Shown here one piece after another: positions 1 to 64,000 of a stretch of 64,000 nucleotides of DNA. Origin of the DNA: Hyaloraphidium curvatum SAG 235-1 (taxonomy: Eukaryota; Fungi; Monoblepharomycota); assembly GCA_025558095.1 (NCBI GenBank), contig JAIVFI010000011.1:1-64000 (forward strand), read 5' to 3'. The translations under genes and the position numbers were made by a program. The notes under the pieces were generated by a model, which did no database searches, had not been told where the DNA came from, and saw only the letters and a list, made by a program, of their open reading frames with translations. How positions within the stretch are numbered: the stretch's first letter is position 1; the number at the start of each line of letters is the position of its first letter.

Positions 1-153
1 GACGACGCGCCGTCGGTCCTTTGGCACACCGTTGAGGTCGATGAGGCAGTGGGGGACAGGCCCAATGAAGGCCGGCGTGTAGCCCCGACCGTTGGCGTGC
101 GGTTGCACCCGATCGATGAGCTTGGCGTAGTTGGTGGGCGCCGAGAAAGGCAT
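1..153 (-). CDS. 5' end of a hypothetical gene running off the window (MPFSAPTNYAKLIDRVQPH...)
   Basis: ATG at 153 in GCCATG context; frame is open to position 1 with GC3-rich codons; no family recognised. Confidence 0.4.
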   Translation of the reverse strand, partial: MPFSAPTNYAKLIDRVQPHANGRGYTPAFIGPVPHCLIDLNGVPKDRRRVV

Positions 154-1115
154 GGCAGAAGCCAGCTCCTCCCTGCGGAAAGAATCTCAGAACCCGTCCC
201 GGGAGACAGTCTCCCCCCCGAACGAATCTCTATCAAGCTAAGTCAAATTTCCATCGTATACTAACTCTACTTCGGGCCTATCGAGACCTGCGGCTTTGAA
301 CCGCTTGTGCGGCGGGTTAACGCTCTAGGCCCCGTTGACTCGGTCCGTCACACTGGGTGTAACGGGATTCCAGCCGTCACCCCGATTCGGATGCGCCGAA
401 GAGCAAACGCATCGCGTACGTCGGTCGTTTACCGGCTTGCCTGTGGGTTCCCGAAAAAGTCGGCCGGGCGGTAGGGAATCCCGCGCCCGACAGCTCCGAA
501 ACCAAACCTAGCCTTTCGGACCTTACACGCTACACTCAGGTACTTCGTACCGTTCGTACAACCCTCCGGATATAAAGATGTTAAGACAGGCGGCCCGTGC
601 CGCCACACTATGCTACGCGGGCCGGATGGTTCCACGGCCGACTTTCACCCGTAGGAGCAAGCTGGCCGCCTATCAACTTTGCACGGATCGTTTTTGCCGT
701 GAAACGTTGATTGGGAGGGAGATAGAGATGCTGGCGGCGCTGCTGGAGGTCATCGAGGGGAAAGGCGGCGGTTGGGGGGCTGGTTGGTGGGGGGAGCCCT
801 GCAACTCTACCCCTCCCTGCTAGCCAACTCTACAAACATCTCGCAGCGATGAGGGGGAGGGGGATAGACATGCAAGCCCCTCAGGGGGACGTCACAGAGA
901 ATCGCAAAAATAGCTCCTGAGAAAGCAATGCGTTTCAGGGAACGAGGCACTCGACAGCCGAACCGGGATGATTGCGATTTTGAACGGAATACACGGGTTG
1001 CAGCGCAATTGCGGATCGATGGTGCGCCCAGCAATGCATACCCAACATCAACAACTGCCGCCGCTTGCTCCCTGAAGCGGCGCTCGCCCCCCGCCACCAC
1101 CTGCTGCCTGCCGCC

Positions 1116-1345
1116 TGTCAGGAGCGCCCGGTCGTGGTCGCACGGCGACCGGCACAGCTCGAGGCCTGGCGTGGGCACGAGATCTCCGTAGGGCTTAACG
1201 ATATCTAGACATTGGAACTACATGACTGTTCTATCGGTTTATATAGTCCGGGCCGCGCAAGATGCCGCGTAAGCGGAGTTCGCGGGAACCCCGGTGAACC
1301 TTCTGGAACCTCCCAGAAGACCCGGCCCCTTGCGAGTCCCTGACA
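1116..1345 (-). repeat. 3' LTR
   Basis: Base-for-base identical to 2994-3223; TG...CA ends with 7-bp terminal inverted repeat. Confidence 0.97.
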
Positions 1346-1360
1346 TCATCTCCCTCCTTC
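1346..1360 (-). other. Polypurine tract (PPT)
   Basis: Minus strand GAAGGAGGGAGATGA directly abuts the 3' LTR. Confidence 0.85.
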
Positions 1361-1942
1361 GGCGCGCTCGTCCCGAGCGCGCAACTTGAGCCTCCCGACG
1401 CGCAAAGCTTGAGCGCGGCGGTGGCGGTGAAAACTTCGCGGTGTGGCAAGTGTCGTGGCAAAGCTTGACCGCGAACCTGAACATGGCGTGGCTCTTTGAG
1501 CATGGCAATGGCATAAACGATGAACCTTGACGTGGCTTGGCGTAAACGATGAACCTTGACGTGACTTGATGCATGGCAGGCGTGGGATCGGTCACACGAC
1601 GAGGGAGCCTGATCTCGGGCGTCGAATCCTGCTGGGGGTGGATGTAACCACAATCGATTGACGAGCCGATCCTAGGTGACCAGTGCTTGCTCGGGGGCGG
1701 CGAACCGATGAAAACGGGTCTTCTCAACACAGGGGTGTAGTACCGCAGCTCAATCGGTAATCGGTCCGAGAGCACCTGTGGCCGAGAGGGGTCGATGCGC
1801 GTCGGCTCAATGAGATAGATGCGATGGAGACGTGAAACATGAGACCATGAGACGTGAAGGCCGTGGTGCAGAGTCGGTGAGAGTGACGTTCGATGGTGAA
1901 ACCGTGAAGCAGGATGCGTGGAGATGCGTGGAGCGAGCAGGA

Positions 1943-2941
1943 TCACTTGGCAGGAGGCGGCGGGCGGGCGGAGCGGTCGTTGCATTCGGCCTGGCGGTGA
2001 CCCTCCTTGCCGCAGTAGAAGCAGAGTCCATTGATACGGCGGCGCGCACGCTCCTCATCAGAAAGAGGCCCGTGGCGTAGGCTCGCGATGTCCATGGGGA
2101 CGGGCCCGTCGGTGACGGCGGTCCCGGCCGAGGTGGCTGTCGCGTTCGTGGTCGTGGAAGCGGATGCCGGGAACGTGGTAGTCGAACGAGGGGGGATGCC
2201 GTGAGCAGGCCAGTAGCCCTGCTTCTCGAGACGGCGGCGGTGCAGCTCGTCGTCGACGTCGATGGCGATCTTGATGAGCTCGGAAAGCGTGGCGGGCTTG
2301 TCGCGAATCATGAGGTCCTCCACGGCGTCCTTGAGGCCCATGCGATACTGCGCCATAAGGGCGGCGTCATTATAGCCGGTCTTGGCGGCGAGAAGACGGA
2401 ATTGCGAGGTGTATGCTGAGGCTGAGCTGGTCTGGCGTAGCTCGCGCAGCTTGGCCTGGGCCTTTCCGGCCTCATCCGTCTCGCCGAAGTTGGTTTCGAG
2501 TTCGCTGATGAACTTGGCGTAGTTCGTGGTGATATCGGCGTCGTCCTCGACAGCGGAGAACCAGCTCAGGGCGGCCCCCGAGAGGTGGCTGGCGATGAAG
2601 GCGATGCGCTGACCGTCGGTGCTGTACATGCCGGGGTTTGCGTGGAAGTTGATCTTGATCTGGGTCATGAAGTCGCGGAGCTTGGAGCGGTTGCCATCGA
2701 ACTTCTCCGGGGCGGCAACCTTAATCCGGGGAAGGGCAGCTTCCGGCGGCGATGGGGGCAACTGCTCGCTCTGCCGGGTCCGAGTGGGCTGGCCCGGCGG
2801 CGGCGCGAAGCGGTGGAGTTCTTGGAGTTCTTGACGGAGGGCGTTGACGCTCCCAAGGAGCTCGCTGAACTGAGCGTCCTGGGTGGTGAACTTGGCGGCG
2901 AGGGCCTGAACGAGCCCGGGAATGTCCGTGGGGAGGTCCAT
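1943..2941 (-). CDS. gag: Retrotransposon Gag (332 aa; sushi/PEG10-like capsid plus CCHC zinc knuckle)
   Basis: PEKFDG..KLRDF, IASHLSGAALSWF, LRQTSSASAY..F, PVPMDI, EERARRRINGLCFYCGKEGHRQAEC; N-terminal coiled coil. Confidence 0.95.
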   Translation of the reverse strand: MDLPTDIPGLVQALAAKFTTQDAQFSELLGSVNALRQELQELHRFAPPPGQPTRTRQSEQLPPSPPEAALPRIKVAAPEKFDGNRSKLRDFMTQIKINFHANPGMYSTDGQRIAFIASHLSGAALSWFSAVEDDADITTNYAKFISELETNFGETDEAGKAQAKLRELRQTSSASAYTSQFRLLAAKTGYNDAALMAQYRMGLKDAVEDLMIRDKPATLSELIKIAIDVDDELHRRRLEKQGYWPAHGIPPRSTTTFPASASTTTNATATSAGTAVTDGPVPMDIASLRHGPLSDEERARRRINGLCFYCGKEGHRQAECNDRSARPPPPAK

Positions 2942-2980
2942 GGTCTACTCCTGGTCCGTCGTGGGCGACGGGGCGGGAGG

Positions 2981-2992
2981 AATGTCTAGATA
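2981..2992 (-). other. Primer-binding site, self-priming type
   Basis: Minus-strand TATCTAGACATT lies 1 nt after the 5' LTR; it is the exact complement of AATGTCTAGATA in the LTR (3091->3080) and has no TGG tRNA-type start. Confidence 0.85.
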
Positions 2993-2993
2993 A

Positions 2994-3223
2994 TGTCAGG
3001 AGCGCCCGGTCGTGGTCGCACGGCGACCGGCACAGCTCGAGGCCTGGCGTGGGCACGAGATCTCCGTAGGGCTTAACGATATCTAGACATTGGAACTACA
3101 TGACTGTTCTATCGGTTTATATAGTCCGGGCCGCGCAAGATGCCGCGTAAGCGGAGTTCGCGGGAACCCCGGTGAACCTTCTGGAACCTCCCAGAAGACC
3201 CGGCCCCTTGCGAGTCCCTGACA
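2994..3223 (-). repeat. 5' LTR
   Basis: Identical to 1116-1345; lies upstream of gag. Confidence 0.97.
3116..3123 (-). promoter_or_regulatory. LTR TATA box
   Basis: TATATAAA on the minus strand, 32 nt upstream of the PBS-complementary 12-mer (predicted transcription start). Confidence 0.75.
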
Positions 3224-3246
3224 CCGCCAGTCCGACCCCACGCATG

Positions 3247-5010
3247 TCAAACCCCGCCACATGCCGCCTCCCACCGTGCCTCCCACGCTCCCCCCGCTCC
3301 CACCCCCTCCTCCAGCGCCCGCCTGTGCATCGCCAGCATCACCCTCGCCTCGTCTGCCTCCCTCCCCCCGCGGCCCCCGGCGGCGCGCAGGTATCCCGCG
3401 TGCGCCGACGCGGCCAGGAGCAGACAGTGCTGCGCGAACGGCTTGGCGAGCACCTCGGGCGGGAGCATGGGGATCAGCCTCGTCGCTGCGAGCGCGTGCG
3501 CGTGGAGGGCGAGGAAGCCGGGGTCGGCGGGGGCCGAGGGGAGGAGGAGGAGGATGCGGGCGCCGTGGTGCACGAGTAGGGTGTAGGCTGTGAGGGCGAG
3601 AGGGGCGCCGCGGAGTTCGGGGGGAGGGGTGCCGTTGTCGACGAGGAGGCCAGGTGGGGGCAGCTCGGCGTACCAGGCGTCGAGGGCGGCGAGGAGGGGG
3701 GCGCGGTCGGCGAGGAGGGGGGCGCGGTCGGCGCCGGCTGCGGCACAGCGGGAGAAGAGGAGGAAGACGCGCACATGGTGGTGGGTTGGCGAAAAGTCTT
3801 CGTCCGGTCCCAGGGACGACTCGAGGGGGGAAGGCGGGGCGCGGAGCTCGGCGCCGGCCGCGTCAAGGGGCAGGTCGCGGGCGACGCGCGTCATGGCGGC
3901 GGCAAACTCGGCGTCGGTGCGCTGCACGGGCACCCAGCGGCTCTCCTCCTGGTGAAGCAGGGGAGGCCGGCCGTCTATGGCTGCCGCCTGCGCGTCAAAA
4001 ATCGCCAGACTCCACCAGGCACGTGCTGCGCGCTCCGCGACGACATCAGTACGCCCCGCGTAAAAGGAGCCGTCGGTCATGCATGCGACACGGGCGATGC
4101 GCACGGCCAGGGCGACGACGGGCCCAGAGGCGAGTGGTCCGTCGCCGCGAAGCGCCATGGCGACGCCCCCGAGGTGCAGGAGTGCCGACACGACGGCGAC
4201 GGCGAGTTCCCGATAAGAGAGCCACGCCCGAACGGCCGGGGGGGCGATCCACGCGGGCTCACCGACCCCGGGAATGGGCGGAGCGGCGGGAGGGCCCGCC
4301 AGCACGGCCTGCGCAGCGGGGAGCAAGGCATCCTGGGCTCGGGCGGCCATCACGGTAAGAAGGGGGCCGCGCCGGGAACCCAGGGCCGCGCGTAGGGGGC
4401 CGTCCGTCCAAGCCGTCCACAGCAGAATCGACCAGGCCAAAAAGTCGGGGACGGCCCGCGCCGCAAGCTCGCGGCGGAGTTCAGCGGCGACCGTCAAGGG
4501 AAGAGCGGCGTATGTGGAAGCGAGATAGCGCGACATGACGAGGTCGGGCGGCGCCAGCTCGAGGTCGACCGAGGAAGGAGGCGAGAGCGGTAGCGGGGGG
4601 GAAACCGGCTGCGGCCACGCCGGGTTGGGCGCGCCGAATTCTGCCGGCCACGCGAGTGCCTGGGCTAGCATTGGTGTCGCCCACGCCGGCGGTGGAGGCG
4701 GCGAGGGCGCGGCAATCTCGGCGGCCGGCGGGGAGGACGGGCTCGCGGGGCTCGCGGGTGACTCGCTGTCCTCCTTCTTGGCGCCGCGGCGTTTGCCCGG
4801 CCGCCTCCCCCGCCGTTTCGGGGGAAGGAACACGCAGCCCTCGGCGGGGAGGCCATTACGCTCGCAGCGGAGGCAGGCGGCTCCGGGAATCGGCGAGGGG
4901 TCGCAGCGCCGCCGGGCAGCGGTGCAGGCCGTGCAGCTCGCCCGGACCGGGACGGCCAGCCCGCTGCCGACGACGGCGCCGGGCGGCAACGCGGCGGGCG
5001 CTGAAGGCAT
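3247..5010 (-). CDS. Zn(II)2Cys6 transcription factor with fungal middle-homology domain
   Basis: CTACTAARRRC...CLRCERNGLPAEGC cluster, basic NLS, RAARAWWSLAIFD motif; start taken at MPSAPAA. Confidence 0.85.
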   Translation of the reverse strand: MPSAPAALPPGAVVGSGLAVPVRASCTACTAARRRCDPSPIPGAACLRCERNGLPAEGCVFLPPKRRGRRPGKRRGAKKEDSESPASPASPSSPPAAEIAAPSPPPPPAWATPMLAQALAWPAEFGAPNPAWPQPVSPPLPLSPPSSVDLELAPPDLVMSRYLASTYAALPLTVAAELRRELAARAVPDFLAWSILLWTAWTDGPLRAALGSRRGPLLTVMAARAQDALLPAAQAVLAGPPAAPPIPGVGEPAWIAPPAVRAWLSYRELAVAVVSALLHLGGVAMALRGDGPLASGPVVALAVRIARVACMTDGSFYAGRTDVVAERAARAWWSLAIFDAQAAAIDGRPPLLHQEESRWVPVQRTDAEFAAAMTRVARDLPLDAAGAELRAPPSPLESSLGPDEDFSPTHHHVRVFLLFSRCAAAGADRAPLLADRAPLLAALDAWYAELPPPGLLVDNGTPPPELRGAPLALTAYTLLVHHGARILLLLPSAPADPGFLALHAHALAATRLIPMLPPEVLAKPFAQHCLLLAASAHAGYLRAAGGRGGREADEARVMLAMHRRALEEGVGAGGAWEARWEAACGGV

Positions 5011-6075
5011 GGTCGTGGCAGCCGTGGCGGAGGTGACTCGCTGCGGCGGCCGGCGGCCGATCGATCGAGGGATCAGGCGCCGAGCACGCTTCCGCCACAT
5101 CCCCGCGAGAGCAATCCGGCTGCATGGACCCTGGATCCATGGAGAGATGGCGAACAAAGCGATCTTCAAACGGGTGCGTGGACTGGTATGCGTGACGGCG
5201 GCGAGCGCATTCTTGGGGGACAGCTGCGCACCGCCGCCAGGTCGGCCGCCGGGTGGGGTCGGTCGGGAAGACAGCCTCGCTGCCCACTCCGACAGGTAAG
5301 CAGAGAGAGCGCCTCTCACTTCATCTCCTTTGCGCGGTTTTGCTCCCGCGGGCCCGAATCCGTCCATGCAAAGCAGGTCGTCGCGGCGGAGCAACTTTTA
5401 CCTGCGGAGATTTCGCAAGCAACACCGCCCCTGCCCTGTGGCGGGCTTCCGATCGCCCGAGGGCCTGGGGCGGTTGGCTGGCGGGCCCGATTGTGCTCAC
5501 GCTGGACACGTACCAGCACATCCCGGCCCGACGCTTCGAGGCCGATATCTCGAGCAATATTCCGCTGCGATGCGCTGCTGCCTGCCCCGGATCGTCGCGT
5601 TCCTGCTCATCGGATCCATCCGGCGTTGGAATCCATGTCCTCGCATCCCGGCCGCCTCCATATACGTTTGTCGCTATGCGCACCGCCCCCCATGGCCACC
5701 GCCGCGCGCGGCAGTGGGCCCCACTCACCTCCCCGACCAACCGTCGCCCCGGAGGCCCCCAAACCTGCGACCCTGCACCGCGCTCAACGTGCGCGCAGTC
5801 CACCAAGCGCCACTCGACGCGCGCGCCGTCCCTTTTGGTTGCCAGGCGGAAGTGCGGTTCTCGAGGTCCCAGCAGGTCTAGCCGCCGGCCAGCATCCCGG
5901 GTCTGACGCGAACGTACGACAGGACGGAGGGTAGCGACACGGCGCAGAGCGCCCGATTCGCACACGAATTCGTAGCTTGGGCGGGTCTGTGGTCGCACCT
6001 GTGCTGCACGCCGTCCGAGGGAGGTAGGTCTATGCCGCTGGTGAATATGGCTGCCAGACATGGATGCCTCCTGTT

Positions 6076-7964
6076 TCACAGTCCGACCCTCCACCCACCA
6101 AGCCTGTGCATGCACAGCGCCCTCATCAGCAGCACCGCGCCCTCCTCGGCCCCCTGCCCCCGCACCGCGTCCCCACGCCCAACGCCTTCCCCGAAATCTG
6201 TCGGATCGGCCTCGGTCCCGGAAAATACCGCCGATCCGAGGCGGTACAGGGCGGCGTCCCATGCTCCACCGGTGCGGGAGAGGAGCTCGAGCGCGGCGAG
6301 GCAGGACGAGGCGGAGCGACGGACGAGGTTGGAGTCTACGAGGGGGGGCTGCGCGGAGCGAAGGGCGAGGCGCCGCGCTGTGGGTGCGTGCAGCCGTAGA
6401 AGGGAAAATGCGAGGGGTCCGGCGCCGTCGAGGGCCTCGGCGGCGCAGTCCAGCTCGAGCAGGGAAGCCAGCACGGCGGCGTGCGCGTACGCGGCGTCCT
6501 CCAGGCCATGGGGAAGCCCCTTCAAAGTCAAGTCGAGGTCGGCCGACGAGGGAATCCAGGGGCCCTGGCCCTTCCACCCGGCCGGCGGCGGCGGCAGCAT
6601 CGAGATCGCCGAGTGCAACTCGAGTCGCATGGCAAGCAGGGAGCACATCCGTCGCGCCACGTTGGCCGCGTAGCCTGTGGGTAGGCCGTGCAATTGCAGC
6701 GCCGAGATCAGATCCCCGACGGGGGCGAGTCCCTCGGCGACGGTCCTTGCCGGCTCAGAAAGCACCGAATGCAGGTCCGCCAGGTCGCCATCCAGCGCCG
6801 CCTTCGCCCTCCCCAGCTCACCGTGCCCGGCGCCGACTTTCCTCGGGGACCGTAGCCCCGCCTTCCTGCACACCCGCAGCAGCCCTGCCACCCTGGCGGC
6901 CAGCACCCCGTGCGCGGCGTCGAACAGCGCGGGGGAGCGGAGCAGCCGGCTGCCGAGGGATGCGAGCATCCGCGCGCGCAGGGGGTCGGCGCGGTCGAGG
7001 CGCATCCAGTCCACCGCGTCCGAGAGGGGCTCTCCCGGCGGGAAGGCAGTGAAGTCGAAGATGGGGTCGGTGGCGGAGGTCAAGATCGAGGCGGGCGGCA
7101 GGACCAAGCGCCCGGCGAGGTCCGGCACTCCGCCGCCTTCGCTCCACGGATCCGAAGACAGCTCCAGCGATATCCTCAGCAGCGAGAACGCCAGCCTCTC
7201 CCCCGTCCACCGCTCGATCCACCCCTCCCTCGACCCCGATCTACCCCTCTCCCCCCCCGCCGGCGCGGCAAACGACCCCTCCCCCTGCACGATCCCCGCC
7301 CTCCCCGCCGCCTCCCCCGCGGCATGCACGAGACCTTCGGCAAGCGACCGAAGCCCGCACCTGCACGCCCAGGTCGCGAGGGCGAGCAACGCCGCGACGG
7401 TTTCCTGCGACGCCTCGGGCGCCGCGAGGGCCGATTCGAGTTCCCCGCGCGCGAGATCGAGTAGGGGAGGGTCCCATGTCCGGAAATTGGGCACGCCGGG
7501 GATCGGAGGGCCGGGGAGACGCGGGGCGGCGAGGAGGACCGAAGCGAGGAGCAGAGGCGGGGCGTCCCTTGCGAGGAGGCGGGAGGGGTGCAGCGAGGGC
7601 AGGCAGTGCTCCGTGCGGAGGGAGAAGGCGGAGATGCACGTTGTGACCACCTCCGCCGGCGGCAGATCCGGCGGGCTCGGTGTGCGCGGGGGGCGGACGC
7701 GCCGCGACCCCCTGCTCTCGGCCGAGGGGCTCCGTCCGAGGGTGGGAAGGTCCAGGCTGAACGACACCGTGCGCTTCATCTTGGCGGGGCGTTCGGCTAG
7801 CGTCGAGACCGAAGACGACGAGGAGGAGGTGTCGGAGAAGGATGTGGAAGAGGTGGAGCCAGAGTCCGCGGATACGAAGGGCGGCTCGTCATGGAGGGAC
7901 TGCGGCGGAGGTGCCGGCGTCAGCGGCACACCGGCGGAAAGGGCAATAACAAGCCTCGAACCAT
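6076..7964 (-). CDS. Fungal TF middle-homology-domain-like protein lacking a Zn cluster
   Basis: ATG-only exon (7964-7962), then a 62-nt intron (GTTCGA...CTGAC...CAG, 7900-7961) in frame with SLHDEPP; LPSLHPSRLL..PLLLASV and WIERWTGERL segments resemble the regulatory domain. Confidence 0.6.
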
Positions 7965-8877
7965 GAAATGAACGGCCACGTCCAGGGCGAACGGAGCGCC
8001 CCCTGTTTCCGCCATCGCGGAGGTGGCGGCGCCACTCGGGAACCGCGGCCGTCAGCGCCCGCCGCGAGGCCTCGGCCGCAGAAGGAGCCGGAAGGCCCGG
8101 TGCGTGACGCTCGGCGCGGGGGGCCCAGCAAACAGCGGCACGCGGCGTCCGCACGCTGCGCACCGATAAAGGCCCGGGCCGGACCCGATTCGGGTCGCGG
8201 GCGTCGGCCGTCTCCCGCGCTGCGGAGGGCAGCCGTGCGCTTCCGGGGCCCGGCCGACGGGAGCTGAGGCGACGGCGCAAGCCCCTCGCTCTGTCGAAAG
8301 GGAGGGTGCGGTGCTGCCGGCGGAAATCGTGGCCGTTCCCGTAGACGATTGACTTTGAGGGTCGGAGGGCTGGAACTCCGCTCGGGTCTGGACGGGCATC
8401 GCCACCGGCTCCACACGCGCCGCGATGCCCCTTGCGGGTCGGAAATGAACACGACGAGTTGCAGGTCGGAGTCCGGGTCCGTTTCGCGAAGATTGCGTCG
8501 CCATTAGGCCGCTGGGTTTCGGGAACCGCCGCAAGAACGTCATGGATTAGACTTTGGCGGGGACCGCAGCTGGTTCCCGCTCGGAGCTGGCAGGTTTCCT
8601 CTTCCTGCGATGCAGCGGTACGTCACGAGAGTGTACGGTCGTTTTAGAACAGCCTGGAGTCGGCGGTGTCGTCGGCCCTGATGACTCGGGTGTCCAGTCG
8701 CCATCGGGCCCCAAGCTCCCGCTGTTCCCACTGACAGTTTGCGACTTGCAGTAATATCTTGAGCGCATCATCCTTACTTTTGCTGCTCGACACAGTATTC
8801 CGAGCCAGCAAGCTTTGCGGGGCCGCGCAACCGCGCCATCACTGCCAGAGGGAAGCACCTCAACACGAGCCCGCACG

Positions 8878-9439
8878 ATGGACCGCCTCCTCCCAGTCGC
8901 CGAGGCGCTCGACAAAGCCGCTCCCTCCCTTGCCAGCTTCCTACTCGGAGTTATCTTCATCGACGTAATCTACGACCAGAAGGCGCTCCCGTCCGAGCGG
9001 AGGCAGGCCTATTATCAGACGAACTCCCGCGCCGAAGGGCTGCCGTCGTACTACCTCGCCGCGCTGCGGATCGCCGGTACCGGTGCGGTCGCCGGCCCCC
9101 TGGCGGCGGCGGCGCTGCGGGCCGCGACGGGGGTGTATGCCGGGGAGGGGCGGAAGCGCGGCGCGGCGGAGGCGCTGGGCGTCGGTGGGTCTTTCCGACG
9201 CGTCGAAGGCGCCAGACGGAATAATTGACGCGTCGCGACGGGCAGTTATGGCCTTGATTGGGGTGGCCAGGTACGACGCGCTGTTCGTGCCCAACCACGT
9301 GGCCGTCGTCGCCGGGGGTGCGGATGGCGGGGCGGAGGGGCTCGAGCGGAGGCTGGCGAAGATGGCAGAGGGGCACAGGTGGATCGGTGGGGGCCTGCTG
9401 GCGCTGCTGGCGTCCAAGGTCGCCGCGTCGCTGCTGTGA
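8878..9439 (+). CDS. Small multi-pass membrane protein (2 exons)
   Basis: Hydrophobic segments in two ORFs joined by a GTGGGT...CAG intron (~9185-9245). Confidence 0.65.
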
Positions 9440-9718
9440 GGGAGGAGGGCGGACGGGTGCTGGCCGACCGAGTCTGAGGCCGGGATTCGACTGAGCGGAC
9501 AATCTATGGGCGCTTCATTGATTGTATCGTGGTAGCCTCGGCGGACCGACGTGGTTGGATGGACGGCGAGGAGCTCACCTGACTCGGCCGCGGGCGCCGC
9601 TCCCATCCCCCGGCTTCGGGGCAACTCCGTGCCGCCCTCCCCGCGCATCGCCGGGCGGCCGCCGCCGCCCGCCCATCCCGCGGACCTCCAGCAAGTGCGC
9701 CGACCACTCTGTCCCGCG

Positions 9719-11550
9719 ATGGAGGCGTCGCCGTGCCACCCCCTTGCGGGGAGCTCTCCGCACGGCGTGTGCCCGACGTGCCGCATCCCGCTGCGCCACC
9801 ACGGCCGGCGGTCCTCCGCGTCGTCGCTGTGGTTCGAGCCCGTCCCGCTGGCCGACCTCGCGCCGCCCGCGCGCCCCGCGTCGGCCGCGCCGCCCGCCCC
9901 GCCGCTGCCGCGCCCGCCCGCAGACGCCTTCGACATCCCGGCCGCGCTGCCCGTCGAGCTGGCGGCGCTCGTGTTCCGCTGGCTGCTGCCGACGGGCGGG
10001 CGCGGCGTGCGGGCACTGCTCGAGTGCGGCCTGGTCTGCCGCTGCTGGTACAGGAGGTCGCGCGACGAGGGCGTCTGGCGCGAAGCCTGGTGGGCTACCT
10101 CGTGCGCATCTGCGGGAATGCAGCTAATTCGGTCTGCTGTCGAACCCTCCGCTACGCCTTCTTTCTCGGCTCTCCGTGGGCCCGATCCGACTTCCATCCT
10201 GCGACTTCGTCCACGGCAGCCGACGGCTGTACCTCACCACCGACCTCACCCTCGCGCCCTTCCTGCTCTCCCCTCCCTTCCCCACGTCTTACCTCGCCCG
10301 TCAGCACCCCGACCTCCCCCTGCCCTCCCTCGCCCTCCTCCAGCACTACTCCCGCCGCCCCTTCCCCCACCCCCTCGCGCACTACGCCGCCCTCGCCCCG
10401 CACGTCCGCTCCCTCCTCACCGAGCGTGACGCGCGGCGCATCGTGCGCGCCCGGATCTGGGCCGGCTGGACGCCCGACGCCTGCCCCCCGACCCTCCTGG
10501 ACCCGTCCCCCGCCACGGACCCGGACGGCCCGGTGTCCCCGGCCACCCTGCACCTGCTCCACGCCACCCACCCCGCGTACCTCTCCCCCCTCCCGCCCTT
10601 CCTCTCCCCCTCGTTCCCCTCCCTCTGGCTCCTCTCCTACGCCGCGCACCTGCGCTCCCTGTCCATGCCCTTCCTGCGCCGCGCGGACGTCTCCAAGCTG
10701 CAGTGGCGCTTCTCGTTCCGCAACCCCGTGTGGTGGCGCCTCGGCGAGATGGAAGGCAGGAGCTGGGCGGTGTTTGGTGCCGAGGGCGGGTACAGGTCGG
10801 GCATGTTCGAGGAGGACGTGGAGCTGCGGTGGCGGTTCCTTGGGGACGACGAGGGGGAGTACGGCGAGGACGAGGCGGGCGGCGGCGAGCCCCGTTCGTG
10901 GCTTCCCTCGTTCGATCCCGCCGCCCCGGCGCAGAAGCGCAGGCCCGGGCCGTGGGGGACAGACCACCACGACCCGCATTTCGCGAGGGCACCCGGGGTC
11001 CGCGAACCGGCGGGGTTTTGGGCCGGTTCCCGCGCCGCCCGCGCGGTGCTCGCGCTGGGGAGCCTGCTGCTGACGGGCTCGGCGGATCCGGGGGCGGAGC
11101 GGGGGCCGAGGAGGAGGTGGGCGGGGAGGAGGAGGCGGTGGGTGCAGGTGGAGAGGTACCCGCCGCTTGAGGTGAGCAGGACGACGGAGGGGGGGTGGAG
11201 GATGGCCAACGCGTACGGTGGGTGGCACGCCGGCGCAGGATCCGAACTACGGTTCTGATCACGTATGCTCGATACCACCCACAGTCATCTTCGACTCGGT
11301 TGACACCAGCAAGCTCCTCCCTCTACCTCCCCCGCCCCCACCCCCTCCCGCCCCCGCGACGCCCCCAACGCCATCCCTCCTCCAACCCGCCCCCGACCCG
11401 CTCCTCGCCGCGGACCTCCCGCCCCCTGCGATCCCGCGGCCGGAGCCCAAGTACGTGTTCTGGGACGCGGACGAGGAGGGGGAGTGGCACCGGCTGGAGA
11501 GGATCGGGAGGGGGGAGGAGGGCGAGGCCGGGGTGGGGGTCGAGGCGTGA
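9719..11550 (+). CDS. F-box protein (multi-exon)
   Basis: LPVELAALVFRWL...LLECGLVCRCWYRRSRDEGVWR F-box motif; continues in ORF 10176-11258 and a final Pro-rich exon. Confidence 0.7.
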
Positions 11551-11737
11551 GGATCGCGAGGGCCGGACGGAGTTTCGGGGATGGGCGTTACAGGGGTAGG
11601 GTTCGTCTTTTGCTTTGCACGTGTAGGAGGGGGAAAGTAGTCGGATTCGCAGGGGACTTCAAGGCATGCCGGCGGAGCCCGAAGCAGGCACCCTCGCTCG
11701 TAGACGCTCCTGCCGAAGCTCCCGCAGCCCACCAACG

Positions 11738-12942
11738 ATGGCAGACGCGGCCAAACCCCTCAATTCACCGAATCCGAATGGCTCGCGATCGCCCAGTCGC
11801 CCCCCGCCGCCCCCGGCTAGGCGGGCGACCTCTTCGGCGGCGGCGACGCCGAGTTCCCCCGCCCGCCGCTGGACCGCGGCACGCTGCTTCGGGAGGTCGG
11901 CAGGCGCAGCAAGTTCCTGCTTTTCGAACTGCGCGTCAACCTCTTTGTCGGGCCGTGGGCGTCGAGGATCGCGGTCCGGGCCACGCTGTGGGCCGTGCCC
12001 TCGACCGTGGTGGTGCTATCCGCGCTCGCGTTCAACGACCTGCCCATGTCCTGCGACGACGTGCGCCGGCTCGCTGGTTGAAAGGGCTCCCCTGCAGTGT
12101 TTAGTCGGTGCCTTCGCAAGGGGCTTTCCCCTTACGGCGTGCTGCTTCTTCCTCCTCGCCACCCCGTTCCTGGTAAACTCCGGACCCTTTTGGAAGTCCT
12201 GGTGGGCCCTTGTGGGGGCACTTGCCATTCTCGGCGCCCTGGACCACGTGCCCATCAACATCGCGGGGTGTTTCTCGACCAACGCCGCGCTTCTGGGCCT
12301 GTCTCTGCGGATCCAGCGCCGCGCCATGTTCCTCGCACTCCGGAGCTTTCTGGATGGGTTCGACGCCGCGATCTTTGCGGGAGCCCCCGCCGAGGTGCAG
12401 GACCCCAGCCTCTACACCACCCTGCACTACCGCCTCGCCGCGGCGTGGGAGCGCCGCGTCCCGTTCCTCATCTCGGGGAGAACCATGCTCGCCTTCTCCT
12501 TCGCCGCCAACGCCGTCCCTCTCGTGGCCAACATCGCGGCGGGCGGGTGCGTGCCCGCCTATGTCGTGCTCGGCTTCGCCTTCATCCTGGCCATCGTCGT
12601 CTGGGACCTCGTCAACGTGGCGCTCTCCAACGAGCAGCTCGAGCGGATCACGGAGCTGTACCGGCAGGCACAAACCGAGATCCGCGACGCGCTGGTCCGC
12701 GCGCGGCGCGTCCCTCCAGACCCAGCGCGCGCGCCGCTGCTCGAGGCGCTGCGGGAGCACAACCGGCTGCTGGATTCGTTCAGGGAGGTCGCTGGGTTCC
12801 GCGGCAAGTTGCTCGGTTTCGTGGTGGACTTGGCGTGCTGCGCACGTTCCTCGCGACCGCCTTCACGATCGCCGTCGGGCTGTGGTCCGTCCTGCGCGGG
12901 TCGGTGTTCTTCACCCTGCATTCCATCTGCCCGACGCGATGA
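11738..12942 (+). pseudogene. Multi-TM protein resembling 7TM ion-channel/GRL/DUF3537 proteins, frame-disrupted as assembled
   Basis: Several TM helices; C-terminal GKLLGFVVD/GVLRTFLATAFTIAVGLWSVL; 37-nt intron 12061-12097; frame breaks in 11760-11825 and at ~12830. Confidence 0.55.
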
Positions 12943-13096
12943 GGGGCTGCGGGAGCGCGGCAGGGGAACGTCGGGGGGTAAGCAGTGGCACTGAGGACGC
13001 AGCGGAGGGCGGGAGTTGAGAAACGAAGGCCGCGGCCGGGCATGGAGGAGCCGTACGGCGCGAGCGGATTGCTTTTGAGGTCGAATACACGGCGAT

Positions 13097-13849
13097 CTAG
13101 AGCGGCTCCATCTTGAGCTGCTTCCGGGACTGTGGTTCGGAGGCGTCACCTCCGGCCCCTCGAGCTTCGCGGCAGTAACCCACGTATGCCGAGTCCAGCA
13201 TCTCGTTGACGTAGGTGATCTTGCCCTCCTTGTTGAGGTAGAAGAACCACTGCCGCGGGGAGGAGTCAGCGAGCGCTTGGGAACTCGGAGGAGAGATGAC
13301 ACGAACCATGTAATAGTTCTTCCATTCAGTTCCGTCGGCCCTGATGGCGTCCGATGCCGACTTCCACCATCGTCTTCGGTCAGCTCCTGTCCCTCTAGCA
13401 GCACGGCCCGTCCCACCTCGATGGCGACCTTGCTCCCGTCCGCGTTCACCACCGTGTCCAATATCTTCATCTCCAGGCTCTTGAACCCGTTCCGCATGAT
13501 GTTCTCCATCCCCTTGCGGTCGAAATTCGGGAACGGCAGGCTCTGCGCCGGCTCGAACTTGTATACCACCTCGTCGGCGACGTGGGACAGGGCGCGGTCG
13601 GGGTCCTTCTGGTAGTAGGTGAGCCATTCGTCTGCCGTGGGGAGGGTCAGAACAGGCGAACGGGGCGGGAAGGAGACCCACGGACGGCGGTGACGGCCTT
13701 CCTGCGGGCGCAGAGCGACGTGCGGGGGACGCGGGAGACAGAACGCGGACGCGGAGGGCGGTTGGGGGAGGGGGGGGGAGGGGGGGGGGATACGGTCAGG
13801 GCGCGCGCGCAAAAGCCGGGAAAGAACACGATGCGCACTCGGCGGCCAT
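13097..13849 (-). CDS. SnoaL/NTF2-like domain protein (5 exons)
   Basis: Spliced MAAEKAVTAVHEWL...VADEVVY...DGSKVAIE...DGTEWKNYYMWFFYLNKEGKITYVNEMLDS. Confidence 0.8.
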
Positions 13850-14275
13850 GGCGGTAGTCGTTTGCCGGGAATGCGGTGGGCAGGTCGGGTGCGTAGACGC
13901 GGTTCTGGCGGCGTGCCCGAACCGAGCGACAAGCGAGGAGTCCCCACCCGGACGCGAACGACGACTAGCACCGCGAGATCGAGCTAAGAAATCAAATATT
14001 CATCTCATTGCAAATGAGGCGAACCCCCAAGGAAGGGTTGGTCACCCAGTCGACGGGTGACGCAGCGCCCGCTGGGTCGCGACTCGGCCGGGAACAGCCA
14101 AACTGCACATGCCGACGCCCGCCTGACGAGATCGGTGCGCCATCATGTCAACTGATATTCGCTTATCTTATTGTGAGCGGTCGCCAGGCAGGCCGGATCC
14201 TCAATGGGGTCGTGCCTGACGAAATCGCGGACCAGCGCAGGGACGGCAAAACCTTGCCGGGTCCCCTCCCCGACC

Positions 14276-15547
14276 ATGCTCCGCCTCCGGGCCGTCACGA
14301 CGGCGGCTCTACTCGTGCTCGCCATGTTCATTTGGCTTGCGCCGGAACCCCCGCCGCGGCCGGGGTCGGCCGGGGCCGCCGGCGGGGGTCTGTGCGCGGC
14401 CGCGCGGTTCGGCGCGTGCAACCCGCATCTCGCGCTGCCGGGGGAGCCGCCCGACGCGGCGCTGGCGGCCGAGTGCGCGGCGCTCCACGGCCCGCCGAAG
14501 AGCCGCCTCGTGGTCGGGCTGCCCAGCGGCGGCCTGGCGGACTCGTGGCGCGGTTACGCCGCCGCGTTCTACGTCGCGCTGCTGACCGGCGCGAGACTTC
14601 GGCTGGGCACGTTTGCGAGCGCCTCGCTGGCGTGGGCGTACCACTCCAAAGTGCCAGGCGTTTTCTCCGACGGCGACCCGGCGGACTTCTACGCGGAGCT
14701 GGCGCGGATCGCCGCCGCAAACGACTCTGTCCGCTTCGACTCCAGCTCGCCCGCACCGACCGTGCCGGACTACGCGGGCGACCTGCTCGCCGCCTTTACC
14801 GGGCACTCCACGGTGCTGCTCAAGACGAACAAGGGCGCCGCGAACGCCCTCTGGCGCAACCCGCGGTACCGCCGCGTGCTCGAGCGGCTGGGCCTCACCC
14901 GCGAATCCATGTTCGCCTGCGCGCACGATCGGCTCGTCGGCGCACCCCGCCCCGAGGCCCTGGCCCCGCACGCCGCCGAGCTCGCCGTGCTCACCGACCC
15001 CAACGTGTTCACGATCGGCGTGCACATCCGGCTCCACGACCGCGGCTTCGTCGGCGGGGAGCCCGACCTGCCCCGGAGCGGGGACAACCTGACCGGGCAC
15101 CACATCACGGGCCCGTACCTGCGCTGCGCCTCCGAACTGGCTTCCTCGCTAGGCCGGCCCCCCGACACCGTGCGGACGTACCTTGCCAGCTCCTCCGTCG
15201 CCCTTCGCCGCCTCGTCGCCGAGCAGCTCGCCCCCCGCATCCTGGTCTCCACCTCCGTCCCCGTGCAGCACACCAACCCGGGCTTCAGATTTGCCTCCCG
15301 TCGCAACCTGACCGCGCCGCTGTCCCAGGAAGGCGTCCGTGCCGCGGCCGCCGAGATGCACCTCCTTTCCCTGTGCGATGCGCTGGTGATCGGCGAGCGG
15401 GGCTTCGGGAGGATGGCAGCGGCGATGCAGATTGCGCCGGGGGGCAAGGTGAGGCCTGCGTTCTTCGCGGAAGGCGAGGGCACGAGGTGCCGGATCGGGG
15501 ATGCGGCGGGGTACGACGAGGTGGCCGCGGGGAACTACGGGCTGTAG
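14276..15547 (+). CDS. Type II membrane fucosyltransferase-like protein (GT23/GT37/GT11 superfamily motifs), intronless
   Basis: N-terminal TM; GGLADSWRG..AFYVALLTG, IGVHIR, YLASSS, AAAEMHLLSLCD..GFGRMAA motifs. Confidence 0.8.
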   Translation: MLRLRAVTTAALLVLAMFIWLAPEPPPRPGSAGAAGGGLCAAARFGACNPHLALPGEPPDAALAAECAALHGPPKSRLVVGLPSGGLADSWRGYAAAFYVALLTGARLRLGTFASASLAWAYHSKVPGVFSDGDPADFYAELARIAAANDSVRFDSSSPAPTVPDYAGDLLAAFTGHSTVLLKTNKGAANALWRNPRYRRVLERLGLTRESMFACAHDRLVGAPRPEALAPHAAELAVLTDPNVFTIGVHIRLHDRGFVGGEPDLPRSGDNLTGHHITGPYLRCASELASSLGRPPDTVRTYLASSSVALRRLVAEQLAPRILVSTSVPVQHTNPGFRFASRRNLTAPLSQEGVRAAAAEMHLLSLCDALVIGERGFGRMAAAMQIAPGGKVRPAFFAEGEGTRCRIGDAAGYDEVAAGNYGL

Positions 15548-15824
15548 GGCCGCACGGGCAATGCATGATGATGGCATCCTACTCAATCGGGATGCTGTGG
15601 GACGAGCCGCGATCCGTTGTTCATGCCATGCAGCAACCCGGCCGCGCGGAAGCCCGGCGCCCCGTCATCGTTCGAGTCGTTCGCCCGTGCGCGGTTTCCC
15701 GACCGCTTATTTTGAACCCAGCGGCCAATCCAAGGCCAATAACGACCATTCGGCCCCGCCGAAAGTTGCCAGCGAGGCTCAGACCACGGGGCGCCGGGCG
15801 GGGCGAGTGGCCGTGGACATCGGC

Positions 15825-16316
15825 ATGGAGTCCGAAGACAAGCCCTGCGCCGACCGGCTGGGGGAGAACTCCTCCGCAAAGGACGAGGAGCCCTTCTTCG
15901 AGTACGGACGCATCATGACTGCTGAGGCCGCAACTCTGCAGGCGCGGGCGGAACCGGGACGGGGCAGGAGGCGCCTCGGCGCACGGGCGCCAGAGCAGCC
16001 CGCGGCGCGCGGCGACGGTTTCGGCCGCAATTGGTGGCACATCGCGATCGCAGCTGCTACCTGCCTCTTTGCCCTTGCCCGTTTCGCCCGGAGCGTGCGC
16101 CAGTTTGCTTCCGCGTGGCCCTCGGCCGGGCGGTCCGAGCGCGCGGATGCGGCATCGACCGTCGGCTTCGAGGCGTGCTGGTACCTCTTCGCCTTCGTTT
16201 CGGCTCTGCGCACGGAACTTCCCCTCCCGGGCTTCCTCTTCCTGGCGGTTATGCTCGTCACCTGCGAGTTGTTCGGACTGATCGTCGGAGGTTGCGTCTA
16301 TTGGCTCGCGGAGTGA
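15825..16316 (+). CDS. Hypothetical small membrane protein
   Basis: ORF with three hydrophobic segments near the C-terminus. Confidence 0.45.
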   Translation: MESEDKPCADRLGENSSAKDEEPFFEYGRIMTAEAATLQARAEPGRGRRRLGARAPEQPAARGDGFGRNWWHIAIAAATCLFALARFARSVRQFASAWPSAGRSERADAASTVGFEACWYLFAFVSALRTELPLPGFLFLAVMLVTCELFGLIVGGCVYWLAE

Positions 16317-16415
16317 TACGTTTCCTTCAGTTGCTTCTTGTGGGCAAGGACGGCAGGAACCATTGAGCGGAGGAAACCGGATGACCGTTGTTTCGATACA
16401 AGCACGAATTCGACT

Positions 16416-19400
16416 TCAATCATCCACCACCTGGGACAGGATCCAACTGTTCACGCTGATCTTCATGACCTCGCCGCCGATGCCCACGGCGACGAAAAAC
16501 TCCTTGTACGGCGACTTGCAAGCGTCCCCGAACCCCCTGCACAGCCCGACCGCTGCGAGCGCGCCGTCAGCACAGTACGCACTCCGAACGCGCCATGCAG
16601 GGAGACCCACGCTGCGCGATGAAGTTGCCCGTCACCTGCACCTTGCTCCACTTCTTGTTCTCGGGCCCCAGGACGTCCGGCGGGGCGTCGATCAGGTACG
16701 GCAGGCCGACGCTGTCGAGGACGAGGTGGCCAACGGCCGAGACGGCCTCCATGGGCTTCTTGAGGTTGCCCGCGCCGAGCTGCCCTAGGATTGCCTACGG
16801 AAGACGGAGCATTAGGTCACCGCCATTATGATTAAGGCGCTCATAGGGAGGGCCTACCGGCATCACGATGCCAAAGACCTTCCAGGACGTCTGCGCGATG
16901 CTGATGGACATGAGCGGGTGCCCCAGCTTGGGCGTGACCCCGTAGTTCGCGTTCCCTCCCAGCTTGTTGGCGATGAAGATGAGCGCCGGCAGCGGCATCA
17001 TCGAGACCACCTTGGCGACCTTCCACGCCGCCATCAGCAGGCCCTTCTTGGCCACGTAGGCGTCTGCCTTCTCGGTCTGGTCCCCGACGTACTCCACGAC
17101 GGGGGAGAGGTACGAGAAGATGGTCCCCAGGACGCCGGAAAAGACGAGCAGCAGGGCTCCCAGGGTCGTGCCGGCCGCGATGAGCGCGTCGTCCCTCGAG
17201 CGGCGCACGAGCGCCCGGCCGGTGCCGGGGATCAGCGCGCCGACGACGGCGTCGGCCATGGCGGTGCCGTTGACCGTCATCCTCGGCAGCGCCTTGATCC
17301 CGCCCGTGGCGACGAGGCTGGAGAAGGAGGTGAGGATGGCGCCGACGATGCTCAGGGCGGCGGCAAAGTTGAGGCGGAGCCCGGTGATGGTGCGGAAGAT
17401 GTCCGAGATCCAGGGGATGCGGAGCTCGCCGTTGAACAGGGAGCCCATGATGTCGACGAGCGGGGCGAGGAAGTTGTCGACGAAAAAGTCCACGAGCTCG
17501 GCGGCGCAGTCGAAGAAGCCGCGCGAGACGGCGGCGAGCACGGTGCCCATGGTCTCGATGATCGATGCCAGGTCGAGCTTCATCGTCAGGATCCTCTCCC
17601 TGGCGACGACTGTCAGCGCGGGCAGACGATCGAGGCACCCAACGCACATCACGTTGATTCCGGCGTCCGAAAGGGTCTTGACGCACGGCACATTCTGGAG
17701 AAACGCCGTCGCCTTGGACGCCAGCCTGTCGAGCCTCCGCAGCGCCGAATCCACCGCCGACAACATCGCGCCCTGCATCACTTCGAACACCTTGGCGAGC
17801 ACCTTGAGCACCACGTGCAGCACGTACGACGCCGCGCTGTTGAGCCCCCTGACACCCGGCACCGACGACAAGGATGGGTTGAACCCGGACTCGCGGACCA
17901 GCGTGGCGAACTGCCGCGAGCCGGCCTCGACGCTGAAGCCCGCGGTGTCGCCGAGGTTCTCGAGGACGTCGCCGACGGCGCCGCCGAGGAGCTGCATAGT
18001 ACGGCGGGTGAACGAGGGGAGGATATCTAAGCTGCGAGGGGCGAGGCGGCAACAGTCAGCGCCGGTCTCGAGAAGCAAGCAGATCAGGGCAACCCACTAG
18101 CCCTGGATGACGCGTGCGTTGCCAAAAATAGCCTGGAGGATCCCCGAGAGGAGCATCTTGAGGAACTCGATGACTGCGGACCCCGATCAGCTTCCCTCGG
18201 CGCCCGTCTCCTGACCGTTGTTGGACCCACCAGTCTCGATGGCCTTGACCACCTGCAGCACCACCCCTTCCACCGCCCTCGCCACCTGCCGCATGCTCCT
18301 GCACGCCGCCGCGTACAGCTGGTCCCCGATCTTGACCACCACCGCCACCCCCTTCGCGATCCCCTGCCCGACCTCCTGCACCGACACCTGCGCGGCGTCC
18401 TTGGCGTCGCGCGCGGCGGAGCGGATGCCGTCGGCGGTGACGTAGTACGCCGTCTTGACGCCAGACATGACGGCGGAGGAGAGGGAGGAGCCGAGGTCCT
18501 CGGCGCCGCGGACGACGGCGTTGGTCACCCCGTTCTGGGGAAGGGGAGGATCAGCGGTGCCGCAGCCGTCGGGATTCGCGAGAACGACGCACGGTGACGT
18601 AGCTCACGGCGTCCTTGCCGAGCCTGATCCCGTCCACGATGGGCTTGGCGATCGCGTTGCCGATGTCTTCGGCGCAGTCCTTGGGGTCCGAGACGCAGTC
18701 CACGCCCCCCTCGATGGCGTCCCCGACGGGACCCCAGCGCTTGGCCAGCCGCCGGTGCTGCTCCTCGCGCTCGTCGCGTACCAGCAGGGAAGCCAGCGTG
18801 AGCACGCGGGCGAACTCGTTGTCCCCGAACCCGTCCTCGGCGTCGAGATCCCTGCGCGCCAACCGCCCTCCCGTCCCGCGATGCACCCTTGCGGCCTCGA
18901 GCGCCCTCAGGAACGGGGAAACCAGCGTGATCCGCGCCATGTCGGCGATCGGGCGGACCTGCTGCGCCACCCTGTTTGCCTCGGCGCGGCTGACGGGCGC
19001 CCGCCTCGAGTCGCTGGATTGGGAGAGCGCGGCGGGGTCGACGAGCTTCTCGCGCATCATCCTCTCGTCGGGGCTGAAGATGAAGATGCGGCGGGGGGAA
19101 GGGCCGCCGCCGCCGGGGCGCGTTTCCCCGTCCTCCGAGGGCCAGGCTGGGCGTGTCGCGGGGCAGCGTCAATCAGGCCATCCAGACGTACGCCGAAGGC
19201 GGACGACCCACCGACGATGGGGATCGACGAGATCGACTCCCTCTGGACGGGCACGTGGATGACCACGGAGCCGGTCGCGTCCGTCTCGAGCCGGAGCACC
19301 TGCGTGGCCGGCCTGTACTCGTCCAGGTACTCCTTTGCCCGCGTGCTGGGCGCGAACCGGAACCGCCTCTCGTTCCCGTCGTCGTCGATGTAGTACACGT

Positions 19401-19869
19401 CGGCGCGTTCGCGGTCGTCCCCGGGCTCGAAGTATGCCGTGAGCGAGACCGGCACCCCCGCGGCGGCGGCCCTGCCGGCGGCCACAAGGAGGGTGAGGGT
19501 CAGCCTGAACGCCGTGCGCCGGCGGCTCCCGAACTCAGAGAGCTCCGAGTCGCCGACGATGGCGGGGAAGTCCCTCTCTGCGACGAGCGAGTTCTCGCCG
19601 GCGACCGAGTTGCGCGTGCGGAAGCCGCGGGCGACCGAGTCCCAGTGGTTGGCGTAGCGCAGCAGCCCGCCGCCCCAGTCGGTCGGGTCGGCCGGCCACG
19701 TTTCCTGGGCCTTCTGGACCGCCTGCGCCGCGGCGCGGATGCGGGCGAGCGCGGCGCGGATGCCCGACGTGCCGAGGGACCGGCGCTGCGTGCCGTTGAT
19801 CGCGCGGCCCGCCGCCGCGCCGGCCAGCGCGAGCACCGCAAGGAGGATGAATAGCAAGCGGGAACGCAT
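16416..19869 (-). CDS. Large secreted multi-exon protein with amphipathic helices and hydrophobic C-terminus
   Basis: Signal peptide MRSRLLFILLAVLALAGAAAG; ORFs 19057-19869, 18551-19060, 18187-18528, 16795-18078, 16567-16752 and 16416-16610 separated by short GT-AG introns. Confidence 0.75.
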
Positions 19870-20670
19870 GCCGGGCGGAGGAGGAGGCCGCGGGCGGCCG
19901 CGGACGGCGGATCCGGGAGAGCCCTTGCGCGGGCGGGACCCGTCGAACTCCCGCGCCCGTCCCTCGCGCAGGGGACGTCAGCATCGCACGCCGATAGGCG
20001 GCCATCCCGGGGAAAAGCGCCGCCGCCATCCAGATTTGACAGGCATCTTTCCCTGCCCGGGGGCCCTCGCCGATCCACGATGGGCGCCCGCTTCCAAGAT
20101 CGCGAGTTGCGGAGAAATTGCCGGCAGCACAGGCTGCTCATGCAGAACTCGGACACGCCCGATTTCATTCGGAAATCCGTCTTTCCATTGCTCGAGCATC
20201 ATGCCTCTGAGCTTGTTCCTGAAAGCAATACCCCTCGGCGTTGTCATGGATGCCGTGCACGGAGGAGGCGGACGCGGAGGGGGCGCTGCAGCTGCTTGCG
20301 GAGGCGCCGAACCGCGCGGCGGGGCAGGAGGGCGGGGGCCCGTCGACGGGGCGTGCGGCGGAGAGGGCGCGGGGGATGGGGGGGCCGTGGGCGGCCGCGT
20401 GGGAGGGGTACGAGGAGAAGCTGAAGCGGGGGCTGTAGGTTCGGAGAAGCATGTCCCGGACGGCTCTTCGCATTACCTAGCCGGACAAGGACGGCGGTGG
20501 ATTGATCGCCGGTCGGCTCGCAAACCGATTCCGACTGGGCGGGTGCGCCTCCTCCCCCACCCGGCGGCAAGCCCTTTCCGGCATCCGCCCGGCCCGGCCT
20601 TCCGTCTCCCTCCCACATCCCGCCCCCCACTCACCGCCTCCCTCCCTCATTCCCACCCCATCGCGCCGCC

Positions 20671-21715
20671 ATGTCCCAGCGCGTCGAACAGGTCGCCGGG
20701 CACCTCGCCCCCCGCCTCACCAAGCTCTCGCGGTCGGTCGAGGGCCGGGTCGCCGTCGTGACGGGCGCCGCATCGGGGATGGGCAGGGCCACGGCGTTCC
20801 TGTTTGCGGACGAGGGCGCCAGGGTCGCCGTCGTCGACCTGACCAAGGACGGGGTCGACGCCGTCGTGGCGGAGATCGAGGGGCGGTACCCGGGGCGGAG
20901 CCACGGATGGGTGTGCGACGTCGGTGGGGAGCGCGTCGGGCGGCAATGAATTGGGAGGGGGCCTGACCGCGTGTCCGGGCAGCGAACCACGACAGGATCA
21001 AGCAGGTGGTCAGGGAGGTCGCGGAGCGGTTCGGCGGCATCGACATCGTGGGTCCCCGTTCCCGGCTGCCCGAACCCCGTTCTGACGACCGGAACCCCGT
21101 CCCACGGGATCCAACCCGCTCCCTCACCGCCTCCGACGCCAGATCGTGAACAACGCCGGCGTCGGCGGCGGCCGCATGCCCATGCGGGACGGTCCCGCCG
21201 GCGAGGACGAGGCCGAGCGGGTGTGGAGCCTGACGATGGACGTCAACATCACCGCGCACCAGCGCATCATCCGCGCCGCCATGCCGTACCTGCTCAAGTC
21301 GTCCAGCCCGCGGATCGTCAACATCGCGTCGACCGAGGCGGTGGTCGCGACCCCCGCGCTGGCGGCCTACACGGCGGCAAAGACGGCCGTGCTGGGGCTG
21401 ACGCGGTCGCTGGCGGTGGAGCTCGGGCCGACGGGGATCACGGTCAATGCGGTGTGCCCCGGGCCCATCAGGACGGGGATGACGGCGAGGATCAGCGACG
21501 AGCTCAAGGACGTGTACGCCAAACGGAGGGTCCCGCTGCGGAGGTGGGTTGCCGCGGGCAGGGGTGCCGGGATCCAGCTGACGGCCAGCACGGACAGGTA
21601 CGGGGAGCCCGAGGAGGTGGCGCAGATGACGCTCAACCTGTGCCTGCCGGCGTCGTCGTTCGTCAACGGGGCCACCGTCATTGTCGACGGCGGCATGACG
21701 GTCCGCCACACCTGA
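20671..21715 (+). CDS. Short-chain dehydrogenase/reductase
   Basis: TGAASGMG, NNAG, YTAAK, VNAVCPG motifs; three introns. Confidence 0.93.
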
Positions 21716-21987
21716 TCTGGCCACTCGCTGGTTGTTCCAGGTGCTTTCACTACACCAACGGTGCGATGACTTGAATGTCACGTGCCGAGAGCTCCTGGCC
21801 ATCTCCAAACCCAACATCCATCCCAATCCATCCTCTCCAACCTGCCTGTCGTCTCAACGGATGCCAAATCCCCGCTTTGTGAGGGGGTGGTTCCCCGGAT
21901 CCGTGTTTGGTCCCGCGCGCACGCGACGTCCGCGCCCGGCCAACCGCCCCGAATCCCCAGCAGCACCCCGCCCTCACCCCCGCGGAA

Positions 21988-23538
21988 ATGCGGTTCCGCA
22001 CGCGCGGCGCCCTCGCCCTCTCGGCGCTCTTCCTCGCCGCGTGGCTGACCACCGGCCGCGGCCCCCGCCCGCCCTCCGGCCACCCGCGCGCGCGCCGCTT
22101 CCCCTCGCCGCCGCCGCCCCCGCCCGACCCCCTCGACGCGCTGCCCGCGCCGTACGAGGGCTGGGACGCCGGGCCCGCCCCGCCGACGGCGCTCGACTGG
22201 CGGCTGGTGGCGCGGCTGGCGTACGCGCTGGCGCCGCCGGGCGAGGGCCCCTACCTGAACCCGGACATCGAGTGGCTCGCGCCGTTCCTCGACGCGGACA
22301 GGCAGGTGCGGACCGCCGTGGCCGTGTTTGTCGCGGACCCGGCCAGCGCGGACGCCGCGAGGCTGCTGGTGGCGAGGCTGCTGGCCGGCCGCACGCGGGT
22401 GCGCAGGCGGGACGCGGACGTCGTGGCGGTCCTGTCCACAACAACCCTGCCGCACGACGTCCTCGCCAAGCTGGAGTCGGACCTGCTGAGGGACGCCCCC
22501 TCGGCCGAGGGCGCCCTGCCCGCAGACGGCTCCCCGCCCCACGCCGGCCCGCGCCTGGTCGTCAAGCGCGCCGCCTTCGACCTCGGCGCGGTCCCCGAGC
22601 GCCGCCGCAAGCCGTTCGTCGACCGCTGGCGCGCCGCCTTTTTCAAGCTCAAGGCGTTCGACCCCGCCACCTACGCCGACCCGGAGCTCAGGGCGGCGCG
22701 GGAGCGAAGAGGGCTGCCGGAGCACGACCACGCGCTCGGCGCCGACGCCTCGCTGTTCGCCGCCCCCGACTCGGACAACCCTTACGCGTTGGTGCTCGCC
22801 CTGGACGCCGCCACCCTGCTCGTCAACCAGCCCCCCGACGCTGCATTGGACCGCGCCCTCGCCGTCCTGGAGCGCCGCCTCGTCCGCTGCCTCGCCGCCT
22901 TCCCCCTCTCCCCCGGCGCCTCCCCCCGGCCCTTCCGCGCCTGCGTCGCGCGCGCGTATCCGTTCCACGCGCCCCGCATACGCAGGTGGGAACGCACCTG
23001 GAACGACTCCCTCTCCGCTTCGAGGGGCCAGCGCCGCATCTTCCGCGGCGCGGCGGTGGTGCTGTCCCCCTCGGGCCACCACTTCTCCGGCGCCGTCGCG
23101 CGCGCGCACTCCGAGTGGGGCCGGTGGAAGCAGCTCCGCATGGAGCACGGCGTGCTGAACCACTACTTCGCCGTGCACGACCGGCCCGGCCGGGAGGAAG
23201 ACTACGGCCCCGCGCGGGCACCGCCGGGGGACGCCCACGCGGGGAGATGGGCGGTGCTCCACAACTCGACGTGCTTCTTCCTCAACGCCGACACGGACCG
23301 CGCCCCCAAGGACCCCGCGTGCGCGTGCCTGGTGCACGGGCGGGTGTGGGAGGGCGACAACCCGTGGCACGGGGTGTACAGGGAGGCGTGGAAGGAGGCG
23401 TTCGGCACGCCGGTGCCGGAGCCGTGGGTGCCGCCGCCCGAGCCCGGGAGGGGGAGGGGGAGGGGGGTGAGGGTGGGGGGGATGGTGAAGCCGCAGAGGG
23501 TGGTGCTGAGGGTGGGGGAGGGGGAGGGGAGGAACTGA
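21988..23538 (+). CDS. GT8-like (glycogenin-type fold) type II glycosyltransferase, intronless, degenerate DxD
   Basis: N-terminal TM; DRWRAAFFKLKAF, LVLALDAATL, FRGAAVVLSPS, EHGVLNHYF. Confidence 0.65.
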   Translation: MRFRTRGALALSALFLAAWLTTGRGPRPPSGHPRARRFPSPPPPPPDPLDALPAPYEGWDAGPAPPTALDWRLVARLAYALAPPGEGPYLNPDIEWLAPFLDADRQVRTAVAVFVADPASADAARLLVARLLAGRTRVRRRDADVVAVLSTTTLPHDVLAKLESDLLRDAPSAEGALPADGSPPHAGPRLVVKRAAFDLGAVPERRRKPFVDRWRAAFFKLKAFDPATYADPELRAARERRGLPEHDHALGADASLFAAPDSDNPYALVLALDAATLLVNQPPDAALDRALAVLERRLVRCLAAFPLSPGASPRPFRACVARAYPFHAPRIRRWERTWNDSLSASRGQRRIFRGAAVVLSPSGHHFSGAVARAHSEWGRWKQLRMEHGVLNHYFAVHDRPGREEDYGPARAPPGDAHAGRWAVLHNSTCFFLNADTDRAPKDPACACLVHGRVWEGDNPWHGVYREAWKEAFGTPVPEPWVPPPEPGRGRGRGVRVGGMVKPQRVVLRVGEGEGRN

Positions 23539-24097
23539 TACGGGCGTGCGGGGGGGTGTACATATCATGTACCGCTATCGATCGAGGCATGAATCGGCCC
23601 CGTACGGGTTCGGCAAGGGCCGGTCGACGGGTGGCGGTTCGCGGGGGTTGGCCAAGGAGGCGTCCAGGGACGCTCCGCCGAGTCCGGCCGGTGCCCCAAC
23701 CGTTCTGCTCCCGGTGTGGCCGCGAGCCCTCCCGTCCGCCTGGCAGGCAACCCAGCCGCCGGCGGCGCTCCAGAAGCCCCGGGAAGCCGGCCGGCCGGTG
23801 CGCGCCGGAGCAGCTTCGAGGGTGCGTGGCGAAGCTGCCGCTTGGCTGTGCCGGCTTCGGCCTGCCCCCGGCGGCGCGTTCTTCCGTGGGGACCTGGGAT
23901 ACCCGCCCGAATGCAGCATGCATTGCATGCGCTCATCGTTGGTGGTGTCGGGGATGCGAAACGGACGGGGACGGGGCGGGGCAAGTTGGGTCCCAGATGA
24001 GTCAAGGGTCCCGTGACATGCGGCGGTGCCGCTCCGTGGCCGCCACCGGCAAACACACCAAACAGCATTCGCAGAACACACCTCACATTCCCATTCA

Positions 24098-25090
24098 ATG
24101 GCATACGAGCCACCGCGGACGGTCACGCGCGGCCGGTCGGACCCCGGCGGGTTCGGCGCCCCGCAGCGCGGCGAGTCGTGGGTGCGGCAGCTGCTCCCGC
24201 GCGCGGCGTCGGCGGTGCTGGGCGGGGACCGCGACGGGGCGGGGCGGGCGGGGAGCGACGGGACGATGGTGCAACTGTCGGGGGGAATCGGGCCGGGGGC
24301 GTTGCACGGCAAGGCGGACTTTTTCGAGGAGCTGGAGTGGCTCCGGCATGAAAGGGGCCAGGGTGGGCAGCGGCACGCGGACGACGATGCGTCGCAGTGC
24401 TCGGATGCGACGGACATCCCCGAGGAGGGCGGCATCGACTGGGGCCGCGCGCTGGACGGCTCGCTGCCCCGGCCCGCATCCCCTCCCCGGGCGCCGCCCC
24501 CCGTCTTGGCACCCCGCGCCCTCACGCCGCCCGCCGCCTCCCGCCGCTTCGTGCGCTCCTGGCCGCCCGGCGCACGGCTGCACCGCGGGCCGGACCCGGC
24601 GAGGTCGCTCTCCCCCGACTGGCGCCCCGAGTCGCCCGCGAGCAGCCTCGCGTGCGAGTCGCCGATGGCCTCGCCGTGCTCGGACGGCGCGTACCCGCTG
24701 CCGGACCCGCGGCACGCGTTCCTCCCCTGGTCGTCGGGCGCCGCCGCCTCCCCCGGCGGCGGACCCCGTCACACCGAGGACGGCCACGCCAAGGTCGCCT
24801 TTGCGCAGGAAGTCCTCGTCTGGCCCACCTACGCCCCCTCTTCCTACTCCCGCGGCCTCTCCCCCGACACCGCGGACCGCATCCTCGCCGAGGGCCTCGC
24901 GGACCTGCGCGAGGAGGGGATGCTCCCCCTGTCCGGCCCGCCGTGCGCTTGCCAGGCGTGCAGGGAGCGGAGGGGCGAGTGCGAGCAGCGCAGGTGGATG
25001 GAGGGCAGCGTGCAGGGGATGCCGGATCTGAGGAGGTACTGGAAGGAGGGGTGGGAGGGCGCGGGGAAGCCGGGGTGGCCGGCGGACTAG
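24098..25090 (+). CDS. Hypothetical disordered protein with candidate PP1-docking motif and Cys cluster
   Basis: Single ORF; KVAF..VLVWPTYAPSSYSR; CACQAC. Confidence 0.6.
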   Translation: MAYEPPRTVTRGRSDPGGFGAPQRGESWVRQLLPRAASAVLGGDRDGAGRAGSDGTMVQLSGGIGPGALHGKADFFEELEWLRHERGQGGQRHADDDASQCSDATDIPEEGGIDWGRALDGSLPRPASPPRAPPPVLAPRALTPPAASRRFVRSWPPGARLHRGPDPARSLSPDWRPESPASSLACESPMASPCSDGAYPLPDPRHAFLPWSSGAAASPGGGPRHTEDGHAKVAFAQEVLVWPTYAPSSYSRGLSPDTADRILAEGLADLREEGMLPLSGPPCACQACRERRGECEQRRWMEGSVQGMPDLRRYWKEGWEGAGKPGWPAD

Positions 25091-25321
25091 GCGGGCGCGG
25101 GGCGTCCGGTGCCGATGGATGGCGCGCGGATGCGGGAGATGCTCGAGATATATGGATATGCTGAAATCTGATTACATCGCTTGTTTGACTGCCCGGTCTT
25201 GGATGGCGGTCCCAAGGGCACCTATCGGAAGTTCCAGACGGGCGACGGACGATCTATTCCACCCCGGCACCGCGATCCAACATCAGCCCCGCGTCCCACT
25301 TCATCCGCTCGGCCGCGCCCT

Positions 25322-25900
25322 TCAGGCCTCGGCTTCGATAAGCCTGTCGTCCCCGCCGAACGCCTTGGGCGTGTTGACGAACTTTGGCAGCCCGTCCTTG
25401 ATCTGCGCCGGCTGGATCCCCTGCTTGCCGGCGTCCTCGACGTAGATGTGCGCCGTCGGCTTGAACCACGACTTGTCCTCGGCCTGGGCGGGGAACAGCG
25501 CGACCATGCCGCCGACCTTGGAGCACATGCGCGTGCCGCACTTGGCGCACGAGAAGCGGGTGGCGCCGTTGATCTTTTCGGTCACGCGGACCTGGACGAG
25601 CTCGCCGGTCTGTTTGGGCGGGGTGAGGCCGGGCCCGGCGGCGGCGCCCGCGGTCGGGTCCCACCTCCTCGGTCTGGGTCTCCATCCACAGGCCGAGCGC
25701 CTCGACGGGCGCCGAGATGGAGCGCTGGCACGAGTTGCACCAGCAGAAGAGGCAGGCGATGGGATCGCCTTTGGCCACGAAGGTCGTGCTGCGGCGGGGC
25801 GGCAGGGGGCGGCGCGGCGGGAGACAGTGAGGCCCGGCGCGGTTCGGCAGAGGAAAAGCGGTACGCACGCCTTGCAGGGGCACTGGAAGGTGACGGACAT
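25322..25900 (-). CDS. GFA/CENP-V (Mss4-like) family protein (3 exons)
   Basis: CPC...CWCNSCQR...RFSCAKCGTRM...FKPTAHIY. Confidence 0.88.
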   Translation of the reverse strand: MSVTFQCPCKACVPLFLCRTAPGLTVSRRAAPCRPAAARPSWPKAIPSPASSAGATRASAPSRRPSRRSACGWRPRPRRWDPTAGAAAGPGLTPPKQTGELVQVRVTEKINGATRFSCAKCGTRMCSKVGGMVALFPAQAEDKSWFKPTAHIYVEDAGKQGIQPAQIKDGLPKFVNTPKAFGGDDRLIEAEA

Positions 25901-26672
25901 TCTGCGCTTCGCGATGTAGATGCTTCGGCTGCGAAGGACTGCTTCGCGGTCAGCGAACGGTTGGGTCGGCTCGGGGTCTGCCGGGGATGCCGCCGACCCG
26001 CAACCTTCATCCAGGAGACCTCCACCGGTTCTACGTTCATTGCCTGCTTTGCTGGAGGTATCGCTGATTTTGCAATCCCGTTGGATTTGCTTTGGATTGA
26101 CCCCTGCTACTTTGGTATGCGGTGGCTCGGCAGTCACCTGCGCCTTGGCGTTGCGCGTGGTCCTGGCGCAGGCATCGGCGGGTCGCAATATGGCGTGGGA
26201 TACTCGTAGCGAGGCACTCCAACTTTGGTTTGTGACTGCAGCAGATGAATCGCAGAGTTTTCCACGCCCGAACGCGCAGGACAGTGAGGCGCCAAGGACG
26301 GTTGGCGCGAAATCGATCCAGGTTGCCCGCCACTGGCCCATCCGCCCATGCTAGCCTCCGCTTCTTGACGTCAAGAAGCACCTTTACGCAGCGGAAGTAC
26401 CCAGGAGCCGCGTCCAGGCTTGTCCGATTTCCTGGAAGAGCTTTCGAAAACGTCACTTACCATCGCGCTGCCAGGACAGCAGCTCTGCATTGGATAACGT
26501 CATTGCGAGTGAGTGCAATTTGTCAACGAGAATCCAAGTAGACGCCGTCCCGTCGTCGTACTTAGGGGCGGGTCAGGCGCGGCGAGTAGGCGCGTCGCAA
26601 TTGTCCAATTGTCTCCCCTTCCCTCCCGCCTCCTTTCCTCTTCCGCTCCATCCCCGGCAGCCCCTCTCCGTG

Positions 26673-27216
26673 ATGGCCGAAGTCATCACCGGCTCGTGCA
26701 ACTGCGGCAAAGTCAGCTACGAGATCGCCGGCGACATCGCCGGTGCGCCGCCCTCCTTTGCCCCCCCTCCCCCGCCCTCACCGTCTCCCCCATCCCTGCC
26801 AGCCAACGTCCTCTGCCACTGCCCCAACTGCCGCAAATCCGGCGGCGGCGCCTTCTCCGTGAACCTCATCGTGCCCGAGGCCATCCTCACCCTCAAGGGC
26901 GAGCTCAAGGCGTACGAGGACCCCAACACGGACAGCGGCAAGCCGCTGTACCGCAAGTTCTGCCCCAACTGCGGGGGCAACATCGGCTCCTGGATCCCCG
27001 CCGCGCCGGGGCTGGTGTTCCTCAAGGCCGGGACGGTGGACGACAAGTTTGCCGTGGGTCCCTGCCCCGCCCGCCGGCCCTGGCGGAGCGCTGACTCCCC
27101 GGCGCCCGCGTCGGCAGGGCAAGATCCCCAAGCCCAGCAAGCAGGTCTTCACCGAGACGCAGTGGTTCACGGCGGACCACCTCGACGTCGCGGACAAGGC
27201 CCAGCGCGGGACCTAA
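26673..27216 (+). CDS. GFA/CENP-V (Mss4-like) family protein (3 exons)
   Basis: GSCNCGKVSY...CHCPNCRK...RKFCPNCG...LKAGTVDD. Confidence 0.92.
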
Positions 27217-27306
27217 GGGCTCCCCGGACGGGCCGCCCACCATGTACTCGGACGCAGGAGCATAATCCTATCGTTGCCAACGGCGTACATACGGCCCCCG
27301 CGGAGC

Positions 27307-29568
27307 TCACTTGCCCAGCACGCACCCCTCGTACCCCTTCTCCCGCACCTCCCGGCACTTGGCGGCGTAGGGCGGGTATCCCAGCAGCGGCATGAACACC
27401 CGGACCTGCACCGCACGTCCATCAGCTCCCTTCCCCGCCGCCGGCACGCCGCGGGCCCCACCTTGCCGGGGATGTTGGCGCCCAGGTACCACGAGTTGCA
27501 GGTAGGGTAGACCGAGTACCCGGCGACCGTGTTGACGTGCCCCACCCACGCGTCCTGCGCGTCCAAGGTCGCTTCGATGGTGCTGATGCCCTTGGAGTCG
27601 AGGTCCTTGATGGTGTCGGCGATCCATTCCACGCTGGGCCGGGGAGGGTCAGCGCGGGTCGGGCCGGCGTGTGGGGAGGGGCCTACTGCTGCTCGATCGA
27701 GGTCATCATGTTGGTGAGCACGCTCGGGGACCCGGGGCCCGCAATGTGGTACACTGCGAGGGGAGGCGATCATGAGGCGGTCCGCGGACGGCGCGCCGCG
27801 CGGACGCACTGTTGGGGAACCCGTGGATGAGCAGGCCCAGGTACGTGGCCGGCCCTGCCTCCCACGCCTTCTTGAGGGTCAGCCCGTCGCGGCCGGTGAT
27901 GCTGATCTTGTCCAGGGAGCCCGTCATGGCGTCGAACTGCCGGCAATCATCAGCACGCGGTCCGTCAGGCCGGGGGAAGGCAGCCCACCCCGATGGCCGT
28001 GACGATCGCGTCGAACGGCCCGAACTCGGACCCGTCCTCGAGCCGGACCACGCCCTCCTTGCCGCCGGCGTAGGTGATCGGGCGGACCTTGATCGAGATG
28101 AGCTTGACGTTGGGGCGGTTGTAGGTGATGTAGTAGTCCGTGTCGACGCAGAGGCGCTTGCACGCGACGGGGTAGTCGCTGTGGAAGGGAGGGAGTGTGA
28201 GGGAAGGGACAGCGCGGTCGCGCTGTGCGAGCCCACGGGCAGAGGAGCTGTGCCGTCTCCTGGTCCTTGACCATCGACTTGATCTTGCGGTGGAACCAGT
28301 CCTGCCCGACGCCGTGAGCTGCTGTCCGAACCCAAACGGTCGCCCAACGACCCACCTTGACGTAGTCGTTGCACACCGGGTTGGTGATAACGTCCGCCCA
28401 AGCAAACATGATCCCCGCGCCGCCCTCCTCCCACCCCGCATCCAGGATCTTGTCCCGCTCCTCCGCCGGCGTGTCGGCAAACATGTTTGTCGGGTTCGGG
28501 AACGTCCCCGCGCCGAAGCCCTGGAGCTGCGAGAGGGCCTTGATCTCGTCGTACCGCTGCTTCTGCGATGCCAGCTGCTCGGGGGTGAGCTTGGCGTTGT
28601 TGGCGGGGACCGAGTAGGTGGGGGTGCGCTGGAAGACGGTGACCTGGTCGGCCTGGGCGGCGATGACGGGGATTGACTGGACCGCGGACTGCCGAATCCG
28701 TCAGCCTGCTGTACCCAGACCGTCGGTCTGGATGTTGCCCACCGATCCCGTCCCGATCACCGCGACCCTCTTCCCCGTAAAGTCGACGCCCTCCCGCGGC
28801 CAGAGGCCGGTGTGGTACGACTCGCCCTTGAACTCGTCCAGCCCCGGGAACCTGGGCATCTGCGGCGCCGACAGGCACCCCGTCGCCAGCACGAGGTGGC
28901 GCCCCTTCCACGTCTGGGACTCCTTGGCGCCGCCCTTGGGGTGGTGCTCGACCTCGAGCGACCACCGCTTCGCCGCGTCGTCCCATTTCGCGGCCTTGAC
29001 GGTCGTCTCGAACTGCACGACGGGCTCGAGCTTCCACCGGCCAAAGACGTGCTTGATGTAGGACATGAGCTCCGGCTGGGGCGCGTACTTCTCGCTCCAC
29101 TCCCTGCCAGCCCGCCGTCAGCGCGCGGAACGGCCGCGGTCGCCGCACGAACACGCACCAGTCCGAATAGAGCCCGCTGTCACACTTGTACGAGTAGTCC
29201 GAGCTTGGCACGTCCACGCGGGCGCCGGGATAGCGGTTCCAGTTCCACGTGCCGCCAGCTTCATCGCTCCTTTCGAACGAGCGGACCGTCTTGCCGTCGG
29301 CGCGGAGGCGGTTGCACATGTACATGCCCGCGAACCCGGAGCCCACGACGAGGCTGGGTGGGCCACAGAGGAGAGCGCATTGTAGGTAGAAGGATGGGGT
29401 GTGCGGTAGGAAAGGCAGAGCGCGGGCGTGCAGAGGGCGGGCAGGCGGTGGGGGACAGGGTCGCGAAAGGCGACGTCCGGGGCAGGCGGGAGACTCAGGA
29501 AGGGCGCCGGGCGGGGCGGAGTCGGATACCAACACGTCCAGGACTTCGTCCTTGTCTGCGACCGTCAT
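27307..29568 (-). CDS. Baeyer-Villiger monooxygenase (cyclohexanone monooxygenase-like), many introns
   Basis: GSGFAG, GGTWNWNRYPGARVD, FKGESYHTGLWP (FxGxxxHxxxWP), GTGSSAVQ, CKRLCVDTDYY, SWYLGANIPGK. Confidence 0.95.
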
Positions 29569-30216
29569 CTTGGGCGACACGGAGCGAGTTGGGAGCAGCG
29601 GGGTTCTTGGGAGACGGGTTGGCGCTGCGTCGGGCGCTGTGGCAAAGGCCGGCGCGGCCCATTGTGGCAAGTTGGATCGTACAGGGGGCGGACATGGATC
29701 GGCGAATGGATTGCAAGTACATAAATCATACAATGCGTGTGCAAGCTGTTGGTCGAATTGGGTTGGACGCGCCGCCCGGGTGGCCTTTCGAGCGGCGTGT
29801 AGTGTAGCCGCTCCTGCATGCACGCTTGACTTGGAGCTCGTTTCGGTCTGCTCGAAGTCCGGCCGCCGGCGGCCGGAGTTCGCGGACTACGGGATCTTCC
29901 ATTTCTGGTGAGGTTGGCGTACCCTTGCGGCCCCTTGAGTTGTCCTGCCGCTCCAAAAGGCTGCCTGCGCGGTTTCGGCCAGCGTCAACTTGACGGAGCT
30001 CAGAAGAGAAAAGGGGAGACCAGACGTATTTGAATCTGTGGAACCAGCTTGCTTAGCTGGATGGCAGTCTATCTATCGTGACTTTCAACGCCACAAGCAA
30101 TGATTCCGCCCCGAGACCGATCGTTCGCTAGCATCGTCTCATAAAACCAGTGCTTCGCAATGTCCGCTCCATTGGCGACAATCCGGTCCCTTCCAACGTC
30201 CGACCGTCCGGCCCAA

Positions 30217-30753
30217 TCAGTCCTCCGCGACGAGCTGCGGCATCTCCACGGCCGCCATCGCCTTGATGTGGTCCGACGCATGCTTCAGCAGGCCCCTTGC
30301 CGTCTCGGGGTCCCGTGCCGCCAGCAGCTTGAACCCCTCCACCCTGCCGCGGCAAACATCGGCGCCGCAGCGGCAGTCGAACGGTTCCGCCATCTCCCAC
30401 TCGGTCGAGTCGTAGTCGAACGAAAGCACCTCGCCCGCAGCGACATCCCTGATGGCCACCAACGAAAGCTCGACCTCGGCCCCGGGCACGTCGAGGGGCG
30501 GCACCGGCCCGTGCTCGATCCTCGCAGCGGGGCCGCACGAGTGCGCCGTGAACATAAGCGGCGCCGTGACGTCGGCGTGCGCGGTGGGCGACACCTCGAT
30601 GGTGAACACGGTGGGCGAGGAGCGCAGCGGGGCGCGCTGGGCGAGCGCGACGGTGCCGGCGGCGAGAGGCGAGTTGGCGACGACGGCGCGGCCAATGTCG
30701 GGGAAGGCGTCGACGCGCACGAGCGGGAACTCGGGGAAGCGCTGGGTGGCCAT
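30217..30753 (-). CDS. Small SET plus post-SET domain protein, intronless
   Basis: AHSCGP, RDVAAGEVLSFDY, EWEMAEPFDCRCGADVCRG; TATAAAA about 55 nt upstream. Confidence 0.88.
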   Translation of the reverse strand: MATQRFPEFPLVRVDAFPDIGRAVVANSPLAAGTVALAQRAPLRSSPTVFTIEVSPTAHADVTAPLMFTAHSCGPAARIEHGPVPPLDVPGAEVELSLVAIRDVAAGEVLSFDYDSTEWEMAEPFDCRCGADVCRGRVEGFKLLAARDPETARGLLKHASDHIKAMAAVEMPQLVAED

Positions 30754-31222
30754 CGCGGAGCAGGTGCAGGGGATGCGATGGAGGGAAGTGTGCGATGCAC
30801 GGGCCTTTTATAGTGTGGGGACGGGGCAACTTGGCCGCCGGGGCGGCCGGTGCTGTGCGGGCCGAGATGATCCGGGCCGACCCTCAGCCGTCGGACCAGC
30901 ACGACCCAACGGCGTTCCGAACCCCATTTTGCGGCGTCATTCTGATTCGGGTAGGCTCGTCGGATCCTTTCTGACGACTTTTGCGGTGAGCTGCCTGCTC
31001 AAGGCTGAATCCGTGGCTGGACAGCCGTTTGGCGATGCTCAGACTTTAGCTGGGCAGTTCGCCACCGAGAGCGCGGACGACCAGGATCAACCGAGCAACA
31101 CGGCACGACTCCTCTAAGGAGTTGGATCCTAAGGCTGCACTACATCCCCGGATGGGCAAGCACTTCCAAGACTCGCAGCAGCTGATTCCGTCAACCGTAC
31201 GATCCCAGCCCAACAACTCCGA

Positions 31223-33219
31223 TCAGTAATCGAAAAGGTCGCCCGACTTGAACTCCATGCCATGCAGTAGGAACCTCTTGGGCCTGTTCCACAGCCACCC
31301 CCCCGCAATCCCCTTGCCCACGAACGGGAACGCGAGCAGGTTGATGACGCCCTGCACGGGGAGCAGCAAGGCGCACAGGATCATCACGGGGTCGGGAAGC
31401 AGCGACCCGAACACGGGGAACCGCTCCATCACGGCGCGGAAGGCCGCGGGGTCCGCCCCGGGGCCGCGCTGCCGGTACCAGGCGGGCCAGAGGGGGTAGC
31501 AGAGGTACTTGACGAGGAGACCGCGGTACATGACGAGCTGGGCGGCGAAGGCGGCAAGCGAGGCGAGGAACAGGGCCCGAGAGGGGCGCCGGCGGAGCCT
31601 CACCACGATGCCGGCGGCGAAGAGGGCGGCAGAGAGGCGGCCTGCCCACAGAATCGGCGAGGGGAGGCGCGGGGAGCAGCCGACGTCCCGGGCGACGGCG
31701 TCGGCAAAGGCGACGTAGTCGACGAGCGAGTCGAGGTGCGGGCTCACGCTGTAGTGCGCGCGCTCGTCGGCGGCCTCGGGAGCGATGCGGGAGCGCCAGT
31801 CGGGAGGGAGTGAGAGATCGCCGGAAAGCAGGCCAGCGATCTGCCTCGAGAGGAGCTCGGCGAGCTGCGGGATCCCTCCCTGGAATGCGTTTAACCGGGG
31901 GTGAGACGGACGATGAACGGGCGGTCCGTCGCAAACAAGACGCACCTGATGAGGCCTCGCGTACCCGACGAAGAACAGGTGCCCCGGCCCTTCCTTTTCC
32001 GCCGGATGGTCCAACGGCGGGAAGCAGTGCCTGTACCACCGGCGCGGGTTGACCACGAGCTCCGGGCAGCTCTTCTCGAGGAACGGCATCCTCGCGCCGA
32101 ACCCCGTGCAGGCGATGATGGCGTCGAATTCCACTGCGGTGCCGTCGTCGAAAGTCACGGATTTGCCGTCGCACTTGATCGACTTGCTGATTCGGTGCTT
32201 GATCTTGCCGGCGGCGACCCGTTCCACGAAGCGGGCGTTCTTGGTCGCGTAGCCGCTCTACGGGACGGGAAATGGCAATAGATTCGGAGAATGAAACGGT
32301 CGGGGCGATGAGCATCGGTCGGGAGAACCAGCTCGGCAAAGACCCGCACCTGATCGGCCTGCCACGGGGTGTCTTTGCAGTGCTCCAGGCACCAATCGGC
32401 GAGCAGCTCCCCGCGCATCAGCACCCTCCAGATGAAATGCCTCGGCAGCGAGTACAGCATCGCCGACAGGTCGTTGTGCAGCCTGCTCGTCGTCATGGTC
32501 TCGAGGAACGCGTTGATCGGCAGCCCCTTCCCCGCCTGCTGCAGCCTCAGCCCGTCCGCCTCGGTCATACCCGGGGTGAGGAACCGCGGGCCGACGAGCG
32601 GCACCCTCCGCGTCCAGAGGGTGCAGTCGCCGCCGGCCTCCTGGGCGTCGGTCGCGATGTCCGCCGCCGACTCGCCCGCGCCGACGACGAGCACGCGCAT
32701 CTTCTCGCGGGTGATGCGCTGCTTGAGCTCCGCGGAGAACTGAGTCGAGTGGAACACGTCGCCGCCGAAGCCGAAGTCCGGCACCTTGGGGACCTGGTTC
32801 GCGCCCGTGCAGACGACCAGCGCGTCGGCGTCGAATGTCGCGGGGCCGTCGGGGGTGGAGAGGGAAATCACCCAGCCGCCGTCGGCGCGGCGCGCGGCGT
32901 CGGCGACCTCGGTGCCGTATTGGATGTGCTCCTTCAGCCCGAACTTGTCCGCGTAGGAATCCAGGTACTCCACGTATTCCTCCTTCGACGTGTACGCCAA
33001 GTTGCCCGGCGGCGGATGGTCCGAATAAGCCATGAAGTAATTGCTGATCGTGAGGTGCAGCGGGCCGTAGGTCGACGGCGCCGCGAAGGTGCCGCCGAGC
33101 CCCGCGCCGCGCTCGAAGCACGTCGCCGCGTGGCCCGCCGCGCGGAGCTCCTTGAGCGCGACGAGGCCGCACGGGCCCGCGCCGACCACGGCCACGGTCG
33201 CCGAGTGCTGGGGAGCCAT
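31223..33219 (-). CDS. Flavin-containing monooxygenase (FMO) with C-terminal TM segments
   Basis: GAGPCGL, FGGDVFHSTQF (FxGxxxHxxxF), GAGESAAD, ATKN, IIACTGF, FFVGYARPHQGGIP; two introns. Confidence 0.92.
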
Positions 33220-33973
33220 GGGTGGTCACGCCGGGCGGCTTCAGCGAGCGGTGCCAAGTTGGGTGCAGAGCAAGGGACCTTGATCTTCCTCGATCTTCCT
33301 AGCGGATCACGAGCTAGGTAACTTCTATTGAGAAGGCGGAACGCAGGTTACATATTCCAGGCTTCATCTTCCTCTTCGGCGGGGCTCAGCAGGGCTGCGA
33401 GTGCCCATCGGCGATGGAGGCCAAAGACCGATCGGACTCGTGGCCCCGTCCGCAGTGGTCAGTTGCTCCGTTTCTCGCCTCAAAAAGCCCATCGTACGAT
33501 CCGAAGGACACAAGATTTGCCTTTTCTTGACCCGATCATGTATTCTTCAGTCACTTGGTCGGCGTAGTGGCGGTCATCGAGCTTCACCTTGAACCCCAAC
33601 TCGCTCCACGGGAAGCCCAGAATCAGCGAAAGTCCTCTAGCGTATTATTGAAAAGAACGATTCACAACGAAATCGCTTTCCGGGCACCAGGTGCCAGAGA
33701 TCAAGGGCCGTCCTTGGGACGGCTGCGGCGTGCTGACTGGGACGCAGGGCAAAGGTCGGTTCTGCAACGCATCCCGCCAACGGGGACTCCCAAACTATCC
33801 AGATGAGCCAGATCCACCTCGCGGAATGCTCTTTCGGTTTGTTTGGGCTTCTGGACGGCGGGTAAGGCGGATCGCAGGAAATGGCTGCGGCTTCCGCCAC
33901 TGACTGCCCCGGTCCCTTCCCCCCGACCACCCGACACCGCCCACCGCACCGCCCTCCGGGGCCGGGATCCGCG

Positions 33974-36164
33974 ATGGCGACGCCGCGGTATTTCCAGCCG
34001 CTGTCGCCGGTGCCGCCGACGCCGACGGACGTGTCGCCGGGGCCGCCGGGGCCGCCGGGCCACGCGCCGGCCATCTCCGGCGGGTCCGCCGCCGGCTGGG
34101 GCTACGCGCCGTACGTGCTGCACACGCCGCCGTCGGCGATGGACGAGGCGTCGGTGCTCGGCTCGCTGCACCTGCCGTCGCCGGTGCTGCGCGTGATGTC
34201 GCCGCAGGCGTCGGCAAACGGCTCGGGCATGTCGGGCGCCGGTTTCGCCTCGGTGTCGTCGCTCGGCCCACTGGTGCCCGGGCTGCCGGTGATGGGGCTG
34301 CCCGCGATCCCGCCGCCCATGCCGCCGGCGGGCGGCCAGCTGCTGGCGCCGCCCGGCCAGGCGCCGCGGAACTACACGCCGTCCGCCTCGCCCGCCTCGC
34401 TGCCGCCGATCTCCCTCGCCGTGCCCTCCCTCCCGCCGCCCTCCTCGCTGCCGTCGACGCTGCCGCCCATCGTGCCGCCTGTCTTGCCGCCGCTACAGCC
34501 GGCGATCTCGGATCCGAGCCCGTCGACCGGTCAGAGCTCGGGCCAGAGTACCACGCCGGGCACAGGCGAGTACTCGGCCATTTCGCTGCCCTCTTCCACC
34601 CTTCCTTCCACGCTTTTGGCGAGCATGGCGTCGTCGGCACCGCCAGTGACGATGCCCTGGCCGTCAGAGGCCCAGCTGGCGGCCGACCCAGGCTCGTTCG
34701 CGCTCCCGGCCGCCCCGCCCGCCTTCCTTTCCGGCACCCCGCTGCCGCCCTTCCTCCCCGGAATGGACCCGTACGGTGGCTCCCCGATGGACGACTACGC
34801 CTTGCAGATGGCCGCTATGGACCCCATGGGCGGCATGGCCGGCATCCCCGGCGCGCACTTTGCCCAGATGCAGCCCGAGGTGCCCGTGCAGCTCTTTTCC
34901 CCCGACTACGTTCTCGTTAACGGCATCCCAATGGCCCGCGACGGCACGTACGTCACCGAGCAGTTTGGCGGCCCCGGTCTGCCTTTCGGCACCCTCGCCC
35001 CCTCCCTCTACGGCGACGCCGGCGAGGGCGCCTACGTCGAACCTGCGCCCTCCATCCTCCCCACCCGCATCTTCGCCGGCTCCAAGCGCTGGATCCGGAC
35101 CATCGCCGTCGACGCCGCCTGCACCGGGCTGGTGGCCGCGGGCGACGACGCCCGCATCCGCATCTGGGACCTCGTCACGGGCCAGCTCGCCACCACCCTG
35201 CGCGGGCACCGGCAACCCGTGTACTCACTGGCCATTGAGCCGGCGACGGGGACCATCTTCTCGGGGGCGCTGGACGGCGCGCTGCTGGCGCACGACCCTC
35301 GGATGAGGAGACCGGTGGCCGAGTACCACGTCCACACAGACGCGCTCAAGTCGCTGGCGACCAAGCACGACGGGACCAAGCTGTACTCGGCGGGGTACGA
35401 CGGGCGGCTCGCGGAATGGTGGGTTTGCGTTGGTAGGCCGAACCGGAGGCATCGTTGACCTTGCCGCCCGTCGCGACAGGGACCCGCGGTTCCCCGAACC
35501 CCGCCTCCTCCTCAAATCCTCCTCCGAATGGCTCCGCGGTCTCACCCTCGACCACTCGGAGATGTTCGCCTACGTCGTCGATTCGGGCCGCGCCCTGCGC
35601 TGCATCCACATTCCCTCCGGCCGCCTCAAGTGGCTGCAGCGCTCCGACACGGAGCCCATCCGCTCCGTCCACCTCGACTCGACCGCACGGTTCCTGTACA
35701 CGGGCGGGCAGGACGCCTCGATCATCCAGTGGGACGCCGTCACGGGCGAGCCGCAGGGTTCCCTCGAGTCGCACCGCGGTTGGATCACGGGCCTGGCGAC
35801 GCACCCGGCCTCGGCGCGCCGGCTGTTCTCCGTGAGCCTGGACACGACCATCAAGGAGTGGGATCTCGGCAGGGGTACCCTGACCACGACCTGGGAACCC
35901 AAGTGCGGGCCCGTGGAGCAGGTGGTCATGGACCCCACGGGCAAGGGGCGGATGTGGACCGTGGGGCAGGACGGCGGGGTGCGCGAGTGGAGGGTGCCCG
36001 AGGCGTGGTGGCTGATGGACGGGGAGGAGGGGATGAGCGAGGACGGGAGCAGCGCGGGGGACGGGTTCGAGCAGAGCGGGGAACCCGGAAGGAGCCTTGC
36101 CGGGTGGGAGGGGGCGCCGGGGATGTCGGGGCCGCAGGGGGGTGACAGCGGGATGGGGCGGTGA
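33974..36164 (+). CDS. WD40-repeat protein with long Pro-rich N-terminus (2 exons)
   Basis: GDDARIRIWD, LRGHRQPVYSL, SAGYDG, GGQDASIIQWD, SLDTTIKEWD. Confidence 0.88.
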
Positions 36165-37134
36165 TGAGCGGTCTGGGGTCGTTCGTGTCTATTTTGGTTC
36201 CTTATTTTGGCTGGATAGAACTCTGTCGTCTGAAGCGGCGGCCGCAAGGCCGTTCATGATGAAGGAGTTTGTCTGTCACGAACCCGGTGCTGTCCCCCGT
36301 CAACATCCACGAAGGGCGAAGTTCGACGGACGTGAATAAACTGAGAACTGACGGAACCTTCTCTTACGCTGAAGGGCACTCCCCCTCCGGTCGGAAAACG
36401 CGGCAGAGGTCCAAAAGGGGACAGCGGCCGAGTCCACAGCGACGCCTGTGGGCCACGTCGCGCCCGCCAATTGTCCCGCCTACCTCACGGACCTTCCCGA
36501 GGCCTTTATCGTGCAGATCGCGGCCGCGCGGTGGAGGAGCTGTTTGGTGCCGGTTCGCAGGTGCACGAAGGGCCGTAGTTCGGTGCCTTGCTTCGGCCCC
36601 CGGAATAACCGCGGCGCCGCTCTCGCGACGTTCGCGATGCTGCTTGATCGCGCGCCGGCGCAGGAGGATGGTGGGCTCCTGCGGATCTCGTTCGTGGGGG
36701 GCAGGCCCAAAAGGGCAGGCGGTCATCAGCCAATCGGCCATCAGCAGTCACCTTGTTTCGTCGGCCCGACACCGTGGCAGGACCTAACCGCAGGGAGCTC
36801 TGCTCCATGCAAGTTGGTGAGGCTGACCGAGCAAATGCCTTTTGGGGCGGGTTCCTTGTGCCGGATCCGTAATGCAGGACCTTGCGAGCGGGTGGGCGGA
36901 GATGCGCCAGGCTGCTGGCTGTGCTGTGTGTCCTTTCGACGTGGTGTCCACTACAGCCGTCAAGGCGTCCGATTGAACCCGGCTTTGTGAGGCGGGCGAC
37001 CCTCCGAGCGCGAGCAAAGTTTCCTGGCTCCATTTGGTGAAATCGTCTGTGGTTGAAGATCGGGGCGTGCGGTCGGAGGTCCAGCCTTCGGGCCGCGCAC
37101 CCCTGGCTGGAATCGACGGGCCGACGGGCGCACA

Positions 37135-37489
37135 GCGTTCGTGACGACGACCCAGGTGCAGCTCTTGACGGCAGCTCTTGACGACCACGCTGGTGCAGCT
37201 CTCGACGACCACCGTCTCCCTCGCCGCCGTCACGATCTTCAGCACAAGCACGGTGTCGGTGCCGACCACGGTGCTGCAGATGTTCGCCTACGTCCCGCAG
37301 ACCAGCGTCGTCACGAGCGTCTCGGTGTCCCCGCTCCAGGTGCCGGTCGCGACGACCAGGAGCTTCACCAAGACGGTCGGCAAGGTCACGACGACGCCCG
37401 TGCGCACGACGAAGATCACGATCAAGTCGACCAAGACCGTCAAAGTGACGGCGACCAAGACCGTGACGGTCAAGGCCAAGAGGCGATAG
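37135..37489 (+). pseudogene. Orphan Thr/Val-rich C-terminal fragment ending TKTVTVKAKRR*
   Basis: Strong coding-like codon bias, no ATG; 13-bp tandem duplication GCAGCTCTTGACG (37158-37183) shifts the frame. Confidence 0.5.
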
Positions 37490-37706
37490 GCGAGGGGAGG
37501 GAATCGACGGGCGAGATTGCGATCGGGGCGAAAATGGGCACGCAACTACGTATCATAGCACTAGATCATGTCGGATGGAGGATGAGGAAGGGCGGAAAGG
37601 TTCGTCGTGTTTTGGAATGCCGTCAAGTGGCAGTAGACCGGCAACGCCTTTGGAACATCCGGCCTCGACCATCCAAACCGGCCACCGAAGCGCGCTGCAC
37701 CGCCGA

Positions 37707-38935
37707 TCAGGCATACACGACCGCGTTCCTGACAGACCGCCAGAACCGCACGTCGTGCCTGCACCACCTCACCTTGATTCTCGTCCCACGCCTGGCCTCC
37801 AGCGCCTCCTTCACCCTCTCCCCAAGCCCCCGCACGATCCTCCTCGGCTCAACCAGCCTCAGCACCCTCAGCGTGGCCGGCAGCGGACCCAGCAGCTGCT
37901 CCGGATCCGCCCGCCCGAGCTCGAGCAATTCGATCGGCTTCGAGGCGCACGCGGGGAGCCAGTGCCGCGCTGTGGCGAGGCGCACCTCGCGCGGAAGGAA
38001 GTTTTCGTGGGCAAAAAAGGCGTCCGGGGATCGGTACAGGTCCGTCGCACGCCAGTCGAGCACCTTGAGGAGGGCGACGGCGCGGGGGAACGGCGCGAGT
38101 TCCGTGCGCAGCGGGGGGCGGCGGGCGACCAAGGTCCATTGCTCGAGGTTGGGGCAGGCATCGACCGAATCCGGCAGCGCAAGTGGGGGCATCCCGTCCT
38201 CGGGGACCAGTGCCGCGGGCCTCCATTTCTGGAGGTGGCGGAGCTCCAGGTTCCTCACGGTCGGAAGGTGCGCGTCGTGGACTACGGCAGGTCCGTACCC
38301 CTTGGTGTTTTCGGCGAGGTACTCCTCCGCCTTCAGTTGGTACGACACGGAGAGGATGGTGAGCTGCAGGTCGGACAGCGAGCCCAGCTCCTGCAGTGTG
38401 GAATAGCAGAAGCGCTCCGAGTGCGCGCGGGCATAGACCGCGACCAGCACCTCCCGCACGTTCCTGCACGCCCTGAGCAGCGGCAGCCAAAGCAGCCGCA
38501 CGTCCGAGTACAGCGCGTGGCACGGCCGCGCGCCGTCGCTCTGGTCCTGCGGCCACAGCTCCAGCCGGCGCGTGTGGAGGAACCGCGCCTGGTCGCAGCG
38601 GAGCAACGTGGGGCAGCAATCGAAGGCGACGCGCACGCCTGAGCACCGGCCGTATTCGGAGAGGGCGATGTCGCGGTACAGCGCCGTGATGGCCGCGTCG
38701 CGCATCCGCCGACACGTCCTCGCGAGCTCCGCCAGCGTCCCCGGGCAAATGCGCGCCATCGCGGCCGCAACTTTCTCCCACAGCTCCGTCGGCAATCGAA
38801 CGGTGTCCGAGGAATCGGCGCGGGCGACCAGCGCCGCCGCGTCGCGTCGGAGGGCGGCGGCGGCCGCTTCGTGTTCCGCCGCCCGGGCGAGGAGCTCCGC
38901 CGCCCGGGCCCGCAGGTGTCGCCAGAATTGGCCAT
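37707..38935 (-). CDS. F-box/LRR-like protein; 1-nt frame break near the 5' end
   Basis: LPTELWEKV...LAELARTCRRMRDAAITALYRDI; ATG at 38935 joins the main frame only if one C is added at ~38918. Confidence 0.65.
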
Positions 38936-39267
38936 TTAAATGGGAGGAGGGGTCGAGTGACTCCGAAAATCGCTATTCCCGGGCGAGACGCTCGGGAAGA
39001 GGGGCCAAGGGCGAAGGGATTCCAGTCCCCGCCACTCCGTTCCTCCGGGGGCAGTTTCAGCTAGCGGTTCCGTGGATGCCGGTCAGGAGCGGGAACCTGT
39101 CGCCGACTCCCATCGGATTCGGGTTCCGCTCCGTCCAGCAAGCTCCGTCTCGGACTCCCAGGCGGACCACGCTGACACCGACTCGACAACCGGAAAAGCG
39201 ACAGAAGTTCAGAAGCCCCTGACATGCAAACAGCAACCCAGCGCATCCCCGCAACCGCAGCAGGCCC

Positions 39268-41900
39268 TCACCGCCCGCTCGCCAGCCCCGCCAGCGCCAT
39301 CGCCGCCCCTTCCTCCCTCCCCTCGCCTTCGCGGTTCGGCACCGTGGACTTCCAATCCTCCAGCGCCGCGTCCACGTCGCCGCTGCCCCTCCTCCCGTCC
39401 CCTTGTGCAGGCGCCGGGTCCGCAAAGGCGGGCGCGATGCGGGGGTGCGCGCCAAAGAGGGAGACGCCGGCCGCCTGCATCGCGCGGCGGAAGTCGCGCG
39501 CGATCTTGTCCCCTGCGCCGGATGCGGCGGGTCAGCTTCCCACCCGGACGTGCGGCGACGGCAAGTGGGGACCCACCCAGCGGCGCGAACGTGTGCCCCA
39601 GCCTGTCCAGCACCCTCGACACGGCCCTCACCTCGGCCTCGAACCCGCCCTCGGGATCTAGCGCCCTCGCCGCCAGCAGCAGATGCCCGCACCGCAGCGC
39701 GGCCGGGTAGACGGTGTAGTGCAGGTAGTCCAGCAGCGGGTCCTCGGCCAGCATCGTCGCCAGCAAGCCCGTGGCTGCGCGCGCGGCGTGCACGGCGCGG
39801 AGCACGGGCGGGGAGCGGAGCACCGAGGGGCCGGCGGAGGGGAGGGGGCCCTGCACGTAGGATTCGACGGCGAAGGACTGGAGGTTGACGAGGAAGGCGG
39901 CGGCCTGGAAGGCGTACGAGCGGTCGTAGTGGCACTGCGCGGGCCAGTCCCGGAACAGGGCGGCGGGCCGGCCGGCGGCGAGCTCGGCGGCCAGGGGCGG
40001 GGGCAGCGCGGCGTACACGTCCGCGACGAGCGCCTCGACGTGGTCGCAGTACACGCGGTACGTCCGCTCGGCGGGGGTGTCGAACGCCGGGTCCTGCGCG
40101 GCGAGGGCGAGCGGGGCGACGCCGTGCGCGAGGGCGTGCGAGCGCGCGCGGATGCGGAGGGTGCGGAGGAAGCAGTTGACCAGGAAGAGCGCGCCGTAGG
40201 TCAGCCTGCCGCTGAAGCACGGGCCGACGACCTCGCGCACGGTGGCGCGCCGCCGGTCGGGGGGGAGCGACGGGTCCGCGAGGGCGGAAAAGTCAAACAC
40301 CACGGGGGGCGCGCGGTCCGGCCCGGTGTGCAGCGCGGCAAACGCCTGCTCGGGCTGGTCCATGTCGAAGAAGCGCTCGTGCGCGGGGAGCACCAGCCTG
40401 CGGGAAAAGTAGCCGTGCAGCGGCTCGCGCCCCGCGTGGAAGGCGTAGGCCACGTCGCGGATGCACACCGTGGTCCACGCGCGGGCCCGCATCTCGTGCT
40501 CGGCCCACTCGACCGCATCCCGCGGCGGGCGCGACGAGGGCACGACGTTGGCGCCGGTCGGGTCCGGGCACACGGCCAGGGCCAGCTCGACGGTGCGCTC
40601 CATCAGCGGGTACATGTGCGTGGCCAGCCCCGAGGGGACAAAAAACTCGAAGAGCAGGCCGAGGACCTGCAGCGCCTCGAGGGCCGTGACGGCGCGCGCG
40701 GCCTCGGGCCGGGAAAAGAAGCCTGCGAGGACGAGGTCCTTTGCCTTGTCGGAGAAGTGGCGGCCGCACCGCGCGCGGTCCGAGTCGGAGAGGTGCGGCG
40801 CCGAGATGTGCCGCGAGCCGTTGGCGGCCAGCGCGTAGAGCAGCGAGACGGGGGGGTTGGGCCCGTAGGTGCGCGTGCGGGTTGGGAGGAAGGCGCGCTC
40901 AAAGGTCGGGCGGTGGATGGCGCTGTGGAAGCGGTTGTAGTGCGACCAGTAGGCCGCGACCGCGGGCAGCAGCAGGTCCTGGAAGGCGTCCTCCGTGGGG
41001 AGCCGGGGGATCGAGAGCGCGGCGGGGAGGGAGCCGTGCGCGGGCAGGCCGGGCAGGGTGCCGCCGAGGCCCGAGCCGTCAAAGAGGATGTTGGCCATCA
41101 GCGACTTGCGCGGCGCCATGTCGAGCGACCACGGCTCCTCCCACGCCGCGGACGCCGCGACGACGGCCAGCGCGGGGTGGCCCCCCGAAAACGGGCCGAG
41201 CTCCACCAGCGAGGTGTCGCTGCCGACCGACAGGTTGCTCGCCGGCCGCATGTCCAGCTTGACCTCGGAGGGGAAGGCCGGCGCATCGGCGGACCACCGG
41301 CGGACGGGCGCCCGCGGTGCGGTCTGCGGCGCCGGCTGCGGGCTGGCGGCCAGCAGGTCTCCCGAGCCCTCCGAGTGCTCCGAGACGCGGCGCACGGCGG
41401 CGGCGCCCGTTGCGGCCTGCCCGGCGGCGCGGGCCAGCCGCTGCAGCTTCTCGCGCTTGCGGCGCGACAGCAGGCCCGTCTGCGGCACGCACACGCGGCC
41501 CAGGCGCACGCAGCGGGCGCACGCGCCGGCGACCTCGAGGAACTCGCAGCGCTCTGGCGGGGACGGCGTCAGCGGGCGCATCGGCGGCACATCGACGCCC
41601 AGTCACTTTTGAGCGAGAAGCACGGCTCGCTGCGTGCCGGTGGAGGGGAGGGCGTGCGGTGGCAGGCAGCCAGGGCGCGGTCCCCGGTCGCAGGGCACGG
41701 CGAATCCGGCAGCACCGCGGGCAATTCGCATTAGGACGGGGTTAAAGTGTTAGGAGGAGGGGATTCGGAGTGGTTAGGAGGGGTTAGGAGGCGGTTAGAG
41801 GCTGCGGAGGGGCGAGCGCGGGGCGGCCAGGGACCCACCACGACGCGCGCGGGGCAGCGGTCAGGGCGTGCGCCGGCTGCGGCTGCGGCGCCGCCGCCAT
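39268..41900 (-). CDS. Zn(II)2Cys6 transcription factor with Fungal_trans domain (4 exons)
   Basis: Spliced PRASC|EPCFSLK|KRCEFLEVAGACARCVRLGRVC; HSAIHRPTFE, LEALQVL, EHEMRARAW; last exon ends LASGR*. Confidence 0.88.
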
Positions 41901-42949
41901 CTCCGTGCCGCGCGCCACCTCGGCGGGCTCTGCGCGGGGGCGCGGCGCGGGCGTGCGGATGATGGGAGGCCGAGGCACCGGGCGGCCGGCGCGGTCGGCC
42001 GCAGCTCCCAGTGCCCCCGGCCTTCTCGGCCACCGATCGCGCGGCGCCGGACCGCCCGGGGCGCCCGCAACCCGCGATCGGCAAGCACCGAGCCGGATGC
42101 CGCGGCTGCGGGCCGGGGCGTGCGCCGATCGCGCCGTCACGCCATCCTGGCGCGGGCGGGTTTGGGCCGGGACTCGGGCCCGGGTCGGCCATCGGCCCGG
42201 GGGTCGGGGGTGCTTTCCGGCGCGCCGGGGACGTGCGCATTCCCGGCAGGCATCCGGACGCTACTCTGGACGCACGCCCCCCGTGCATCGGAGCGCGGAT
42301 GGCCCCGCGGACCTCATCCGTCCTTCCGTCGGCGGATAGGCGATGGGGATCAATCGGCCACGGCGGGAGCATCCCTCCCCGCCGGCGCGCAACGGGAGCA
42401 CGGCGACCGCCCGCCCGCCTCGAAATCGGGATGGGCTTTTTCGCCCCAGACTGCTCCGGACCCGGCAGCCCCGGGCGCAGCCGCGGGAACGCGCAGGGGC
42501 GGCTCCGAAGACCCGGCGCCGATTTTCCGGGCGGCTGGCGGCTCGGACCGACGCCCCAGCCCGCCCGCGTCCTTCTTCGGTCGGCCGGATGGAGGTGCGA
42601 GATTCGCTTGGGGCATGCACGCACCGCGCTGTGGCGTCCGTTTCGGGACGCCGCGGGGGGGGAAGCCGTCCCCTGGCGCATTAGTCACTCGCCGCCAACA
42701 ACGAATCTTCGCCACCGCCTGCGCGGCACCGGACGCCGCGGCGGCCAAAGCTCCAAAAGATTGCCCGCGGCGCAGGTACGTGTGATGCTTTGCAGCCCCC
42801 GATCCAAGGTTTCAGCAATGGGATGACGCCCTGCGCGGGATCGTCGCGGCACGGCATCCATTCTGCCTCCCCCACAACCCGCTTCGCCACACGACGCGAC
42901 TCGCCCAAACAATCTCCGCGCTCCCAACATCGACGCCTCTCCCACCCGC

Positions 42950-43834
42950 ATGCCCCCGGCCGACCTGCCCGCCCTCCTCCCCGCCCTCTTCCCCACCGCC
43001 GTCGTCCACCCCTCCCTCGTCGTCGCCCCCGACGCGCACGGCGGCCGCGGGCTGTTCCTCTCCGGCCCCGCGTACGCCGACGCGATGCTGCTCGCCGTGC
43101 CGCGGGCCGCGATGCTCGAAGCAGCGACGCGGGAGGAGCTGGCCGCCAAACTGCTGCGGGGCTGGCGGTTCGACGCGTATCTGCCGGGGTGGGGGGAGAT
43201 GGGCTTCCACCCGCAGGCGTGGGATCCGGAGCTCCCGGAGACGGCGGCGAAATCGGACGCGTTGATCGAAGGCATCGGCGTCCCCGACGCGGAAAGGCAC
43301 GCGTTCCGCGCCGCCCTCCTCTCCCGCCTCGCCCTCCTCCGCGCCTCCGCCGTGCGGGAGCACGCCGCCCTCGCCTCCCCCTGGGACCCCGCAACCCCCC
43401 CGCCGGACCTGCTGCGGTTCCTGTGGGCCAAGCTCATGGTCTCCACCCGCGCGCTGCACCTCTGGGCCGGGCCGGCGCTGGTGCCCCTCGCGGACTACAT
43501 GAACTGGGCGCCGCGCGCCTCCGTGGCGGTGGGGTGCGAGGAACTCCCGCCCCCGGGGACTGATTCGGAATCAGAGGGGGATTCCGAAGACTCGGAAGGG
43601 GCGTACTTCCGCCGCTTCGCCCCGCGGAAACCCGACCCCTCCCGGCAGCACCTGACCGTCCGCGCGGCGCGGGACATGGAGGCCGGGGAGGAGCTCGTGT
43701 TCCAGTACCTGTCGTTTCCCGTGCCCCGGGGGACCTGGGAGGAGCGGAGGGAGGGGACGGCGGATTGGGCGGTCGGGTACGGGTTCGTCCCGCGCGGGGC
43801 GGGGGAGGGGGAGGGGGGGGAGGAAGGGGGATGA
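42950..43834 (+). CDS. SET-domain lysine methyltransferase (LSMT/Rkm-like), intronless
   Basis: GRGLF, FLWAKLMVSTRA, LVPLADYMN, RAARDMEAGEELVFQY, YGFV. Confidence 0.82.
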   Translation: MPPADLPALLPALFPTAVVHPSLVVAPDAHGGRGLFLSGPAYADAMLLAVPRAAMLEAATREELAAKLLRGWRFDAYLPGWGEMGFHPQAWDPELPETAAKSDALIEGIGVPDAERHAFRAALLSRLALLRASAVREHAALASPWDPATPPPDLLRFLWAKLMVSTRALHLWAGPALVPLADYMNWAPRASVAVGCEELPPPGTDSESEGDSEDSEGAYFRRFAPRKPDPSRQHLTVRAARDMEAGEELVFQYLSFPVPRGTWEERREGTADWAVGYGFVPRGAGEGEGGEEGG

Positions 43835-44096
43835 TGCGCGCGCCGGGATCGTACGGCTCGCTGGCTCTTGCCGGGGGGGATCCGTGCGGCTTGCCGCGGC
43901 GGTGGTGCCCGCGGAGGTGCAGGTGCGACGTGAGGTGCCGGAAGTCGGTCGAGAGCGCGCCGGTGTATCCTTGATGGACGCAAGGCACCCCTTCGCGCTG
44001 CGTGCAAGCCATCGGGGTTGATTGGAGGCACCGGGGTGGCGCGCATCTCCGCAGTCACTTGCCACCCGCGCCTCCGCCGTCGCCGCCCTCGGAGTC

Positions 44097-45325
44097 ATGG
44101 GCGCGGCTACCGGCGCGGCCTTGTCTCCGTTCCTGGCGGTTGCCGCCGCCGCCGTCGCCGCCGCGGCGGTGTTCGCCCTGCGCCGCCGGGCGGTTGCCGC
44201 GCCGCCGCCCGCGCCGTTCGACCTCGCGCGCGTGGCGCCGCACCCGGCGCACCCCGCCGACGAGAACGAGCGGACGATCGTGGCGATGCTCACCGGCGCG
44301 CCGTACCGCGCCGCGATGGGGCTCGCCCCGCTCGACCCCGCCGAGCTGCTGCTGCTCGACTGCACGTACTGGCAGCGTATGGCAGACAGGCTCGCCCACG
44401 TGCGGGACACGCCGGCGGACGTGATGGCCCTGCTGCCCGGCGGCGAGGGCCCGGCGAGGGAATACCTGGATTTTATTGCCGCGTTCCTGTGCACGCGGTA
44501 CCCCGCCTGCTTCGCCCGGGACGGCCGCACCGTACGCAACGCCCTGCTGGGCGTCGACGCGGACCTCGACGCCCCCGACCCGCTGCCCGAGATCGCCAAG
44601 CTGGTCCCGGACGACGTCATGTTCCTCTCCCCCGCGGCCACCCCGCGGTGCCCCGAGGACGACGCGGACGGGCTGTACCGCTACCAGGGCGGGCTCAACG
44701 TGTACGCCTTCCCGGGGGAGATGATGAGGGACAAGCTGGGGCTGCCGATGGGGGCCATCCATCAGCCGGTGCCGGGGTTCAACGGGAGGATCCTGCGGCC
44801 CGTGGACGGCTTCTTCAAGCGCGTGACCAAGCCCATGGTGGTGGGTCGGCCGGCGCCGGCCCCTCCCTCCGCTGCTGAAGCCCCGCCTCCCGGCAGCGCC
44901 AATCCTACTGGCAGCTCCAGGATTTTCCCGAGCACCTCCGCCCCACCTTCTCCCTCCTCCCCGACACGGGCGCCGACCCCGATTTCGACGCCCTGCACTT
45001 CCGCATGGAGCGCCAGACCTTCCTCCGCCTGCCGCGCTCGGGCGCCCTGGCGTTCGGCGTGCGCACGTACGTGTACCACCTCCGCACCCTCGTCGAACGG
45101 CTGGAGCGCGAGGAGCTCTCGGCTGGGCAAGGCGGGGTGCCGTTCGCGCACAGGCTGTACGCCGCGGTGCGGAGCATGGAGCGTCCGATGGAGGGGTACA
45201 AGAGCCACCAGGGGGCACACAGGGCCGTGAGGAGGTGGTTGGAGGCCGAGAGGGGGCTGGGGGACGTGGACTACGAGCGGGTGCTGGAGGGCGCGATGGG
45301 GGGGTTGGCGGGACACGATCTTTGA
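44097..45325 (+). CDS. DUF3445 / heme-dependent oxidative N-demethylase alpha-subunit-like protein with N-terminal TM (2 exons)
   Basis: MGLAPLDP..LLLD..Y, KLGLPMGAIHQPVPG, RMERQTFLRLPRSGALAFGVRTY. Confidence 0.88.
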
Positions 45326-45475
45326 CGGAGGGGGGGAGAGGCATGGTGGTCGCGCCCGCGACCTGTTGGACCCGGTCTTCCTGAGGCGTCGCCAATGTGC
45401 ATTCTGCGAAAGACTTTCCAATACAAGACGCCCAGTTCCGCCCTTCTTGAAATGCCTGCACCGTTCTGCATCCCG

Positions 45476-45590
45476 CTACGCCGCGTCGCCGCTCCTCCCG
45501 CCGATCCAAAGCGTCCTCGCGGCATCCAGTCGCGCCTCTTGTTCGTCGCTGTGCATGACAACCACCCTCGTCGTGATCTCCTTTAGCGAG
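45476..45590 (-). pseudogene. 3' relic of a second copy of the ABC ATPase at 52747-53388
   Basis: SLKEITTRVVVMHSDEQEARLDAARTLWIGGRSGDAA* versus SLKGRTMVLITHSDEQEARLDAAERVWIGGRGADAA*. Confidence 0.85.
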
Positions 45591-45672
45591 TGAGTCATCT
45601 CGCCTTCGGCCCGAACGACAGTTCTGAGAAGTTCGCGGCGCAGCGCATCTTGAGGGCCCACGGCCCGGCGGC

Positions 45673-46752
45673 ATGGGCCCGGTCCGCAGCGTCCGAACCG
45701 CCGTGCTGCTCCTTATTGTGCTCACCGTCCTCGTCGCAGCTCCGTTCGGGCTCAAGCGGGCGCCAGCATCCTCGACGCCCGCGGCGGAAGAACCCCCCGG
45801 CCGCGGCATCGCGTTCCTGCTGCAGCTGACCAACGAGACGCTGCCCGGCGCCGAACGCCTGCTCCGCGCGCTGTGGCACCCCGACAACGCGTTCGCCGTG
45901 CACGTCGACGCCAAGTGGGCCGCGACGCCCGAGGCGCAGGCGCTTCGCGAGCTCGTTCGCCGGCCGCCCTATGCCGACAGCGTGATCGTGATGCGACCCC
46001 GGCGGCTGACTTACGCGGGAATCTCGCTATCGCTGAACGTGCTGGACGCGATCGACGCGCTGCTCGCGATGCCCGGGCGGCGGTGGTCGCACTTTATTCC
46101 TCTGTCGGGGGCGGACTACCCGCTGCTCCCCCCCGCCGAGATGCAGGACGTGCTCGCGGCCGCCGCCAAGCGCGCAGAACGCGATCTCAGCTTCGTCGAG
46201 GCGTGGCGGGGCAACGGCACCCAGCGGTGGCGCCGGCCCGCGCTCGACCCCGCGCTGTGGAACGCCGAGGGGCCGCTGGCGGTCATAGACTATCCGTGGA
46301 CCTGGGTGAGGCCCAGCCGCCCCGTGCCGCACGGCCCGGCGTGGGTGGTGCTCTCGCGGCGGGCGTGCGAGGCCGCGCTGCAGGGGCCCGGGATGCGGAG
46401 GGTGCTGGCGACACTCGGAGGGGTTGAGGCGCCGGACGAGAGCCTTTGGCAGATGTTCTTCCTCTGGACCGAGGAGGGGAGGCGGATGCAGGGGACCTTG
46501 GCGGGGGATTGCCTGCGCTACGACGAGCCCACGGACGGCGAGTCGCACGTCAAGTGGCTCCGGACAGAGGGGCAGCTCGAGGCGGCGCTGGCGTCGGGCG
46601 CACTTTTTGCCCGCAAACTTGAACCGGGGAGCGCGCTGATTGACATGATCGACGGGATGTCGGAGGAGAGGAGGAGCAAGGTGCGGAGGGCGGTCGACGG
46701 GCGCGTAGGGAGGGCGGTGGATTGGTTGCCGGGGGCGAGAGCAGGCAAATAG
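45673..46752 (+). CDS. GT14 (core-2/I-branching-like) glycosyltransferase, intronless
   Basis: N-terminal TM; IAFLL..LLRALWHPDN.FAVHVDAK, WSHFIPLSGADYPL, GPAWVVLSR, PDES, LFARK. Confidence 0.9.
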   Translation: MGPVRSVRTAVLLLIVLTVLVAAPFGLKRAPASSTPAAEEPPGRGIAFLLQLTNETLPGAERLLRALWHPDNAFAVHVDAKWAATPEAQALRELVRRPPYADSVIVMRPRRLTYAGISLSLNVLDAIDALLAMPGRRWSHFIPLSGADYPLLPPAEMQDVLAAAAKRAERDLSFVEAWRGNGTQRWRRPALDPALWNAEGPLAVIDYPWTWVRPSRPVPHGPAWVVLSRRACEAALQGPGMRRVLATLGGVEAPDESLWQMFFLWTEEGRRMQGTLAGDCLRYDEPTDGESHVKWLRTEGQLEAALASGALFARKLEPGSALIDMIDGMSEERRSKVRRAVDGRVGRAVDWLPGARAGK

Positions 46753-47102
46753 CCCGGCAGGATCAACATCCAATGCCGGCGTTTGCGATTGGGGTGAGGC
46801 TCTACGATCCGGTAGCGCGACCCTGGGCGCTGCTACCACAAGTTTAGCTCAGTTGGGGCGCAGCCGGCGCAGTCTCAGGTCGCTCGGCCGCCCTGAGGCG
46901 AACGTTCCTGCGACCTTCATCTTTGTGCTAGCGAATCCTCACGAAATCTTGTCGGGATTGTGTAGTTTTCGCTTTGGGGAGTGCTGTGTTAATTTCCCCT
47001 TCGGCCGTTCGGGGAATTCTTACTTTAGAGGCGGAACGAGCCGCTGCTATCGCACAGGAAAAGTGAGGGATCCCCCACCGCACCGACGTCTCTTCCTGCG
47101 AC

Positions 47103-48178
47103 ACGGGCGCCGTCCGCGCCCGCCGAAAACTGCTGCTGTTGCTTCTCGTACCGCTCTTTCTCCTCGCCGTTGCCCCGCTCGGGCCGCAGCGGACCCCCGC
47201 ATCCCCGATGGCCGCCGGCGGCCGCGGCATCGCCTTCCTGCTGCAGCTGACCAACGAGACGCTGCCCGGCGCGGAGCGCCTCCTCCGCGCGCTGTGGCAC
47301 CCCGACAACGTGTTCCTCGTGCACATCGACGCCAAGTGGGCAGCGGACCCCGCCGCCGACTCCATGCGGGAGCACGTGGCGCGGGCACCCTATAGGGACA
47401 ACGTGATCATGATGCGCCCGCAGAGGCTAACCTACGCGGGCATCACGCTCGCGCTCAACACACTGGACGGGATAGCGGAGCTCCTGCCGCTGCCGGGGCG
47501 GCGGTGGTCGCACTTTACTCCCGTGTCGGGGGCGGACTACCCCCTCCTCCGGCCGGCGGAGGTGCAGGACGTCCTTGCCGCCGCATCGGAACGTGCCGGC
47601 GGCGAGCTCAGCTTCGTAGAAGCCTGGGTCGGCGACGGCGAGAAGCGGTGGCGCCGCCCCGCCCTCGATCCCGCCTTGTGGAACGCCGCCGAGCGAAAGC
47701 TGGCCCGCCTGGAAGCCAAGTGGCACTGGATCCACCGCAGCAAGAGCTGCCATACGGCCCGGCATGGGTGGTGCTCTCCCGGCGCGTGTGCGAGGCCGCG
47801 CTCAGCGGACCGGGGATGAGGAGGGTGCTGGCGATGCTCGGGGGCGCCGAGGCGCCCGACGAGAGCGTGTGGCAGGTGTGGTTTAATTGGACTGAGGAGG
47901 GGAGGGGCTTTACAGAGACCCTGGCTGGGGACTCTTTGCGGTTCGACGACCCCACGCCGGGCGAGTCGCACGTCAAGTGGTTGACGACGGAGAAGCAGCT
48001 CGGAAAGGCGCTGGCGTCGGGGGTGCTGTTCGCGCGCAAGTTCGGGCCGGAGAGCGGGCGGAAGCTGCTGGATGCGATCGACGAGATGTCGGAGGAGAGG
48101 AGGGCGAAGGTGCGGAAGAAGGTGGAGGAGCGAGTGGGGAAGGCGGTGGATTCGCTGCTTGTGGCGCGGCGTAAGTAG
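47103..48178 (+). pseudogene. Tandem GT14 paralog with ACG in place of ATG and a 1-nt frameshift
   Basis: Colinear with 45673-46752; ACG GGC GCC GTC CGC aligns to ATG GGC CCG GTC CGC; in-frame TGA upstream at 47064; frame break at ~47735. Confidence 0.75.
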
Positions 48179-48368
48179 CGGCGGATGTTAGGCATCCAAA
48201 GACTGAATTCGTCCATCCTTTTCCCGCCAATTTGTTCGGTGGGCCGACCGGCGGAACGCTTTTGACGCCAATTCCGCGGCCGCGGCGGCAGATCCACCAC
48301 CCGACGCCCATCTCCCCGTTCATTTCCTACCCTCGCCTCGCACCCTCCGGCCCACTCCCCCGCCCACA

Positions 48369-49993
48369 ATGTCCATCTTCTCCCCCGCCAAGCCCCCGCC
48401 GACGCCCCTGGGCCGGCACCGCCCCCTCGGCCCGCTCGCGGGCGTGCAGGTTTCGCCGATTTGCCTTGGGGCGATGAGCATCGGCGACGCGTGGGAGGGC
48501 ATCGGGTTCGGTGCGATGAACAAGGAGAGCAGCTTCAAGCTGCTGGACGCGTTCTACGAGGCGGGAGGAAACTTCATCGTGGGGTGCCTCCCGCGTCGGC
48601 CGGGCGGGCGGCCGCCTCACCGCACGTCGGTTCCGGTTCCGGCGCTCTGCGGCGTGTAGGACACGTCCAACAACTATCAGGAGGAGACTTCCGAAGAGTT
48701 CATCGGGGAATGGATGGAGGTGACCTCATGGCTGCTTCAGACGGCCTTTGCGGGGCTTACATGGCGTCTTCCTCACGCAGACCCGCGGCATCCGCGACCA
48801 GATCGTTGTGGCCACCAAGTACACGTGAGTATTTGAAAAGGGGACGATCCAGTGATGAACGGGGTCTCAAACGCCAACGTTTCTTTCGCGCTCTTCCTTT
48901 CCTCTCCCTTGTTTCCCGAAACCGCGATTAGCACCAACTACAAGATGGGCAAGGACCTCAAGCAGAAGACCCAGTACACAGGCAACAACGTCAAGTCGAT
49001 GCACGTCTCGGTCGAGGCGTCGCTCAAGAAGCTGCGCACGGACTACATAGATATTCTTTACGTGGGCAAATAATCTCGTCTGGCACTCTTTTCCAAAGCT
49101 GATCCGAATTTCGACGCCAGGTCCACTGGTGGGACTGGAAGACCTCGGTCGAGGAGGTCATGAACGGCCTGCACAACCTCGTGGCGCAGGGCAAGGTGCT
49201 GTACCTCGGCATCTCGGATTCCCCGGCATGGATCGTGTCCAAGGCCAACATGTACGCGCGGTGCCACGGCAAGACCCCGTTCGTCGTGTACCAGGGCGCC
49301 TGGTCGATCCTGCAGCGGGATTTCGAGCGCGAGATCATCCCAATGGCCCGCGTTGAGGGTGGGTGCATCGGTCGGGGAGGCAAGCTGGTCGGACTTACGG
49401 CCGCCGGATCCACTAGGCCTCGCTCTCGCGCCCTGGAACGTCTTGGCGGCCGGCAAGATCCGCACGGACGAGGAGGAGGAGCGCCGCCGCCAGACCGGCG
49501 AGAAGGGCCGGGTTTCGTTTGCACCGAGCTGGGAGCGCACGCCTGAGCAGCGCAAGGTGTGCCTCGCGCTGGAGGAGGTGGCCAAGGAGGTCGGGACCAA
49601 GAGCATCACCGCCGGTGCGCTCTCGCTATCCAACGTGCGATGCCTTCCCGCTCACGTACCTCCCTGCGCGCAGTCGCCATCGCCTACGTGATGCAAAAGA
49701 CGCCCTACGTGTTCCCCATCGTCGGCGGGCGCAAGGTCGAGCACCTGATGGACAACATCGAGGCCCTCACCCTGTCGCTGTCCAAGGAGCAGATCGCCAA
49801 GCTCGAGGCCGTACTGCCCTTCGAGCCCGGGTTCCCGTCCAACTTCATCGTGGGTTGCTCGCGGTGCCTGATGGGGTCACATTTCTGACGCACGGCGCAG
49901 GGGGACGGCACGGGCGCCAACTGGCTGATGCAGACGGCCGGCCAGTTCGACAACTGGCCCGTGCAGGAGCCCATCAGGCCCAAGAAGGCCTGA
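48369..49993 (+). CDS. Aldo-keto reductase, aryl-alcohol dehydrogenase (AAD/NorA-like), many introns
   Basis: [77 protein letters not shown]. Confidence 0.95.
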
Positions 49994-50067
49994 GCACGGG
50001 ATGCGATAGATCTCGGGCCCTTTTTGGTAGAATAGACCTCTCTTCTGCCGTGCCACGCGATCGGCAT

Positions 50068-51378
50068 CTACCGGCCGCCAAGCAACGGCCTCCTTTCCCC
50101 GTCCTCCTCTCCGGCCGCGCGCTTCCCCGCGCACAGGTCGCCCCACCATTCCCGCCACGTCCTCGGAGGCGGTTTGACGTACACCCGGTCCAGCCTCAGG
50201 CGGTGCCCGCCGTCGATGCAGATGGCAAGGCAAAGCAGGGTTGAGACGACGGCGGCGAGGGCGGTGGCGGCCGAGATCATGAAAAGGCTGCGGGCGGGGG
50301 AGACCGTCAGCATGTCATTCGAGAGACGAAACATGAGGGCGCACATGATCTGCTGATATCGCACGGCGGTGTCAATCGGGGCGCCGCCGAGGATCTGGCC
50401 CGTCATCATCCTGGAGAAGCAAACGACCGAATCAGACACGCGCGACACATTCCCAAGCTCGACGCACCCAGGAATAGATATCAGCCCCGTCACGCTGCGA
50501 TCCGCGGCATTAGCTCCTCTCGCACAGGCATTCTTTGGGCCGCGTGGCTCACCTCATCGAATTGAGAGTGGGTAGCAGCGCCACCCTTGCCGCCTCCGCC
50601 GCCACCTCCCTGACAACCTCCCACCTGCTGGCCCCGAACGCCAGCCGCATCTCGATCGCCTCCTTTCCCGTCGTCAGCTGCTTGAGCGCCGACCCCAGCG
50701 CGACCGCGACGGCGCTCATCGAATTGCCCAGCAGCATGCCGAGCATCGGGATGTACCGCCGCGCGGCGTAGAACGGCACGGCGGAGAGGGCGAAGCGGAT
50801 CCCGAGGAAGGAGACAAGGGCGTTGGCGGCGACGATAGAGAGGAGGACGACGGGGAAGATGTTGAGAAACGTCGTGCGGGACTTGTTGAAGACGACCTCG
50901 ATTGCGGAGATCAGCATGAGCAGGGCTGGAAGGGCGTCAGCTGGGCGGAGTCTTGCTTCGTGGCGAGCAGGTGTTACCTGCCAGACCAAAGACAAAGAGG
51001 ATGTCGGTGTCGTGCTCTAGGACCGGCTGGAGGACTTTGCCCAGAATTGTCAGCTGAATCACGCATCTGCAATAGGTCCGTGTAAATCCTGGATTCCAAT
51101 GCGCTTCACGGCCGACAGACTCCACCTTGCTGCGCTGATGAGGTACTCGGTCTCCAGCCCGAGCCCGAAGTAAAGAGATATGAGGCCTGCCGTAGCGATG
51201 AACCTCAATGAGCCCCGAGACGCGTTAAATATAATCCCAGCGCCCCACCGTTGACGAGAATGAACAGCGCCGCGAAGCCGACGTTCTTCCAGCCCAGGTT
51301 CTCGTCCACCGGGTCCCGGCCGGGGCAGGTCGCGTTTCCCGCGTGCGGGCCGAATGGGAAATTGCCAAAGCTGTCCAT
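50068..51378 (-). CDS. UPF0014 ABC permease (YbbM/FetB/STAR2-ALS3-like), multi-exon
   Basis: RCVIQLTILG, YIPMLGMLLGNSM, IEMRLAFGASRWE, ALLPTLNSM..GLISIPGMMTGQILGG..AVRYQ. Confidence 0.92.
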
Positions 51379-52229
51379 GGACGCTCGAATGCGGCAATCG
51401 GAGGCAAAGAATCACGTTCCCATTGGCCACAATACGCGCGGGTAAGGTACCACTACAACACGCGTTCGAGACTACCCCTCCCCCTCTCGCCCCGAACACC
51501 CGCGAAGGAACAGCCCGGCAAACGGGCTCCAAGGCCTTTCGGCCACCTTACAAAACCTCCGAAACTACCATCATCGACCCGGACGGCAAACCCGCCGGGT
51601 CGCCTCCCATCGGCCTGTGCGTAGGTCGGTACGCGTTGACCGTGGAAGGACGCGGTCCTCCTTCAAAAAACCATCAGAAGCGAAAAGAAGGCGCGCAACC
51701 CGAACGCACATTTCGTTGGTTGTGATTGAGGGGTGGGTGTGAGAGGTGCGTGTAGCAATTGCAGGAGTTCGAGACCGAGATAGCGGGGCGGTGCAGACGG
51801 AGCGCGCGTTGCGGGGTACGAGGCCGACAGATGAAGCCGAAAGCAAAGATGATTAAGATCCTGTCGCGCAAAAGCCAGACCGGAGTGAGCGTCGACGCCG
51901 GCGAGCCGGACTGCGCCACCGACCCTCCTCGAAAGAGCGGTAGGGTGCCGTATCTTGGAGCGGCTCCCGCGTCACGACCGGCAATGCGCTGCGCGTTCGG
52001 TGTCAGAGCGGTGACGAGCAGGGCAGGGCGACGTCAGGGAGGAGAACGGGAAGACGTCAGGGAGGAGCTTCCTTCGCACAGCGCGGCCGCCCTCACCGGG
52101 ACAGCGCCCTCACCGAGAGCGCGCTACAGAGGGTCCTTCTTGCGCTTCTTCCTCGCCCGCATCGCTCGCGAGGAGACGATGTGCCGAGGGTGTGATGGTG
52201 CTGCGCGATTCTGAGGTTCACCCGCGCTC

Positions 52230-52236
52230 TTTTATA
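52230..52236 (-). promoter_or_regulatory. TATA box for a minus-strand transcript
   Basis: TATAAAA, followed downstream by a short ORF and a GT...CTGAC...CAG intron. Confidence 0.5.
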
Positions 52237-52362
52237 GCGCGGCCGCTGGACCGCCACGTGGCCCCCTGGACAAGAAGCCCCCGGACAAAGCGCGGACACT
52301 CGCTTAGGTTTACATCCACGACCCCTTTTCTGCTTTTGCGGCGACATGGACCGCATCAGCGC

Positions 52363-52528
52363 GGCCGTAGACCAATGTACCACGCAGTGCACCGTTGTAA
52401 TCGACCGTGGACCACTTTGTCGGCCCGTGGACCGGTTTGACGGCCTTAGACCACTTCCTCACGCCGTTCCAGGCCAATGGCCGTAGACCACTATGACGGT
52501 CGAAGACCGACTGCATTTACGTAGACCA
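52363..52528. promoter_or_regulatory. Cluster of repeated CGTRGACC(A) motifs in the divergent promoter
   Basis: GGCCGTAGACCA at 52363 and 52479, GGCCTTAGACCA at 52442, CCGTGGACC at ~52405 and ~52425, CGTAGACCA at 52520. Confidence 0.6.
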
Positions 52529-52620
52529 AAGCTTCCCTTTCGGTGTGTTTCTCTAATCATCCGATTAGTCAGTAAAAGTAGGCGGCGTGCTCGCTTCTGA
52601 GAGGTCAATCGCGGCGCGCT

Positions 52621-52636
52621 ACACACACACACACAC
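52621..52636. repeat. (AC)8 microsatellite
   Basis: Read directly from the sequence. Confidence 0.9.
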
Positions 52637-52746
52637 GCGGCGCGCTGCCACAAGCGGCGCGCTCGGAACAGCCTCCCACGGGTTCCTGCCTTTTGATACG
52701 CGCGTATTTCCTTCCGGAACACGTATCCGAATCTCATCTGCCCGCG

Positions 52747-53388
52747 ATGGCGGCGCTGACCGTGAGTGGCCTCACGCTGTCCCTCCCCGGCGGCACCGCC
52801 CTCTTCTCGGACCTCACCTTCTCCGTCCCGCGCGGCCGCGCTGTGGTCGTCCGCGGCCCGAGCGGGAGCGGCAAGACGACGCTGCTGAAATGCATCGCCC
52901 AATTGATACCTTATGATTCCGGCCGCGTGGAGCTGGAAGGCAAGACCCCGGCACAACTGGGCGTGCCGTGCTGGCGCGCCCGAGTGCTCTACGTACCGCA
53001 GCGGGCGCCCGCGGTGCCGGGGACGCCGAGGGAGTTTGCGGCCGTGGTGGCGCGGTACGGATCGCAGCGGCGCAAGGGGGAGATGGGGGACTTTGAGGCG
53101 CTTGGGGACGCGTGGGGCCTTTCCCCGGGGACGTGGGACCAGAACTGGGGATCGTTGTCAGGGGGCGAGATCCAGCGCGCGGTGCTGGCAATTGCGCTGG
53201 CAACGGACCCCGAGGTGTTGCTCCTGGACGAGCCGACCTCGGCGCTGGACGCCGAGACAACGGCCAAGGTGGAGGAGTCGCTCAAGGGCAGGACGATGGT
53301 GTTGATCACGCACAGCGACGAGCAGGAGGCCCGGCTGGATGCCGCAGAAAGGGTGTGGATCGGAGGGAGGGGCGCGGATGCCGCGTAG
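52747..53388 (+). CDS. Stand-alone ABC ATP-binding subunit (YbbL/FetA/STAR1-like), intronless
   Basis: GPSGSGKT, WRARVLYVPQ, LSGGE, LLLDEPTSALD, ITHSDEQ; single NBD with no TM. Confidence 0.93.
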   Translation: MAALTVSGLTLSLPGGTALFSDLTFSVPRGRAVVVRGPSGSGKTTLLKCIAQLIPYDSGRVELEGKTPAQLGVPCWRARVLYVPQRAPAVPGTPREFAAVVARYGSQRRKGEMGDFEALGDAWGLSPGTWDQNWGSLSGGEIQRAVLAIALATDPEVLLLDEPTSALDAETTAKVEESLKGRTMVLITHSDEQEARLDAAERVWIGGRGADAA

Positions 53389-53528
53389 CTTGCCCGAGGA
53401 CTCACGACGGGGCGGCCAGCACGATCTCCTCCGCGCAACACAGATCCCTGCCACAAACCGAACGGCGATCTCGCATCCTCAACCGTCCCGCACGGTTGTG
53501 TCCGAGATGTTGGCAGTACGCTCGCACA

Positions 53529-56339
53529 CTAGTCGAACCCGCCCGGCGAGCTGCCCATCGGCGATGCGCCGAAACCGGGGGACGGCACCTCGCCGATGCC
53601 GATCCCCACGCCGGCACCCTTCTTGCTGCTGGGGCCGCCCGGCGGCGGCCATACCAGCCCCATCTCCTGTAGGTACTCCCACACTTTGCTGCTCTTGTTC
53701 ACGTCGATCTTGACCATCTGCCTCGCCGCCCTCCGTCCCAGGCCGCCGCGCTTGCGGCACTCGTCGACAAAGAGGTGCTTGATCCCCAGGAACTGGTCCG
53801 GGGTGATGCGCAGCGACGAGGCCAGCTCGCGCTCGCGCTCCGTGAGGAGCTCGTACTTCGGGTACTGCGAAATGTCGAGCGGGGTCGGCGGCGCGCGCGG
53901 GGGGGCGGGCACGCGCGGCAGGGCGGGGGAGCGGGGGGGTTTTGCTGCGGGGGCGGGCTTGCGCGGGAGGGCGATCTTGATGCGCATCTCGGCGGGGCCG
54001 GCGTTGGGGATGGGGACGGCGTACTTCTCGAGGGATTCGAACTGGACCTGGTGAGAGACGGCGAGGTGGTGCACGAAGCCTTGGAGGTTGGCGAAGTTGG
54101 ACCTGCCGCACGAGGGGCACACGATCCTGTGGGCGCCGAAAGGCAGGATGCGGTCAGCTGCTTCCATAGCCAACCATTCTTGACGCCGCATGCCCACCTG
54201 ACCAGCGTCCCATCCGCCCTCCTCAACTTCAGATCCGGTTCCACTTCCGGCCCCGCCCCCTCCCCCGACGGCGGCGTCCCCTCCCCGTCCGTCGTCGGCG
54301 GCGCCGCAGCCGCCGGCTGCCTCGCCGACTCGGGAACCCTGATCTTGAGCCTGTTGGGCTTGCGCGCGTCCTCCGGCGGCACGCCGAACCGCTCCACGGC
54401 GTCGTTGACGTTGGAGACGATGCCGTGTGTGCCGATGTGCTTGAGGAAGCCCTGCATGGTGGACATGTCGTCGCGGCCGCAGGTCGGGCAGATCATCCTG
54501 GTCCCGCAAAGTTAGCTCGTTGCGGCCGGCGGAGAACAGGGGTGTACCCACAGGACCGCAACCCCGTCCCTCCGCATCCGCCGCAGCGTGCCGCCCCTGG
54601 CCTTGAGCGCCTTGTTGGCCTCCCTGATGGCCGGCGGGGGCTTGCTCCTCTTGACCTGCTGCTGCGGCCCGGGGGTCCCCGCGCGTTCGTCGTTGGCCGG
54701 ATCTTCCGCGAACTCGGCCGCGCGCGCGCGCAGGTCGGCAGCCTCGGCGGGGTCGAGCCGCGCGCCTAGGTCGACGACGGCCTCGGCGTGACTGGGGTAG
54801 TACCGGTTGTGGGAGATGCGGACGTGGTTGACGTAGCCTTGGAGGTTGTTGAACTGGGTCTTGCCGCAGTCGTGGCAGTGCAGGCTGGGAAACGGGAGGG
54901 AGTCGCGATGTCAGCCGAAAGCGGTAAGCAGGCGCGGGCCCCAATGCCCGCCCGGACGACCACCCACCGGTACATTGTCCCGTTGGCCATCTCGACCACC
55001 AGCGTATCGTCGTCCGCGCTGACCCTGACCCGTTTCGGCGGCGCGTCGCCCCCCATCCTCCTCCTCGCCGGCATCCCCGGCGGCTTCCACGCCCTCCTCC
55101 CCGACTCGCTCCCCGCGGTGCTGGCAGCCTGCACGGGCCTGAACCGCGGCGGCAGCTCCCCGTAGTGCTCCGTCGCCCGGCCCGCCTCGTCCACGGAGCG
55201 GAAAAACGGCACGGCGGGGTACAGCCCGCCCTCGTCGTCGCTGCTCTCCTCCTGCGCGCGCCGCCCGCGCCGCTTGGAGCGGCGCATCCAGACGTAGGAG
55301 AAGCGGAGGAGAAAGTTCCAGAAGGCGGTCCACTGCCCCGGTTCCCAGGCCGCGGCGCCGGCGAGCGCCGCGGCCTCCTTCTCGCGGAGCCCGCCGCGGC
55401 GCTTGCACTCGTCCTCCAGGGTGACCGAGGCCGAGACGAAGGTAGAAGGGGTAATGCGGTTCTGGAGGCAGAAGGTGAGCTCGCGGGCCGAGAGAAGGGG
55501 GGCGAGTGGGTCCGGCTCCGCGGCGGCGGGGGGTGTCGGGGGCGAAGGGGTGTCGGGGCGGGCGTCGGGGAGCTCTATGTCCCCTTCTGGCGTGGGAAAC
55601 TGAACAGGCGGGGGAGGGAGCGTCAGTTGCGGGTAGAATTGAGAAAGACGGCTCGACCCACAACGGCGATGGTGCCCCGTGCCACATCGGGCAGGCCCGC
55701 GACAAAGTATCCCCTGTGCTGGCCCTCCTTGATCCTGCCGAGCAGCGGCTCCACGCCGAGTTGCTTCGCGCGCTGGAACACTGAGTGCATGGCGCCAAAG
55801 GTGGCCGAAGCGGGGTCCGCGTCAAACAGCCTGCCCAGATCCTCTCCCGAGCCGACCTCGGCGATGTGGTTGCGGATGGTGTGGGCGATATCCGATGGGC
55901 CCATGGGCACGTTGCCGTTGCGCACCAGGGCGGCCACAATGTGGCGCAGGAGCGGGGTAGAGCCCTCGGGGAGTGCAATGCGGAGGCGGGGCGGCTCGGG
56001 CGGGCCGGGCGCGGGCAAACCAACGCCGGCTGCGCTCTGGGCGGCCTGCAGCGTCCCGGCAAAAGGATTTCCGGGCAGCCCGGGCACGGGGAAGCCGGCG
56101 AGCTTGTCCGCCCCCGCCAGCTGGCCCGGGTGCCCGACCGGCGCCGGTGTTCCCCCAGCCGCCGCGCCGCCCTTCCCGGCCAGCGCCGCCCTCAGCGCGT
56201 CCAGCTCCGCCCGCAGCCGCGCGTTCTCGTCCTGCAGCTGCTCCGCCTGGTCGCGCCAGAGCGGCCCGCCGCCAAAGTCGCTCTCGGTCGGCAGCGAGCT
56301 CGCCGGCGATGGCGGGCCCCACGCCGCCGCGCCGGCCAT
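53529..56339 (-). CDS. Chromatin protein: winged-helix-like region, 2 SWIRM-like domains and 3 Ahc1-like C2H2 fingers (multi-exon)
   Basis: CHDCGKTQFNNLQGYVNHVRISH, CPTCGRDDMSTMQGFLKH, CPSCGRSNFANLQGFVHHLAVSH; LLTERERELASSLRITPDQFLGIK...KIDVNKSSKVWEYL. Confidence 0.8.
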
Positions 56340-57308
56340 CGTCACCCGACCTAGGGAGATGGATGCCGGCGAGCGGCGGGCTGGCGGAGCTCCGATAACG
56401 GCGGGGGCCTTGGCTGCGGTGGCAGATGCAACGAGCTTGATCAGCCGCCTGTTTATTTCGGGCTCGTCCGGGCCCTGTTTGAGAAGCGGCATCACACCCG
56501 TCGAGAGCGGGCGAAGCATGAGTACGGCTTTCATAGGCCTCTCTGGAGGTGGTGCATCGGTTCGGGAGGCGGGATTCGTCCGCGAGGTGCGTTCCAGGCC
56601 TTGCGTGCCGCGGCTCCCGTTCGCATGGCCACCGATAGCTCAGGACGTGGGAAAGAAGTGCCTCTTTAATGCAGCAGCACATCCTATGAAATAGATTTAC
56701 GGGACCTAATCTGCTCTTGACCGCACTAGGCGCATTCTGTCAAGCATTCGAGGGCCGAGACGGCCAACCATCATCCGAGGTCGGTAGCTTGCTCGTTGGG
56801 CAGCGCCCTTCATCATCAGGTGCTATAGATTGCGTTCATGTGCTCCTCTTCTTCCGCACCCGATTGACTTACATCACCTCTGGGGCCAGTGGGTCACCGA
56901 GCTCCTTGCTTGCGGGTCTCGACACGCCATCCTCCCAGCAAGCCCGTCCCCACTAGTGGGTCAAGTCCGGGTTGCCCGCTCAACGCTTGGATCTGCGTTT
57001 TTTGGCCCGAGGACAGCGACGAGCCCGTCTTCGGTTAACCCGCATCCGGCTTCGGAATCCGCGTCCCCGCCTCCGCCTCGCAAGCAGCGAAAACCCCATC
57101 GCGGCCATCTTCGGCTCCGAGGACGCCATCGGACTGGTGGGATGTGGCTCTTTTCTCTAGGCCCCGCTCCTGCGTGAAGTGCGGCGCGGATTAGCTGGTG
57201 GCTTTCTGGATGGGATCCAAGGCTAGCGCGCAATGCTTCTCGGGGTAGCAGGGCCGAATATATCCTTCGCACGAGCATACAGAAACGTCAAATAGCCGCC
57301 AGCGCGCG

Positions 57309-60300
57309 TCAATCGTACTTGAACGTGATCTGGAACCATATCTTGGCCCCCGTCGGCCTCGCCTGGTTCGGCCCGGCCGGATGCAGCAGGTCCAGCGCCG
57401 TCTCGAAGACCGAGATGGTGCCCTTGCCCGGCGGCGCCGACTGGTCGATGGTGTTGCGGCGGGTGTGGTCCGCGTGCAGGGCGCGGAAGTCGACGGTGCA
57501 TATGCCGACCTCGGGGTCCTTGCGGAGGGCTGCGGGGAGCTTCGGTGAGCGGGCAGGGGAAACACAAGTGGGGTCGCGGGCCCACCGTAGTCGTGGTAGA
57601 CGACGCAGGTGTAGACGGGTGCGTCGCCCTCCTTGAGCTCCGCGCGCATCTGCGCGCCGTTGCCGAACTCCGGGTTCGCGTTCTTCTTGATCGTGTCCGT
57701 GCGTAGAATCTGGTGCCGATCGGGCCCGTACATCTTGACATAGGACGAGATGGGCTGGTCCGGCTCCGGGCCTTTGAGGTCCCTCGCATTCTTGACCTGC
57801 GGGCGGGGGCGTCGGCGGCGATCGGCAACACTCCGCGAATGGGCCCACCCTGAGAGTCACGCTGCCGGCCGGCATGAGCTTCTTAACCATCTCCGCCTTG
57901 GAAAGGCCCGAAGACGTCGACGCGGGGGGGCTTGCGTTGCCATCTGCCGCAGGCGCCGCCGCCGCTTGCGGAGCATCCGGGATCTCGGAAAGGACCCGCG
58001 AGACCTGGGGTGATTCGCCCTGGGACGGCTTGCGCACGTGAAGCAGATTTTCCAGCTTGCCTGCGGCGTGAGAAGGGGTCAGGTCGCGCACGCGCTAGGC
58101 ACAAGCAGATGACAAACTGAATGTGGCCTTGGCCTCTTCGTGAATCACCGCTCCCAGGGCCACTGGGGACAGAGCGATATGCGCAGCCATGTCCTTGACA
58201 AACGTGGTGGCACGGTTGTCCCGGTCCGTCTCATTGTCGAGGGAGGACGCCGACACGTTCCGCGAGACCGGCTTAAGCTCGTCCCCGTCCCCGTCCCCGT
58301 CGGCGCCGACGGTCGCGGCATCCGGCTGCTCGTAAAAGTCCACGTCGGGCCACAGCCGCATGTCCGCGCCGACGATGTGGCCGACCTTGGACTTGGAAAA
58401 CAGCTTGGGCGGCATCTTGAGGGGCGTGAACTGGAACTGGACCCGCAGACGGCCGTTTTCGTCGCCCTGGAGGGGCCACCAGCTGCCGAAGGGCTCCAAC
58501 TGAGAAAAATCAGTTAGGCTTTTCACGCCCGCAAAGGGCCGGCCAGGACCCACAGTCGAGTCCAGCGCCTCCTTTAGGCTCACGACGCACTTGCCCACGG
58601 GGATCGACGCACCGGAGATCTCCATCGCGGAAGCCACTTTGAACATGAAGTACGCCTGGTCCACGTCGTCCACCAGCACCTGCGCGAGTTGCTGAAGAGG
58701 AAAAGGATCAGAGCGAGGAGAGCGTCCCGACCGGCATCATGAACGAACGTTCCAGACAGGGTTCCCGGCGGCCGACAGCCGTGCCGAGGTCCTGAACACT
58801 TCGACCTGCTCCTCCCAGTCCTTCGCGCCCTTGTTCACCCTCACGACCGACACAAACGGCTCGAAAGCGCCCGTCACGAGCGAGGTGACGGTGTTGGCCC
58901 CGGCCGACACGACGTTGATGGCCCCCTTGACCGCACCCGTGACGCCCTTGGCCAGCGCCCCCACGGCGGAGTTGTTCCCGCTCGATCCCGAGCTTTCCGA
59001 GCTCTGCTCGAATGTCGGCACCAGCGCAGTCTTGTCCTTCAGGTTCATGGCCTGGTGGATGGTGATGGTCACGAGGCCCGTCCGCACCGAGGCATCGGCC
59101 GTCTGGGCGTTCGGGTGGAGCTCCGGCATCTCGTGCTTGACCTCGTCGATCGAGAACCACCGCAGGATCATCTGCACCTGGGGCACGTCTCCCTCCTCGG
59201 CCCCCGCGCCGACCTTGAGCGTGTTGCTCGGGTCGATCAGCTTCTTGGAGAGCAGGTCCATCGTCGGCGGCAGGCCCCAGGCCTCCACCACGCGGCGGTC
59301 GAAGCTGTCGCCGGGCAGCGCCATGACCTCCTCCCGGGAGGCGTACTTCTTGCCGATGTCGATCCACTGGGACAGCCGGAGCTTGCGCGTCCGGAGCGGC
59401 TTGTGCATCGTGTGGTGCAGGTCCATGTCCTCGATCTCGATCCAGACCTCGTCGGAGCGCTCGTTGCGGTTGGCAAAGACCATCGCCGAGATCGGCACGT
59501 CCTCGACATAGTCCCACAGCGGCGCCGAGTTGTCCGGCTGGACCCCCGTCCGGAGCACGGTGCGCCCGCCGATCTTGAGAGAAGCGCGGTAGTCCCCCTT
59601 GCCGCGCAGGTTGACGGCGCTGATGAGGCGGCACCGGATGATGCCCAGGGCCATCTCGGGGTGGTCGGCGATGCTCGCGTCCTTGGGCTTGGCGATCCGG
59701 ATGGTGACGCCGAGGTCGCCCGTGGTGGGGTTGGGCTTGGAGAGCGCGCCGCGGATCGCGTTGTCGATCGCGCTGTTGATGGCGTCCTTGAGCACGGGGA
59801 GGGAAACGAGGTCCAGGGCCAGCAGGGGCCGGAGGGAAAAGTCGATGGTGCGGCGCGCCGCCGACGCGTCGGGCACGCAGATGTTGATAGAATGCAGGTG
59901 GGGGAACTGGGAGCTCAGCTGGATGGTGACGACGGCCTCGAACTCTTCGATTAGAACCTGCGACAGCTCGATGAGGACGGGGATCTGGGTTGACGAAGAT
60001 CAGCAACAGAATGAAACGGACGCGAGTTCCAGATTTCACCTTGACGTTCCCCCTCCCGAACCGGACCGCCATCACGATCCGGCACTCCCTGGGCGCCGGC
60101 ATCGGCGGGAACGTCTGCGGCTCGGCGGTCGTGTTGGGCTCGTACAGCGCGGCTGCGACGGCCTTCTTGCGCGACTCGAAGTAGGCCGCGCGGTCCGCGG
60201 CCGTGGGTGGGATGAAGGAAAGGACGGTCTGAAGTTTCTGTGGGATGCCAGAGAAAGCGGGTCAGAGGGACAGCATGACCCAAATCGAGGCCTTACGAAC

Positions 60301-61485
60301 GAGGATGTGAGGCCCGCCCTTGGACCAGGATCGAAAGTCCGTCACCCTCGGCGCCCGCGTCCCAAGGGTGCACTGCTCAATCTCGATTGAATGCAGCACG
60401 GCGGGCTTGAACTTTTTGAGGCTCTCGTTGAGGATGTCGACGATCTGCTGGCTCAGGTAGGGCTCGAAGGCCTGCCAATAGCGGTCCAGGGCGAAGTTGA
60501 GCCACTCGGCCGACTCGGCCATGCCCGTGTCCATGGCCGCGAGCCGCTTCTCTTCCGAGGCGCGGTACTTGATCCGCTTCTCCTCCAGGTTGAGCTCGCG
60601 CCGGTAGACGGGGACCACCGCAACAACGATGAGGATCACCGCCGCATAGGAAAGGCGGAAGTAGCCGGCGATGAAGACGAGGTTGACCACAATGAGGAGA
60701 AGCACCAATCGCCGGAAGAGGTGGAGCGGGCCGAGGTACTTTTCCAGCGGCCACGTGAGGCCCTGCGCCTCGAGGTCGCGGATCTCCCTGGCCGCCGCCG
60801 CCACGGCCTCGGGCGTCGTGGACGGCGGCAGCGGTTCGTCCCTCCCCTCGGCACGCAGCTCCGCCGCGACAGTTGCCACGTCCTCGGGGGCCATTCCGGG
60901 CACCGATTGCAGCTGGTCGACAATGGGGGATTCCGGCTTGGAAGAACCGGGCTCAAACTCCCCTGGAACGTGCCCATCCGACAGGGGCAGACCGTCCTCC
61001 GGCAGCGGTTCGTAAGGTGGTGCCGGCTCGGGGACCGCAGGGGCCGCAACCGCCGGCCTGGCCATCGGGATCGGCTTCGGAGCATCGGGGGAAGGTGCCC
61101 GATTCGGAAGCACGGAAGCCCCATCTGTGGCCGCTTCCTTTGAAGAGACGGCCAAGATATTGTCATTTCCGTTCGCCAGCGACGGAACAGACAAGGGCTC
61201 CGGGGGGCCGTCCGGCGGCGACAGGGTCACCGCGGGCGTCGCCGGCGACAGCGAGCTCATCGGAGATGGCGGTTCCGCGGGGGGCAAATCAACGACCGCA
61301 GCCTCCAGCGCGTCGGGCGCTATTCCAATAGCGTTCAAATCGGGCGAGGCGGCGGGCGACAGCGCCGGCGAGGGCGCCGTTGGCGCGGGCACGTCGAGTT
61401 CGGGGACCGCGAGCGCGTCGGCCGCCGCCAAAGCCGTGGTTCCCAGCGCCGCGAGGTCGGCGGCAAGCTGCTCGCCGTCCGACAT
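57309..61485 (-). CDS. Tricalbin/extended-synaptotagmin-like protein (TM hairpin, SMP and C2 domains), multi-exon
   Basis: FIAGYFRLSY hairpin, ESAEWLNFALDRYW, CTLGTRAPRV, VTITIHQAMNL, NPVWN, TIKKNANPEF. Confidence 0.88.
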
Positions 61486-61697
61486 CGCAGGCGACAGAAA
61501 CGGAGACACGGATTGCGATGGGTTTCCGCGTTTCGCCCTTGGATCGGGTCAGGTCCGCCTCAAGGGCTCTGATCCTCGGCCACCTCCTCCCGATCAGGGA
61601 CTGCACAGGGCCTCGTCGTCAAGATCATCTGCCTTCAGCAGCGTTCCATAGCTTACAGCGACCAACCGATCCCGATCCCGTCGCTCCCTCGCCCCCG

Positions 61698-62441
61698 CTA
61701 GCTCCGGAACACGGCCCAGGTACCGTCCCTCGCCATCTGCCAGCAGCACCACAGCCCGAACCCCGGGAACACGAGCCAGACACCGTTGGTCAGCAGCACG
61801 AGCCACTTGTTGGTCGCCCCGTGCCCTTCGTACCGCCGGTTCCCGAGGTACGAGGACCAGTAGACCAGCGTGCCGTAGAGCTCCTGCCAGAACACGCACG
61901 CGTTGAGCATGGCCGCCGCCCGCGCCGAGAGGCCGAAGGGGGCGGGCAGGTCAAAGGTCATGGAGAGGAGGAGGTGGATGGAGGGGAGGATGGTGGTGAA
62001 GCCGTTGCCGACGTCGACCCAGAAGCCGAAGGTCGTCTGGTCCGAGTAGCTGGAAACAAATGTTCAGCCTGACTGGAGAGGGCCGCCGGCTCGGCCGCAG
62101 CAAAGGACGACCCACCTCGGGTCGATGACCGAGTAGGTGCTCCACACCAGCGACCAGTACTCCATCCCCAGCGCGTCCCGCGCCGCGACGTGCTCAAAGA
62201 GGAACACCGGGCTCGGCAGCCTTTTGCCGAACTTGGCCTTGAACCCGGCGTACTCGCGGCGTATCCGCTCCCGCGAGATGTACAGCGTCATTTCCCACAG
62301 GCATATCAGCACGTTGATGCAGAGGAAGAGGGAGAGGGCGAGCTGCGCCGCATTGGTGCCGTGGAGGTTGCGGTGCGCGTTGGCGAGCGCGAGAAAGGGG
62401 GCGCCGACGTAGGCCGCGACGTAGAAGAAGGCGAGCACCAT
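61698..62441 (-). CDS. EBP/EXPERA-like membrane protein (2 exons)
   Basis: INVLICLWE, WSTYSVIDPSY..FGFWVDVGNG, WQELYGT..Y, TNGVWLVFP. Confidence 0.75.
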
Positions 62442-62868
62442 GGCGGCGGCTCGCAGGGGGGATTCCGGCGCAACGGAAGGCCGGTTGTTTGAGGCTCAAC
62501 CGGCAACGGTGGTCCCACTCGCCCAGCCCGGAAACAAACTCGGCCGACCATCCGGCAAAGCGTCGATTCCCTGCCATCTTGGCATGGACGGCGACTGTCT
62601 TCGAAGTGGAATCATCATGCCTGGATTGCTGCGCAGATGGAGGCGCTGTTGTCATCTTCCGAGAAGCTAGCGAGGCAGCTCTCCCATGCAGTCGCCTCGC
62701 AGCTCCCTGGCTGGGATTTTGTGGATGTTTGCATCTCCTTTCGATGCTAGCTGAGGTGTTTCGCGCTTGAAATACTGTGGCGACGGTTCCGCCGCGTCGT
62801 TGACTTGTCTCCCTTTTCCAACGCTCACCTAACAACCGCACGCCCATCTCGTCGACACAATCCACGCG

Positions 62869-64000
62869 ATGCCTTCGCTTCCTGCTGTTCCCACGGTCGA
62901 GCTCGGCCGCACGGGCGTGCGAGTGTGGGTCCGCCTTCCCTGCCCGTCGCGACGCTTTGTGACGTCTCCCTGGCGGACGACGCGTTCGGCCCCTCCCCTC
63001 GTCTTGGAACCAACCAAAGCTCCGCCCTGGGCTTTGGGGCCATGGGCCTCAGCGAGTTCTACGCGCCGGACCTCTCGCAGGAGGACCAGTTCATCGATTT
63101 GCTGGGCAAGTGCTCGCAATACGGAGTCACGTTCATCGATACGGCGGACATGGTCGGTCGGCTTCACGGTCGCGTTTCCGGTAGTCCTGACGCCCGGAAC
63201 AGTACGGCTCGGGGGCGAACGAGGAGCTCATCGCCAAGGCGATCAAGAAGTTCGGACGCGACAAGTGTTGGGTTCCGGGCTCCCGCGCCGCTGACACAAG
63301 CTGAACTCGCGGGCCCTCCAGTCTTCATCTCGACCAAGTTCGGCATCGTCCGCGACTTCGAGAAGCGCTCCGGCGCGCGGCTCGGCATCCGCGGCGACCC
63401 CGAGTACGTCCGCCAGGCCTGCGAGGCCAGCCTGAAGCGGCTCGGGGTCGAACAGATCGACCTGTACACGCAGCACCGCGTGGACCCCAAGACGCCGATC
63501 GAGGAGACGGTCAAGGCGATGAAGAAGCTGCAGGACGAGGGCAAGGTCAAGTACCTCGGGCTGTCCGAGGCGTCGGTCGAGACAATCAAGAGGGCGCACG
63601 CAGTTGCGCCCATCTCGGCGTTGCAATCCGAATACAGCTTGTGGGCGACCGACGTAGGCTCTTTTCTGATCTTCTCGACGACTTCTGACCAATCGACCCC
63701 AGACGGAGCCCCAGATCAAGCTCTGCGAGGACCTTGGCATCACCTTTGTCGCCTACTCCCCCCTCGGTCGCGGCTTCCTCTCGGGCGAGATTACCAAGCC
63801 CAGCGACCTCAAGGACGGCGACTTTCGCAAGTTCCTGCCCCGTTTCTCGGGCGACAGTTTTGCCAAGAACATTGATCTCGTGGTGCGTGTCTGCCTGCGA
63901 CGCGCCTCGAGCCTCTTCGATACCCGCCGTCCCCCAGAACAAGGTCAAGGAGGTCGCAAAGCGCAAGGGGTGCACCCCGTCGCAGCTGGCTCTGGCGTGG
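62869..64000 (+). CDS. Aldo-keto reductase (YakC/IN2-2-like), truncated by the window end
   Basis: [71 protein letters not shown]. Confidence 0.95.

Follow-up and report, generated by a model that had tools for sequence, protein, structure and literature searches.

Gag-only LTR retroelements have been described under the term TR-GAG, and are recognized by LTRs, a PBS, a polypurine tract (PPT), a 5-bp duplication, a length of 4 kb or less, two or more copies, and a Gag-like ORF only (PMC4350172, Chaparro et al. 2015). The retrieved papers using this term all concern plants, in line with the initial annotation of the present locus, and our literature searches retrieved neither a fungal gag-only LTR element or fungal TR-GAG nor any report on nuclear transposons of Hyaloraphidium curvatum. 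Parasitism of a complete partner by a non-autonomous derivative is exemplified by BARE-2 of barley (PMC4350172). Self-priming is an established mechanism in Tf1 and has been put forward for Tj1 as well as the Tf1/sushi group (PMC4600332; PMC6317226).

In this study, a stretch of 64,000 nucleotides at the start of contig JAIVFI010000011.1 of H. curvatum (GCA_025558095.1), hereafter the window, was analyzed. The element described herein is very probably a non-autonomous LTR retrotransposon with gag as its sole gene and a TR-GAG architecture, which arose from a Tf1/sushi-type chromovirus and borrows Pol in trans. The minus strand is the coding direction of the whole element, and the LTR at 2994-3223 is therefore the 5' LTR. 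The features, all on the minus strand, are as follows.

3224-3228, minus strand: target-site duplication, the copy lying upstream when the element is read in its own direction (plus-strand CCGCC, read directly; same as 1111-1115)
2994-3223, minus strand: 5' LTR, 230 bp, with TGTCAG...CTGACA ends (100% match to 1116-1345)
3116-3123, minus strand: TATA box TATATAAA, located in the 5' LTR U3 (read directly; the self-primer site follows 32 nt downstream)
3080-3091, minus strand: predicted transcript 5' end and self-primer, whose 12 nt complement the PBS
2981-2992, minus strand: predicted PBS of the self-priming type, 1 nt past the 5' LTR (complement of 3080-3091, RNA fold, covariation)
1943-2941, minus strand: gag, intact ORF of 332 codons plus stop (Pfam, PDB match, model, fold search)
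1346-1942, minus strand: 3' internal region, 597 bp, without recognizable coding content (Pfam, tblastn, Rfam)
1346-1380, minus strand: PPT (1346-1360) and about 20 nt upstream of it (similarity to the relative L026)
1116-1345, minus strand: 3' LTR, 230 bp (100% match to 2994-3223)
1111-1115, minus strand: target-site duplication, downstream copy (read directly)
1242-2054, minus strand: open frame of 271 codons, -1 relative to gag, most likely not a gene

Both LTRs are bounded by TG...CA, and the unit measures 2108 bp from LTR to LTR, under the 4-kb ceiling of TR-GAG elements. The PBS and the purine-rich tract at 1346-1360 stand beside the 5' and 3' LTRs, respectively. Direct reading and alignment bore out the identical 230-bp LTRs, the perfect CCGCC duplication, and the PPT noticed in the initial annotation. 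The 3' region additionally contains short tandem duplications at 1371-1414, 1509-1568, 1838-1853, and 1913-1933. Taken as sequence and structure, the unit appears to carry every feature published for TR-GAG elements; its mobilization by a partner is what we infer.

A second copy of the 2108-bp unit was found on contig JAIVFI010000002.1 of the same assembly (L025:9719-11826). The two copies are 99.7% identical and colinear over 2108 bp, with six mismatches and no gaps, and all four of their LTRs are identical. The second copy is flanked by its own 5-bp duplication, AGACC, in place of the CCGCC of the window copy, and the surrounding sequences are unrelated, which indicates that the gag-only unit itself was reverse-transcribed and integrated at least twice. 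The element is young and mobile, with two or more insertions in the H. curvatum genome; its copy number is given as at least two, the minimum for TR-GAG elements. The earlier proposal that the 2.1-kb unit itself is the mobile form thus gained support: the suggested search for additional 2.1-kb copies, with distinct duplications and a shared gag/3' junction, yielded one more, and the opposing outcome, a single copy, did not occur. Four of the differences between the copies fall within gag, three non-synonymous and one synonymous, a number at which dN/dS is not meaningful and which gives no sign of purifying selection in the gag-only phase.

At both copies, the existing gene models are truncated, fragmentary hypothetical proteins, one of them a 137-aa fragment model of this Gag, and a neighboring host gene model extends into an LTR. 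The consequence for annotation is that both copies currently stand under such truncated models. A 23-nt likeness of window positions 115-137 to gag was judged a coincidence, as it sits in the start of an unrelated gene.

The minus-strand ORF at 2941..1943 runs without interruption for 332 aa to a C-terminal PPPAK and is unbroken in both copies. Pfam searches detected Ty3_capsid (1.8e-19) and Retrotrans_gag (3.3e-14), together with a zf-CCHC match at aa 306-320 (nt 1982-2026) whose value of 5e-4 fell narrowly short of the cut-off; the ORF and these matches confirm the earlier description of an intact Gag ending in PPPAK after the zinc knuckle. The protein matched the sequence of PDB entry 6r22 (Ty3 Gag) at 4.6e-08, and retained all invariant columns of an alignment with nine relatives, and its exact look-up among known proteins returned no record. 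In the AlphaFold model (mean pLDDT 85.5, and 96-98 across about residues 70-240), a long N-terminal helix leads into a capsid domain of two lobes (aa 69-242), which a disordered linker connects to the CCHC knuckle. A fold search with this model matched the capsid domains of Ty3, dArc, and PEG10, with target-normalized TM-scores of 0.86-0.91 for the PEG10 CA-CTD and 0.60-0.65 for the Ty3 capsid. The predicted model and Pfam together display the two-lobed alpha-helical capsid followed by a CCHC knuckle that is typical of Ty3/gypsy Gag. The Ty1 p22 CA-CTD was also among the weak structural neighbors, which reflects only the common capsid fold. With its Pfam and PDB matches, its structural model, and intact frames in both copies, the Gag looks sound.

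The PBS at 2981-2992 is a perfect 12-nt complement of 3080-3091, the predicted transcript start, and none of 20000 LTR shuffles reached a 12-nt complement. In the RNA fold (z = -3.28), nt 1-12 pair with the PBS. In the relatives L001, L003, L005, L008, L010, L011, L012/L021, L020, and L026, the arm pairs vary in sequence and remain complementary, and the TATA box/self-primer layout of the window element is found in relatives as well. The pair thus covaries across ten relatives. The PBS is not of the tRNA type and would serve Tf1-like self-priming. The hallmark of the Tf1/sushi group, a PBS that complements the 5' end of its own transcript, is present here at the level of sequence only.

No trace of pol was detected in the element. 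Pfam searches of 1346-1942 in all frames on both strands revealed no protease, RT, RNase H, or integrase, and tblastn of the pol of seven relatives against the same region gave noise only; decayed pol within this region, the other outcome named beforehand as adverse, was thus rejected. An Rfam search of the element gave no family and only a chance-level match. What remains is a Gag-like ORF without similarity to those four pol domains, as in TR-GAG elements. The annotated interval of about 600 bp between the gag stop and the PPT, devoid of pol motifs, was accordingly verified, the 597 bp including the PPT itself. The pol of Tf1/sushi chromoviruses (protease, RT, RNase H, and integrase with chromodomain) is absent, and the element is therefore a derivative of that group and not an autonomous member.

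The closest relatives show 35-46% Gag identity, and all of those with sufficient readable downstream DNA are complete chromoviruses except L015. The closest one found, L026 (46% Gag identity; metagenome ERZ28614139 scaffold_14772), is a 4.9-kb autonomous element encoding a 1153-aa RT-RNaseH-integrase-SH3-chromodomain pol behind a GGGAAAC slippery site; the other complete elements are L001, L003, L005, L010, L011, L016, L027, and L028. RT, RNase H, integrase, and chromodomain were detected in L001, L003, and L026, and among these three a protease match, weak and sub-threshold, was obtained in L001 and L003 only. When the gag/pol junctions of six elements (the window element, L026, L001, L003, L027, and L028) were compared, all five relatives had pol in the -1 frame, preceded by an in-phase heptamer of the slippery type (GGGAAAC in L026 and L001), whereas the last 200 nt of the window gag contain no in-phase X_XXY_YYZ heptamer. 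The initial annotation had likewise noticed no GGGAAAC-type site at the gag end, and the window element appears to have lost the heptamer that the checked relatives carry.

The window element and L026 share LTR ends, TATA context (the first ~43 nt and the TATA region of the 5' LTR resemble the L026 LTR), the self-primer and PBS at the same positions, and the PPT region; L026 differs in having its own GGGAAAC site and pol. Within the 3' region, only positions 1346-1380 resemble any relative at the DNA level, with 86% over 36 nt to L026:4810-4845, the final stretch ahead of the 3' LTR in L026 and a coding one there, since the L026 pol ORF was called through to 4862. These comparisons point to descent from a pol-bearing Tf1/sushi-type chromovirus (Ty3/gypsy) with the cis signals retained. 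Two candidates for further gag-only units, L027 and L028, were rejected, because protease or pol follows directly after gag, as was L013, a degraded copy. L015 is an unrelated 2.0-kb gag-bearing unit without pol from another data set, and a recurrent origin of gag-only units is hinted at by it.

A mobile unit without pol that has inserted at least twice logically requires that Pol be supplied in trans. L026 is not the actual helper, because its Gag identity is too distant and it belongs to another organism. No pol was found in the window and L025 together (85 kb of the H. curvatum genome), the best 120 pol relatives in a word search with the L026 pol included no protein from H. curvatum, and the ten long or fused Gag relatives that were traced came from salamander, fish, Microbotryum, and metagenomes, none from H. 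curvatum. An exact-pattern scan of viral and metagenome contigs for the LTR/PBS junction yielded nothing, and a Gag-based scan of the viral contigs no relative. In the following cycle, transcription, particle formation, Pol provided in trans, and the helper itself are all inferred. The 5' LTR promoter (TATA at 3123-3116, predicted start near 3091) would direct an RNA of ~1.9 kb coding for Gag only, around which Gag particles would assemble, while protease, reverse transcriptase/RNase H, and integrase would be supplied in trans by a complete element of the same lineage. RNA nt 1-12 would fold back on the PBS and be cleaved by the helper RNase H to give the minus-strand primer, as in Tf1, the PPT may act as the plus-strand primer, and the helper integrase would insert the TG...CA ends at a 5-bp staggered cut.

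Several other explanations were weighed against this one. That the locus is a dead remnant, left by a one-off in-place internal deletion of a full-length chromovirus, would accord with its clear derivation from a full-length ancestor and with the full-length state of all but one of the relatives outside H. curvatum with enough readable sequence; however, the second copy shares its junctions exactly, shows no indels, and sits in unrelated sequence with a separate 5-bp duplication, which implies that the deleted form itself went through reverse transcription and integration, and makes such a remnant very unlikely. An assembly collapse or mis-join that stripped pol from a normal element might be suspected from the position of the window copy only 1.1 kb from the contig end, but in the middle of a 1.3-Mb contig the assembly recovered the 2108-bp structure a second time, independently and with six point differences, and the slippery site, which should have survived in any collapsed full-length copy, is missing from the gag end; an artifact of this kind is extremely improbable. 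The identical LTRs, the duplications, and the two loci also set the element apart from a domesticated gag gene of the PEG10/Arc/RTL type, fixed at a single locus without LTRs or duplication. A bicistronic element, in which a further, novel protein would come from the 271-codon -1 frame (2054..1242), possibly as a frameshifted fusion to Gag, was considered because this frame stays open in both copies, has the register that pol occupies in the relatives, and shares 112 nt with the end of gag. Its length nevertheless lies within chance for this composition (5% of dinucleotide shuffles reach it, p about 0.05), it lacks a slippery heptamer, a Pfam match, and any homologue in a word search, and it extends into the 3' LTR; the frame was rejected as a gene, and the bicistronic reading is highly improbable.

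A different possibility accepts the mobility as described and places the main effect in Gag, which would act as a decoy, limiting helper copy number through co-assembly or competition with helper Gag. Ty1 p22, Fv1, and enJS56A1 are the analogues for such a decoy. In both copies, the Gag is unbroken and its predicted fold is good, and Ty1 p22 is a structural neighbor, weakly and only through the capsid fold; on the other hand, with three non-synonymous changes against one synonymous, the copies are too young for intact ORFs to reveal selection, and a decoy as the main effect seems unlikely. It is likewise unlikely that the element, rather than hitch-hiking passively, is a selected parasite or regulator whose Gag would co-assemble with helper particles and set helper copy number in the manner of Ty1 p22, or that it persists where its autonomous partner is gone. 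The preferred reading thus remains a mobile gag-only unit with Pol borrowed in trans.

The case shows that the TR-GAG architecture also emerged in an early-diverging fungus, its probable source being a chromovirus of the Tf1/sushi type with self-priming. The two near-identical young copies with intact Gag and all cis signals constitute clean material, by which three questions become testable: whether a non-autonomous element profits from its own capsid around its own RNA, whether helper RNase H can cleave a foreign self-primer, and whether surplus Gag is an aid or a restraint for the helper.

Like the plant TR-GAG elements (PMC4350172), the present element combines LTRs, a PBS, a PPT, a 5-bp duplication, a length below 4 kb, at least two copies, and a lone Gag ORF with presumed trans mobilization; it differs from them in its host, an early-diverging fungus (Monoblepharomycota), in its apparently self-priming rather than tRNA-type PBS, in its likely Tf1/sushi-type parentage, and in being documented by two copies. 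With LARD and TRIM it shares the retention of LTR, PBS, and PPT and the dependence on a helper, but those elements have no ORF (PMC4350172), whereas the present one retains a complete Gag. With the Tf1/sushi group (Tf1 and Tj1 of fission yeasts; sushi-ichi of fish) it has in common the Ty3-type capsid Gag and the self-complementary PBS, and its relatives have a chromodomain integrase and, in the five checked, express pol by predicted -1 frameshifting at slippery heptamers; unlike that group, it lacks any pol. BARE-2, in turn, has kept pol and is missing a working gag, and the present element, with gag and without pol, is its mirror image.

The element was read on the minus strand and, because this is its coding strand, the direct repeats at 2994-3223 and 1116-1345 were assigned as the 5' and 3' LTRs, respectively. 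As listed below, the identical 230-bp LTRs and the CCGCC duplication reported in the initial annotation were confirmed; both LTRs started with TGTCAG and finished with CTGACA.

Features of the element in the window
1111-1115 and 3224-3228, read directly: target-site duplication CCGCC, flanking both LTRs
1116-1345, minus strand: 3' LTR, 230-bp direct repeat, 100% identical to 2994-3223
1346-1942, minus strand: 3' internal region, 597 bp, gag stop to 3' LTR
2941..1943, minus strand: gag ORF, 332 residues, uninterrupted
2992-2981, minus strand: predicted primer-binding site (PBS), 12 nt, starting one base past the LTR, perfect complement of 3091-3080
2994-3223, minus strand: 5' LTR, 230-bp direct repeat, 100% identical to 1116-1345
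3091-3080, minus strand: predicted self-primer arm, 12 nt inside the LTR, 32 nt downstream of the TATATAAA box

An exhaustive protein search returned a fragmentary gene model of 137 aa whose sequence is exactly that of Gag residues 196-332. Its locus covers positions 1-12356 of JAIVFI010000011.1 (GCA_025558095.1), which places the window at the start of this contig, and its cluster included KAI9033186.1, a hypothetical protein of Hyaloraphidium curvatum (Monoblepharomycota) on contig JAIVFI010000002.1. A locus on that contig (L025) held a further copy:

L025:9719-11826 (JAIVFI010000002.1): second copy of the whole unit, 2108 bp LTR to LTR, 6 mismatches against the window copy, no gap

Neither of its LTRs differed from those of the window copy, its Gag was intact, and it carried its own 5-bp duplication, AGACC, within unrelated flanks; of the multiple 2.1-kb copies with different duplications that the initial annotation had proposed to look for, two are thus documented. 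This second colinear copy with its own duplication ruled out both an internal deletion in place and an assembly collapse. The gag-only unit was demonstrated to have integrated independently twice and, since the two copies are colinear with separate duplications, it was the gag-only RNA that underwent reverse transcription and integration. As LTR-to-LTR differences were zero within each copy, both are, judging from their LTR sequences, young. The copies differed in gag by H43R, N191D, E208K and one synonymous change, and outside gag at two positions, both in the 3' region; the ratio of 3 non-synonymous to 1 synonymous changes equals the neutral expectation and is uninformative either way on selection. 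Only two gene models of the family occurred in the protein collection, which weakly suggests a low copy number. The public annotation gives both gag genes as truncated/spliced hypothetical proteins (1943-2356, 137 aa, in the window; 10001-10999, 220 aa, at L025), not as the 332-aa Gag.

In the public record covering the start of the window's contig (L024), the neighboring gene model at L024:7347-9274 (window 3083-5010, minus strand) ends at 3083 within the 5' LTR, and its last part is therefore LTR-derived. A long ORF (3247..5394, minus strand) stops 20 bp short of the target-site duplication, placing the insertion at the extreme 3' end of a host gene. The second copy lies near another mobile element, since a gene with a Helitron_like_N domain (L025:6057-7427) is located about 2.3 kb away. 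Elsewhere in the window, an 86-nt tRNA-Gly(TCC) call (31390-31475, minus strand), longer than a plain tRNA, may hold an intron, and a gene start at 1-153 (minus strand) is interrupted by the contig end; the 23-nt likeness of the latter to gag 2507-2529 was dismissed as a coincidence due to a short shared peptide.

The open gag ORF and Pfam capsid matches verified the uninterrupted 332-aa Gag described initially: Ty3_capsid (1.8e-19), Retrotrans_gag (3.3e-14) and also DUF4939 were detected, and the CCHC knuckle scored slightly below the cut-off (5e-4). An exact look-up found no record of the 332-aa sequence, the best match in a word search was 41% identical, and Ty3 Gag (PDB 6r22) matched residues 63-325 by sequence. 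In an alignment with nine relatives, all invariant columns were retained. A structure model built from 60 relatives (mean pLDDT 85.5; 96-98 over about residues 70-240) predicted a long helix at the N terminus, followed by a two-lobed helical capsid domain and a disordered linker leading to the knuckle; in a fold search, this model matched the capsids of dArc, PEG10, Ty3 and PNMA2, with a target-normalised TM-score of 0.86-0.91 for the PEG10 C-terminal lobe.

Pfam searches of 1346-1942 in all frames on both strands (E up to 10) detected no protease, RT, RNase H or integrase, and tblastn queries with pol from seven related elements, at the same E limit, produced scattered noise only, which bore out the proposed absence of pol between gag and the 3' LTR. 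Rfam yielded no family for the element. Short tandem duplications occur at a few places in the region. In the -1 register, a frame that overlaps the end of gag stays open for 271 codons and continues into the LTR; its length, reached in about 5% of shuffles, is within chance for the composition, and with neither a Pfam match nor a homologue found, it was rejected as a gene and taken as non-coding.

Gag relatives showed 24-46% identity. In every related locus with enough readable downstream DNA, pol directly followed gag, except in L015 and the degraded L013. The pol of the three elements scanned for domains (L001, L003 and L026) comprised RT, RNase H, integrase, an SH3 domain and a chromodomain, identifying them as chromoviruses. 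At the gag/pol junctions of five relatives, pol was open in the -1 frame, and a canonical in-phase slippery heptamer preceded the gag stop by 20-40 nt:

L026:1203, GGGAAAC
L001:5040, GGGAAAC
L003:1093, TTTAAAA
L027:1907, CCCAAAC
L028:1012, GGGTTTT

These junction sequences point to programmed -1 frameshifting in the clade of autonomous relatives. In the element, gag stops 12 residues past the knuckle with no in-phase slippery heptamer in its last 200 nt, in line with the early stop and lack of a GGGAAAC-type site noted initially. The closest relative, L026, a complete 4.9-kb metagenome element with 46% Gag identity, resembled it at the DNA level over the initial 43 nt of the LTR, around the TATA box and at the LTR end, and by 86% over the 36 nt directly before the 3' LTR, polypurine tract (PPT) included, a stretch that in L026 belongs to the final part of the pol ORF. 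Because of this likeness at both ends and the lack of pol and heptamer, the element has the appearance of an L026-type chromovirus in which the span from just past the knuckle up to about 35 nt short of the 3' LTR was exchanged for about 560 bp of other DNA. Descent from complete chromoviruses, with pol and the frameshift site lost and all cis signals kept, was demonstrated.

Among the relatives, L015:1-2199 (JAABUT010035184.1) has repeated ends (1-164 = 2036-2199, 99.4%) delimiting a 2035-bp unit. This unit encodes a Gag of about 328 aa that shares 29% identity with the one in the window, includes some 1.05 kb lacking pol, and has an antisense ORF (1492..620, 291 aa) bearing a CX2CX6CX8CX2CX6C motif with no Pfam hit; it may be an independent gag-only unit. 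In a group of related metagenome loci, gag is preceded at a distance of about 0.8 kb by an RT fragment corresponding to pol residues about 337-607 (L012:3089-3886, L017:3278-4093, similarly in L018-L023); loci of this kind may have arisen through deletion or by one copy nesting in another.

The sequence following the 5' LTR was unlike a tRNA-type PBS. For the 12-nt complement at this position, none of 20000 LTR shuffles gave one as long, and in the predicted fold of RNA starting at 3091 (-57.5 kcal/mol, z = -3.28), the first 12 nt paired with the PBS. The same layout, namely a TATA box followed after about 30-35 nt by the first arm, then the LTR end and, 0-2 nt further on, the complementary arm, was present in L001, L003, L005, L008, L010, L011, L012/L021, L020 and L026, with arm sequences varying and complementarity kept. 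Such self-priming, in which the element's RNase H cuts the RNA 5' end to give the primer, is established for Tf1, and Tj1 and the Tf1/sushi group have been proposed to use it as well (PMC4600332; PMC6317226).

In the cycle we propose, the element would be transcribed from its LTR, its RNA translated into Gag and packaged, and protease, RT/RNase H and integrase supplied by a related complete element; because the element is gag-only, this helper must also perform self-primer cleavage, its RNase H presumably cutting the RNA 5' end. No helper was found in a pol search of the window and L025, nor any H. curvatum protein among the best 120 matches of a word search with L026 pol.

TR-GAGs were selected for LTRs, a PBS and a PPT, a length of ≤4 kb, ≥2 copies, Gag similarity and no similarity to protease, integrase, RT or RNase H, and their insertion sites showed a 5-bp duplication (Chaparro et al., 2015, PMC4350172); the element displays every one of these features, including the duplication. 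The literature searched, whose coverage was incomplete and leaves absence unproven, held nothing relevant on fungal LTR elements of gag-only or non-autonomous gag-bearing type, and the papers in it that use the term TR-GAG concern plants throughout. The element combines the TR-GAG architecture with a fungal host and with derivation from a chromovirus of the self-priming Tf1/sushi type. Since the searches for pol showed it to be absent, the element is no autonomous member of the Tf1/sushi group, whose autonomous members carry pol; its arm/PBS arrangement, known here from sequence and predicted fold, is of the kind described for Tf1 and this group.

Follow-up and report, generated by a model that had tools for sequence, protein, structure and literature searches.

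A Gag-only LTR retrotransposon of Hyaloraphidium curvatum with a leader predicted to self-prime in the manner of Tf1

How does an LTR retrotransposon that encodes no polymerase, and whose leader lacks the usual TGG of a tRNA-complementary site, start its minus-strand DNA? The question is raised by a small element near one end of the window, i.e., the whole stretch of 64,000 nucleotides analyzed here. The answer that we favor, and hold to be very probable, is that this leader belongs to a Gag-only element of the Ty3/gypsy type (TR-GAG architecture) with Tf1-type self-priming of minus-strand DNA. On the minus strand, between 1116 and 3223, there is a complete LTR retrotransposon of 2,108 bp with a single Gag ORF. 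Its features, in the 5' to 3' order of the element, are the following:

3224..3228, minus strand: upstream copy of the target site duplication (TSD) GGCGG, by direct reading; found again beyond the 3' LTR
2994..3223, minus strand: 5' LTR, 230 nt, TGTCAGG...CCTGACA, a direct repeat 100% identical to 1116-1345
3116..3123, minus strand: TATATAAA box in the promoter core; the core is conserved between families
3080..3091, minus strand: predicted self-primer AATGTCTAGATA, the putative first 12 nt of the transcript, from its complementarity to the primer-binding site (PBS)
3074..3077, minus strand: GTTA, 5' arm of a short second helix whose partner TGAC lies at 2995-2998 at the LTR end (RNAalifold consensus)
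3006..3030, minus strand: U5 inverted repeat CCGGTCG/CGACCGG (alternatively GGTCGC/GCGACC), a candidate U5-IR hairpin
2981..2992, minus strand: candidate PBS TATCTAGACATT, 1 nt after the LTR, a 12/12 complement of 3080-3091
1943..2941, minus strand: gag ORF, 332 aa plus stop, with a capsid domain and one CCHC knuckle
1361..1942, minus strand: 3' noncoding region of ca. 580 nt (tblastn, TRF, and Rfam)
1346..1360, minus strand: polypurine tract (PPT) GAAGGAGGGAGATGA against the 3' LTR, by direct reading
1116..1345, minus strand: 3' LTR, 230 nt, identical to the 5' LTR
1111..1115, minus strand: downstream copy of the TSD GGCGG, by direct reading

An earlier note, made from the letters of this DNA, had called the element gag-only, and this was borne out. 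The Pfam domains of the gag ORF were Ty3_capsid, Retrotrans_gag, and zf-CCHC, with no others, and a tblastn search of the element with the 1,100-aa pol of its nearest relative as the query found no pol (best E value, 1.8). Autonomous relatives have LTRs homologous to the 5' LTR, and their knuckles align with the CCHC knuckle of the element. No Rfam family was found between 1000 and 3400 at E values up to 1, apart from one chance match to a bacterial sRNA, and a scan for bacterial promoters and terminators, of a type not applicable to such DNA, returned nothing. Read depth in one run with DNA-like contigs was ca. 79 over the element versus ca. 84 in the flank, and in the DNA-like run there was a contig break at the LTR boundary. 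Two minor features of the neighborhood can be mentioned here. Between gag and the PPT, a 29-nt unit is found as a tandem duplicate (1509-1568, 93% match by TRF). Upstream, a minus-strand ORF of 715 aa (3247-5394), in which a Zn2Cys6-type cysteine cluster (CTACTAARRRCDPSPIPGAACLRCERNGLPAEGC) can be recognized by eye, ends 24 nt before the 5' LTR, so that the element is located just downstream of it and in the same orientation.

The site where a PBS is expected was the starting point of the self-priming proposal. A single T at 2993 separates the 5' LTR end (CCTGACA) from TATCTAGACATT, and the statement of the earlier note that this position, 1 nt after the LTR, does not read TGG could be verified by direct reading, with no TGG present in the 30 nt that follow the 5' LTR. 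Its second statement, that the site is an exact 12-nt complement of a segment of the LTR, holds at the level of coordinates: TATCTAGACATT (2992..2981) is the reverse complement of AATGTCTAGATA (3091..3080) at 12 of 12 positions. So does the third, the spacing from the promoter, the distance from the first base of TATATAAA (3123..3116) to the beginning of AATGTCTAGATA being 32 nt. The predicted transcript start at 3091 is preceded by CC, and the resulting C/A step is of the pyrimidine-purine kind, which is the usual initiator step. Folding of the RNA from 3091 to 2941, a check that had been proposed together with the idea, gave a minimum free energy structure in which the two 12-mers pair with each other (z = -2.66).

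Short complementary blocks can arise by chance, and the small size of the motif is the one point in favor of such an origin here. Among 20,000 dinucleotide shuffles of the LTR, however, none had a complement of at least 12 nt at offsets 0 to 4 from the LTR end (the maximum, 11, was reached twice), the analytic expectation for a 12-nt complement is 1.2e-5, and the same feature, with a different sequence, is found in at least four other lineages (see below). Coincidence is thus effectively refuted. A second possibility is that a host tRNA, or an internal fragment of one, primes the element and that the match with the LTR is incidental. Priming by half-tRNAs and by internal fragments is indeed known from some copia lineages (PMC6317226). 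However, this PBS lacks the initial TGG, and a count over both strands of the 31.9-Mb genome gave six occurrences of the 12-mer, three in each copy of the element (two LTRs plus the PBS) and none outside the two copies. Because the 12-mer is confined to them, no tRNA gene carries it, which disposes of the tRNA match, over the full 12 nt, that the earlier note had named as a way to be wrong. Moreover, each related family would need a different tRNA that also matched its own LTR. We regard tRNA priming as extremely unlikely.

For self-priming, the comparison with relatives is decisive. The nearest Gag proteins in the genome are those of the C19 and C27 elements (46% and 43% identical in the genome search; 42% and 41% in the MAFFT alignment), and in a collection of 5.8 billion proteins the best Gag relative was 41% identical. 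The C19 and C27 elements are of the autonomous type: downstream of gag, in the -1 frame, they have a pol with RT, RNase H, and integrase domains. The best PDB match of the relatives' pol was the Ty3 Gag-Pol polyprotein. Their LTRs have the same termini as that of the gag-only element and a nearly identical promoter core around TATATAAA (94% identity over 32 nt between the gag-only and C27-family LTRs), and the LTR end is also common to all three (...CTCCTGACA, then T, then TATC). At the position of the 12-mer, the C19 and C27 LTRs read differently, and their PBSs change in step. The primer and PBS pairs identified were as follows:

Gag-only element: primer AATGTCTAGATA, PBS TATCTAGACATT, 12 pairs, 32 nt from the start of the TATA box
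C19: primer CGAACGTTCGGATA, PBS TATCCGAACGTTCG, 14 pairs, 33 nt from the start of the TATA box
C27, C2, and C41 copies: primer GAACGTTCGGATA, PBS TATCCGAACGTTC, 13 pairs, 34 nt from the start of the TATA box
Metagenomic relative L063 (Gag 41% identical): primer ATCGTCTAGAT, PBS ATCTAGACGAT, 11 pairs, 35 nt
Family A (131-nt LTR): primer AACGTCGTCAA, PBS TTGACGACGTT, 11 pairs, no TATA box found
Metagenomic contig L067: primer AAGTGTTGT, PBS ACAACACTT, 9 pairs, about 36 nt

Of the metagenomic leaders, L063 was clear and L067 was used with its 9 nt, while L065 and L066 were not parsed with confidence. The register of the helix is equal in all the lineages, beginning 1 to 2 nt after the LTR; the spacing from the TATA box to the primer is 32 to 35 nt in four of them; and, with the sole exception of the 14-bp helix of C19, the paired stretch of each lineage opens with a purine that follows a run of C. 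This constancy of the spacing and of the purine start is the best available argument, drawn from sequence comparison, that the complementary block would correspond to the 5' end of the RNA.

Compensatory changes, which the earlier note had suggested looking for between PBS and LTR, were found. Within the 12-bp helix, the gag-only element and the C27 family differ by four double compensatory changes with no broken pair, and the gag-only element and the metagenomic relative differ by two compensatory pair changes. Further changes in primer and PBS separate the element from family A, again with no pair broken within the 12 bp. Over the whole leader structure, eight pairs were changed on both sides, versus zero to one when the partners were slid by 1 to 3 columns, and 94% of the cells in the leader alignment were paired, versus 30 to 39% in the slid controls; these alignment-based counts come from five sequences representing two to three lineages, while the comparative set as a whole amounts to about four independent lineages. 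The central idea of the note, a Tf1-like signal retained by a pol-less element, is thus supported both by the covariation of primer and PBS and by the lack of a tRNA-type PBS or of any other genomic match to the 12-mer.

The same data bear on a different use of the duplex, namely that it is functional for cyclization, dimerization, or packaging of the RNA, with priming carried out by something else. In every lineage the core of the primer is indeed a palindrome, TCTAGA in the gag-only element and CGAACGTTCG in its relatives, by which two RNA molecules could pair. However, every lineage has the duplex at the PBS position, 1 to 2 nt beyond the 5' LTR, there is no alternative PBS and no TGG within 30 nt, and the same geometry has been shown experimentally to prime Tf1 (PMC7175516). 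Dimerization and priming are, besides, compatible with each other. As a replacement for self-priming, this alternative appears quite improbable.

The U5 region between the primer and the PBS requires a more cautious reading. The inverted repeat pointed out in the earlier note is present (arms CCGGTCG at 3030..3024 and CGACCGG at 3012..3006), but it is not significant by itself, with stems of at least 7 bp appearing in 9% of the shuffles of the 98-nt R-U5. A hairpin is found at the aligned U5 position in the relatives, with two compensatory pairs, and it is only from this conserved position and these two pairs that the candidate hairpin gains weight. The GTTA/TGAC helix extends the primer-PBS stem, and its pairs are invariant in the five sequences and, therefore, without covariation.

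Has the pol-less form ever moved? A second copy (C2:536462-538569) has the same pol-less structure, unrelated flanks, and its own TSD (AGACC). It differs from the first copy at six internal positions and at none within the LTRs, and both copies have kept an intact gag ORF. Different flanks and TSDs around the same pol-less structure imply at least one integration after the loss of pol, with pol supplied in trans; the pol-less element has transposed. Only two copies exist, and mobilization was accordingly rare. The element could alternatively be seen as an inert deletion relic, copied by duplication at the DNA level, with a fold-back signal that was inherited and stays unused. The number of copies would suit such a relic, and so would the absence of solo LTRs of the gag-only element from the genome. 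However, unrelated flanks, different and perfect TSDs (GGCGG and AGACC), identical LTRs, and a gag that is intact in both copies are the traces of two integrations, and at least one of these must postdate the loss of pol, which makes a relic very unlikely. No autonomous twin with the same LTR or Gag was found in the genome, where the next Gag is 46% identical.

Under self-priming, the replication cycle could proceed as follows. RNA polymerase II would start at or next to 3091, ca. 32 nt after the TATA box, and the first 12 nt of the RNA would fold back over the ca. 86 nt of R-U5, small hairpin included, onto the PBS. An RNase H provided in trans would then cut after the paired stretch, and the freed 3'-OH would prime reverse transcription. 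By analogy with the copying of the tRNA primer in retroviruses, the PBS of the progeny would probably be recopied from the primer, and such recopying would explain why complementarity is perfect despite the drift in sequence. The drift of primer and PBS by compensatory change between close families fits a PBS that is recopied in each cycle. RT, RNase H, and integrase would come from an autonomous, self-priming, chromovirus-like element of the same genome, and Gag from the element itself.

The closest known system is Tf1, whose RNA folds its 11 initial nucleotides onto the PBS and is then cut by RNase H between nucleotides 11 and 12 (PMC7175516). Many elements of fungi, vertebrates, and plants, Tj1 among them, are predicted to self-prime (PMC4600332, PMC6934838, PMC6317226). 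As is predicted for the element described here, the PBSs of Tf1 and Tf2 of Schizosaccharomyces pombe and of Tj1 of S. japonicus complement the start of their own transcript (PMC7175516, PMC4600332). The complement is 11 nt long in Tf1 and a predicted 12 nt here, neither element having a tRNA PBS, and the U5 hairpin located between primer and PBS in Tf1, Tf2, and Tj1 has a candidate counterpart. The cleavage and the start site are proven in Tf1, whereas here they are predicted. Tf1, Tf2, and Tj1 are autonomous (Gag-PR-RT-IN), whereas the element encodes Gag only and would borrow RT, RNase H, and integrase; the Tf2-1-type SH3 domain and the integrase chromodomain are features of its autonomous relatives and not of the element. 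Maggy, Skippy, Cft-1, Boty, Grasshopper, Afut1, sushi, and Tcn1, as well as the plant Tcn1 and TAR lineages, were predicted to self-prime by the same signature (PMC6934838, PMC6317226, PMC7175516). These other predicted self-primers are described in those papers as autonomous, which the gag-only element is not.

The coding content and size are those of the plant TR-GAG elements (Chaparro et al. 2015, PMC4350172), which are shorter than 4 kb, have LTRs, a PBS, a PPT, and a 5-bp TSD, encode in their one ORF a Gag with a zinc knuckle, lack PR, RT, RH, and IN, and are present in at least two copies (PMC4350172). The present element likewise has LTRs, PBS, PPT, a 5-bp TSD, a length of 2,108 bp, a Gag-only ORF, and two mobilized copies. 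In contrast, TR-GAG1 of Coffea, the one example treated in detail there, has a PBS complementary to tRNA-Leu (PMC4350172), where a self-priming PBS is predicted here. Other differences from the plant elements are the fungus-like GC-rich genome, the chromovirus-type lineage, a nearest Gag that is only 46% identical, and the lack of a close autonomous partner. LARD, TRIM, and BARE-2 elements are moved in trans by means of retained LTR ends, PBS, and PPT. LARD and TRIM elements share with the gag-only element the retention of these cis signals but are noncoding, whereas an intact Gag is kept here.

Full-text literature searches found no paper on an element that is gag-only, or otherwise nonautonomous, and self-priming, and the combination appears to be unreported. 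The earlier note overstated the novelty, as self-priming elements and gag-only (TR-GAG) elements were both known already. The combination is also to be expected, because a derivative formed by deletion of pol keeps the self-priming cis signals of its parent. The significance is accordingly modest and current understanding is not overturned. Nevertheless, Tf1-type self-priming would be able to persist as a cis signal on an RNA that encodes no RT, with the enzymes acting in trans, and gag-only (TR-GAG) parasitism is extended from plants to a fungal-type genome. The element offers a natural system in which to ask if the priming cut by RNase H is guided by structure or by sequence. From a practical point of view, such elements would be overlooked or wrongly classified by LTR finders that depend on a PBS of the tRNA type.

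As to the source of the enzymes, a self-priming element of the Tf1/sushi group is a plausible helper. Both candidate families that we examined consist of self-priming Ty3/gypsy elements, and either the C27 type or family A could have supplied pol. The cis signals of the gag-only element are closest to those of the C27 type: LTR termini, promoter core, helix-proximal GATA/TATC, U5 layout, and PPT (GAAGGAGGGAGATGA, similar to GAAAGGGGAGGATGA of the C27 family). In this nearest autonomous family, the integrase tail of the C33 copy contains SH3_Tf2-1 (E value, 4e-16) and Chromo (E value, 1e-11) domains, and coding capacity for Gag, for the RT and RNase H domains, and for the integrase core is retained in the C27 copy. 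No intact C27-type copy was found in the genome; the copies are truncated, the most complete of them by telomere repeats, and those other than the telomere-end copies are fragments or lone LTRs. Family A is intact and more distant, with long open frames and a pol 50% identical to that of C27. It was found at L012:951-1081 and about 15 other loci, and identity among the seven copies compared was 100% over 250 nt, which suggests a very young family. Its LTR (TGTAACG...CCTGACA) is unusually short, 131 nt, and has no TATA box, the 11-nt self-primer being located only 49 nt before the LTR end. The U5 end TCCTGACA is common to family A and the gag-only element, but the U3 end and the PPT are not.

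The primer of the gag-only element fits the PBS of neither family, so the element must prime itself. A bolder proposal, for which we have less than even confidence, is that a Gag-only lineage survives in this genome without a cognate autonomous partner, with its own primer/PBS duplex (removed from the nearest family by four compensatory changes), recent movement, and a Gag at most 46% identical to the other Gags of the genome. If this is true, the helper RT/RNase H would recognize the fold-back by its structure and not by its sequence, and the parasite would prime only itself. TR-GAG-type elements would then have their first report from outside the plants, and reliance on self-priming would be shown for a nonautonomous LTR element for the first time.

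Some peculiarities of the related copies deserve mention. The pol frame of the C33 copy (L003:1600-1620, minus strand) crosses the PPT and stops within the 3' LTR. At C9:849013-849256 and C3:1153357-1153600, a C27-type 5' LTR plus PBS is present (98 to 99% identical) with no gag or pol match nearby; these may be additional copies that are truncated or capped by telomeres. In the metagenomic contig L063 (3473-3877), the end of a pol is followed by a single LTR and then by the next gag-pol, i.e., either a tandem pair sharing one LTR or a repeat collapsed in the assembly.

In the C19, C27, and C41 copies, pol or gag breaks off directly at (TTAGG)n telomere repeats, and at the C2 locus the telomere cuts a nested family A element. 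Altogether, five contig ends finish within a gypsy element directly joined to (TTAGG)n, the telomere unit being TTAGG and not TTAGGG:

L060:6138-6312 (C19): telomere-joined end
L061:7556-7677 (C27): telomere-joined end
L022:1712-1850 (C41): telomere-joined end
L013:2749-2932 (C2): telomere-joined end
L019:2639-2796 (C42): telomere-joined end

No two cut points coincide: they lie in pol (at aa ca. 708 and at aa ca. 1090), in gag, and in two family A copies. Upstream flanks differ among four of the telomere-end insertions, which are independent C27-type copies, and all five telomere-joined elements are oriented 5' to 3' toward the telomere.
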